From assembly GCF_004010195.1 (NCBI RefSeq), contig NC_057751.1:7364063-7428062 (forward strand): DNA of 64,000 bases. The letters are read 5' to 3'. This DNA is from Chiloscyllium plagiosum. Its lineage: Eukaryota. Below the pieces are notes generated by a model. That model ran no database searches, had not been told where the DNA came from, and saw only the letters and a list, made by a program, of their open reading frames with translations. Shown piece after piece: positions 1-64,000 of the stretch; within the stretch, counting starts at the first letter, position 1, and every line of letters begins with the position of its first letter. The translations under genes and the position numbers were made by a program.

Positions 1-275
1 CCCCTTGACTTGTCCGGACTTGTCCGACCTGCCTAGCTCCTTTTCCACCCATCCACTCCACCCTCTCCTCCCTGACCTATCACCTTCATCTCCTCCCCCA
101 CTTACCCATTGTACTCTATGCTACTTTCTCCCCACCCCCACCAGCTTATCTTTCCACGCTTCAGGCTCTCTGCCTTTATTCCTGATGAAGGGCTTTTGCC
201 TGAAACGTCAATTTTGCTGAAGCTCCTTGGATGCTGCCTGAACTGCTGTGCTCTTCCAGCACCATTGATCCAGAA
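1..275 (+). mobile_element. PLE pLTR fragment with minimal hammerhead at 182-209
   Basis: Near-identical to the reverse complement of 46200-46500; CTGATGA-a-gggc-tttt-gcct-GAAAC-GTC. Confidence 0.85.
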
Positions 276-475
276 CCATGCTAATTTATTTACCAAGGAC
301 TGATCTGGCCTCAGTATGAGTCCAGTATACTGTTCTGGGCACCACACCATGGTAACAGAAAGAAATACAGGAAATGGAACCACAGTTGAATATCTTTAGT
401 CTTACCTGCCCTTTAGTAAGATCTTGACTGATCTGCCAAGTAACCAATTCTGACTGAAACAATATTAAACAGACA

Positions 476-1765
476 TTTTGATTTGATTTAGTATTGGCAC
501 ATTTAGTCAGATCCAGTGAAAAGTATTGTTTTGCATGCTCTTTAGGCAAATCATGTCTTTCCTCGGAACATCAGGGTAACAGGACAGAATACAGAAGATA
601 GTATTACAGCTGTAGAGAAGGCACAGGGAAAGCTCAACTACAATATATAAGAAGTCCATTCCTAAGTCTGACAACAGCAGGGAAGAAGCTGTTCTTAGAC
701 TTGTTCGTTAGTGTTTTCATTTATATCTTCTGCACGACAGAAGAGGGTGGAAGCGATATAACCAGGTTGGGAAGTGTCTTTGATCATGTTGGCTGGTTTC
801 CTGAGGCAGCAAGAAGTGCAGACCGAGTCAGTGGAAGGAAGGCTGGTTTTTGTGACGGACTGGGCTATGTTCACAACTCTCTAATTTTTCGCGGTCTCGG
901 TCAGCAGTTGCCATACCAAGCTGTGATGCATCTGGATAGGATGCTTTCTATGGTAAGTCTCTAAAATTGGTAAGAGTCATTGAGGACATGTTGACTTACC
1001 TTAACCTTCTGAGTAAGTACTCATGTTGGTGTGCTTTCTTAACTGTAGCATTGACGTGGGTGCACCAGGATCAATCGTTCATGATATGTACTCATAGGAG
1101 CTTGAAGCTCTCAACCACCTCCAGCTCAGCACTGTTGATACACACTGGGGTATATTCTACACTCTGCTTCCTGAAACTGCTGCGTTCTACTGACATTGAG
1201 GAGAGAATGTTATCCACGCCACGAAACTGTTTATCTCCTTCCTGTATTCTGTCTGTTTATTGTTTGAGATCTGACCCAATACAGTGGTGTCATCAGCAAA
1301 TTTCCAAATAGAGTTAGAGTTCAACTTGACCACAGTGTTGTGAGTGTATAAGGAATATAGTAAGGAGCTGAGTATGCATCCTTGCAGGGCACTGTTGTTG
1401 AGGATGATTGAGGAGGAGGTGTTGTCGCCTATCCTTACTGTGGGTGATCTGCAGGTCAGGAAGTCAAAGATCCAGCTGCAGAGTAGGGGAGCAGAATCTT
1501 TGGTTGTGCAGTTTAGAGGTGAGTTTTGTTGGGATTGTGGTGTCGAAGGCGGAGCTAAGTCAACAAATACGACTTTGATATCAGTGTCATTGTTGTCCAG
1601 ATGCTCCAGGGATGAGCGTATAGGGCCAGGGGAGTGACTTCTGTCATGGACCTATTGTGATGGAAGGCGAATTGTAGCACATTAAAGCAATTTAGTAGGC
1701 TGGAGTTGATGTTTGCCATTACTAACCTGTCGAAGCACTTCATAATGATGACTTTTGCCATGGGT
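476..1765 (-). mobile_element. Rex1/Babar-like LINE 3' part
   Basis: IIMKCFDRLV..LQFAFHHNRSMTE is a Rex1-type RT signature; tttgatttgattt tail at 476-489. Confidence 0.8.
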
Positions 1766-3189
1766 AATTGTAACGAGAGTGGAGATAGATGGGGATGAGA
1801 ATTGGTCCTTGAATGTACATCAGATACACAGACGACGAGGACCAACATTGACTGGAAGCCTGATGGACAGCCCCAAACTAAAACCTCCACCCTGTCAAGG
1901 CATGCACAGACCCTAAACGGAGACAAGAAATCTGGAAATCACAACATGCAGTGACCCAGGTCAAAAAGGTAAATTTGCAGATCAATCCCAGAAAACCTGG
2001 ACATGTTCATTACACTGCTGAGCTGAGATGTAACTCCAGATACGAGTACAAAAGAGATTTGTTTGGAATATACTCATGATGAGAGAGTTGAATCATGTGG
2101 TGATAACGGTGAAGCTGGGATGTTTTTGCTTTGAGCAGAGAATGTCAAGGGGTGACGTTGCAGAAGTTTGCAAATGTCAAATGTGTTTTCATAGCATATG
2201 TAGAGAAAAACTCTTTTCTGTTGCAAGTGGGTTGGAAACCAAGGGTGACATTTTAAATATCTGACAGAGAACATAGGGAAATGCGGAGACATTGATTCAC
2301 ACAACACAATGTTAAGATGTGGCATGTGGGACCTGAAAATCAGATTGCAGACCTATTTTCGAAGGACAGACGGGCATGTCCTTGTGCAGGAATACGTAGA
2401 GAAGCTCAGGAGTGAAACTCAGGATGACACACCAACTCATGTTGTAAATGCTTGTCAATCAAGTGTGTGTTTTCTTTGTAGTGAGTGAAGGGAACAGAAA
2501 CTAACAACTTAATTCACTCATTCAGTCAAATTGACTTGTGATGGCTCATGATGGGGAATATGTCTTTATTTCATCATGATCAAGAGTAGTTAATACTGGT
2601 TGGAGAAAGCTTGGGGCACATGGTCGGTGAACCTGGTTGGAGGTGTGCTATGTTTGTGCTGTGCAGGGTATTGTGGAGAAACCACATGAAGACAGCCATC
2701 CTGGATGTCATGGATTGGAGGCAGTTGTGCCATATCCCAGGTTGTTTGCTGTGGAAATGCCGTTTGTCCTGTACTTTTCCGTATTTCACCTGTGCGGAAT
2801 GCACCTGTTTACTGCGATTTCTGCTATCTTCTACTGCCGAGTTCCCAAATTGGACTCAAAAGTTTCACCTTGTTTGTTTACCCACATAATCTGCCAGACG
2901 TGCTGAGTTTCTCCAGTGCTTAAGCTTTCCTTTTTCATGGTTTGTGTTTTGAAGTTGTTCCTGTCGGGTGCAGTACGATGAGATAGAACAGATGTGTTGA
3001 CCCACATTGCTGTGCTCCTGGTCACAGGTACAGCTCAGTTGTGGGGTACTGGTGCATTGTGTGCCTTCCACGTTCTTATTTCAGAAAGTGAGGCCCTTCA
3101 TATTGTTACATTCAACTTTTTAGAAGGTATACGTACCCAGTTAAAACAGGGTTTGTATTGAGGGAACACTTTTCATCGTTAACAACATT

Positions 3190-3590
3190 CCAAAACATTT
3201 GACGGTAATGAGCACTTTTGAAGTGTGGTCTCTGTTGTACCAAAGGAAATGAAGCAGCCAATTTGCACAGAGTGAATTCATGCAAACAGCAATGTAGTCA
3301 CGATCAAGTTGTTCTATTTTTAGTGATATTGGATGAGTGATAACTAGTGGCTATGACATCGGAGAATATGTCCTTGCTGTTTTCAGAATAGTGTGACATC
3401 CTTGAAGTCACCGAAGAGAGTAGGTAGTGTCTTGGTTCTGTGCTTCATTCAAGCAATTGTCCCTTGAGCATTGCTGCCCTCAGTGCTGCAATGTCGAGTC
3501 TGTCGAGATTTATGTGCTATTGTGTCTGGAGCTGAAATGTAACTTGCAAACCTCAGAAGCGAGACAGTACAAGTAACTGAACAATGGCTT
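3190..3590 (-). mobile_element. Deu-domain (SacSINE1-like) SINE, decayed; related copies at 4380-4535 (+), 6940-7165 (-) and 19040-19710 (-)
   Basis: Mutual similarity among the copies and to the recalled shark DeuSINE core (ctgagggagtgctgcactgtc..ttggatgagac.ttaa.c.gagg). Confidence 0.55.
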
Positions 3591-4674
3591 ACAGTTCCAG
3601 GACTATCATCATTGACTGCATGTGTTGCAGTTCCACTGAACATGACTGTGATATAAGTGGAGAATTATTTGTTTTGTGATCACATGTCAGCTTTGAAACT
3701 GGCTGTGGGAGACATTCTGCCAGCAGATGTTGTAAACCATGATCCAATCATGAAAAGAGTAGGAGGACACTGGCAGCAAATGCTCAGACATCTGCCTTCT
3801 GAAAGCATCATTCTGGTGATTGCAGTCTCCTTTTAAGATCATACAGTGTGGCTCCTCATATGGTGAGAGCAGACAGGGTAGCATCTTTGAAGCATTAACA
3901 GCAGAATTCAGTCTAATTTGCCAATGAATGGGTCTCTGTTACACAACATCTCAGATCAAGGTCAGGGCAGTCCGCAGTGCACACTGTACAGGATGTTCTG
4001 CCCTATCATTAGTAATTATGATGTGTATGCTACAACTCCCTGGGGGTTTTGGGAAATGGGAGATGATGCTGTTTTCAACAGGACTTTTATGCAGTCGTCA
4101 GAAGTGCTTGATCAACACAAACTAACTTCTCATTTGTTGTTTAAAAAAAAAGCTCTTCACAGGTTTCTCTTACTTGGTGCTCCAGTTTCTGACTGCCTCA
4201 TGCATGCTTCATTCTTCATTGGAGTCCAGAGGTAGATTGCAATAGCAAGCTGCCTACCCACAGCTGTGCCTGATGGTATCATCTGAATGCACACATGCTA
4301 ATATTCCAGGAAGCAATTGCTAACTAATGCTTAGAAGGATTTTTCCTCTCCATAGTGTCAATCTTTCATTCCTTCTCTTTGACATTGAGCCAGAAGGTTC
4401 TGGGATCAAGTTCCACTCAGAAGATTTGAGCACAAACCTTTCACCTGATATTCAAGTGCATGACTGAGTGCTAAACTGTCAGAGATGCTTGTTTTGGATG
4501 AGACTTTAACCTGAGGATGCATCTGCCCTCTCCAAAGTACTAATGGATATGTCAGACTTTTAATTCCAACATGCTGCAGCTAAAACATAACTGAAGATAC
4601 AAAATCATCCGATGAAGTGTTACACTTGTACGGAGTTAGAGAAACATCATACGGAAAAACGAAAACAGAAAAGA

Positions 4675-5195
4675 TCATCGGTGGTCCCTTGTCGACAAGG
4701 ATGACTCTCTTACACTCTCAGGTTGAGTCTGTAGGTGGCTGTACAGACCTACACGGCAACCGCAAACTCTGTTATACTCTGGGCAGGTGATGGTCACGGA
4801 AAGGGATGGGTCAGGCATTGATGTGGGAGCACGCTCCTTTTGCTGTTTTCACCAGGCTTCAGCTTTTTCCCAACGGCAAATCTCGTGGTGCTCAACGCTT
4901 AAATGGATGCTCCTCCTCCACTTTGGACGGTCGTGAGCCAGTGATTCCCAGATGTCTATGGGAAGGCCTTGAAGGTACCACTGAAGCATTTCCTCTGTCC
5001 ACCTGGGGCTTGCCTGCCGTTTCAAAGCTGGGAATGGAGCACCTGCTTGGGGAGTCTCCAGTCAGTCAATTGGACAAAATGCCCAGCCCATCGTGGCAAT
5101 CAAAGGTGGTCACTGCCTCGATGCAGGGGATTTTGGTTTGGTTGAGGTTGGCATGTTTTTCTTCCCAGCAGATCTGCAGGATCTTATGCAGGCAA
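4675..5195 (-). mobile_element. RTE-clade LINE 3' fragment
   Basis: CLHKILQICWEE..IPCIEA and RQAPGGQRKCF are RTE C-terminal motifs. Confidence 0.7.
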
Positions 5196-8100
5196 AAAAG
5201 GAAGAGTTAATGAGACGTTGACTACCCATTATCCCTCTCAGCAGGAAGCCATCTTGTGCAGACCTGTTGAGTTTTATGCTTCCAAGGATACACAAAAAGA
5301 GCATTAAAAACTGACCGCTGGTCTTTGTGTTGGTGGCCTGACCTCATAGTTGTTGCGTATTGCTCGTCACAGCTGTACAATAGCCATTTAACTCCCCTGC
5401 ACTGCAGGGAAGAGACAACCTAATGCTGTCCACCACCTACAGTCAAAATGAAGCAATACAAAAGAATTTCAATGAACTCGGAAAAGCAAGAATTTCAGAA
5501 TTAACTGCTCAATACCAATGTCAGGTCAGGTACTGTCCCACGTAATGGTCGCCACCTTCACAAACAACTCCGAGAGGGACCCTTTTTAGGATAGCTTGTA
5601 TCCTTTCTTCGAGTTATCTCTTAGTCCTGATATGTGTGCTTGTGTGTTGTATTCTTATTTCTTCTGACATTTAACAAATAGCAATGTTATGCTTTTGTTA
5701 ACTGAAGAAAGCCTGGTTAAATTGGCTTCTCCTTTAATTTACTGTCAGAGATTGGTAATCACAAGTGAAGGGACCCATCCTGAAATGAACCATGTTGTGA
5801 CCATCCAAGGGTTTGTGTGACTAAAGCATGGGGTTGTTCAATCCTCCTGACCTGGGATTTTAACCATTTGGTGTATGACGTCTAGAACCTGAACAAACTT
5901 GGGACCTTGCCTCGCGGCTGGTTATAAACAATATACATGCAGTCTTTTTTTAACTAGCTCACAGAGAGACTGGCTGAGTGAAGCATTTGTTCAGCCACCC
6001 CAACTAAAATCAGCCAATTTCACTTGGGCTCAGATTGGAGCACCAGTTCTTGCTGGTCAGTATGGCTGGGCAGTGCATTTACCAGAAACAGACTTTGAAA
6101 TTCAACTGTCAGTCACTGGGTTATATTTTTCTTGTATTGTCATGAGGCCATCTTGAAATGACAAGCTTTGTGATTATGGTCAGTAGGCTGTGAGCATAAT
6201 GTGATTTGAGAGTGCAAAGCATGTGCCTGATTGCAGGGCTGTTATCTCCCTGCGCCCATCAGGCCTTCAACTTTATTCACATGAGACCCATGTCTGACTT
6301 CACATGAAAAAGCCTGGCCTCACAGAAAGCATTTAGCACACGTGGACATTGAGAGTCTGCAATCACCAGAACAGTTCTGCCTGTGCAGCATCTAGCTAAT
6401 CAGTTTTAGCAGCCACTGAAACATCTGTCTGAGACTGGTCACTTCATTCTTGTTTAAAACGAAAATAATCCTCATTAGAATCCATTAAGTTCAATTTGAC
6501 TCTCAATCATGGTGTAAAGGAACTGTGAATAGAGTGAGGAGAAAAAGCACAGGGCTCTGCCAAACATCTGTGAATCCAATTTTAAAAACTTGGACTGCTA
6601 GTCCTTGTGTCATTTCCACCTGCAAATTCAATAATCTGTAAATGGGTTTGATCTGAGCCTTTCAACTTTGCATTCTGGATTCAAATGACTGTACAAAATG
6701 GGAGAGCGTTTACGTCACCTGTAACTGCTGCTGTATTATAGAGAAATTTGCATTTATGTAAAATCTTTAATAATGTAGAGATGTTTACAACAAACAAAGT
6801 ACTCCTGAACTAAACTATGTGTTGCCAGACAGGAAGTATAATAGCCTTCACACATAGCAAGCTGCCACACGTAGCAATATAATACCCAAACAATCTCTTT
6901 GAGTAATGCTGGTAGAGGGATTATTATTAGTGAACTCATGGGGCAGAGAACTCTCCCGCTGTTCCTTAACTAGTTTCATGCATGTTTCATGTCTATTTGA
7001 GAAGACTGATAGAGTTTTGTTTTAAGGTCTTATTCAAAAAATGACGTATCTGTTGGTGCAACTTGATCTGCATTTCACTGAGAGCTTCAGTCAGAATACT
7101 GTTTGGAACGGGAGTGAAACCTACAACCTTCACATTAGGTGTGACCAACTCAGCCATCACTGATTGAGAGATTATGTCTGACAGGAAACTAGTTCAGAAA
7201 GTCTCAGTACAGTTAATGGTCTCCACCAAACCGTCTGCATTGTTCAATATTGAGCATTAAATATTAAAAGCCAATCTGATGTTTATGAAGGGAACTAGAA
7301 GTGTTAAATGTTCTCAGTTAGGAGGACTTGTCCTCTGCAGGTACGTTGGCATTCCGGATGGAGCATTGTCATCTTTCATCTTGGTAAGTGCTGATGTCAG
7401 AGCGAGGTTAACTCTGTATCTAACTGCTGATTGGCAAGTTTTAAAGGAAGTATAAATGGCTCTGATAGCTGTATACGGTATTTGGGAAGTTCCAAACAGC
7501 TATCCAGTATTTTCCGAGATGTAAATGTTGTTGATATTCACCACCTTGCATCTTTCAGGACTCTGTCCCGTCTAGACAAACTGCAGATTGAGGAGAAAAT
7601 TACAAGAGGCAGGCAGAGTCAGGGACAGCATGAAATGGAATGCTTCCATGTTGGTCTAAATGTATCTCTGTTCCTTAACCATTTGAACCATCTATGACGC
7701 AACCTCCCAAAACTGGTCAGTGAAATTGTTGGAACAGAAACTACCTTCTTGTTGGCAGGTATGTAATGCCTTTGAACAACCACAAAATGTTTATTTTTCC
7801 CTGACAGAACCTCTGCTGAAAGTCAGCCTTTTGCCGTGAATTAAATGGGATACAGCCGTCTCCCTGGAGCAGCTCTTTCAGGGGCCAAATAGGTTGAAAT
7901 TGCAGTGTAACTGATGATTCAAAATGACTCCAGAGAAGCAAGGAAGAGACACTCAGCTAAAAGGATTGGAAATTCTTGGAAGGCAGGAGCTATATAATTG
8001 TTCAATGCTCTGCACCAATGTCCATTAGAATTTGACCAAAAAAAAGTATTTTCTTAAAAATGCCTGAACGTACATCCCAAAAACACATAAACAAACATGT

Positions 8101-8247
8101 TGGTTTCTCTCCTCTCTCCCACAGTCATTGTGCTTGGCAATCTTACCTTTCCCAAATAACACCCTCCAGAGCACCACAGTTGTTGGCATTAACAAGGAGA
8201 ACTATGTGCTTCTTGGAATACATGACTTCATCTTTATTTTGACTTGC

Positions 8248-8705
8248 AGTCATAGAGTCATACAGCACACGAACAACACTTCGGTCCAACCAGTCCAAAC
8301 TAAACTAGTCCCATCTACCTGCATTTGGCCCATATCCTTCCGAACAGTTCTTATTCATGTACTTATCTAAATGTCTTTTTAACATTGTAACTTTACCCAC
8401 ATCCACTACTTCTTCTGGCAGTTCATTCCACACATGAATCACTTTGTGTAAGAACGTTGCCCCTCATATTCTTTACAAATCTTTCTCCTTTCACCTTCAA
8501 AATATGCCTCCTAGCCTTGGGGGACAAAAAACCTGCCATTCACCTTATCTTTCGCCCTCATTATTTTATAAACTTCCATAAGGTCACCCCTCAATCTCCT
8601 AAACGCCAGTGAAAGAAGTCCCAGCCTGTCCAGCCTTTCCTTATAACTGAAACCCACCATTTCAGCAACAGCCTGGTAAATCTTGTGTGACCCCTCTCCA
8701 GCTTA
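8248..8705 (-). mobile_element. CR1 LINE 3' fragment
   Basis: Homologous to the 3' ends of the other CR1 copies (catagagtcatacagcac.. tail). Confidence 0.85.
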
Positions 8706-9103
8706 TTATGCGAGCTAACAAGGAGCACTGCCCAGGGCATGATAATCTTGAGCATCTGAAGGTTAAATGAGTTTCCAGTATCAGGCAGCTTTCCAGCACC
8801 TTCATCTCCTTTTTACCTTTTTGGTACTCCGATTTCTACCCCATGGCAATTGATGGTGCCATTTCAGCAGACTTGTCAGCAGGTCTGGTCTGGTCTGATG
8901 TACACACCATGTGCTTGTTTTTAATTGGGAGTGAAAAATCTGATTTTTGCTTGGTGACATTTGGAGTGAAGTTGCACTGGCATCTCCCTTTAATGCAAAC
9001 TGGAGAAGACTTGGAAGTTTACTTTGCCTTAAAAAATATTTGAGTGTTTGTTAGAACACTTCAGCATCTCCTGAATGTCCTGTCTTTCTGTCTCAGTTTG
9101 CAG

Positions 9104-9172
9104 ATGAAGAATTTAGCAGCCAGGAGCTACGTTAAATGGTAGCAATTGTTAAACCGGAACAGAGTCTGGAAG
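9104..9172 (+). CDS. FAM178B: FAM178B/SLF2-family penultimate coding exon with an in-frame TAG at 9140-9142
   Basis: Acceptor tctttctgtctcagtttgcAG|9104 and donor 9172|GTAATT; 69 nt, phase 0-0. MKNLAARSYVKW*QLLNRNRVWK aligns without gaps to recalled FAM178B [23 protein letters not shown] and SLF2 [23 protein letters not shown]. Lies upstream of SEMA4C on the same strand, as human FAM178B does. Confidence 0.72.
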
Positions 9173-9666
9173 GTAATTGTATTCAGCTGCCACCTTACCA
9201 GGGAATGTTCGCAGCTCATAATGAGGGAGCGGTGATTCAGTCTGCCATCATCCTTCAGAAAAGGATGCAGATGACCTTTCACACGAAACCAAGCAAGGAA
9301 AAAATAATCTTAGGGTCAAATGTGATTTTGCAAATTAGTGTCTCAAATGGGGGAGTGTATTTTACCATATTATTTTGTCAGGGTTAATTCACCAGTTCCA
9401 TGACCTCAAAAAGAGCAGTTGTCAGAAAGAATTCAGTAAATAAATGTAAAATTTATTGCACTATTGTGAAGGTGTCAGTGAAGCCAGTGCACACGTGTTA
9501 GACACCCCTTGTTGTTTCTGGGCATGTCAACCTGAACCTCCCAATCCTGATCGCTGTCTAGTGTCTTCTGTTAAAACGTGCATGTATCCTGATGTGTATC
9601 AGAAAAAGGGGAGCTGTGTACTTTCACATGATGTTGAGGTGCTAAATTTTGATTGAGATGGACAGG

Positions 9667-9861
9667 GTCAGAAGTCAGATGACACCAGATTTCTTGCCTA
9701 ACAGGTTTATGTGACATCACAAGCTTTCAGAGCATTATCCCTTTGTTCGGTGAAGAAGGTGAACGGGCAACGGCTTCATCTGACAATGACGCAACCCTCC
9801 AAAAGCTCATGATTTCACGTAAACCTGTTGAACTATAACCTGATGTTGTCTGACTTCTGAC
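9667..9861. repeat. Older fold-back palindrome related to 27272-27448
   Basis: Perfect 13-bp terminal inverted repeat gtcagaagtcaga/tctgacttctgac with continuing imperfect symmetry (aacaggttta/taaacctgtt, agcttt/aaagct). Confidence 0.7.
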
Positions 9862-9865
9862 TTTC

Positions 9866-10621
9866 ACATAGAGTCAAAGAGATATACAGCACAACATAGA
9901 CCCTTTGGTCCAACTCATCCATGCTGACCAGATATCAGAAATGAATCTCGTCCCATTTGCCAGCATTTCGCCCATATCCCATTTAAACCCTTCCAATTCA
10001 TATTCCCATCCAGATGTCTTTTAAATGAGGTAATTGTACCAGCCTCCACCACTTCATCTGGCAGCTCATTCCATATGCTCACCACTCTCAGCATGAAAAG
10101 GTTACTTCTTCGATCCCTTTAAAATTTTTCCCCCTCACCTTAAATCTATTCCACCTAGTTTTGGACTCCCCCACCCCAGGGAAAGGAACGTGTTTATTTA
10201 CCCTATTCATGCCCCTCACAATTTTATAAACTTCAATCAGGCCACCCCTCAGCCTGCGATGCTCCTCGGAAAACAGCCTCAGCCTGTTCAGCCTCTCCCT
10301 ATAGCTCAAGTTCTCCAACCCTTGCAACATTCTTGTAAATCTTCTCTGCACCATTTCAAGTTTCACAACATCCTTCCCATAGCGGGGAGTCCAGAATTGA
10401 ACAGCGTATTGCAAAAGTGGCCGAACCTATGTCATGTACAGCCGGGACGTGACCTCCCAGCTCCTATACTCAATAATGTTGACCACTAAGGGCAAGCATG
10501 ACAAATGCCTCCTTCACTTATCCTATCTACCTGTGACTCCACTTTCAAGGAGCCAAGAACATACATTCCAAGCTCTCTTGGTTCAGCAACACCTGCCAGG
10601 ACCTTTCCATTAGGTCTAATG
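9866..10621 (-). mobile_element. CR1 LINE 3' fragment
   Basis: YAVQFWTP..QRRFTRML..RRLRGGLIEVYKI and CR1 3' UTR. Confidence 0.9.
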
Positions 10622-10785
10622 ATGCAGTTGAACCGACAGGAGCTACCCCTGAACTGTCTGTGATAAACAGGAGAGGAGATGTGGCTAAAACATGGGTTTC
10701 AGTCCTCTGTAGGAATAAAGACAGGAATGAGGCACAGTGGGAGTATCCCTGGACTACTAATCCAGAGACCTCGACGAATGGTCTG

Positions 10786-11632
10786 TGTAAGTATGTAAGT
10801 TAGCTCGCTGAGCGTGAAGATTTGTTTCAGACATTTTGTCACCATACTAGGTAACAACAGCAGTGAGACCCTTGTGATATGTCCTTCCTCTCTATTTATA
10901 GGTCTTGGTTTCTTAAGGTCGGTGATGTCATTTGTGTTTTTTTTTCAAGGGAAGGTAGATAGGGTCTAAGTCGATATATTTATTGATGGAGTTCTGGTTA
11001 GAATGCTGTGCCTCTAATAGTTCTCATGCATGTCTCTGTTTCACCTGGGATGTGTGTGTTGTCCCAGTCAAAGTGGTGTCCTTCTTTGTCTGTATGTATA
11101 AAAACTAGTGATAGTGGGTCGTGTCTTTTGGTGGCCAGTTGGTCTTCTTATAACCTGGTGGCAAGTTTCCTGCCAGTTTGTCTGATGTAGTGTTATTTTA
11201 CAGTTCTTGCATGGCATCTTGTAAGTGATGTTAGTTTTGTTGGTGATGTCAAATGGATCCTTTAGGTTCATTAATCACTGTTTAAGTGTGTTGGTAGGTT
11301 TGCGGGCTACCATGATGCCAAGGGGTCTGAGTAGTCTGGAAGCCATTTCTGAAATGTCTTTGATGTAAGGTTTTTGGATGTGTTGTGTATGCTTGTTTAG
11401 GTTTGTTTCTGAGGAATCGGCGGATTGTGTTTATTTGGTACCTGTTTTTCTTGAAGTAGATATTTTTCTTCTGCTTTTTGTAGTTCTTGGGTGCTGCAGT
11501 GTGATGGAGCTCATTGAAATAATGTCACAATGCAGCTCTGATTGTGGGTGTCGGGATGATTGCTTCTGAAGTTAAGTATTTGGTCCATGTAGACGCTGGT
11601 TTGAAGTTCTCTGTGACTGTAGGTTCAACTGT
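10786..11632 (-). mobile_element. Second PLE family 3' fragment (GIY-YIG + pLTR), inserted into a SINE
   Basis: LKDPFDITNKTNITYKMPCKNCK..YIRQTGRKLATRL..KRHDPLS (frameshifted) is a PLE endonuclease. Decayed hammerhead ctgctgttgttacc-tagtat-ggtgac-aaaatgtc on - at ~10830-10865. Confidence 0.8.
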
Positions 11633-12009
11633 CACGTCTTGAGTTCACCTGTGATCATAGCAGCTGAGGAATGCGACATCAGTTGATTAAATAATACTGC
11701 AATAAAAAAGCTAGGATCAGAAATAGGGATTGGGAACGTCTTGGTTGTTGTAAAAATATGCCTTGCTCACTTTTGTCATCGAAGACGAAATGTTCCAACC
11801 TCTCCCACTCTGGCTTGCATGTGACTTCAGATCCCCAGTGATGTAGTTGACTGTCAATTGCCCTGTGAAATGGCCGAGCAAAACACAATTTTCAGCAAGT
11901 GGGTCACCCCCAACTTCTCAAGGGCAATTTGGGCTGGGCAATAAATGCTCAGCTTATTGGTGATGCCCACAAGCTGTGAATGACTGAGAGAAAAATAATT
12001 GGCTTGGGA

Positions 12010-12360
12010 TCACAAAACTGTAGGACATAGGAGCAGAAATAGGCCATTCAGCCTCTCGAGTCTGCTCTGCCTTTCAATGAGATTACAGTTGATGTGATCA
12101 TCATCAGCCCCATAACCCTTCACTATCCTATCTACCTGTGACTCCACTTTCAAGGAGCCAAGAATGTACATTCCAAGGTCTCTAGGTTCAGCAACACCTG
12201 CCAGGACCTTTCCATTAGGTGTAATGGTCTTTTCCCCATAACCCTCAGTCCTTTGACTGAAGAAGAACCTGTCTTTGTCCACATTGAATATACTTACTGA
12301 TCTTGCCTCTACCACTCACTGCAGGAAACAATTCTTCAGATTCATTATTACCCTCTGACA
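12010..12360 (-). mobile_element. Old CR1 3' end carrying a 114-bp templated insert
   Basis: cataggagcagaaataggccattcagcc tail family, also seen at 30910-31070. Confidence 0.7.
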
Positions 12361-13217
12361 AAAGAAATGCGCAAACTCTTAATCTGAGATGATGCGTGAG
12401 CAGTCCACTTTAAAGTAGCCTGCAAGGATAGATATGGTTCAAGAAAGCTGGCATGGCCCTGTCTCATCAGTGTTAAATTGGTGATTGATTGCATGTTGGT
12501 TTCTGGATTTAGATGTTAAATCATACAGCAGTGGACTATTTACATACATTTGCACAGAGCAGAGACTTTGTGAAACATTAAATGGCCGTTATCAGACTAG
12601 ATGAGAACTGGAAAATTACTAAAGCAGTCTTTTCAATGCAGCTGGCCAACTGGCCCAATAAACAGCAAGGACAACATTCCATGCTTCCATGCAGATTTCT
12701 TAATTTTAAAATGGAGATTTTAACATACAGAGAGCTCTCCATTTCCTCGGGGAGTGGATTTTTTTTTTAAGAAGTGCAATTTTTTTTAAAAAATGTCATT
12801 TTTAGAAACAAATTTTGTCTTGCTTCGTTTATTTGGAAAATGAGTCTGATCAAGCACATACATCAGAATTTATTTTTGCTTGATTTTTGCTGTAAGTAAT
12901 GCATACTTACAATGTTGTATGCTCAACCACCCAATCTAAGACTGAGTGGAGATGAAGATGTTGTCTTTCTTGAACCACAGTTACCATATGCAGGTTACTT
13001 GGCATTTCAGATTCACACAAACAGCAGCTTAGTACTGTTCAAGCGGATGCTTTGGCTATATTAGCTTGTCGCAGCTAATCTGGCACTAAGTTACATCCAA
13101 GTTCAGCTAATTCAAAACTCTCCTGGCTGGTTCACCATGTTCCACTCTCCATAAATTTGAAGTGATCCAAAACTCTACCACCCATTTCTTAATTTGGATC
13201 AAGCACCATTTACTGGT

Positions 13218-14565
13218 TATAGTCATCGAGACGTACAGCATGGAAACAGATCCGTTGGTCCAACCTGTCCACGCTGACCAGATAGCCCAACCCAATCTAG
13301 TCCCACTGCCAGCACCTGATCCATGTTCCTCCAAACCCTTTCTATTCATTAATTCATCCAGTTGCCTTTTAAATGTTGCAATTGTACCAGCCTCCACCAC
13401 TTCCTCTGGCAGCTCATTCCATACACGTACCACCCTCTGTGTGAAAAAGTTGCCCCTTAGGTCCCTTTTATATTAGATTACTTACAGTGTGGAAACAGGC
13501 CCTTCGGCCCAACAAGTCCACACACTGACCCGCCGAAGCGCAACCCACCTGGGCCCATTCCCCTACATTTACCCCTTCACCTAACACTACAGGCAATTTA
13601 GCGTGGCCAGTTCACCTAACCTGCACATTTTTTGGATTGTGGGAAGAAACCGGAGCATCCGGAGGAAACCCACGCAGACACGGGGAGAATGTGCAAACTC
13701 CGCACAGAGAGTCGCCTGAGGTGGGAATTGAACCCGGGTCTCCGGCGCTGTGAGGCAGCAGTGCTAACCACTGTGCCACTGCATATCTTTCCCTTCTCAC
13801 CCTAAACCTATGCCCTCTAGTTCTGGACTCCCCGACCCTAGGGAAAATACTTTGTCTATTTATCCTATCCATGCCCCTCATAATTTTGTAAACCTCTAGA
13901 AGGTCACCCCTCAGCTTCCGACGCTCCAGGGAAAACAGCCCCAGCTTGTTCAGCCTCTCCCTGTAGCTCAGACACTTCAACCCTGGCAACATCCTTGTAA
14001 ATCTTTTCTGAACCCTTTCAAGTTTCTCAACATATTTCAGATAGGAAGGAGACCAGAATTGCACCCAATATTCCAACAGTGGCCGAACCAATGGCCCGTA
14101 CAGCTACAACATGACCTCCCAACTCCTGTACTCAATACTCTGACCAATAAAAGAAAGCATACCAAAGCCTCCTTCACTATCCTATCTACCTGCGACTCCA
14201 CTTTCAAGGAGCTATGAACTTGCACTGCAAGGTCTCTTTGTTCAGCAACACTCTCTAGGACCTTACCATTAAGTGTATAAGTCCTGCTAAGATTTGCTTT
14301 CCCAAAATGCAGCACCTCGCATTTATCTGAATTAAACTCCATCTGCCACTTCTCAGCCCGTTGGCCCACCTGGTGAAGTCCTGTTGTGATCTGAGGTACC
14401 CTTTTTTGCTGTCCACTACACCTCCAATTTTGGTGTCATTTGCAAACTTATTAAATATATCTCTTATGCTCACATCCAAATCATTTATGTAAATGATGAA
14501 AAGTAATGGACCCAACATCAATCCTTGTGGCACTCCACTGGACTGGCCATCAATCAACATTGTCA
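13218..14565 (-). mobile_element. CR1 LINE 3' part interrupted by an HE1 SINE
   Basis: GVPQG..FIIYINDLD..FAND; RPLLEYWVQFWSP; VRVWNELP. Confidence 0.93.
13474..13782 (-). mobile_element. HE1 (V-SINE)
   Basis: tRNA-derived head with A/B boxes, V-domain (tctccccgtgtctgcgtgggtttcctcc) and CR1-like tail; ATAT on both flanks. Confidence 0.92.
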
Positions 14566-14589
14566 CTTGCTTCTCAGATGCCTTTTTTT

Positions 14590-14810
14590 AACCAAAAGAG
14601 AAAATGCTGGAAAATCTCAGCAGGTCTGGCAGCATCTGTAAGGAGAGAAAAGAGCTGATGTTTTGAGTCTAACTGATCCTTTGATAAAGGGTCAATTGGA
14701 CTCGAAACATCAGCTCTTTTCTCTCCTTGCAGATGCTGCCAGACTTGCTGAGATTTTCCAGCATTTTCTCTTTTGATTTCAGATTCCAGCATCTGCAGTA
14801 ATTTGCTTTT
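14590..14810. repeat. Fold-back palindrome of PLE pLTR
   Basis: Arms 14590-14682 and 14686-14778 with few mismatches, centred on the hammerhead remnant gataaagggtc-aattg-gactc-GAAACATC. Confidence 0.88.
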
Positions 14811-16178
14811 TTTTTAACCCTGTTTTACCTTGGTTTGGTTCCCATCCTGCCCCAGCTCTATCATCAGTCCTCTTGCTATTGTGGATTTTGGCATTCATCA
14901 AACTCTGTACGTACATGTATCTCCAAGTATCATTGCTCAGTTCTTGTCTGCAATATCTTCAGGATCTCTGGCATTCTCTCCTTTAGCTTTTCCATCAGGC
15001 TAACACACTCTCAGTATAGACACTCCTTTATGCTTCAGTTTCTTTGGCCAAGTGTTTGGTACCATATCTCATTATCATCTTCTGTCACAATCCAGCATAT
15101 GTATCAAAGGTAATGCATATTTTGATTATAAATCAATGGACCAGTGGAACATGTTGAGATATTTGATTATGTTAAAGGCATTGTTGCTGCTCTGATAGTT
15201 GAGCATTGCCAGAGTAAGTTCAGGAAAAATCAGTGCCTTTTATTTGGCTGTCAGCACCACCAGCTGTACCACTGTTTGTTAACCTGGCACACAGAACTCA
15301 GATCAAATCATAGTCTTTGAAGGTGATGAGCACAGATAGCACCTCAGATGGGTACACCCATGAGACTCAGCAAAACTTGGCCCAGATGTAAAAAAAAAAC
15401 ATTTTTGAAGACGACTCCCACAAGTAAAACAGGCCACTGAGTTGTCTCAAACTGCTTCCTGTTGGTGAAGAGTGCATACCACAACAACATTTTAAGGGTC
15501 ATGAGGGATGGGCAGTAAATGTTGGCCTTATCCAATGACTCATCCCCAAGCGAAAAAAAAACTTGCTTTTCGACCAGCTGGCACCGATCTTGGGAAATTC
15601 TGTTACTTTAAGACTACGTGCTGTTTGCTTATTTTCTTTTTCATAATGAGCAGGCCGTAACACTATGTGAGGCCTTTGTGATGTGAGTGGGGGTTGTCAT
15701 GGTACATGAATGGAGCAGCCCACAGCACAAAAGTCAGTAAATCTCAGCAGGGGTGTACTTCAGCTGAACACAAAAAGCTTTCCTCTTATCTGGACTTCAA
15801 GGTCACAGAGCTGAAAGGGCGGCAGGCGAACATGTTAAGTGTCTTTTGCTTTACAATTGTGACTCCAGAAAATGAGACTTCTCAATGTCACTCTGTTCCG
15901 TTGACATTCCAAACCGTATGAAGGAGACAGGCAGTGAAGTTTTAAGTTGCGCACAAGCCTCAATGTCCTCCTGACAATGCACTGTCACTGAACCTAGAAT
16001 AGTGAACACTTTGTTCTTCTTTTCAGGCACCTGATTATTGGAGATACATCTGGTTGCGTGAGCACTATTCTTGTACTACTGTAGCCCTCTGTAATAATAT
16101 GACATTATCATTTTGGCACAGAGGAAGATTATTCAGTCTATTGTGTCTCAACAGGTTCAGCAGAGAGCGATTCAGTCA

Positions 16179-16280
16179 GCGTTCTGATGAAGGGTCACTG
16201 GACTTGAAATGGTAACAGTGTTTCTCTCTCCAACGATGCTGTTAAACCTGCTGAGTTTCTCCAGGACTTATTATTTGTGT
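16179..16280 (+). mobile_element. PLE mini-insertion with decayed hammerhead (16184-16214)
   Basis: CTGATGA-a-gggtc-actg-gactt-GAAA; flanked by ttcagtca at 16171-16178 and 16281-16288. Confidence 0.65.
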
Positions 16281-16954
16281 TTCAGTCAATCAGTTGGCGA
16301 AACTTTGTCCCTCAATCTGTAAGTTTATTTGTCCGAAGCGCTTATCCAATTTCCTTTTGAAATAATTGATCATGTCCACTTTCACCAGCCCTGTTGGTGG
16401 CAAGTACTAGGTCATTTCACTCACCGCATCAAAAGCTTCTCCCGTGCTTCCTCTGTACACCTCTTGAAGAAACCTTTAAACCTTAGTCCCTCACCATCAG
16501 CTATTGGACACAGCATTTATCTGTTAACCTTAGTTTAAAAACTCAGAATTGTGTGCATTTTTATCAAATCTCCCCTCAATTTCATTTGCTCCAAGAACCC
16601 CAGTTTCTCCCACCTAACCATGTCGCTGAAATCCATCAGCCATTGTGGCTGATATTGTTTCCATTGTCTGGAGAGGCCTCACTTCCTTCTCAAAGTCTGG
16701 TAATCCAAACTAAATGCACTGCTCAGTTGAGGCATGAGTGCATTAGAAAAGCAGGGATGCCTCCTCTGCAAGTAGATGAAAATCTTTCCACTGAGTTTCA
16801 AAATAAAATGAATGAGCCTTATACTGCACTGAGCCTGGAGGCTCCCAAGTTCAGTATCATATATTATTCTAAGTTTTCTGATCAAAGCTGAGACAGTGTC
16901 TCTGGAGTTACGATATAATCAGCTGTTTTGCGAAAAAGGTCAGCCAATAAACTC

Positions 16955-17152
16955 TAAAATAAAATACTATGGATGCTGGAAGTCTGAAATAAAATAAACT
17001 AAGTGCTGGAGAAATTCAGTCGGTGTGGTAGTATCTGTCGAGAGAGAGAAACAGTCTTCTTCTGTAGGAGAGTTATAATGGGCTTGAAATGTTAACTCTC
17101 TTTGTCTCTCCACAGACCTGTTGATTTTCTCCAGCACTTTATTTTATTTTAG
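16955..17152. repeat. Decayed PLE pLTR palindrome
   Basis: aagtgctggagaaa..gagagagaaacag mirrored by ctctctttgtctctccacagacctg..tttctccagcactt; hammerhead remnant at 17061-17095. Confidence 0.6.
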
Positions 17153-17213
17153 TCATTAAATCGGATGATTAGGGAGGCATGAGATCAACTGCAGTTTTCT
17201 GCTTTTGCTACTA

Positions 17214-17559
17214 GGGTGGCATGGTGGCTCAGTGGCTAGCACTGCTACCTCACAGCGCCAGGGACTGGGTTTGATTCCAGCCTCGGGTGACTGTCTGTGT
17301 GGAATTTGCACATTCTCCCCATGTCTGTGTGGGTGCTCTCTGGGTACTCCGGTTTCCTCCCACAGTCCAAAGATGCGTAGCTTGGGTCGATTGGCAATGT
17401 TAAACTGCCCATCGTGTCCAGGGATGTGTTGGTTAGGTGCATTTGTCAGGGTAAATATAGGGTAGTGGGAATGAGTCTGGATGGGTTACTCTTCAGAGGA
17501 TTGGTATGGACTTGTTGGGCCGAAAGGCCTGTTTCCACACTGTGGGGATTCTGCGATTC
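17214..17559 (+). mobile_element. HE1 (V-SINE)
   Basis: ggtggctcagtggctagcactgc head, V-domain and gggccgaaaggcctgtttcc tail. Confidence 0.92.
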
Positions 17560-19112
17560 AGGGAAGGTCTGGAGTTCCTGCCTAAATCTCTCTACATCTC
17601 AAACTCTTCCACATTTGGCAAGAATGTCTAAAACCTAACTTCAGAGCAAGCTGTTTGTTGCTTGACCTCATGTTTCCTTTTGTGGCTTAATGCCAAACTT
17701 TATTTCATAATGCTCCAATAAAGCATCTTGGGAGCTTTAATTATATGAAGGAAGCTGATATTCCTTCATATTCAAGGATGGAAGAATTCAAGAATGTCAC
17801 TGTGACAGACGGCACATGAATTTATGAGCAAAGACTGAGACACTATAAACTTGTCAGCTGGAAATGGAGACATTTGAGAGATGATCTTATAGAGTCAGAC
17901 AAGATTGCTAAGTCGGTCAAGTCCAGAATATTTCTTCATTCTTGTGAGCAACTGGGCTGTTGTGAAATTAAAAAAACCTAAATATTGATGGATATTAAGA
18001 AATTCCCATTTACAGAAAGAGTGATTCATCTATGATTTTGTACTTTTGAAGGTCTGTGTTGCTGGACTTTTTATTTCTTTATTTTTCCATTTTTTTTCCT
18101 TTGAATTTGTATTGAAGAATCTGTACCTAAAGTGGTGCCGTAAGAGGCGACTTGTAAACTTTTGAGTATGTGTGACAATAAAGCTAATTCAAGTCAGTAT
18201 GTGCAACAGACTTCCAGACAGATTAAGTGAGAGCAAACATGTCAGACTTCTTGTTGAAACCATTGAATGATGGGAACAGGGGTAAGTGTTCTTTTGTGTA
18301 GATAAATTAGGATGAGTAAATTGCTTTCCTCAAATCTTTGTTGACACAACCAGTGCATTGAATGTGCTTTTTTTTGCCCCTTCTTATCACGTTTTTATTG
18401 TCATACAGTGTCACAAGGAAGCATTCAAACTCAGTGACTCATTCAAGGGATCATTGTAATCATGCTGTTGAATGCCATCATGAAACACGAAGGAATGACA
18501 ATCAACAGTGAGTTTCCTTTGCCCTCCACCCAAGTTTGATGAAATCATTTATTCTACTATCCTTAGATGATGTTCAACTCAGCATTCAGCAAAGATTAAC
18601 CATGGGAAGAGCAAGTGGAGGACAGGTGCAGAATAATGCAAGCCATTTGTTAATCCAACCCAGGGCAATGACTTTCCCTTTCGTATCAATTAGTTGCAAG
18701 ACCATAATCACTTGGGCAAACCTGCAGGTTATTTCCTTAGTAAAGGACAACATAGAAGACAGCAAGCATAGAATCAATAGAATATATTTTGTTAAGCAAT
18801 ATTTGACAAAGTCATTCAGCCCCAGTGGAAGTAAAACTTTGCATTGACGCATATTGCGTGAAAATCGGATTGTATCTCACTCAGGAGCATTTTTATTCTC
18901 AAGTGTTCTTCCTTCCTGCAATAAGGTCACTGACCTGTGCTCAGACACAGTTACACAGGCTTTGCTGTTTGGTAATACCTCAGTCAATTAACGATTCGGC
19001 TTTGAATTTGCACACCGAATGTCAGAGAAAAGACAAATAAGTAGTTTCAAAGAATAGTCACTGTGCAATACAGGATACATGGAATCAATTTGCATTCAGC
19101 GAGCTCCCACAA

Positions 19113-19436
19113 GGACTAGGACTGTTAACTCAAAGGTCCAGATAGTTTTCTGGGGTTCAAATCCTGCCACGGCAGATTTTGAATTCATTTAAAAATATCT
19201 GGAATTAAGAGGCTACTGATGACCATGAAATCGTTGTCGATCGTTGAAAAACCCCATCTGTTTCACAAATGTCCTTTAGGGAAGGAAACTGCTATCCTTC
19301 CCTGGTCTGGCCTGCATGTGATTGCAGACAATACAGTAATGTGGTTGACTCTTAACTGCCCAAAGGGCAGTTAGGGATGGGTAATAAATGCTGATCCAGC
19401 CAGCGACTCACTCATCCTGTGAAAGATTTTAAAAAA
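19113..19436 (+). mobile_element. tRNA-type SINE with gggatgggcaataaatgctgg tail; relatives at 10729-10785 + 11635-11995 (split by a PLE), 15490-15560 and 43520-43700
   Basis: B-box ggttcaaatcc, shared body gtcctttagggaaggaaa..ccttccctggtctggcct and shared tail; nested inside a DeuSINE-like copy. Confidence 0.65.
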
Positions 19437-20023
19437 CAGTTAATCTGCAATCTTGGTTCAGAAATAAATATCAGTCAGAGCAAAAGGGAGAGTTTATCTT
19501 GTCCTTTGTTTAAATTATGTCATGGGATTGTTTTTATGCCTATGCAGAAGGGTACTTCTGCACTTCGTTAACAGTCTCATTCAAAACCCAGCATTAATGA
19601 CAAGAAAGTGATCTTAGATTTTTTTTGTGTTCAATGCTATGAAGTGGAACTTGAACCACATTCTTCTGACTCTGTAGCAAAGGTGCAACTCACTGATGTG
19701 TGGCTGACAACTGAGTGAATCAGTCTATTTTGAAGCCCACTATTGTGTACTCACAGGCCATTTCCAGCAGATACTCTTGCCCTAGAACCAGCACCAGAAA
19801 TGCAGCTCAATTTTTCTCCGTGAACCAGAGACTTTGAGTTGAAGAAAATCACCTACACCTCTTTGCAGGTTAAGACATAACTGGATGGATGGACCTGCAA
19901 ACTTTAGTAATGTGGTTAACTGATTAATTGGAGAGGATTTCTAGTCTGTGCAACCAGAGTGTACAAGAGGTAAATAGCAAACATGTTTTCCAGCTGAAGT
20001 TCATCAATGATCAGAAAGCAGGG

Positions 20024-20095
20024 AGCAATGTGGCGCAGCGGGAGCGTGCTGAGCCCATAACCCAGAGGTTGATGGATCAAAACCATCCTCTGCTA
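20024..20095 (+). pseudogene. Initiator tRNA-Met(CAT) pseudogene or variant
   Basis: 72 nt with 6 differences from the canonical vertebrate tRNA-iMet: two in the acceptor stem, one in the D loop, one breaking the anticodon stem and two CpG transitions. No 3' CCA and no T4 terminator immediately downstream. Confidence 0.9.
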
Positions 20096-20135
20096 TCGCT
20101 CAATGTCTCCTTGAGCAGCTTTCCTTTGAAAAAAA

Positions 20136-20418
20136 GGGCAGCATGGTGGCTCAGTGGTTAGCACTGCTGCCTCAGCATCAGGGACCCAGGTTCGATTCCG
20201 GCCTCGGGCAACTGTTTGTGTGGAGTTTGCACATTCTCCCCGTGTCTGCATGGGTTTCCTCCCACAATCCAAAGATGTACAGGTTCGATGAATTGGCCAT
20301 TCTAAATTGCCCATTAGTCAGAGGGAAATGAGTCTGGGTGAGTTACTCTTTGAAGGGTCGGTGTGGACTTGTTGGGCCGAAGGGCCTGTTTCCAGACTGT
20401 AGGGAATCGAATCTAATC
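20136..20418 (+). mobile_element. HE1 (V-SINE)
   Basis: Same architecture with internal deletions; 40 bp downstream of the tRNA-iMet copy. Confidence 0.92.
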
Positions 20419-20639
20419 GCCAATCATACTTCAAAAATATATATATTCAATAAATTATCTATAAGTATTCAACTGTTTGAAATCAGTTCAGTACAGTCTT
20501 TGCCAAAAAAAACACACAAAACATTGGAGTTCCAACATTTCTCAGAGTTTCTGTACAGTTGCAAAAAACAAAGGCATTTTATATTTCGGCAGAAAATTAT
20601 TTATGTTCATTTGGAGGCACCAAAAGCTGACAACTAAAT

Positions 20640-21480
20640 GAACCCTTGTTATATTTTGCCAGAAATACCCCAGATGGCAATTTTGCCCTCCTGCACCTTG
20701 GCAGCAGCTGCCCCAAGTTTTAGTGTGTCCCACAGCACGTAGTGCTGGACCTTACAACATGCCCATCTGCAACAATTGATCACGGTGAACTCTTTACACC
20801 TTCCTGAAGAAGGGCTTGTGCCCGAAATGTCAATTCTCCTGTTCCCTGGATGCTGCCTGACCTGCTGCGCTTTTCCAGCAACACATTTCCAGCTCTTTAC
20901 ACTGAACAACCAACAGGTTTCAGGCAGATGAAAGAGGGTCTTTCCCCCAGTTTATGGTCTTCCAGACTCAGTCAGTGTTTGTCTTGGTATGCATTCTGGG
21001 GAATGGACCATGGAACATAAAGTCTGGGACAGACCTTGATGAGAACCAAAGTTTGGGTAGGAGAGGTATCTCTCTCCAGACCTTCTTTGCAAAGGCACAT
21101 TTCAGAAGCACATGTGCGACAGTCTCTTCCCCATCCACAACCACTTTGAGGGCAGCACACGGAGACAGCGTGTGCATGAAAGATCTGACGGGCAGTGCCC
21201 TTTTCTTCACCAGCCAAGTTATGTAGAAAGTTGTGGCAAAATTTGCCCTCTCCCTCTTCCTGCTCGGTCTGAAGTATGCTGCATGGTAACGACTTTGTGG
21301 TGGACTTGTATTCAATGGTGTATCTCTTTGCAAAATTTTCTATTCAGGATAGGTGATGCAGAAAGCTCCAACTATTTGCTGTGTTCTGTGGCATTGAGGC
21401 CAGAACCATCCTTGGCAACACCGGGGCAGGTAGAACCTCAGTATGTCATGACATCTGGTGGAGCTCAAGCTGTTTTTTTT
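20640..21480 (-). mobile_element. Tx1/L1-clade LINE C-terminal fragment
   Basis: KRALPVRSFMH..C..GEETVAHVLLKCAFAKKVW, a CCHC zinc-knuckle region; outer limits uncertain. Confidence 0.75.
20800..20892 (+). mobile_element. PLE mini-insertion (hammerhead 20804-20831 + downstream pLTR) with 10-bp TSD
   Basis: ctctttacac at 20790-20799 and 20893-20902; CTGAAGA-a-gggc-ttgt-gccc-GAAAT-GTC. Confidence 0.8.
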
Positions 21481-21589
21481 TCTCTCTCCTGTTATTTTAG
21501 GTGGGATGGTGTTTGATGGGTGTGCCATCACAATCTATGAATGTACTAGACATTGTTCACATGATTGAATTCAAAGCAAACAATCCAAT

Positions 21590-21925
21590 AAAGAGCAATT
21601 CACTCTATATGTGAGTTGCTTGTCCTTGGAGTGTTTGGAAAAATAATATAGGGGGAGCTTTACTTTGAATTTACTTCCTGTTATACTTGGTGTAGCAGGG
21701 TTTGATGGGACAGGGTAGAAGCAGTTTTACTCATGTTCTCCTTTCCCTTGAAATGTTTCCCAAAGACCCTCTAAAAGGTTTTTTTACTTAGTTCCAGCAC
21801 CAGCTGAATACCATCTGGCAACATCTGATGGGACAGTGTTGAGGCAGCTTTATTCTCGCCAGTTCCGTGCTGTACTTGCCTTCAGCGTTGTGTTGGGATA
21901 GTGTAGAGGACTTGACTCTGTCGTT
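21590..21925 (+). repeat. Decayed ~65-bp minisatellite units
   Basis: Recurring gatgggacag(t/g)gtaga.g.agctttact(c/t)t at ~21650, 21700, 21826 and 21895. Confidence 0.5.
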
Positions 21926-22808
21926 AGTCTGAGCTGAATATGACCTGAGAGTAGTTAATATTGATTCCAGACTGAAATATTTTTCCTTAACAATTCTGAC
22001 TGAGGAGCACAGTGGAATATCAAAAGTACAAACAGAAGATGAGTCAAACCAATGATTTTTAATGGATCTAATGAGCAGTTTCATGATGGCGACCTTTCAC
22101 AGGCAGTGTCTCTTCATAATCCAAAGAAGCCGTCAAATATGTAAAAATATGGTGTTGCCGTGGAGACTTTCTTCAAAGGGTGCCAGCAGCCTACTGCTGC
22201 TGCTGTTGCTTCTGTTAACTTGAATATATTCAGCTGGAGGAGAGAAGCCCAGCGCAGTTTATAACAAAAAGACCTCGTATGATCAGGCAGACATAGGTCT
22301 TCTAATATAAATGAGAAACAGCTATAAGCAAGTCACAATCAGCACTACATTTCTCTGATATTGCCTGGGTAACGTTCATATGTTTTGCACCAACAGTAAT
22401 ATCAGTAAAGTTGCATAATGTGGTCATTACCAGATTGTTGTTTGTTGGAACTTGCTGTGCACAGCTTACCTCCATTCGCTCTTTGACCACAGTGACGACT
22501 TTTGAAAAACAAGCACTTTTTTGGCTGTGTTTTGTTTTGTATATCCTACGGTTGTGAAAAGGATAAGATAAAATCTTATTAAATTCTTTTGACTTTGCAA
22601 GGTATTTGCATTTTTGACCCTATTTGAAAGGTGAACAGTGATCAATGGTCTCCACAATCAGGTAATGAGATACGATGACCTCAAACCAGCAGTCTCCCCG
22701 AATAGCCAATGTTCCCAGCTGCTCTGTGTTGGATGGAAGCATTCTGACCAGGAATGCCACCGATATATCTTCATTTAGAGTGCACTGAGTTTTCTCTTTT
22801 TGCCTCAG

Positions 22809-22853
22809 GGTTGCATCTGTTTCTCACCATTCCATAAGTGGACTGGAGAATAA
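22809..22853 (+). CDS. FAM178B: Candidate terminal coding exon of FAM178B (GCICFSPFHKWTGE*), followed by a largely repeat-free putative 3'UTR to ~24.4 kb
   Basis: Strong acceptor (cactgag branch point, tttctctttttgcctcAG), phase 0, short ORF sharing FSP with the recalled human tail QYFSPWKDI. An alternative candidate starts at 16027 (APDYW...). No clear AATAAA located. Confidence 0.35.
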   Translation, partial: GCICFSPFHKWTGE

Positions 22854-24408
22854 TTAACCATGATCCATGCTCTGTTCCTGTTTGCCAGAAACTTCTGTGG
22901 AAATTGAGTTCCCTTTGGCCTCAGTGTTCAATTCAAGGCAGCTTGTAGCTTCATGTTGAAGTTTATTATGGGTATCAGAAGGAAACTGATTCCTGTAGGA
23001 CGTGACAAAGCATTCAGTGCAAGGGCACATTTAGTGTCATATAACTTCAGTGTATTCCAAAATATACCTGGCATGCAGAAATCCATGTAGTGTACAGACT
23101 TTACTCAGAAGTTTGAATTCTAGTACATTCAATACATGGTGTGTCCAGTGTAATGTATATTTTGTTTGGAGAACATTCAGGATCATACATATGCAATACA
23201 GAGTGATTAGTTGAATGCTGAGTACTTGCATGTGCGATTAATTTCATGTTTTGTACCTCTGTACATTGTGTTTGGTGACAATATATTTAAACTCTTTGTA
23301 GCATTGACTGTATTCAATATACCAGAGAGAATCAGAATCAGTATTTTCTGTGCAATGTGTATTCCATGTATTGTTGTTGAAAGGACACTATTTGTAGTGT
23401 ATTGTACACTTGAAAGATGTGTCCAGAATGGCTTTCTTTACATACCATTATCCTTTCTTCGAAAAGGTACTCTTGCTACATTCTTTCTTTCCAGCTATGC
23501 GCATGTAATATCTTCCTTCTGCTCCAAAGCCTCAATACATTGTCCTCTCCCAACTCTATAATCACCTTTCCTAAGATTTCCTTTAAAAATCTTTTCAGTA
23601 TCATTGCTCATCGAGATCATCCTATTTCAGATCACACGTTGCATTTTCTGCAACTGTAGTGTGATAAATCCAAATTCTTAATAAGATGGTTATGTTTGAA
23701 ATTTTAATTATTTCAATTGTTCTTTCATGCAAAGTGGAGTAGAGAGGATCATGTGTGCTCTGACCTTTCTCCCTAGCCAAAAAGCCCATGTGACTTGTGT
23801 TGCCATGTTGATACGGCTTAATTGAAAGTCTGTTGAAAGTATAAACTTTTAATACTTGGAGACAAAGGAACCAGCAGTTGAACCTCTTGTTGTGACATTT
23901 ATTCTTTTCCAAACCCTGAATACAGAAAGACGAAGGAAAGCAGTTGTTGTGAATGCTTTCGAGAAAGGTTGCTTTCTCTTTACAACGAGGTCGGATGCAT
24001 GTGGAAACTGTTTGTTTGAATTGAGGGGTGGCACATGTGGACATATGAGAATATTGAAGGACTTGCTCTTGTGAGCTTGAAGTTGTCATCGGAGTGGGCC
24101 ATGTAACCAGAAACTGTTTTGGGACTTTGTTGGAGCCATAAAGCGAGAACTTCAATTGTTTTTGAACTTGAACAAAGTGAGACTGGAAGATGAGTGTTCT
24201 GGAATAATTCTGGACTGATTTTCTCTGGAAGTAGAATTTTGTGATGGTGCAGTATAATGCATTTGTACAATCCAAGTTCACTGTACTGGTTTACAAACAA
24301 TGAGTTTAATACTGATTTGTTTTAACAAGAGTTTGACATGTTAAGTATCACCATGTGAATATTTTGAGTGAGTATGTGGTATTTGTATATTGTCAAAAGT
24401 TGTGTGTC

Positions 24409-26367
24409 CTAGATAAGTATGTACCTGTCAGGCAGGGAGGAAGATATAGAATGCGTGAGCTGTGGTTTACTAAGAAGTGGAATCCTGATCAAGAAGAAGA
24501 AGACTTATGTTAGGACAAAATGTGAAAACTCAGGGCGCTTGAGGGTTACAAGGAAGTCAGGAAAGACCTAAAAAGAGAGCTCAGAAGAGCCAGGAGGAGA
24601 CATGAGACGTTGTTGGCGGATAGGATCAGGGTTAACCCTAAGGCTTTCCATAGGTATGTCAGGAATAAAAGAATGATGAGAGTTAAATTAGGGCCAATCA
24701 AGGATAATAGTGGGAAGTTGTGTGTGGAGTCAGAGGAGATGGGGAAGCACTAAATAAATATTTTTCGACAGTGTTCACTATAGAAAATGAGGTATTAGAA
24801 ATACTGCAGAGTGTGAAAATAGACAAGTCCCCTGGGTTGGATGGGATCTATCCTAGGATCCTCTGGGAAGCAAGGGAAGAGATTGCCGAGCCTTTGGCAT
24901 TGATCTTCAAATCATCATTATCTACAAGAATAGTGCCTGAGGACTGGAGGATAGCAAATGTGCTTCCCTTGTTCAAAAAGGGTAGTAGAGACAACCCTGG
25001 TAATTACAGACCAATGAGTCTCACTTCAGTTGTTGGTAAAGTGTTGGAAAAGGCTATAAGAGATAGGATTTATAACTATCTAGAAAAGAATAATCTGATC
25101 AGGGACAGTCAGCACGGTTTTGTGAAGGGTCGGTCGTGCCTAATGAATCTTATTGAGTTTTTTGACAAAGTGACCAAACAGATAGATGAGAGTAAATCGA
25201 TTGATGTGGTGTATATGGATTTCAGTAAGGCGTTCGATAAGGTTCCCCACAGTAGGCTATTAGACAAAATGTGGAGGAATGGGATTGTGGGAGACATAAC
25301 AGTTTGGATCAGTAATTGGCTTGCTGAAAGAAAACAGAGGATTGTAGTTGATGGAACATGTTTGTCTTGGTGTCCAGTTACTAGCAGCGTACCGCAAGGG
25401 TCGGTGTTGGGTTCACTGCTGTTCGTCATTTTTATAAATGACCTGGATGAGGGCTTAGAAGGGTGGGTTAGTAAATTTGCAGATGACACTAAGGTTGGTG
25501 GAGTTGTAGTTAGTGCCGAAGGATGTAGTAGGTTGCAGAGAGACATAGATGCAGAGCTGGGCTGAAAGGTGGCAAATGGAGTTTAATGTGGACAAGTGTG
25601 AGGTGATACACTTTGGACGGAGTAATCGGAATGCAAAGTACTGGGCTAATAGTAAGATTCTTGGGAGTGCAGATGAGCAGAGAGATCTCGGTGTCCATGT
25701 ACACAGATCCCTGAAAGTTGCCACCCAGATTGACAGGGTTGTTAAGAAGGCATATAATGTTTCGGCCTTTATTAATAGAGGGATTGAGTTCCGGAACCAG
25801 GAGGTTATGCTGCAGCTGTACAAAGCTCTGGTATGGCCACACTTGGAGTATTGTGTACAGTTCTGGTCACCGCATTATAAGAAGGATGTGGAAGCTTTGG
25901 AAAGGGTGCAGAGGAGATTTACAAGGATGTTGCCTGGTACAGAAAGAGTGTCTTACGAGGAAAGGCTGAGGGCCTTGAGGCTGTTCTCGTTAGAGAGAAG
26001 AAGGTTGAGAGGTGATTTAGTAGAGACATACAAAATAATCAGAGGGTTAGATAGGGTGGACAGGGAGAGCCTTTTTCCAAGTATGGGGACGGCAAACACG
26101 AGGGGACACAACTTTAAAGTGAGGGGAGATAGGTATAAGACAGATGTCAGAGGTAGTTTCTTTACTCAGAGTAGTAAGGTTATGGAATGCTTTGCCTGCA
26201 ACGGAAGCAGATTCGCCAAGTTTAAGTGCATTTCAGTTGTCATTGGACAGGCATATGGACGTACATGGAATAGTGTAAGTGGGTGGGCTTCAGATTAGTA
26301 TGACAGGGCGGCACAACTTCGAGAGCCAAAGGGCCTGTACTGCACTGTAATATTTTATGTTCTATGT
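24409..26367 (+). mobile_element. CR1 LINE (HER1-like), 5'-truncated, relatively young
   Basis: RT motifs [36 protein letters not shown] (24720-25565), frameshift near 25550, then C-terminus HLEYCVQFWSP; ttctatg tail. Confidence 0.96.
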
Positions 26368-27271
26368 AACAGATGCCATGTTGTAGTTTATCTACCTGTG
26401 TGACATGGTCACCCTCTCTGTGTCTGTGTGTCTCTGTCTCATTAGTTTTGTTTTCAATACATGCAGAACATCCTTAGGTTTTATTCTGTTGTTTCCAAAA
26501 TTGTAAAGAGTCTGATTTGTTGCCCCAACTCTTTGTTTCCTGTGAAAATGAAGATTTCAAACTGCAGTCAGCTTGATCTTATGTGGTTGTGAATGCGTAC
26601 CTTGAATTCGAGTCTGTAGCATGGAAACAAGTCATTCAGCCCCACTACCCTGTGTTTTCCATTTTGTCCCATTGCATTTAGCAGTATGTTTCCGGACAGG
26701 AGGTTTATATTTCGGTTGTTTTTGTGCTTTGTTGCATGGCAGAACAATGGGTTGTAATTTTGCGGGGGACCAGAAGAGAGAGATTTGAAAACCAAACTGT
26801 TGACGTAACTTCTTAACGGTTGATGTCTGGTTCAACTGAACACAACTCGACCACTTCACTGTACACTGCTGTGTGACAGTACGCATGACCGAATGTCGAA
26901 AATCCTTTGTCACTTATCCCGTTCATGACTGTCTCCCGGTAAACCGGTGTTTACCTAAAATTGTCCTCATTCAGTGAGCTTACATTTAACCTTTGTCATT
27001 CTCAAACGTTTGCACCAGACTAGTTAATTTTCAAACCATCCCTCTTCAAGTTTGCGACTGTCAAATGACTAACCTTTTCTCAGTTTTTCTGGTCTATGCT
27101 TTTGTTGCAGTTGAATCTTGGATTGGAGGGGGTGGGGGGGTCAAATGGCTGGTGAAAATAATAGTTTCTTTGGGAGTATTCTTTTTTGCTGAGCTAAGTG
27201 AGGTCATCGTTGCATTGAAGAAAGAACTCGCCATTCTGATCGGCAGGAGTATATTCCCTCCAAATGTGGAC

Positions 27272-27448
27272 AAAGTTTAAAAAAAATCACAAAACCAGGT
27301 TGTAGTCCAGCAGGTTTCGTTGGAAGCAGTAGCTTTGGGAGCGCTGCTTCATCAGGTGGCTGTCCTAATGATAAAGCAGCGCTCCAAAAGCTACTGCTTC
27401 CAACTAAACCTGCTGGACTATTATCTGGTGTTGTGATTTTTAACTTTT
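27272..27448. repeat. Fold-back palindrome, further pLTR-like family (GAAAGCTA-type hammerhead, decayed)
   Basis: aaaatcac..ccaggttgtagtccagcaggttt..ttggaagcagtagcttt.. mirrored by ..aaagctactgcttccaa..aaacctgctggacta..gtgattttt; ctgatgaagcagcgctcccaaagcta on -. Confidence 0.8.
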
Positions 27449-27599
27449 GTGCAGTTTTAATGTGCAGTCGAGCTGTCTGGAATCAGGAGTGTCACTTGAG
27501 GCAGGATTTAGGATAGTGGGACTTTGCATTTTTTACAAAGGGAATAGCTTAAATAATCAAAAAGAGTGCAGGAAGAGCTTTCAAGTGGCCGTTGAGTGG

Positions 27600-29600
27600 A
27601 TTGAAATTTAGAGCCTGTACAATCTGGACGGGCTGAAGGGCCATACTGTGCGTTGTAGTGTTCCATTGTTGTCGTCCTGCCGAGATGGGCGTGGTGGTTC
27701 GTGTTTATTGAGATGCTGTGATTGTACACAGTAGTGACTCTGAGCCTATGTTTATTCAGTGTATGGGATTCTGTTTTGCCGCTCACGGAGGTGGATGTTT
27801 GTATGAATTTCTCTCTCTATCTCTGTCTGTGTGCATATCGGTTGCACTGCCTCTTTAAATGGGCGCGTCAGTCTGTGGGCTGGATTAGAGGCTGCGCGGG
27901 GTTGAATCAGAACAAGTTTCGGGGGGTAAAAAGCAAATTGTATTATGTTCGGAAGAAAAAAAATTGAGGCTGAGCCTTGTAAAAATATACATGTTTTCCG
28001 CGAGAAGGATGTGTAGAAAGAGAGATGCAGAGCGAAGCAATCGCTTCTTGCAAGGTTTTAGCGAATAAACAATAGAGCTTTAAACATCTGGTCATTTTCA
28101 GCGTCGAACTGACGGGCTGTACATCATTTCTCTCTCTGGTTTTACTCCTCCCTCTCCACTCCCGCTTCCAGTTTTCCAGCCGGACCTTCACCTAAGATCT
28201 CGACTTGACGCTGCTCCTTCAGATGGAAGTTTGCTGAAAAAGAGGGCACTGGCCGCTGGGTTTCGGGAAGGAGCGACACTTGTGAACCGAGGTAAGGAGA
28301 GTCTCCAATGGCATTGCAATGAAATCCGTGCTTATACGTCAGACATACCAATCTCGGATCATTGTGTTCTCACATTGTGTAACTCGTTAAATATTTTGTA
28401 GCAAACTCCGGGTTAGTGGCAGTCTCAATCAAGATTAGTATGTCTTGTGTATTTTGAGAAACGTGCAGTCCAGTTTCCATTCGACCCCTGTTTTCTTCCT
28501 CTCCCCAGTTTAATGCAATATAAATGTGTCGCGAAGCTGAAGCCCAAGTCGACCCATTGCCTTTCATTGGTCCAGGACAATGAAAACGAGCAATGGGCGA
28601 GACCGCTTCATTCACAAAGCTGGGCTCGAAGGGGAAAAGCACTGCATACCTCGGGGCTATTGCCACATAGCTGTAGTTTGTTAAATACGTATTTGCCTTC
28701 AATTTTGTTGAAATTGATCTGGTGTAAAAGTAGATTTAGTTCGGTTTTTGACGATGGTCTCATGCGTTTGGTGCTGTATAGTGCATAAAATACCTCGAAG
28801 AGAAGGTCCAGATGCCCGGACCTCCGAGTTCTGCTTTGTTCTTCGCGCCTTGGGCAAATCTGGTGCATTTTTTTTTAAAAAAAAGAGGGAACACCGACCG
28901 ATCGCATTTCAAAACGAGAAGAGTGTAGATTTGGAGGGAGCGGGGAAATGGAGTCTGTCGAATGATAACGCGGTGACCAGGGAGTCGATACTTATTTTTC
29001 CGAATATCGATTCAGTCTACTTCACGGGAGGCTGGAAACGTATGCTGGGCAAGAGCTTCTGCAAAAGAAGCGCCCAATCTCGTTCAGGAGGAGTGCTGGA
29101 CGTTGGTCTGAGTGCAGTGTGCCTTGTTACTGATGAGCAAAATGTTTCTGAATTCTAATATATAGCAACACAGTATGCATTTCCTGGAACCCATACTGAA
29201 ACGGCTGGAAAATGTCAGCTGGACTGCCAGCTTCTGTGGCGAGATAAGAGTTAACGAGCGAGCCTCCTTCAGAATTGTTCCTCCAGCAATTTCTGATTTT
29301 TGTTTGTTTCAGATATATCCTGTGTTCGCACTTGGGTTTTTATTATCAATTTCCTGGCCTCCCACTGAGTTTTGTTTGACCAAAGTGATCTTTACAAGAT
29401 TGAAGGTTGTTTTGTGGAGGTTATTGATGTGGCAGGCGGAGTGGCGCGATGTGCTGAAGGAGGATCTTTGTAACTTCAGTCGGGCTATTTTTTTTCAAAT
29501 GGAGTGACGCAACTTCAATTTAAAAGGGCAGTGTGTGAAACCAGCTGCAAGTCCGAGCAGCTGGGTCAGGATGTGTAGATTTCGGGCTGTTGTTATTTCT
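27600..29600 (+). promoter_or_regulatory. CpG-rich promoter-like region, likely the SEMA4C promoter
   Basis: CpG density is visibly higher than in the depleted flanks. GC box GGGCGTGG at 27687-27694 and CRE-like half site tacgtca near 28335. Contains the exon with the strong donor at 28292. Confidence 0.55.
28180..28291 (+). other. SEMA4C: Putative 5'UTR exon of SEMA4C (start may be 28172, or further upstream if it is the first exon)
   Basis: Strong donor cgag|GTAAGG at 28292 inside the CpG-rich region. It is preceded by a long pyrimidine tract with CAG acceptors ending at 28171 and 28179. Linkage to SEMA4C is inferred from position. Confidence 0.55.
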
Positions 29601-29609
29601 TCGAGGAGA

Positions 29610-29785
29610 AAGTGAGGACTGCAGATGCTGGAGATCAGAGCTGAAAATGTGTTGACCCAGTATATGACAGGAAAAGCGCAGCAGGTCAAGCAGCATCCAA
29701 GGAGCAGGAGAATCGACGTTTCGGGCATGAGCTCTTCAGGATGCTGCCTGATCTGCTGCGCTTTCCCTGTCATATACTGGGTCAA
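29610..29785. repeat. Asymmetric PLE pLTR palindrome
   Basis: Arms 29652-29698 and 29739-29785 enclose a - strand hammerhead with a helix II deletion (29715-29739). Confidence 0.85.
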
Positions 29786-29789
29786 GTAT

Positions 29790-30868
29790 ACAGGGAGAAC
29801 TAGCCATTTGGATACAGAACTGGCTCAAAGGTCGAAGACAGAGGGTGGTGGTGGAGGGTTGTTTTTCAGACTGGAGGCCTGTGACCAGTGGAGAGTCACA
29901 AGCATCGGTGCTGGGTCCTCTACTTTTTGTCATTTACATAAATAATTTGGATGTGAGCATAAGAGGTACAGTTAGTAAGTTTGCAGATGACCCCAAAATT
30001 GAAGGTTGTGTGAACAACCAAGAGGGATACCTCAGATTACAACAGGATCTTGACCAGTTGGGCCAATGGGCTGAGAAGTGGCAGATGGACTTTAATTCGG
30101 ATAAATGCAAGGTGCTGCATTTTGGGAAAGCAATTCTTATCAGGACTTATACACTTAATGGTAAGGTCCTAGGGAGAGTTGCTGAACAAAGAGACCTTGG
30201 AGTGCAGGTTCATACCTCCTTGAAAGTGGAGTCGCAGGTAGATAGGATAGTGAAGAAGGTGTTTGGTTTGTTTTCCTTTATTGGTCAGGGTATTGAGTAG
30301 AGGAGTTGGGAGGTCATGTTGCAGCTGTACAGGACATTGGTTAGGCCACTGTTGGAATATTGCATGCAATTCTGGTCTCCTTCCCATTGGAAAGATGTTG
30401 TGAAACTTGAAAGGGTTCAGAAAAGATTTACAAGTATGTTGGCAGGAGAAGCTGAACAGGCTGGGGCTGTTTTCCTTGGAGCGTTGGAGGTCAAGAGGTG
30501 ACCTTTTCATAGAGGTTTATAAAATCATGAGGGCATGGATAAGGTAAATAGACAAAGTCTTTTCCCTGGGATGGGGGAGTCCAGAACTAGAGGGCATAGG
30601 TATAGGGTGAGAGGGAAATGATATAAAAGGGACCTAAGGGGCAATGTTTTCACATAGAAGGTGGAGCATGTGTTGAATGGGTTGCCAGAGGAAGTGACAG
30701 AGGCTTGTACAATTGCAATATTTTAAAAGGCATTTGGATGGGTATATGATTAGGAAGTGTTTGAAGGGATATGGACCAGATGCTGGCAGGTGATTGGGAT
30801 GGGATATCTGGTCGGCATGGACGAGTTGGACCGAAGGGTCTGTTTGCTGTACATCTCTGACTCTATGT
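29790..30868 (+). mobile_element. CR1 LINE 3' part
   Basis: SVLGPLLFVIYIN..FADD..WQMDFNSDKCKVLHFG; RPLLEYCMQFWSP; 3' tail. Confidence 0.93.
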
Positions 30869-31079
30869 GCTTGAGCCTTAAAGCTTTGTAGGACTGCTTC
30901 ACAAACCATAACAGAAGAATGCGAGCAGGCTGTTTCGCCCCTTAAGCCTATGCTACCATTGACAATGATGGCTAACCTGATACTGTTTATTGTCTAGTTT
31001 GGTTACATTTTACCTATTGCCCATGATTCCCTTGCTGATCAATCTATCTGTCTCTGCTTTAAATATATGCAAGGAATGT

Positions 31080-33000
31080 ATTTAAAGAACTCAATAAGGT
31101 TTGTGAGGCACAATCTACCTTTCATACAACTGTGTTGAGTATCCCTAATCAACTTCTTCCTCCCTAGATAATTATAAATCCTATCTCTTGTAACCTTTTC
31201 CAACACTTTACACACAACCGAAGTAAGGCTCAGTGGTCTTTAATTACCAGGGTTGTCTCTCCTCCCCTTCTTGAACAAAAGGACAACATTTGCTATCCTC
31301 CAGTCTGTTGTCATTGTCCATAGGAATAGTACCAATGTAAAGATCAAAGCCAAAGACTGCAATCTCCACCCTGGCTTCCCAGGGAATCCTAGGATAATTC
31401 CCATCTGGCCAGGGTACTTACCTATTTTCAGAATTTCCAGCGCCACCTCTTTGTGAACCTCGATCCCGTCTAGTCTAGTCACATGTATCTCAGTATGCTC
31501 CTCCTCAATATTATCTTTTTCGAGTGTGAATACTGACAAAAAATATTCATTTAGCGCTTCCCCTATCTCCTCGGACTCTGCACAACTTCCCATTACTGTC
31601 CATGATTGGCCGTAATCTTTTTCTCGCCATTGTTTTATTTCTGATATGCTTATAGAAAGTTTTAGGGGTTTCCTTGATCCTACCTGCCAACGACTTCTCA
31701 TGTCTTTTCCTGGCTCCTCTTAGCTCTCTCTTTAGGTCTTTCCTGGTTCACCTGTAACTCTGAAGCACCCGCGATGAGCCTTCACGTCTCATCCTAATAT
31801 AGGCCGTCACCGCCGCTGCCTTGACAAGATATTCAACTTCTTTAGTAAACCATGACTCCCTCGCTTAACCACTTCCTCCCAACCTGACAGGTTCATACAA
31901 ATTAAGGACACGTAAGATTAGATTACATTACATTACATTACAGTGTGGAAACAGGCCCTTCGGCCCAACAAGTCCACACCGACTCGCCGAAGCGTAATCC
32001 ACCCATACCCCTACATTTACCCCTTACCTAACACTACGGGCAATTTAGCATGGCCAATTCACCTGACCTGCACATCTTTGGACTGTGGGAGGAAACCGGA
32101 GCACCCGGAGGAAACCCACGCAGACTCGGGGAGAAGGTGCAAACTCCACACAGTCAGTCGCCTGAGGCGGGAATTGAACCCGGGTCTCTGGCGCTGTGAG
32201 GCAGCAGTGCTAACCACTGTGCCACTGTGCCGCCCACATTTCACATTTCACACTTCAATTGTGCCCATCCCCTGCAGTTTCCTTCCCCATCCAGTGCATC
32301 TTAAATCTTGCCTAATCGCATCATAATTGCCTTTAGCCCACCTGTAACTCTTGCCCTGTGGTATATATCTATCCCTTTCCATCACTAAACGAAACAGAAG
32401 CGAATTGTAGTCACTATCACCAAAGTGCTCACCTCTCTCCAAGCCTAACACCTGGCCAGGTTCACTACTCCAGTACCAAATTCAGTGTGGCCTCGCCCCA
32501 TGGCTTGTCTACATACTGTGTTGGGAAAACATCCTGTAAGCATTGTACAAAACTGACACATCTAAAGTACTCGATCTATAGTATTTCCTGTCAGTATTTG
32601 GAAAGTTGAAGTCCCCCATGACAACTACCCTGTTCCTCTTTCTCCTATCTAGAATTATCTTTGCTGTCCTTAAATCTACATCTCTGGAACTACTAAGAGG
32701 CCTATAGAAAACTCCCAACAGGGTGACCTCTCCTTTCCTGTTTCTAACTTCAGTCCATACTGCCTCCATAGAAGAGTCCTCAAACATCCTTCCTGCTACT
32801 GTAATCCTGTCCTTGACTAACAATGCCACACCTCCCCCTCTTTTACCATTTCCTCTCTTCTTATGGAAACTTCTAAATCCCAGAGCCGGAAACAACCATT
32901 CCTGTCCTTGCTCTATCTGTGTCTCTGAAATGGCCACAACATTGAAGTCTCAGGTACCGACCCATGTTGCAAGTTCACCCACCTTATTCTGGATACTCCT
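31080..33000 (-). mobile_element. CR1 LINE fragment (EN + RT start) interrupted by an HE1 SINE
   Basis: AISET..RGGGVALLVK..GVFYRP..VVMGDFNFP (32509-32937) and DWRIANV..FKKG..DNPGN. Confidence 0.92.
31914..32236 (-). mobile_element. HE1 (V-SINE)
   Basis: Same architecture, with (attac)n tail. Confidence 0.92.
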
Positions 33001-33650
33001 AACCTCTTCAGCCTTTACTCAAAAGACAACCCTCCATTCTAGGGATCATCCCAGTGAAGTTTCTCTGAACTGACACCAATGAAATCACTCCTTTTTCCCT
33101 TAAATAAGGGCATCAAAACTGTTGACAGTTCTCCACATGTCATCTCATCATCTTGTCCAGTTGCAGTAAGACTTCCTGACTCTTGGATGCCGATCCCCTT
33201 CAAGTAAAGGCCAACATTCCATTAACCTTCCTGATTACTTGCTGCTTCTGTCTCCTAACTTGGTTTCATGCACAAGGGCTCCCAAGTCCTTTTGTGTTGC
33301 AGGATTCTGCAGTTTTTCTCTACTTAAATAACCTGTTCTATGATTTGCCATTCCAAAATAAAGACAATTTTTACCTCTTGCACACTATTCCAATTGACCA
33401 ACCTTGTGCTTGTTCAACCAGTTTATATTGCTTTGTAAACTGTTGATATCCCCCTCTCAACTTGGCTTCACACCTAGTTGTCATCTGCAAGTTAGGCCAG
33501 AGTACATTGGCTTCCTTTATCTGAGTCATTAAGATATATTGTAAAGAATTTGAGGTCCCAGCGCTGATCCTGTGGAATGCTACTGTTTATAGGTTACTAA
33601 CCTGACGAAGAACCCCTTACTCCCAACTGCTGTGTGCTGCCCATGAGCTA
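33000..33650 (-). mobile_element. Old CR1 fragment
   Basis: Decayed RT-to-3' similarity, e.g. gtcccagcgctgatcctgtggaatgc reads GIPQ.SALGP on -. Confidence 0.6.
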
Positions 33651-35059
33651 TATCTTTGCACAGCAACATATTCCTTCCTGTAATGTGGCCTTGACTTCCT
33701 CATGGGATCAGATCCCACTGCAGCATAGGGAAGAGACATTGTATGCACCCAAGGTGGTGCCAAGTGAGTATGAAGGAAGCAAGCTGCGTTGAGATATACA
33801 CTGTTCAGATGTGTGATGGTTACGTGGTTGTCCCTGCTTGCCAAGTGACATGACAGTATCATTGCATTCTGCTGTGTTGGTGAGTTCCAATGCAGCATTT
33901 GAAGTGATAAACAGTAATGAGTGAATACAATGTGCTCTGTGGTAAGGTTGTGACTTTGCCAATGCTAACCTTCATGGATAAAGGCATGTGAGCAATAGCA
34001 AACCTTTTTCACTGAACCACTGCTGATATTAACTAATTTCAAATTGATAGCACCACTCCAATCCCTTCTCATTGCGAGAAGCACAGGAGGTGATTGAAAA
34101 TTGGAAAGAGCTACAGCTTACTCAGCCATCTGTTTGGAGAAACTGGTCCCTGATTTTACTTGGCCTGAGGTGGTTATGGTATCTTCTGTTCCAACTCACT
34201 GCCACTGTTTGTTGTAATAATAGAACTGGCTTCCAAATCTGTGTCAGAACACCAAATTTTGGCTTGATGGTTGATGTCTGACTGACTGAATCTTCTACAG
34301 TCTGAAAGCGCAATTGTGCCAAATGAGTCTTTCAAGATTCCTTAATGGCCACTGGCAATTATAAATCTCTCTGACCCTATGAAATGTTGGTGGTGGGGGC
34401 GGTTTTGAACAATCCTGGGGTGGGTGCGTGTCATGGGTGAGAGTAAGCAAAAGAGACAAAATGTACAGGTCAGAGGAGGGAGAAAGGAAAGTTCATGTGA
34501 GGGGTGGGGCAGAGTTAAGTTGGGGACCCGTACGAAATCTATATTGGAAGATTGTCCCTGGAAGTACCCTGCTGATTTTTCTAATGGCACTGATGAAAAT
34601 TGTGCTCTCAATGCAGGCACACATCAGTTCCTGATTGTGCTCAGAAGCTATTCAGTAACATGACGCAGATTCGCTGTTCATATAATTTGCACAGCCAGGG
34701 CTACACAGGATCATGCGGAGGGGCTATGTTCCAAAATACTCAGGATATAAGCGTCATTAATTCAACCCTATTATTGCTTATTTGTATGAGAAAAGAAAAC
34801 TCGGCAGGTATTTTCTGCCATTCGTCTTGTACTTGAACAAACTCTTTTGTCTGACTTCCAAACTCCCCCTTGTCTTAGTATATTGCTAGCTCAATGTTTG
34901 TCTGCTGATAGTGGTAGAATACACAAAATTGGCCTCTTTCTGTCAATCTGTAATACTTGCGACATATTTTGAATGTACCAGGGTTCACAACTGGAATTCA
35001 TTCTTGACCTTCGTCTCATCCTGTTTAATTTCTTAATGTTAATGAAGTTTGTGGCCTCC

Positions 35060-35275
35060 TGCTGCACTTGATTTTTCACCCATCTTGACGGTAAATCGTG
35101 CACTTTGCATTTAACATCTCCAAATGCAAATGATCATGTTCGTCCCACACAAGTTCTGTTAACAGGCTCTCATAATAGAAGCAGTTTTTGCACCACTCGG
35201 CTTTGTCAGTGCAGCGTTCCTCCTCTGGTCCCATTTGCTTAATGTAGAAGCAGTTGTATTTCTGAGCCAAGTATG
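35060..35275 (-). mobile_element. Possible fossil of a Harbinger-type Myb/SANT-like gene
   Basis: Across frameshifts SEIQLLL / DQRRNAALTKPSGAKTASIMRAC / DVKCKVHDLPSRW loosely follows the NAIF1-like Myb pattern; matched by eye only. Confidence 0.25.
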
Positions 35276-38200
35276 CTTGTGATCAGACAGTACAGTGCAG
35301 CCTTTGTCCGGACTGTATGGGCAATAACCTGGTCTGGCACGCTTTGAGCCCATCTGACCCATGGGGCAAATGCTAGCTTTCTAAGCATCACTTCTGTCAC
35401 TCCCAGTCCAATTCTCTTCATGCAACTGTACATTCTTCATTTACTGAATTGAGTCGTTGCTACCTGGATGACTGCCTTGGTAACTGCTTCCCAGTCATGG
35501 TCACAGAATGCACATCAATTCATAAAATTGTTATCCCATAGCTCGTGCATCTTGTAGTTGAAAACACAAGTTTATCCTGAAGTCCTTTGAACCACGTAAA
35601 GGGGACTTTGTTTTATTCCAAGTCTGCCATACAAAAATCAGTCAGCTGTACAGCTTTAACAAATGTTCTCATTTTGAGTGAATGCAGCCACGGGCACACA
35701 ATGCTGCCCCCCCCACCACCACCACCTGAAAATGCTCACCTGCAGCAAAGTTTCTTCATCCCAAGAACAATTACAGTACATCTTGTCTGAGCTAAGAACC
35801 CTGCGGCTTAGTTGTGTGGTGAGAAGAACTAGCCTGGGTTGCAGTTTTTCAGTGCCATTGTGGCAGTGTAACGGCTTGCTTGCTGCTGTTTTTTCCTTAG
35901 TTTTTGCAGCCAGCCTGAACCTGTAACAACAGTAATCGGTCTACTACATGCATGTTTGATTCAGTTGACAGTTTTTTTTTCTTAATAAAACTGCTGCCGT
36001 CTCTCGAGCATTGCCTTAAGAGACGTGTTCTGTTTAATCAGTCTATGGTAGTGCTTGTTGTCCAGTGCTTAATGTTGAATGTAGTACGTGACAAAAACAT
36101 ATGTCCAAAATTTGCAGTTTTGCTTTTACTGTTTGAACCACAAATTGTGAGGTCAGCCCAAGTGTCTGCCTGTCAGTGCCGAAGTTGTCGACTGCCTCAT
36201 TAAAGCACCATTTCAAGTTTGTGAGGCAGTTCGATGGTTGATGCTTGCAGTAACTGTGTCTAAGCTTTTTGTTTTTGTAAATGCTTCTCTAGGTTCACTA
36301 AAGTTCCCCTCTGGCTGACGCATACTCCCTCCACCTGTGTTTGGAGCTAGAGCGCAACTCTGTACGTATCAGTCTCTTGGACAATGTTTAGGTGTTTTGT
36401 GAAAGTTGATGAGGGGAATGACAGGTTGGCTTTGGAGAGTCCATTTGAGCTTGTACAGTATGGAAGTATTTCTGGGGTTTAACATGTTTGCACTTTGATG
36501 TAATAGGTTTGGTAAACCTGCCTTGTGTTTTCTTGAGATTTTAAGATTGTCGGATGATTGCAATCCTATTGCACGTGGTCAAGGCATTGAGTGGGCTCAT
36601 GAGGTCATACGTTTGCAAGTCCATCTGCAAGTTCCTATCCATATTTGTACAGTCCAAGTCGAATGAAGCTTTTTGAAGACTGAGCAGTGAATGCTTACTT
36701 GGTAAGGTATGTTAAGGAGCAGCACACTTGAATTTGAAGAACAGTTGATTAAACAAACGTGGTTGCAGGAGCTGAAAGGCTCACTATTGTCACAGCTGAG
36801 GCCTATCCCACATGTATACACAAGTGAATTCCGAACAGAAAACACAAACATGATCAGGATTGGAAATCTTGGCATAGTGCTGCTTTTTTTGGATGTAGTA
36901 ACACTTCTGAAGGTATTAATAGAAGCTGAAATGGTTCCACCTGTAATTACTGATCTCTCAGCCTGGGTGGAGAGCAAGAGTTTGTTTCTGCTTTTGTGAG
37001 CAGGTGCATCAGCTCCCTGACTCTGAACAGTAATCTCTGAAATATAGTTCTAGTTATTGCTGTCACATAACAGTTGTTATTGAGTAGTGCATCTCCTGTC
37101 GGTCGTCCACAGTTGGATGTGGTCAAGCAGTCATCATTCGCTCGAGTGACATGAGGCTTGAGGGCAGCAAACCCCTTTAGGTCTAAGTCTGCATTGATGG
37201 CAGGAACTGGGAAATGACTAGTGTATATCGGGGAAACAGCACAAGTTTCACTGGTTTGCTTCATCGAGGAATATTGATGTTGCAATTTCCAGTTGGACTC
37301 TTTGTGAAACAGAGAGCCTCAACTTGGGGATTTATTCCGTACTGGTAAGAGATGGATGGGATGCTGTGCTGAGATGCACCTCAGTGGGACCTTCCATCTC
37401 CTGATTTTTGGTACCTGATAGATAGTTGCTGATATTTAACTTAAGATAAAGAAATGGTAATGCACTGAAAAAAAGCTTGACCTTCAGTGGTGCCTTGTGT
37501 AGGAGGGAAGTGGATGGTTTCGAAGATTTCGGACTTGAGAGTCTAAACTCCTCAAGATATTGGCGGATCCATGGACACCTTTCGACTAAGTTGTGACAGT
37601 CAGTGCCTGGAATGCAAACAGGAGTCTGGGCAGAACCCACCCTCCACCATAGGTCACTTGTTGCTCCTTCAACTTTTCATAAAGATAACTGGCATAAAGT
37701 TGGTTCTTTTTTGTATTAGTGAATTAATTTATATAATCCACCAACCATTACATGGGGAATGCTTAATGTGCTGATGAAAATGAAACAAGAGCCACCTTGT
37801 TAAAGATGTCAGTATTCCGAAAGGAGTGGTTTGCTCTGGTGAACCGGAATTAATGTGTGGGATCACTTCAAGACTTTTGCTTTTCTGACAGATTTTGCTT
37901 CGGGCATTGCTTCATGTTGCTTTTCATCAGAACATTGCATTTACTTCTTGAAGTTTGGACCGATGCGTGCAACAGAAGCAATAATCAATGTGAACAGCTG
38001 AATATCAAATTGCTTTCCTCTCTCCTTGTTACTGTCATGTGAACTCTGGTACTTCCTGCCTGTTCCTAAAGCAGTTGATCTGGGTGCGTGGCTGAGTACG
38101 AATACAATTGGACATAGAAGAAATTAATATCAATCTTTGTCTTTTGTTAATATATCAGGGCATCTACAAAACCATGGTTCTGCCATTGGAAAGGAACAAT

Positions 38201-41200
38201 TTTTGTCTCCAGAAATAATTACACAGAAGTACAAAATCCCAAGCTGTGAGTCATGTTAAAAACAGAATCACCTTTCAGGCTTGTATCTAATGAAAGGGTT
38301 TTGTTTATGTGAAGAGTAATACAAGTGCATTGCAGGCTGAGAGCTTGCTTCAGATTGTGTTGATAGACAAGAATCGCATGTACAGGAGTGAATGAAGAGT
38401 TGAGGTTGGAGGAAGGACACAAAGAGCAAAAACATGCTAGGCGTAGTAAGCAGGTTAGACAGCATTCGTGTCAAATTTGGGAACGATCATGAATTTGAGA
38501 AGTGAAGTCAGTCCTGTCTTCAGCAATAGATTGACTAAAAAACTATATTCAAGCTGTTTTCTTGCTGATTCGTGATTGCCTAAGGATGTCTCTCTCTCTT
38601 CCTTTCTTCTCATCCGTTTTTCAAGTCACGACCGGTAGTGTGGCTGTTAGCCATGTTGATATCTGTTTCATATTTTCAATCCAGGGAACACCATACTATT
38701 TGCATACCTGCACCACTTGTTTTATGAGAAATACCGGTTTGGCTAGCGCCATGAATATTGAAGCAATGAAGCCTTATTTTGCATTGCCTTAATGTCACTT
38801 TTCTTTTGTTCTAAGTCATACTGACGTGAGTGAGTTGGTCTCGTGGTAAGATGGATTTGCATTATTTCTATGCACGCACCAACATTTCTCAGAAGAACCA
38901 AAATTGCTGGGTCATGGATTTTAATGAGCAGCTGCAGAAATGAGGTTTCGATGGTGGGAGCAGTTGCAGTTTAGTTCCTGATTTTACCCTGTTTGCCAGT
39001 TTGGTGTTCCACCTGGGGAAGTGGACTGAGTGATGGCAGGTTGTTGCTGCTGCTGTTGAAGTCCACCCTGGAAGTCCACATGTTCTCATCCTGCACACAG
39101 CCATTTAATAAGAGACCCAGATGCAAAACTGAACAAATGCATCACTGAGGCACCAGTTCACTCTGTTTAGCTGTGTATCATGACCATCCCTTCCGCCAGC
39201 ACCCAGTTAGATAAACTTGTGACGTTCAAGTTTGGACTTGGTAATCCTCGCAACGTAAAAGGTGGATGTGAACACTGCCCATCGATTATTTCTTTGTTCT
39301 GCTGTTTGCCGCTTAGCTAATACCATTAATGGCTTCCTTAATGGCCATGAATTAGGCTTGCAAGAGTGCATGTAACATTACATTATAAAAATCTTGGTGC
39401 AGCTGATCCACTTGGGCCTACTTGAGTGCACATGAGGCACAGTAAAGCTGTTCTGTGTTTAAACTCTCCCAGGATATGTGCAATGAAACTAGTCGAGAGT
39501 CAATTTTCTAAGTGTACTATTTAACTGTGTGTTTTGTCTGAGAGCAAAGCTCCTTGAATATAGCTGTGACATAAAATACCTTCACATTTTTCTGTAGCGC
39601 TCAGTCAGTTCTCAGCTTTGGGTTATTATTATTGGGCATTTGGATAAGTTTTAGGTTTCTGCCGATAATCTGTGTTGAAGATGTTTGAGCTCATTTTATT
39701 GTAACTTGGTAAGTGGGACTGTTTGTAACTCATGATCTGGTCTAAAGTTTGATGTGAACTATAACTGAGCTTCTTTGTTGTTCCATTCAAGGGCTATTGA
39801 CCACACAGGAGTCAAGTTAGTGTAATCTGAGACTTGGAAATGACAGAGTGCAATCCCATGGTCTCGATTACAACTAAGTGAATACCTGATTGCTCATAGT
39901 TGTAACCTATCTTTGCTTTTTGCCGAATCCTTGTCCTTGTTTAATTGCTGCTGCAATTGGATTTTGGGTGGTGTCATCGGATCCTACTTAGGGCTATTCA
40001 TTAATTTAGCCTCTGACAGCAGCCAGAGTTTATAGGAAGGGAACAGGGGAAAGGAGTACAATGAGGTCAAAGCAGGAAGCAGAGAGCTGACTGTGTGTGG
40101 GTGTTTATTTCCAACTAGGAACATTTGCAGATGTAAAGGGGTGGAACCGTTGGAAAACACTGCCTACTTTATGTCCTGTCCCTATCCCTTGAGACAGGCT
40201 GAGCAATGGTTTAATCACCAGCAGCAAGAGGTAATTATATAGCACATGTCAAGATGCTTCATAGGTAAAGGAATAAATGAAATGTGACTTAATCAGAATG
40301 CTGATGGGGGTAGTGGAGGGGGGAAAATTTTCATGAAAGTGAGGTGGGGGGAGGCAACAGAAGAACATGAGAGGGAGATGTTGAGGAAAAATGCAAGCTG
40401 TGATCTCTTTGAAGGCCCGGCTGTCACAGATGCAAAGAAGATGCCTGAGGGATTAGAATCGGTGGTGTAACCTTGTGTCCGTAGTTTAACTGGACAAAGG
40501 TCAGGTTCCATTGTGACCCCTGCCCCTGTTGGTTCGTTTTTATGTTGATGCTGGATTGTAATGGTCTGGATTGTAATTGTTATTTAATACTTCACTGCCT
40601 CCCAGCTGTCAGAGGTAATGAGGATAGGTGATACTTACGGATATCTGGAACACTGCAAGATTGTCAGTAGCTTCAAGAATCTGGCAAAAATTGTTCAAGA
40701 AATGTTCAATACTAGTGCTTTTGTCTTTTTGAACTTGAATCATTGCACACTCTAAACACAGAACAAAAGATGCATCGTTAGAGACAGCTGAAACGAGATG
40801 TTTCTGAAGTCGTAAAATGCTATCTTGTGTTTTTTCAGTGATTAAATCTAGTGTCATAATCTTTGGCTAAGGCCTCCCCCCGCCCCCAATGCTCTTGGCT
40901 GTAGATGCTGCAGTCCCTGATATGATGGTGACGCAAGTTGAGTCCGTTGGGACACTTGGTATTGAGGGATTACCGTAGCCAGCTGCTGACGATACTTGGA
41001 GCTGAGACTGATTTAGATAATCAGAAGATGCAACTGAGAAGCTAGCCAGTGAATCCACTGAGTCTGCCAACACTCAGGATACTCATTTTAACCCACTCCT
41101 CCATCCTTCAACTGCTAACTGCAGGTTTAACAGGCTGTTCACTCTTGTTATGTGATTAGCCCACTGTTTGAAATCAGTTTGAGTTTTTTTTGTTGAAACT

Positions 41201-44200
41201 ACTCCGAGTATTTGGGCCACTGATTGTGGCAGTATACGTTACTTCTGAAAAGCACTAAATTGCTTTTGTCTTGCCAAGATTTGTCTGGCTTTTCCCACAA
41301 GTGGGAAGATGCTTTAGAACCCAGCTGTCTCAGAAGCCATACAATTCTTGGCATTGGCACTTTAATGGCCAACACCTTGGCACTCATGGCATTGCATCTT
41401 CCTGATTTCCATTCAAGATTTCCACTCAACCAACACTCCTCCTCCTGTCAAGTAGTCAGTTATCTCAATTATGTAGACATCAAAAAGTTACTGAATGTTC
41501 ATATCCTGTCGGACCATGCTTCTGTCCAAAGTCCACATGCCCACTTTTTTTGGGGCTGCAAGCAGTGTATTTTAATATGTTTAATGGGGTGCTCGTCATG
41601 TGCACTCCATGTTACTTGGGTGTTCCTGGATACACCGTTCTGGGTTTGCAATTGAGTGACTTGTTCCTTTCCTCCTCCCAAGTTTTGGCATATTTCCCAA
41701 AGAAATATGTAAAGGGATGAAGGAGGGTTGCAGGCATTTGGGTGCAAACATGTTTAGCTGAGATGCAACATTTACATATGGTGGTGATTTGAAGTGGACA
41801 TCAGAGCAGATGACCAAAAAACTTAGCCAAAAGTAATATATTTAGTGGAGAGCCTTAAAAGAGGGAGAGGTGGAAAGGTCCAGTGAGGAAGATCTAGAGC
41901 TGAGGACTGATAAGTTAAGGGCACTGCCTCTAAAAGCTATGATGAAAATGCAGAAATAGAAAATAACTTCAATATTCGAGGTTTGCAGAATTTTTGACGG
42001 GCATTGGTGAGAATGTAGGGGATTGGAGTGAAACCACAGACAGATTTCAGCAGGCCGAATCCTTAAAATGAGCTGTTAATCCAATCTGGAGTTAATGGCT
42101 CGCAGAATCTGATCGTGCTGACATACTATTTGCCAATCTGAGCTCCAAATTCCTTTAAATAGGGCATTATATCATCTGCATTCAATTGCATTAAATATAA
42201 GAGGAGTCAAGTTTTGCCATGAAAGTTGTCTCAAACCACCGGTTAACATGTGAACAGCACTGTTTACACTAGTTATGATAACAAATAATCCTGAGAAGTG
42301 TTGTCATATTGTGACTGCTCCCCATCCTCATATCCTTGGTGAGGAGTGTATATTAGCTAGTCTTGGAGTTGCTGATTCCTCCTGGCAAATGCCTTTCTTG
42401 AATGCTCCCTGACACATTGGGCCATGCTTTCTTCTCCCTGACAGGAGATATCCATAAACACTGCCTGTAAACTGGTGAATGTTGTAATTTGGGTGAGAAT
42501 CCAGAGAGTGGGCAGCTGCTGATCAAGAGTTTTGCTATTTGGTTTGGAAAAAAAGACCTGAAGGTTGGCAATCACTCCAGTTAACAATAAACAGGAGAGA
42601 GAATTTTGAATGTAGCAGTTCGAACGACACTTCCTGTCATACAAACATTTCGCATAACATCCTCAAAAAAACGACTACTTGGATCTCAGCTGGAGTATTG
42701 TGTTCAAATTTGTGAACTGCACTTGAGGAAGGATGTCAAGGGTGTGCAAGTGATCTACAGGAAGGGTACCAGTGATTAAGGATGCAACAAACATGAAGCG
42801 AAGCTGGGAAACTTCTCCTTCTAAACAAAAGACACCAACAGCCTTGAGGAAAGGTCTTTCTTTGTCACCTAACAAAATCTTGCCACACAGCAAGGTTGGC
42901 AATGAGTGGACACAGCATTGATGACAAAGAAAAGATGAGATTAATTCTTTTCCTGCTAAATGATTACTACTTGAAAGCTGGTGGTAGATTGACTGACTGT
43001 AATAAATATAATTTTTGAGCAAATTGTCATTGTACTCGGTCAAGTGTGAATCACTTGGGGGTGAATGGTCACAATCTGTGCAATATGATTTGAGCAGATT
43101 AATCATCCATGTGAAAACATTTTGCAGAACCAGTGCCACTTTTGAGACATGGTCTCATTGTTTTGTAGTAGTTTCAGCTGTTCGTGTACACAAAGTAGGA
43201 GTCGGCTCAGTTCCAATTCATTCTGTTAAACATTTTAGAGTGCCGGTGTAAACAGGAAGGGAAGGGTAACAATATAAGGCTAGGGGTTTCAGAATTAGTG
43301 TGAATGTTATTTTCTGATTTCATAGCTAACACACCTAAGTTTGGTCTGCAGTCTGAGTCCATCTCTGGAATGCATGTGCCCTTCATGTGCAGTTTCACTG
43401 CAGCTTTGATGTGGCAAAATGGGACATGACCCTCAGACATGATCCATTGTTAGATTCTTGTCCTTGCGTGTAGTATCAGCTTTCATAAGACCATGTATGA
43501 ACATGATGCCGGTGAGGTTTGCAGAGACCCAAACCAATGCTTGTTGAACACTGGGTTCAAATTCCTGCCACGGCACTGAGTGGATTTGGAATTGAAGTGG
43601 TATGGAATTGAGAGGCATGAAGCAATGGTGACTGAAACTGCTCATTTTGATGTTGGAAAGTCTGATGAGGTTCATGAATGCCCTTCACTGAGTGCTTCAA
43701 GTTAACTATGGGCAAGTAAATTTTCTGATTTCTACCACGTAGCATTCTCCCTCAGCTGATGAATCGGTACTACATGTTGAACAAGACTTAAGCAGGGAGA
43801 GTGCTAAGGGCACAAAGTAGTTTGGATAGGGGGGTTCCGTGTCCAGCAGCAGCACTATGGATTGAGCCAGTCAGGTCCGAAAGGTCATACCTACTTAGTT
43901 GGGTCTGCTACAAGTGATGAGGGAACCACTGAGAAATAGGCTGATCCTCTGTCTGTCTCATAGCAATCTGCTTGGTAAAGTTGCACCTGTCCATGACAGT
44001 ATTGGTAAGAGTGACGACTGCACAGTCATTGCAGAGAGCAAGCCTTGCCTTCACAATAAGAATACTTAACATTGCATGGCACTAACACTGTGCTAAATGG
44101 GACAGACTTTGAGCAGATCTCGCAACTCTAGATTGGGCATTCAAGAGATGCTGTAAGCCATCAACAGAAGAATTGCACTCCAACACAATCTGCAACCTCA

Positions 44201-45327
44201 TGGCACGTGCATGCACACACACACCCCCCACCCCAATCCAGTTAGGTGACGGGAATCAACTCTTGTTTGCAAGCAGCATGCAAGGAGCAGCTGGAGGTGT
44301 AATTTTTAAAAAATGTGTGAATCTCGTGTTGCTACCAAACAGGACTAATTCAAGGTCAAAAAGCATAAGTAGCAAGTGATAGAACTTAGTGAACCTACAG
44401 CAAACAGATCAGATTTAAGCTCTGGACTTGTCCCATGTATAGTTATGAATGTTGAACAACTGAACAAGCCATTTGGTGGCTTCAAACGTAGACCCATCAT
44501 TAATGGAAGCATCCAACACATGATGTTGACGAAATCCACGCTATCTTCAGCCAGAAGTGCCAAGTGGATGACCCATCTTGCTTCCTCTGCCCAGCATCAT
44601 GGATACAGGGATAGACCATGTGATAAAGAACACATGGTAGCGAGAAGCTCTGGATACTGCCAAGGCTACGGACACTGACAAGCTTGTGATAATAGTACTG
44701 AAGACTTGTAGTTCACAAGGTAATGCCCACCTAGGCAAGTTAAGCTAATAGCTAGAACGCTGGCATCTACCTGACTGTATGAAGAATTTCCCTTGATGTT
44801 CTGCACACTAATGGCAGTACACAACCAAATGGGCAAATTACTTCTCCATCAGTCGATTCTCCAATCATACGTCAAGTGGTGGGAAGTGGCATGAACAGTG
44901 CTATGAAACAATAGTTGCTTAGCAATAAACTGCTCATGGTCCAATTTGTGTTCTGCCAGGATGACTCAGCTACTGATCTGATGACAGCCTGGCTTCAAAT
45001 ATGGACAAAAGAGCTGAATTCCAGAAGTGAGGGAAGAGTAAGAGCCTTGACATGAAGGGCTGTGTTTCACCATAGATTGCAGCAAGGTATCCCAGCAGAA
45101 ATGAACAGGGAGGAGTTGAGTAAAAACTTCAGCTGGTTTGAATCATTGACACAGGCAAAGATGGTTGTGCTCTTTGGAAGTCTAGCATCTCACCTCCAGG
45201 ACTTTACTTGACTTTAGGAGTTCCTTAGGATAGTGTCTGAAGCCCAACCATCTTAAGTTTCATCAGTGACTGACATTCTACCATTTAAGGTCTGAAGTGG
45301 GTACGTTCAACAATAATTGCATGATTT

Positions 45328-45727
45328 CCCTGGAGCGTTGGAGGTTGAGGGGTGACCTTAGAGGTTTATAAAATCATGAGGGGCATGGATAGGATTAATA
45401 AACAAAATCTTTTCCCTGGGCTCGGGGAGTCCAGAGCACGCAGGCATAGGTTTAGGATGAGAGGGGAAAGATATAAAAGGGACCTAAGGGGCAACGTTTT
45501 CACGCAGAGGTTGGTGCATGTATGGAGTGAGCTGCCAGAGGAAGTGGTGGAGGCGAGTACAATTGCAACATTTAAAAGGCATCTGGATGGGTACATGAAT
45601 AGGAAGGGTTTGGAGGGATATGGGCCAGGCTCTGGCAAGTGGGACGAGATCGGGTTGGGATATCTAGTTAGCATGGATGAGTTGGACCGAAGGGTCTGTT
45701 TCCGCACTGTACATCTCAATGACACTC
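45328..45727 (+). mobile_element. CR1 3' fragment nested in an older LINE
   Basis: LEVYKIMRGMDR..VHVWSELPEEVVEA..FKRHLD. Confidence 0.9.
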
Positions 45728-46199
45728 AAACTCGGATACTGAAGCAGTTGTGTTGAAATGCAGCAACAATTATGTAATATTCAGGCTTGAGCTGACCAGT
45801 GGCAAGTAACATGTCTGCTGCACAAATGCCATGCTGTGACCATCACCAATTAGAGAAGTGAACTATCACCTCGTGACACTGAATGGTATCACCACCACTG
45901 AATTCTCTACACACGTCTTAAGAGTTACCATTGACCAGAAAGTCAACTGGACTCGAGACAGTGGCTGAAAGAATAAGTTAGGCTATGAATCGTGCAGCAG
46001 GTAACTTGGCTCCTGACTGCCATAGCCTATCCTTGATTTACAATGCTTAAATCGAAGGGTGATGAGATACTGCCCACTTGTCCAGATGGGTCAGGCTTGA
46101 CACCATCTGGGGCAAGGCAGCCTCTTGCTCCTCTGCCACTCATTACCTATTAGTACTATCTACAAGATGCACTGCAGAACATTGTTTTTACCTAGATCT

Positions 46200-46570
46200 T
46201 TGGCAATGACTGCAGATGCTGGAAACCAGATTCTGGATTAGTGGTGCGAGAAGAGCACAGCAGTTCAGGCAGCTTCCGAGGAGCAGTAAAATCGACATTT
46301 CGGGCAAAAGCCCTTCATCAGGAATAAAGGCAGAGAGCCTGAAGCGTGGAGAGATAAGCTAGAGGAGGGTGGGGGTGGGGGGAAAGTAGCATAGAGTACA
46401 ATAGTTGAGTGGGGGAGGGGATGAAGGTGATAGGTCAGGGAGGAGAGGTTGAGTGGATATGTGGAAAAGAAAATAGGTAGGCAGGACAAGTCATGGGGTC
46501 AGTGCTGCACATTGATGCCCTGGGGTTGAGTCCGTGTGGGCACATTGATGCCCTGGGGTTGAGTCCGTTT
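46200..46570 (-). mobile_element. PLE pLTR fragment with minimal hammerhead at 46294-46321
   Basis: Reverse complement reads CTGATGA-a-gggc-tttt-gccc-GAAAT-GTC. Junction carries a duplicated QPQGINV-coding piece of the PLE ORF end. Interrupts an old LINE. Confidence 0.85.
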
Positions 46571-48189
46571 GTAGAGAGCCCCTTCCAAACCGACGGCCAC
46601 TTCTATCCACAAGGAGTAGGGCAGTAGATAAATTGCTATGTCCCTAACCTGCAATTTACTCTTCCATGCTAATTGCAATCCTGACTTGAAACTTGTGGGT
46701 AAGTCACTCAGTTGCATTAAATTTTGCCTATTAAAACATTTCAGACAAAGTAGTGAAATGATAATTAACACTTGAGTTGCTACATGCAATAACTAACAGA
46801 CCCTTTCAAGTGAGCAAGTATAAGCCTGCAACCCAACTTGGCTATTACCAGATTTGGTGAAATCTGGCCAGATCTTAAACCATCCAAGTTTTGTCTCAAG
46901 ATGTTTACAGGGTTTGGGCCTTCTCCAGTGTTTGTTCTTGTGAAGTTCTGCTGTTGAGTTGCTCTGGTGTTTAATTCTGAGTTGTTAATTCTTGGATTTG
47001 AAGTCATTTTATATTGTTTCTTCGCTTGAGAGTCCTTTAGTTGGAGATGATGAAGGTCTGCAGTTGGCTTCCTGATCAAAAACTATCTGTTTTCAGTTAG
47101 ATTTGGCCTTGAGAGAGAGAGAGAGAGTTAGAAGACACAACATTACAGTGATAACTCCTTAAATTGTTCTGCACAGTCATCAGTTGTCCTTGTGGCAATA
47201 GAGCATTCAACAGATCAGGCCCAAGTGTCAAAGTTGCTTTCTTCATGTAGTCTCAGCAAGACGTGGCTAACTGCTAGAGTTTGTGTAACAGGCTGTCTCA
47301 ATTTCTTGTTTATTTGAGCTGGACTTAGTGCTGTGTGTAATGATGTTTTTGATTTTAGTCCATGAAGAGTCAGTACATTTCTGAAGTCTGTAATATGACA
47401 AAATAATTAATCGTTGCTTCTGTGTCACACGTCTAAACTTTGTCATTTCCTTTCTGAGGGCACGATGGATTTAGTTGTGAAAGGCTGCTGCGGATGGGCA
47501 ATAAATCCTGGCCAGAGTGACAGCATGTTAGGGGAATCTACCATCTTGACCTTGTCTGTCCTTTTATCTGAATCCACACCCACTGCAAGATGATTTAATC
47601 AAATGTATATGCACGCCTGTTACAGTGACTTGAATTTGAGGGTGCTTAACAATGGCTGTACTTGGATACCTTGCAAGTGACACAAGATTGCGTTAGAGAC
47701 TGGAGGCAAGCATGAGCTATAAACCCTGCCTGGCACTATTGTTGGACAGCTGACATTCTGATTTTGAAATTGTTTTCTTGTTGTATCACAATACACGTGT
47801 TTAGAAGTGTCATTGAAATGAAGATGCTCCTGTTGTATCTTAAGCTCATGTGCTGCCTCTCTGATCTACTGGTTATGATCTAATCACTTTGCACAGTGCT
47901 GTACGATGTGATATCCTTCTGCCTTATCCAGAAGATATCGAATCCTGCTGCAATCTGAGTTTGGCGTATATGCCAATGACTTGAAGACACAAGGTCATTG
48001 TGTACCTGCTTGAGTGGTGTATCCGCTGAGCCGGATGGTCTTCCCTAGACATGCATGGGATCAAATGGGGCTAGCAGCCTGGTGGGGGCAAGTCTATTTT
48101 CTGCACTCCTCATGCACAGTTCTGCACCTATTGCCACACAAACTTGTAAAAAGCTTATTTCATGGGCTTTGGGAAATCGCATACATGGT

Positions 48190-48522
48190 ACAGGATACAG
48201 CAGCATAGTTATCTCCACAAAAAGTGTTTTCAGCCGAGAGAATCCAATCCCTACAGTGCAGCAAGAGGCCGTTCAGCCCTTAGGGTCTGCTTCAGTGCAC
48301 CAAAGGGCATCCTATCTAGACCTATCCTGATAACCCTGCCTGATATTAGGGCATATCTACCTAACATTCACCTATTTGGATTGTTGGGCAAAATTGGAGC
48401 ACCTGAAGGAAACCCACGCAGACACTGGGAGACTGTATAAACTCCACACAGACAGTGGCTCAAGACCAAAATCAAACCTGGTGCTGAGGCAGCACTGCTA
48501 ACTAATGGGCCAGTGTGCTGTC
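48190..48522 (-). mobile_element. Old HE1-like SINE
   Basis: ggaaacccacgcagacactgggagactgtataaactccacacagacagt and head remnant. Confidence 0.75.
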
Positions 48523-50979
48523 CAGAGGTCTACAAGTGTAGAAACGTACTTTGCGATTGTGACGTATATGAAGCTAGTTGAAATCCTGTATTTTACCACA
48601 AACAAACACTCTGACATGTTTCCGGAAGGATGGAATTTTTAAGACATTGGATCTAGAGCCTCTGAAGCAAGAGCTAAAATTAACAAGGCTGACAAAAAGT
48701 CTGGACAAGGTTAAGCTTGAGAGCGTGAATGAGGTTACCAAGTTAGGTGGAGGGAAGTATGTCTGTACTTGGTGGAACAAAAAATCTGTTTTATTGTGCT
48801 AAATCGATTAATCCATTTTCCACTCCTTGAGGGTGGTTCAAATTTGGAACTTGCAAATGCAACAAATGAACCCTTCTGCATTTCAGATGTATAGAAAAGA
48901 GGAAGGTACCCAATGAAAAGCAAACAGGAAAGGTGGCAGTTGTAATTGGTCGCAAGAAACTCTGCTAATGTAACAAGTGCTGGCAGAGACTATTTGGGCT
49001 GAGTATCCTGCCTCTGGGCTGTACAGTATAGTGCATGTACCATGAGTTTTGCTGAAATGTTGTTTTTTACAGTTTGTACTTGAAATTTGCCCACTGTCCT
49101 TTTTTTTTAAAAAAAAGTCTCGCAGAGAAATTTCATGCTCCCCATCACAGGGTTGACATCATGTAAGTGGGAACAGACAATGAGCTAACCTGCTCACATT
49201 ACGACATGGCAGCAAGGGATTAGCCCATGATCTAATTTGCCTGCATGATGTGTTTGCACTGCGGGAGATGATTCTCCTCTGAGAATTTGCTATTGTAACG
49301 TAAATGACATGCGATTTAATGATTGCACTGATCTCACTGCTCAATATTCATTTGCTTATATACAAGGGTTCAGCTGGGACTTCTGATGTCTGAAGTTGCG
49401 ATTGGACCTTTATGATGACTATGTCTGCATGTTAACTGATTTAATCATCTGAATAATTGAAACATGAGGGTTTTACTGAGCTGTGTACCAACTGCATCAG
49501 TTTTGAACTGTGCACAGGACAACTGGTTTAAGTTTTTGTGCTGAGCCCATTTTGGAAAAATTGAAGTAGTGGTAAGTGTCCATATTTGAATGAGAGCGTA
49601 GTCTTGGTTGCATGACTCATGAGCCCAGTGGTTGAGTCATTTTGCATTAGTCATGCCCACGGTTTGCATTAGAAAGCTGGCCACATAGTGAGGCTGCTGA
49701 AAACTTAAACAAGACTTATCGTCACTAAGTCATGTCTTTCTCATGAATTCTGGCAGCTTTTATGGAGAGCAACACAGCTGTCGAGTATTTACAGAAATTT
49801 GCTCTGCAATTAACTTTGGGTCAATGACATATTGAGATTGTTTTTGGATCTCTAATCTTACATGGAATGCATTCTAGCTAATTGTTTCTGACTTTTGACT
49901 GCAACATGAGAATTTGGGTATGTTTATAGCTTTGACCAGCTTGCATTACTAATGTTAGATTTTTGTGTGATTACTACCTAACCTGAACTATTTCAGTTGG
50001 TCTTGGTGAGTTGATGAACTTAATGATAAGCACTCTGTCCAGAAGTTCCTAGACCAAGTTGATTGTCTCCACTGTTGGTCAGAAGCTGATTCTATGCTTA
50101 GTCACATTTGTTTTTAAGAGGCAGAATTGATTTGTAAGCATCTCACTAGGACTGAGGGGCCTCCCATGAAAGAGTGTCAAAAAGTTTCGGTTATTCTAAG
50201 CTTTTCTCTATGACTGAATGGAGGTAAATAACTGGAAAATTGTAAGGTTTGCCCCATTTATCCTTTAAAAACCAAATAAGTTCTGATTTATCAAGCTTGA
50301 GTGGTTCAGTGCATTGTTCCCTTGCCTCTGAACCAGAAGATGGCATGAAATCCAACTCTAAAATGTGCTGGCTGTGAAAGATCTCTCCCCCCGCCCCCCA
50401 ATGCAGCTTATGTCTGTCCCTAGCCTGGAAAGGTTGGGAGCAAGTGGAAGGCCTTTCAGTTGTCTGAAGTGCCAACTGAATTTGGTGTTGCATAATGGCC
50501 CCACGCAAGGTGGGTAAAGCGAAGGCACTGTTTGCATTTGAAAGACTGATGGAAACAGGATCACAAAATTGACAAGGCAATTACAATATCTAACTTTGGT
50601 AAGCAAGATGGCACCCACTTTCAATTGGCTAGCTCTAAAGTAATGGCGCAGACAAGTTGGGCCATATAACTGCCTCTGCTCTTTTGGTATTGTTTGAAAT
50701 CTTTGTGTTGACAAGGACAGAAAATGTCTGATGCTCTGCAAAGTGATGCTTGTCTGCAAGGTTATCTTGTATTACTCCATGCTGTTGTGCCATTGTGGAA
50801 TGGTATGGAGTCTGTCAGCTCCTGGCAGGCATTGCGCAGCTTACATAGCCTTCAGGGTCTGCTTGTTGTCTGAAACTCATATGCTGTTCAAAACTTTGTT
50901 GCAGTACTGACCAAGTTAACACTTGTTTGCAGCTTGCCCCACCTCCCAAGACCAAGACGTCACAACACAGTGTGGAAGG

Positions 50980-51103
50980 ATGGAAGATATGGCTAGTCAT
51001 GGCTGTTATTTGCTCATCCTGAGCATCGTGATTGGGACATTGCTTCAGTCAACACAGTCAGTTGGCTGGAATACAGTGCCACGCAAAACTGTGCGACACA
51101 GTG
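50980..51103 (+). CDS. SEMA4C: Semaphorin-4C, first coding exon (exon 50933-51103): signal peptide plus start of the mature protein
   Basis: Acceptor cacttgtttgcAG|50933 and donor 51103|GTAAGT (phase 1). ATG at 50980 in strong Kozak context (aggATGg). Translation MEDMASHGCYLLILSIVIGTLLQSTQSVGWNTVPRKTVRHS has a hydrophobic signal peptide followed by WNTVPRKTV, matching the recalled human SEMA4C N-terminus (..EVWWNLVPRKTVSSG). The next exon (LYVGARE motif) was not found and probably lies beyond 64000. Confidence 0.88.
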
Positions 51104-54100
51104 GTAAGTAGTCAAATCATTTGTCCTGCATCTTTTTCCTTTCAGCCCTGCGTGATGTGAGTGGTTCTGGTAGTTTTGAAGTGGAGTTCCCCATCTTGAG
51201 TTTGACTCCACTGAATTTGGATCGTGCCAGGGAACCACATAACCTGAAGTCCTGAATGATGTAACACATGACCATGGTTACAAGGTACAAGGGAGATGAT
51301 CAAAATTGAGAAGTATGAAAGTATTATGCTGAAAACCTGCTTTTACATGTGTGTCACCTTGGATACACCACCTTGTTTTCAAGATCAATCAGTTCCACAG
51401 GGGTATGTTTTCGCAGCTCATTGATTGGAGGAGGGCTGACTTGGTTTGAGTGTTTATTCGGCATAGTCGCTTATACATGCGAGTAAAAGACAGGACACAA
51501 ATCTTAAAAACATGAGACACTGATCCTGCAGAGGTTCAGTTCTCTGCCTTGCTGACAGAATTTGGTGCTTTGATTTAAGTTTTCTCTGCATGTAGGGCAC
51601 AAAATAACCTTTGGCACAAAAGCCATTATTGGAGTTTATCAAATCTTGCTGGGAGGAATAGAGGTATGAGTTTGCTGTTGGAGAAAATTCTAAGCTTGGT
51701 GTTCTTAATCATCCTTATCCATGCGACAACTGTGAACTTGGTGCATTTTGTCATTAGAAACATTTTCTGTCATGTTTGGCTGCTGCAGGACTGATGCTAC
51801 TCCAGCCTCTGTGAGTGAGTTGTTGGCTAACAATGTGAAAAGACACCAATTTATAGAGTGTAATTCTAAGGCAATCACCAGATCCCCAGTGGACCATACT
51901 TGGTAGCCATAAACTTGCTTCTCTAACTATATCTAAATCAGGAACTGTGGCAATCACTGCTTTTGAGAAACAAAAGTGCTTTTCCCAAACAGCAGACTGA
52001 ATATTAACAGTGCTGTGAATCCGTGAAAGATGATGTGTTTGCACACTATTTTGCTTTGGGTTTGTTTTTTCCCTGCTTGTGGAGTGCTTTGCTTCTCTTT
52101 GGACGAAAGCTCACCCAATTGTGTTACACATGAAATGTTTTGATTCTCCCACTCAAAAATGCAAATGTAAAATTGACACCAAGCTATTTCTGAATGGAGT
52201 TTTGTTTCCTTTTAAGCTTTTGGGCTCACTGCCCGTGTGGGGGGGGGGGAAAAACACAAGCTACTGTAATGTGTGGATTATGTTAACCAGCTGATTTGAG
52301 TCAGTGCTTTTGAATTTTGCAACAGGTAATGGAGGGTACCATGAAATTCAGGTGAATCATCAGCATGGTCTCTCTTCACTATCAGCTGACTTGCTGTCAG
52401 TTCAGCAAGCATTGCCGCTGAACTGATTGGATATGACTCATCGTCCCATTGTACTAGATATGAGCATCTCCACTTCATTCTAACCCAGCCCAAGTTGCTC
52501 CCATTATGCCTTGAAAATCTTCAACCTTGAAGATGTTCTGTGACTTCGCATCCACGACTTTGTGTGGTACAGGTTCAGGGTCAGACATTTCATCTTGTCC
52601 CTAAAGTAGCACAAGTGGAAATTGTGTACACCCAAATGAGTTAATGGAGGTTGGAAGAAAGAACACCATAACGGATTGAGATGAATGGCTCAGAATTTGG
52701 TTTGGGTCAGGATATAGTTTATAAGCTTACGTGACATGTAACAGTAGGAACAAGGGAAAAGAATGTGCGTTTGCACTCCAGATATAGCGAGAAGGTCTTT
52801 ATTTTTAAAGTGAAGATCACACCCTGGCCACCAGCAACCAGCCCATCCTCGGTGACCATAATGTTTTGTAGTTGAGTGCAGATGCCTATTTGTGATTTAC
52901 AAATTATAGGGAATCTCTGCCCATATTGGCTGAAACATCTACAATTATGAGTAAAGAATATAATTTCCTGTAAACTGAAATAGTATCATGATTTACACTA
53001 TGGTTGTCTTAGAGGGGCAAGCATTTGGCCTTAATTCATTTTGGCCAACTCAAGTTGGGATTTGTCTATTTTAGTTTTTAGATTTGGTGAGTAACCTTTT
53101 AAGTTGGGTTTCGTGATGCTTAGTCTTTCATACAGGATAAGTTGATGTTTTCTGTAATCTATAATTTCAAAGCCCTGTTGGAGTGCTTGGAGTTTGGTTG
53201 CACTGTAGAAGTTGGAAAATCTTTGCTAAGAAACATTGCCTTCTTTTAATCCTTTCAGCAAAGGATACAGCACAGAAAGTAGTTGTTCTATTGGAGCCAT
53301 TTGGGGGAGCACAAGCCTACTTTTAATGTTGTATTGTCTGGAAACCCCACTCATTGCCAGTCAATTTCTTGTTAAATCTTAAGCATCAGTCCTCAAGTTC
53401 AGTACATGAGCCATGATCTTAGCATTGGATGGGGCTTGAGGTTGTTGAAGAGTTTCCTGTTGATGTGACTGGAAAGTTGTTGTTTAAAATGCAGAAGAGG
53501 ACAAGATTATCCACTTAAAAAGACTTCTCCCCAGTAACATTGAAATGTGTTGCTATTATGAAGTCAACTGGGAATGCACATTTGAATGAACTGATGTGTA
53601 CTGTTAAGCATTGAACTGAAGCAACATCTGTGAGGGCGAATGTGGGGTTGAGGAGGAGAGGATAGATAGGCATTTGGGCCATTAAAAAAGATTTAGTCAC
53701 AGTTTTGATAGCAACCGTTACACAAAATGAGATTTGAGTTTTCCTTGGAGTGAAAGTTACCAACACGATTTGTGCTGATTGTCTGGCAGAGGTATAATAT
53801 CTGTTTCAGGAAAACCTGGGTCCTGTTGGAATTCACAGGATCCAAGTATTGAAGGAATCTTGAATAGGAGCCTTTGATTAGTTACTGTTGTCTCTGCCTT
53901 GAATTAAATGCTGGGCTTCAGGAGGGGAGGATCAGCTGGCTGTTTTAGTAATGGCTTATGTTGGTAGTGAGCAACTACTATGGAATAATATAATGGGATG
54001 CTCTCAGACAACCTGGTGAACAGTCCAGAGAAACCTGGACCAAAGATGTGACAATTCAGCAGCACCCCTAAATGTACAGATGGCGCCAAATATTTGCTGT

Positions 54101-54140
54101 TTTAAAGTTTATGATCACCTGATCTGTTTTTTTAAGAATA

Positions 54141-54465
54141 GATTAGATTCCCTACTGTATGGAAACAGGCCCTTCGGCCCAACAAGCCCACACCGACCTC
54201 CGAAGAGTAACCCACCCTGACGCATTCCCCTGCCCTTTTATACCCCTGACTTATGCACCAAACACTGGGCAATTTAGCATGGCCAGTTCACCTGACCTGC
54301 ACATCTTTGGATTGTGGGAGGAAACCGGAGCACCTGGAGGAAACCAACGCAGACACTGGGAGAATGTGCAAACTCCACACAGACAGTCGCCCGAGGCGGG
54401 AATCAAACCCGGGTCTCTGCCGCTGTGAGGCAGCAGTGCTAACCACTGAGCCATTATGCTGCCCC
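54141..54465 (-). mobile_element. HE1 (V-SINE)
   Basis: Same architecture. Confidence 0.92.
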
Positions 54466-54829
54466 AAGTGAGCACAGCAATGCTGACCATTTTGTTTCAC
54501 AAACACTGCTACCTTCACACTCCTGTTCAATGCTATCTGATTTCTTCGACATTAGTCCAAGAGTTACCACCAAGACATTAGAGTCCTGAAACCAGCAGCT
54601 AAAACTTGTGCTGACATCCGGTATTGGACTGGAAGCGCTCAGCTCAGCAGTTCCATCCAATGCAGGTGGTTGGCAAGCTTATCCTTGTCCTTCCTGCAAC
54701 AGCATGGACTGGCCCAGGGTCTTGCATCCCCCTCAATTACCCTCACATCTGTTTCCTGTTAGAGCAGACTGACATTCCCAGAAGTGGGAAGTGAATGAAA
54801 TAAAATGGCACTCTGCCTCTCACAGATGT

Positions 54830-57360
54830 CGGAGAAAGTGAGGACTGCAAATGCTGGAGATCAGAGCTTAAAAATGTGTTGCTGGAAAAGCGCAGCAGGT
54901 CAGGCAGCATCAAAGGAACAGGAGAATCTACGTTTAGGGCATGAGCCCTTCTTCAGGGATGAGGAGGGTGTGCCAAGCAGGCTAAGATAAAAGGTAGGGA
55001 GGAGGGACTTGGGGAGGGGTGTTGGGAATACGATAGGTGGAAGGAGGTTAAGGTGAGGGTGATAGGCTGGAGAGGGGGTGGGGGCAGAGAGGTNNNNNNN
55101 NNNNNTGTTCAGCCACGGGGCAGTTGGGTTGGTTGGTGCAGGTGTCCCAGAGGTGTTCTCTGAAACGTTCTGCAAGTAGGCGGCCTGTCTCCCCAATGTA
55201 GAGGCGGCCACATCGGGTGCAGCGGATGCAGTAAATGATGTGTGTGGAGGTACAGGTGAATTTCTGACGTATATGGAAGGATCCCTTGGGGCCTTGGAGG
55301 TAAATGAGGGGGGACGTGTGAGTGTAAGTTTTTCATTTCTTGCGGTTGCAGGGGAAGGTGCTGGGAGTGGAGGTTGGGTTGGTGGGGGTTGTGGATCTGA
55401 CCAGGGAGTCGCGGAGGGAGTGGTCTTTCCGGAAAGCTGATAGGGCTGGGGAGGGAAATATATCCTTGGTGGTGGAGTCTGTTTGGAGGTGGAGGAAATG
55501 ACGAAGGATGATACCTGGTATCTGGAGGTTGGTGGGGTGGTAGGTGAGGACCAGTGGGGTTCTGTCCTGCTGGCAATTGGAGTGGCAGGGTTCAAGGGCA
55601 GAGGAGCAGGAAGTGGAGGAGATGCGATGGAGAGCATCGTCAAGCACGTCTGAGGGGAAATTGCGGTCTTTGAAGGAGGCCATCTGGGTTGTTCGGTATT
55701 GGAATTGGTCCTCCTGGGAGCAGATGTGGCAAAGGCGAAGGAATTGGGAATATGGGATGGCGTTTTTACAGGGGGCAGGGTGGGAGGAGGTGTAATCTAG
55801 TTAGCTGTGGGAGTCAGTCGGTTTATAGTAAATGTCCGTGTTGAGTCAGTCGTCCGAGATAGAAATGGAGAGGTCTAGGAAGGGGAGGGAGGAGTCTGAG
55901 ACGGTCCAGGTAAATTTGAGGTCGGAGCGGAAGGTATTAGTAAAGTGGACGAACTGTTCAACCTCCTCGTGGGAGCACAAGGTAGCGCCGATGCAGTCAT
56001 CGATGTAGCGGAAGAAAAGGTGGGGTGTGGTGCCAGTGTAGCTGTGGAAGATGGACTGTTCCACATATCCGACGAAGAGGCAAGCATAGCTGGGGCCTAT
56101 GCGGGTGCCCATGGCTATTCCTTTGGTTTGGAGGAAGTGGGAGGATTGGAAAGAGAAGTTGTTCAGAGTGAGGACCAGTTCAGTCAGTCGAAGGAGGGTG
56201 TCAATGCAAGGGTACTGGTTGGTTCAGCGGGAAAGGAAGAAGCGGAGGGCTTTGAAGCTTTCGTGATGGGGGATGGAGATGTATAGGGACTGGATGTCCA
56301 TGCTGAAGATAAGGTGTTGGGGGCCGGGGAAGCGAAAATCATGGAGGAGGTGGAGGGCGTGGGTGCTGTCCCAAACGTAGGTGGGGAGTTTGTGGACTAA
56401 TGGGGACAGGACCGTGTCAAGGTATGCAGAAATGAGTTCGGTGGGGCAGGAGCAGGCTGAGACAGTGGGTCGGCCGGGGCAGTCAGGTTTGTGGATTTTG
56501 GGCAGGAGGTAGAAACGGGCATGCGGGGTTGGAGGCGGTGGATAAGAGATCCCCTGAGGTGATGAGGTTATGGATGGTCTGGGAGATTATGGTTTGGTCG
56601 GGTCATGGTCAAGGGGGCAATAGGAGGAGATGTCTGCGAGCTGGTGTTTAGCCTCAGCAATATAAAGATCGGTGCGCCAAACTACCACTGCGCCTCCCTT
56701 GTCTGCTGGTTTGATGGTGAGGTTGGGGTTGGAGTGGAGGGCTGCATGTTGCAAGGGTGAGAGGTTGGAGTCGGTGCATCCACTGCACCCGATGTGGCCT
56801 CCTATACATTGGGGAGACAGGCCGCCTACTTGCGGAACGTTTCAGAGGACACCTCTGGGACACCCGCACCAACCAACCCAAACGCCCCGTGGCTGAACAC
56901 TTTAAGTCCTCCTCTCACTCCGCCAAGGACATACAGGCCCTTGGCCGCCTCCATTGCCAGACCATGGCAACACGACGCCTGGAGGAAGAGCGCCTCATCT
57001 TCTGCCTAGGAACCCTCCAACCACAAGGGATGAATGCAGATTTCTCCAGTTTCCTCATTTCCCCTCCCCCCACCTTATCTCAGTCCCAACCCTCGGACTC
57101 TGCACCGCCTTCTTGACCTGCAATCTTCTTCCCGACCTCTCCGCCCCCATCCCCACTCCGGCCTATCACCCTCACCTTAACCTCCTCCCACCTATTGTAT
57201 TTCCAAATGCCCCTCCTCCCTACCTTTTATCTTAGTCTGCTTGGCACACCCTCCTCATTCCTGAAGTAGGCCTTATGCCCGAAACGTCGATTCTCCTCTT
57301 CCTTTGATGCTGGCTGACCTGCTGCGCTTTTCCACCAACACATTTTTAAGCTCTGATCTC
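54830..57360 (-). mobile_element. Penelope-like element (RT + GIY-YIG), 5'-truncated, with inverted 3'-end/pLTR copy at ~56770-57360 (+)
   Basis: Minus-strand RT motifs MGTRIGPSYACLFVGYVE...FRYIDD (55846-56112). GIY-YIG IHCTRCGLLYIGETGRLLAERF on + at 56770-57100, mirrored on - at ~55106-55240. pLTRs at both ends in inverted orientation. Stops and frameshifts present; N gap at ~55094-55105. Confidence 0.93.
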
Positions 57361-58514
57361 ATAGATGTAGGCAGTTTTTTTGGCTTGACTGAAAATCTTA
57401 GAGACATATGTCGGCGACTTGCTGCTTGTGTCTGGTTCCCCGAGGAAATCACTTAAATGTAGTAGCTACACTGATGCAGTACTAAAACCTGAATTGTTAG
57501 GCTTTCGTTCTTGTATGACCTGTTTTGACAGAGCGATAACTTTGTTATTCACTTGTTCTCAAAATTACCTGTACATATTCTATTAGCTTGTTTTTGAATT
57601 CCATTCCCTCCTGTCATGTACTGCAAAAAGTCCTTATCGTCCCCCTTTGCAATGCCGTTCCACACCAGAACCATGAACGAGCAAAATGCATGTCTTTCCA
57701 TGTCTTCTTTGATACTTCTGCAAAGAAACTAGGAGCTCGTCAGTAACTATCGAGCATGCTTACAGCTGATGTTTAAAGCGTTGGTCATTGGACTCACCTC
57801 TTAGCCTGAAAAATGCCCTACTATTATTGTGGCAGCAGCAACCTTCATTCCTCAGTGGTTCCTGTCAATGGTACTTCTGTGGTTTCGATTTGTGTTTAAG
57901 CATATATTAACCTTTGCTCGTCAAAGCTATTGAATGAAGAGTCAAAATCTGGCATGCAAAATTGTGGAAACTGTTTGGGCAGATAAAACACAAGTCACAT
58001 GGTAGGAACTGGTATGGACCATAATGCCAAGAGGGAGAGAAGGTCAGCAAGGTTGAACGTTCAAAAGGTATGAACAACAGTTCCTCGATGTGTTTGGAAA
58101 GCATAAGACTAAAAACAGCATGGCTTTTTGGTGTACCTGTTGCAAACAAATGCAAGTGAGTTCATCTCCGAATGAAGAGCAGACAGACTAGTTGCCCTGT
58201 TAACTTGAGGGTATCTGGGCAATGGTAATTGAGTTGTTTGTGTTAAGAGTACAAGCAGTATGCAGTCTAAAGCCAGCTGAACAAATGGCAGATGGAAATC
58301 ATCAATAAAACTCATGATATGAAGACTGTAGGTGGTAGTTAGTGATATGAGGAAGGAACAGTGTGTGGGAGAGAGTTTTTAGGAATGGAAATCATCAGCA
58401 GATCCCCTATCAATTCCAACATACAAGGAGCATTTGGAGGAGAAATCTCAGGAAGAATGTTGAGTGGTGGTGTTCACAACTGATTGAAGCCAGATGAACA
58501 GTTCAAATTGTCTG

Positions 58515-61500
58515 AAACATTTTGCAGAATGTGGGAGGTAAGGGTCACTACCAGTGTCACCATTGACTTCATTTGCAGGAAGTGCACCCAACGCCAGCTC
58601 CTCAAAAAAACCCATGTAATGGAGCTGGATGAACTTCGGATCATTCAGGAGGTGGAAGGGGTTATTGAGAGGAGTCGCACCTCAGGTACAAGAAAAAGGC
58701 AGATGGGTTTCAGTTAGGGGATGGAAAGGGAACCGGCAGACAGTGCAGGGATTCCCTGTGGCCATTCCCTCAATGACAAGTAAAACAATTTAGATACTGT
58801 TGTGGGGGGAACGATTTACCAGGGATAAGCCATGTGGTACAGGTCTCTGACACAGTCAATCCTTGTTGCTCAGAAGGGAAGCAGGGAGAAGAGCAGAGCA
58901 TTAGTCATTGGGGACTCCATAATTAGGGGGACAGATAGGTGGTTTTGTGGGAGCGAGTGTGTCATGGTTGATGTATGGCATTTCTAGTCAAGGACAGTAT
59001 TACAGTAGCAGTAAGGATATTTTGAGAACTCTTCTACATAGGTAGTATGAGCTGAGGTTTGAAACGAGCAAGGAGAAGGTCACCTTGTTGGGAGTTTTCT
59101 ACACACCTCCAAATAGCTTCAGAGATGTACAGGATAGGATGGCAAAGATGATTCTGGATAGAAGCGAGAGTAACAGGGTGGTTGTCATGGAGTCTTAAAC
59201 TTTCCAAATATTGACTGGAAATACTATAGTTCAAGTACTATAGATGAGTCAGTTTTTGTAAAATACGTGCAGGATGTTGACAGGCCAACAAGGGGCAAGG
59301 CCACATTGGATTTGGTACATGGTAATGAACCTGGCCAAGTGCTAGATTTGGAGGGAGGTAAGCATTTTGGTGATAGTGACCACAATTTAGTATGTTTACC
59401 TTTGCAATGGAAAGGGATAGATCTATAATGCAGGGCAAGAGTTACATCTAAGGGAGAGGCAATTATGATGTAATTAGGCAAGATTTAAGATGGATAGGAT
59501 GGGGAAGGAAACTGCAGGGGATGGGCACAATTGAAATGTTGAGCTTACTCAAGGAACCGCAACTGCAGGTCCTTGATAAGTATGTACCTGTCAGGCAGGG
59601 AGGATGTGGTCGAGCACAGGAGCTGTGGTTTACTCTTGTCAAGAGGAAGAAGAAGGCTTATGTGAGGATGAGAGGTGAAGGCTCAGTTAGGGTTGCAAGT
59701 TAGAGAGTTACAAGTTAGCCAGGGAAAACTTAGAGCTAAGAAAAGCCAGGAGGGGTCGTGAGAAGTCTTTGTCAGATAGGGTCACGGAAAACCATAAAGC
59801 TTTCTTTCGGTATACCAGGAATAAAAGAATGGCGTAATCTTTCTCTAGTCAATCGTGAACAGTGGGAAGTTGTGCGTGGAGTCCAAGGAGATCGGGGTAG
59901 CAGTAAATGAAGTCTTTTGCCAGTGTGAATACTGATGAAAAATAAAGTCGAGGAGAATACTGAGATACAGGCGACTTAGACTAGGTGGGGTGATGTTTGC
60001 AAGGAGGAAGTGTTAGCAATTCTGGAAAGTGTGAAAATGGATAAGTCCCCTGGGAGGGATTTATCCTAAGATTCTCTGGGAAGCCAGGGAGGAGATTGCA
60101 GAGCCTTTGGTTTTGATCTTTACATTGTCATTGTCTACAGGAATAGTACCAGCAGATTGAAGGGTAACAAATGTCGCCTTATTCAAGAAGGGGAGTAGAG
60201 ACAACCATGGTAATTATAGACAAGTGTGCCTTACTTCGTTTGTGGCAAAGTGTTGGAAAAGGTTATAAGAGATCACATTTCGAACCATTTGGAGAGGAAT
60301 AAGTTGATGAGGGATAGTCTTCACAGTTTGTGAAGTGTAGCTCACAAACCTTTGAGATGGTGATCAAACAGGTGGATGAGGGTAAAGCTGTTGATGTGGT
60401 GTACATGGATTTCAGTAAGATGTTTGATAACATTTCCCACGGTAGGCTATTGCACAAAATATTGAACAAGGCATGGGATTGAGGGCAATTTTAGCGGTTT
60501 GGATCAGAAATTGGCTCACTGAAAGTAGACAGAAGGGTGGTGGTTGATGGGAGATGCTCATCCTGAAGTTCAGTTACTGGTGGTGTGCCTCAAGGATCTG
60601 TTTTGGGGCCACTGCTGTTTGTCATTTTTATAAACGACCTGGATGAGGGCGAATAAGGCTGGATTAGTAAACTTGTGGATTACACTAAGGTCAGTGGAGT
60701 TGTGGATAGTGCTGAAGCATGTTGCACAGAGGGTCATAGATAAGCTGCAGAGCTGTGCTGAGAGGTGGCAAATGGAGTTTAATGCAGAAAAGTGTGAGGT
60801 GATTCTCTTTGGAAGGAGTAACAGGATTGCAAAGTCCTGGGCTAGTGGGAAGATTTTTGGTAGTGTCAATGAGCAGGGAGATCTCTGTGTCTATGTGCAT
60901 TGATCCCTGAACATTGCCATCTAGGTTGATGGGGTTGTTAAGAAGGCATATGGTGTGTTAGCTTTTATTGGTCGAGGGATTGAGTTTCAGAGCCATGAAG
61001 TCATGTTGCAGCTGTACAAAACTCTGGTATGGCTGCACTTTGGGTATTACATACCATTCTGGTCACCGCATTAAAGGAAGGATGTGGAAGCGTTAGAAAG
61101 GGTTCAGAGGAGATGTACAAGGATGTTGCCTGGAATGGAGGGAAAGGCTGGGAGACTTGAGGCTGTTTTCATGAGAGAAAAGATTGAGAGGTGACTTAGT
61201 TGAGACAAAGATGATGATCAGAGGGTTAAATAGGGTGGGCAATGAGAGCCTTTTTCCTCAGATGGTGATGGTTAGCATGAGAGAAGGTTGCTTGAAATTG
61301 AGGGGTGAAAGATCTAGGACCGATGTCAAAGGCAGTTTCTTGACTCAGTGGTAAGGGTCAAGAACACCTTGCCTGCAACAGTCGTAGACTCACCAACCTT
61401 AAGGGCATTTAAATAGTCATTGAATAAACATCCGGATGAAAATGGATTAGGGTAGGTTAGATGGGCTTCAGATTGGTTTCACAGGTCGGCGCAACATTGA

Positions 61501-61542
61501 GTGCTCAAGGGCTTGTACTGTGCTGTAATGTTCTGTGTTTTA
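58515..61542 (+). mobile_element. CR1 LINE, long decayed copy with ORF1 remnant, EN and RT
   Basis: ORF1 CRMW..FICRKC zinc finger and VIGDSIIRG esterase-like motif, followed by EN/RT segments homologous to 24409-26367, with many indels. Confidence 0.92.
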
Positions 61543-63344
61543 TAAAACTGACAAAGCAAGCAGTTCTGGAGGCGTCATGTGCAACTAATGCTTTCGTTTA
61601 GAATGACCAGAGTGGAAAACAAACCAGTCTACGTCCGTCATTGCGTTCATGTTACTGGGGTTGAGGGCCAAATTTGCTGTAAGCACTTGAGCATGTCTTG
61701 CTCCTTTCACAACATCTCATTGTTGAATTAACTCATGTTCTGATGCAACGTGTAATAGGATTTGTGCACTTAGTGAATCTAACATATGACAGCAGAAGAT
61801 CGTTGAGAGGATTGCCAGTGGTCTGCTGGCTTGAGGGTAAAGTGAACATTTATGACCTAACGAAGGAGTTAGTTTGGTGGACTGAGTAGAGCTAAGACTT
61901 GGACGTGATGGCAAGCCCAAACCTCAGTCCTGAGGATGACGAGGGGATAGCAAAGCTTTCCAAGCACTTGTTTGTACAGCAGTCTGAGCATTTGTAAAAT
62001 GGCAGGGGCCATGCTGTTTGTTTCTCTTGGTCAAAGGTTGCCACCTTGGATTTTCCAGGTAAGTATCTGAAAAGGTGATAAGGATGTGAAACCCTTAAGG
62101 ATCCAACAGATATATGGCAAAACTCCATTGACTATCATGTCCACTGTGGCATGCCTTAGCCTTCAGGTGCAGTATGCTGAATATGGTCCAGCCAAAAGGA
62201 TAGTTGCTCAAATAGCCAGTTCAGCATCTGGCCACTGGAGAACCAGTTTTAGATTGGAGTACAATCGAGTCTGAGCAAATTTGTGAGCATAATAAACAGT
62301 CAGATTGAAATTTTAAAAAGATGCACAGTATGTGCAGTTGTTTGAGGGAATTTAATATTTCCTTTTTCCATTATTGGAGTTTGGAGATTAATAATAAGGT
62401 GTAGAAATCTTCAATTTATTAAAACATACATCAATTCATGTTTTGTCTGTCATTTGGTTTTGTTCTGGTTTATGTGCAGTGAGCTGCTTTCCATTTAAGT
62501 CAGCACTGGGTCAGTTACAGCTTGTGTTTTGTGAGATATTAAAGGGTTAATTTGCTCTGCTGACTGCAGGACATTGGATCTTCCCGGGGTAGGGTGGTAT
62601 GCCTCTGACCACCAGGTGGAATGTAAGGAATTCACTTTACCATCTCTCTCCATTCAGAGCCATTTGCATCATCATCCCCGAGTCAGAATAAGAAGACTGC
62701 AGTTACCAAAGAATAAGAAGACTGCAGTTTACACCAGGTCTTGCCATTAAGCAATGATTTAATCACATTGTCTCAGGAAATGGTGTGATCACCACATTGT
62801 GTCTTGAGTGGCATGTGACTGTGGGAGAAATGGCTGGGGGTTGTCTTGTGGGCGTTACTGTAATATGAAACTTTTGTACTGTAGAAGGGAAGGATGTTTC
62901 TTTTGTTCAGGCATCTCTTGACATGGCTCTGCAAGCCCTGCGAAGTGTTAAGAGTTCCTTCAGAAAGCTTGAACTTAATAAAATTTTGGTGGTACACAGA
63001 AGTTGCCGTATTGCAGTTGCATCAAGTGTGTAAGAGTCTTGAAAAAGAACTTCACATGTGCAGTGTGCATTGGACACTGTTTCCATCAAACATTGCTGCA
63101 AATAAAATTTGGGATTATCTGGAAAGCTGAATTTGTTTCTGTCTCAAATACTACCAGGCACATATTAAGCAGGCTAAATGGAGTAAAATTCCCTTCGCAG
63201 GGAAGAGGGCTCTGCCTTGTCCCAAGGGTGAAATTTTCAGGGTCCTTTGTGTACAGTATAGTAGCATGCAGGCAAGATCAGTACCTGCGGTTTTGATCTG
63301 AAGCCATGAAGGTTTCCAATGTAGTCATGTTGGCTGCTCCTGAT

Positions 63345-63826
63345 AACCTTATGGTCTGCATCCCAGGATACTTAAGGAGGTGGCTCTAGAAATCCTGGAT
63401 GCATTGGTAATCATTTTCCAATGTTCAATAGATTAAGGATCAGTTCCAGCGGATGAAAGGATGACTAATGTTGTCCCAATTGTCAAGAAAGGAGGGAGAG
63501 AGAACAGGGAATTATAGACCAGTTAGGCTGATGTCAGTGGTGGGAAAGATGCTTGAGTCAATTATAAAAGATGAAGTTATGACTCACTTGGATAGTAGTA
63601 ACAGGATATGTCAGATTTACGAAGGGGAAATCGTGCTTGACTGATCTTACGGAATCTTTTGAGGATGTAACTACGAAGATGGACAAGGGAGAGTCAGTGG
63701 ATGTCGTGGACCTGGACTTTCAGAAAGACTTTGAAGTCCCACATGGGAGGTTAGTGAGCAAAATTAGGGCACATAGTATTTGGGGCAAAATACTGACTTG
63801 GACTGAAAATTGGCTGGCTGACAGGA
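63345..63826 (+). mobile_element. CR1 RT fragment interrupted by the PLE palindrome
   Basis: NYRPVRL, DKGESVDVVDLDFQKDFE.VPHGRL. Confidence 0.85.
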
Positions 63827-63832
63827 ATGGAA

Positions 63833-64000
63833 ATGTGTTGCTGGAAAAGCGCAGCAGGTCAGGCAGCATCTAGGGAACAGGAGAATCGACGTTTCGGGCA
63901 TTAGCCCTTCTTCAGGAATGAAGAAGGTCTAATGCCCGAAACGTCGATTCTCCTGTTCCCTAGATGCTGCCTGACCTGCTGCGCTTTTCCAGCAACACAT
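63833..64000. repeat. Fold-back palindrome of PLE pLTR
   Basis: Arms 63833-63914 and 63919-64000 (82 bp, 1 mismatch) with a 4-nt loop; runs off the window end. Confidence 0.92.
63888..63915 (-). ncRNA. Minimal type I hammerhead ribozyme motif with intact core (PLE-derived)
   Basis: CUGAAGA-a-GGGC-uaau-GCCC-GAAAC-GUC: all core nucleotides, 4-bp helix II, palindromic ACGU helix III and GUC cleavage triplet. Activity not demonstrated. Confidence 0.8.

Follow-up and report, generated by a model that had tools for sequence, protein, structure and literature searches.

Head-to-head stubs of Penelope-like elements meet close to the hammerhead core in some families

Introduction

At the end of a 64,000-nucleotide stretch of Chiloscyllium plagiosum DNA (contig NC_057751.1; the whole stretch is called the window here) lies a near-perfect palindrome with its axis at the core of a hammerhead ribozyme. 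Why would two copies of a ribozyme-bearing repeat meet head to head just at the ribozyme? A preliminary description offered two answers, a reverse transcriptase (RT) stop or fold-back at the ribozyme and a class of nonautonomous hairpin "ribozyme-MITEs." Below, the palindrome is compared with its sister loci in the window and with metagenome loci, and the possible origins of its junction are weighed.

Results

The palindrome is a pair of pLTR stubs. The inverted repeat (63833-63914 and 63919-64000) has 82-nt arms with one mismatch and a 4-nt loop. Its perfect run is 72 bp, compared to 9 to 11 bp for the longest perfect stem in eight shuffled windows, so the near-perfect 82-bp arms described earlier are borne out. 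Both 82 bp and the overall ∼170 bp are lower bounds because the right arm stops at the edge of the window, with the right flank and any tail falling outside. The two arms are ∼92% identical to the pLTR at 54872-54969 of a long element with a GIY-YIG domain and weak RT matches. The left arm (63828-63914, minus strand, paired over 63833-63914) is a Penelope-like element (PLE) pLTR stub without a 3′ tail, 94.5% identical to a solo stub at 20801-20891, and its pLTR homology extends out to 63828. The right arm (63919-64000, plus strand) is a pLTR stub starting from U4 of the hammerhead, with one change in helix II. The object is a head-to-head pair of PLE pLTR stubs, in which an inverted, 5′-truncated pLTR copy adjoins the 5′ end as in EN+ PLE insertions. 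Its host is a broken LINE reverse-transcriptase coding remnant (63353-63825, plus strand) that matched the RVT_1 open reading frame (ORF) at 24711-25565 (tblastx E value of 8e-39). A short direct duplication of ∼19 to 20 nt was also seen at 62686-62727.

A motif scan and folding placed a minimal type I hammerhead core at 63888-63915 on the minus strand, with C3 at 63915. The features of minimal PLE hammerheads (CUGAnGA, a bulged base, helix II, GAAA, and a palindromic helix III) are complete on this strand from 63915 to 63888; the modeled core has a 4-bp helix II and a palindromic ACGU helix III, and cleavage is predicted after 63888. On the plus arm the set is incomplete and C3 is absent, and each strand of the palindrome holds a single sense hammerhead. 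The "back-to-back hammerheads" of the preliminary description were therefore only partly confirmed: the motif scan found this one core, at 63915 on the minus strand, but a whole core in just one of the eight arms of the four clear loci. An Rfam search of the window returned no hammerhead match, and all Rfam miRNA matches on the hairpins were under the gathering score. Folding of the 82-bp hairpin transcript gave −166 kcal/mol, compared to −140 kcal/mol with helix II forced, and because the hairpin is far more stable, the hammerhead core is predicted to be buried. At the junction (63912-63921), a 3-nt TCA/TGA microhomology closes the 4-nt loop at 63915-63918. The junction spans an initiator-like word with its A at C3−4, as read from the native sequence upstream of the hammerhead that the long element (54831-57360) supplied.

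The long element (54831-57360, minus strand) is a broken PLE with an inverted segment, RT remnants, a GIY-YIG endonuclease, and a 3′ pLTR with a tail. Its Penelope-like assignment follows from weak RVT_1 matches (E values of 0.002 and 0.045, under the Pfam cutoff) together with a GIY-YIG domain (E value of 8e-5, over the cutoff); a PDB search with the RT piece gave no match. The inverted segment (56775-57360, ∼590 nt) begins 486 nt upstream of C3 and takes in the endonuclease end. The Cys linker before GIY-YIG is degenerate and, judged from its sequence, appears Neptune-like; a Cys motif (the CX2-5CxxC linker of the Neptune clade) is visible in two loci, L054 and L083, of metagenome family P (below). 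A 12-N gap is present at 55094-55105.

Sister loci in the window are all head to head. Alignment confirmed inverted arms at the four other loci named in the preliminary description (14590-14778, 93 nt, 92%; 27282-27441, 73 nt, 90%; 9700-9829, 56 nt, 71%; and 16991-17149, 37 nt, 76%), and its count of at least three distinct pLTR sequences agrees with the three sequence types found. The second type forms a locus at 14584-14819 with a tail on the right arm only, a 10-bp target duplication (14584-14593 and 14810-14819), and an axis within a decayed CUGAnGA box. The third type is seen at 27272-27448, where the arms are 86% alike, the axis is at about C3−5, and a clear target duplication was not found, and in an old locus at 9620-9869, which has its axis at C3−15.5, ∼37 nt extra (likely the tail) on the left arm, and a 10-bp target duplication (9620-9629 and 9860-9869). 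A decayed second-type locus at 16955-17152 retains one hammerhead relic (C3 at about 17062), and its tail-bearing left arm ends 3′ of the core. Two more short loci, absent from the preliminary description (as is the long element), complete the set. At 29605-29785, in the target's family, the tail-bearing left arm reaches C3−2 and the short arm begins 3′ of the hammerhead, leaving a 40-nt loop; a private insertion is common to both arms (29652-29785). At 29200-29312 lies a very decayed second-type locus, recognized by eye, with a left arm that extends to about C3−2. In both, the core is reached by one arm only. Finally, a solo stub of the target's family (20800-20892 within 20790-20902, plus strand) starts at C3−4 between 10-bp duplications (20790-20799 and 20893-20902). 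Target duplications of 10 bp were clean at 3 of the 10 loci examined (14584/14810, 9620/9860, and 20790/20893). An extra 35 to 45 nt, the tail, is on one arm only at 14590, 9667, 16955, and 29605. Every paired locus is head to head, and all seven junctions differ.

Other repeats were noted in the window. A sister pLTR family (17-275 and 46208-46492) differs in its upstream sequence but shares the ATTC that precedes C3 and has TTATCT at −36; both copies reach well upstream of the core. A tRNA-like sequence with a CAT anticodon at 20024-20095 (plus strand; Rfam tRNA, 43.6 bits, several broken pairs) is probably a decayed tRNA-Met copy. A ∼310-bp repeat, presumably SINE-like, occurs in six copies that are 67 to 90% alike (13468-13781, 17213-17551, 20136-20418, 31920-32235, 48359-48524, and 54135-54464).

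Relative to C3, the axis lies at −1.5 at the target, at +3 (inside the box) at 14590, at about −5 at 27272, and at −15.5 at 9667. The statement that the axis of the four clear cases sits at or shortly 5′ of CUGAnGA thus holds as far as nearness to the box is concerned, but there is no fixed point. At least one arm begins within about 15 nt of C3 in all seven short head-to-head loci of the window.

Clustering before the core depends on the family. Metagenome contigs were scanned with a pattern that required one intact core and left the upstream sequence free, which gave 123 loci from about 12,000 stretches: 38 of family P, 55 of family Q, and 30 others (small families or likely chance) that stand outside the P and Q counts. 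The outside test thus covers two families. By this design, a selected arm cannot start downstream of C3, and its partner arm is unselected. Family P is PLE-derived (tblastn E value of 1e-13, L083). Family Q is likely so, judging from weak tblastn matches (L107, E value of 5e-5; L018, E value of 0.002) and a GIY-YIG-like motif recognized by eye; Pfam gave the endonuclease piece no support.

In family P, 27 of 38 copies start 0 to 12 nt before C3 (mode, −8), 2 start at −24/−25, and 9 start past −36 (constant-rate test, P = 1.5e-5; ungapped count, 28 against 1). Both arms meet between −10 and +10 in 13 of 14 P palindromes. In family Q, only 8 of 53 informative copies begin 0 to 12 nt before C3, and of the 17 loci that have an inverted piece, just 4 meet near the core, with the rest starting from −33 to −244. 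The families differ both in copy starts near C3 (Fisher test, P = 7e-8) and in palindromes meeting at the core (P = 1.8e-4). Since P clusters and Q does not, the clustering is real but family dependent. Among the minor loci, an inverted match was found in 4 of 30, and 1 of those 4 was near the core. An axis fixed across families, as the preliminary description had it, is not supported by these proportions (13/14, 4/17, and 1/4). A family-specific 22-nt pattern detected no viral contigs, and 13 viral loci picked up by the general pattern were dropped because no convincing helix II was seen by eye.

Several observations bear on the RNA start. Of 10 long P copies, 8 carry a TATA-like word at −39 to −37, ∼30 nt ahead of the modal boundary at −8; the word set was broadened after inspection, and strict TATAWA occurs in 4. 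About 30 nt is the usual distance from a TATA box to the start. The target's family has a weak AT-rich word, TTATCT, in the TATA position at −34, and its initiator-like A at C3−4 compares with starts at −4 (solo stub), −4 to −6 (target left arm), and −2 (long arm at 29605). Family Q shows no TATA-like word by eye and no start hot spot. The ORF stops at −102 in two P copies; in Q, it stops 15 to 16 nt before C3 in 3 of 4 translated copies and at +1 in the fourth. In one Q locus (L109), the ORF ends within the CUGAUGA box, with the UGA of the box as its stop codon. One P subfamily has a cap-like extra G in three loci (L031, L098, and L099), and the other is without it. A 3′ splice site at the boundary was considered and ruled out, as there is no AG at −8 in family P or at −4 in the target's family. 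In the Penelope of D. virilis, an intron ending at helix I lies downstream of the start, according to the available text of two papers (PMC2377424 and PMC4209133), so not every PLE has its RNA start at the hammerhead.

Reads were mapped to the pLTR at 54800-55092 rather than to the target, and the tables hold the best-supported rows. RNA depth was 799 at 54943, 322 at 54958, and 206 at 54964 and then leveled off near 205 to 224; other subfamilies and sequence mismatches in the reference copy confound this drop. No such decrease over the hammerhead is seen in DNA contig depth (X1, 2.09M at 54940-49, 1.56M at 54960-69, and 2.33M at 54980-89). Among the best 12 of 96 rows of Logan contigs, three joints leave the pLTR at about C3−3/−4, and among the best 15 of 33 rows, one of five opposite-strand joints touches the core region; no start peak appeared among the rows listed for this pLTR. 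An inner 3′ end was marked by 422 and 607 contigs at 54871 and 54875, compared to 1,801 at the full tail end at 54831, counts that are confounded by reference-copy mismatches and a related subfamily. As a side observation, an opposite-strand joint between 54831 and 54875, the full tail end and the inner end (10 contigs in X1 and 5 in X2), suggests that tail-to-tail arrangements occur too. About 54,000 contigs of one run fell on this pLTR, indicating that the family is very abundant. Short-word contigs probably collapse near-perfect hairpins; hence, no axis histogram was drawn from them.

Discussion

The target object is an ordinary PLE by-product. We consider it probable, if only by a little, that the palindrome was made anew from two short cDNAs that ran off the RNA 5′ end and were joined by microhomology. 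The PLE protein would nick both target strands ∼10 bp apart, as the duplications suggest; for an Anolis PLE in vitro, both target strands are nicked and extended (PMC11167929). Each 3′-OH may then prime RT at one of two internal sites bounding the tail, and in vitro the two internal RT starts are the limits of the tail (Frangieh 2024, PMC11167929). With the 5′ pLTR of the transcript as the template, only about 90 to 140 nt would remain before the RNA end, and the RNA is predicted to begin 4 to 8 nt before the hammerhead. One cDNA end would anneal to the other through 1 to 3 nt (for example, TCA/TGA) and be extended; where no second long cDNA formed, a solo stub with the same 5′ end would be left. 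In these families, the hammerhead would be a bystander whose position shows where the RNA begins. We observed the architecture, the duplications, the tails, the boundaries, and the polarities of the arms; we infer where the RNA starts, that two cDNAs are made, and that a jump takes place. Such a family-specific run-off is plausible. The earlier suggestion of an RT stop or fold-back at the ribozyme stands insofar as the loci look like de novo products of PLE RT with junctions near CUGAnGA, but not with the ribozyme as the cause.

A wider reading is possible and is offered tentatively. Neptune-like transcripts may start with the hammerhead, in which case priming in the 5′ pLTR would give a fixed-length strong-stop cDNA on each target strand; this would normally jump to the 3′ pLTR, and the stubs and palindromes would be failed products. 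If so, PLE transcription starts would be recorded in the genome as stub 5′ ends, and one scheme would account for pLTRs, inverted copies, and the one-sided tail.

An origin that needs no RNA end is a single first-strand cDNA that pauses, folds back on TCA/TGA at CUGAnGA, and self-primes, the endonuclease trimming the tail from either end. The native TCA sits 4 nt before the TGA of the box, and the fit is exact for the target junction and for a recurring P junction (L047, L082, and L130) with a microhomology like that of the target, where the complement of U4-G5-A6 meets CA before a short upstream word. One Q locus (L094) folds at a native AGCT palindrome, and Craig 2021 (PMC8557442) credit either-end tails to endonuclease resolution. 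However, other words are used at most P junctions, and solo stubs share the start place without a fold-back (20800, and 13 of 27 short P copies in which no hammerhead-bearing inverted arm was scored). The arms speak against it as well. Ten P palindromes can be seen to both ends, and each of them has a single tail-bearing arm; the arm that starts further upstream is the tail-bearing one in 4 and the tail-less one in 4, with both equal in 2. A tail-less arm that lies further upstream is not producible by a single tail-primed cDNA folding back, and we regard this origin as unlikely. At the junctions of two P loci (L031 and L099), short pieces of the 5′ boundary word are repeated in either orientation, as though RT had jumped more than once at the template end, and in L046 (also L096) a tail-sized inverted piece alone lies at or near the stub 5′ end, which would fit a very short second cDNA.

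The boundary might instead be a cut, made when the GIY-YIG endonuclease of the element cleaves the nascent copy at an ATT that immediately precedes the box, after which the broken ends are joined. The Anolis PLE enzyme prefers 5′-ATT-3′ near the ORF-pLTR junction (PMC11167929); ATT lies at −4 in the target's family and at −7 in family P, and family Q has neither the ATT nor the hot spot. This is quite improbable all the same, as P boundaries range from 0 to −12 rather than marking one bond, and the loci at 27272 and 9667 meet near C3 though no ATT adjoins C3. For head-to-head PLE palindromes, Arkhipova et al. 2013 (PMC3846280) put forward self-priming on an antisense transcript, whose 3′ end would here lie near the box; this accords with X21 reads in both orientations on the pLTR. 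These reads may be intronic, however, and duplication-flanked solo stubs with the same 5′ boundary are left unexplained, which makes the antisense model very doubtful here.

The other proposal of the preliminary description, self-propagating nonautonomous ribozyme-MITEs copied whole by PLE RT, predicts that identical junctions recur. One does, in 3 of 13 P loci (5 with the two variants L116 and L117), but it is present in both P subfamilies, there are 9 to 11 different sequences among the 13 loci, and no junction is common to any two of the seven window loci. That arms within a locus are closer to each other than to other loci was found at the target, where they differ at 1 of 82 positions compared to 5 to 8 in comparisons with three other family copies, but not in 4 of 9 measurable P loci, where an arm is nearer to another locus than to its partner. 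The latter, a point for copying whole, is expected of older copies and is no proof of de novo origin, and arm likeness within a locus could also stem from gene conversion. Symmetric terminal inverted repeats around one shared center, which mark MITEs, are absent, the ends being asymmetric with a one-arm tail. Solo stubs have the same start, and the single sense hammerhead per strand is predicted to lose to the transcript hairpin. Because arms share private variants and junctions differ, palindromes were likely formed anew at each insertion and make up no ribozyme-MITE family, so we hold the MITE proposal to be very unlikely.

In the window and in family P, the 5′ edge of the motif is indeed where the junctions lie, as might be the case if the ribozyme stopped RT through self-cleavage or structure. 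After cleavage, though, arms would start at the cut site (C3+28), and of 13 unselected P partner arms, none does; RT would reach the 5′ edge only after crossing the helices; family Q has the same core and no hot spot; and in vitro insertion products are the same with hammerhead mutants (PMC11167929). A causal role for the ribozyme is thus highly improbable. An assembly or library chimera, which a near-perfect palindrome at the window edge might bring to mind, is hardly credible given sister loci with arms 7 to 30% diverged and target duplications, independent Logan contigs with opposite-strand joints, the same architecture in unrelated metagenome assemblies, and the finding of 82 to 85% of sampled words of 62000-64000 in four DNA runs of two samples.

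Palindromic head-to-head junctions, a tail at one side, and pairs of hammerheads on opposite strands are already known from the literature (2013 to 2021 for the architecture, in the sources available). No statement that PLE 5′ ends cluster before the hammerhead was found in the accessible full-text literature, a scope outside which subscription papers and Repbase notes fall. New in the present analysis are the outside metagenome test, which family Q failed, the spacing of the TATA-like word in P, and the finding of both arm polarities. These touch on the PLE second strand, the inverted pLTR, and tail formation, steps called unvalidated in the available text of PMC11167929. The possible importance lies in a family-specific 5′ hot spot, and a sharp boundary ∼30 nt behind a TATA-like word together with both polarities makes the run-off testable. 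Caution is also in order, as such hairpins are easily misannotated as MITEs, miRNA precursors, or active double ribozymes.

The proposed run-off resembles L1 twin priming in having two primed cDNAs and strong-stop DNA in running off an RNA 5′ end. In twin priming, two target 3′ ends prime, and the upstream part of one RNA is inverted while the 3′ end is not duplicated; retroviral minus-strand strong-stop DNA is a short cDNA, primed by a tRNA and extended to the RNA 5′ end. Among PLEs, published EN+ insertions have an inverted 5′-truncated pLTR, a palindromic junction, and a 30- to 40-bp tail (PMC3846280 and PMC8557442). The loci described here share with those units head-to-head pLTRs and the junction palindrome and, at the sister loci that show them, a tail at one end and the ∼10-bp target duplication, but here the whole insert is two stubs only, about 170 to 240 bp, and junction clustering just before the hammerhead, seen in some of our families, is not described in the available accounts of those units. 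The Anolis Poseidon PLE (PMC11167929) is alike in that both strands are nicked and extended, there are two internal RT starts, and cleavage is unneeded; in the accessible text of that study, second-strand synthesis and the inverted copy are left unexplained and no run-off at a hammerhead is reported. Minimal PLE hammerheads, as far as the published descriptions at hand go, have the same CUGAnGA, bulged A, helix II, GAAA, and palindromic helix III and occur as solo motifs from truncated PLEs or as opposite-strand dual motifs 100 to 700 bp apart, whereas the cores here are 3 to 30 nt apart and mostly decayed or cut by the junction. Non-LTR retrozymes (Li et al., bioRxiv 10.64898/2026.07.22.740005) are, in the text available, likewise noncoding, related to PLE pLTRs, and equipped with a type I hammerhead; their units, each with its own hammerhead, are arrayed head to tail in tandem, whereas the loci described here are head to head.
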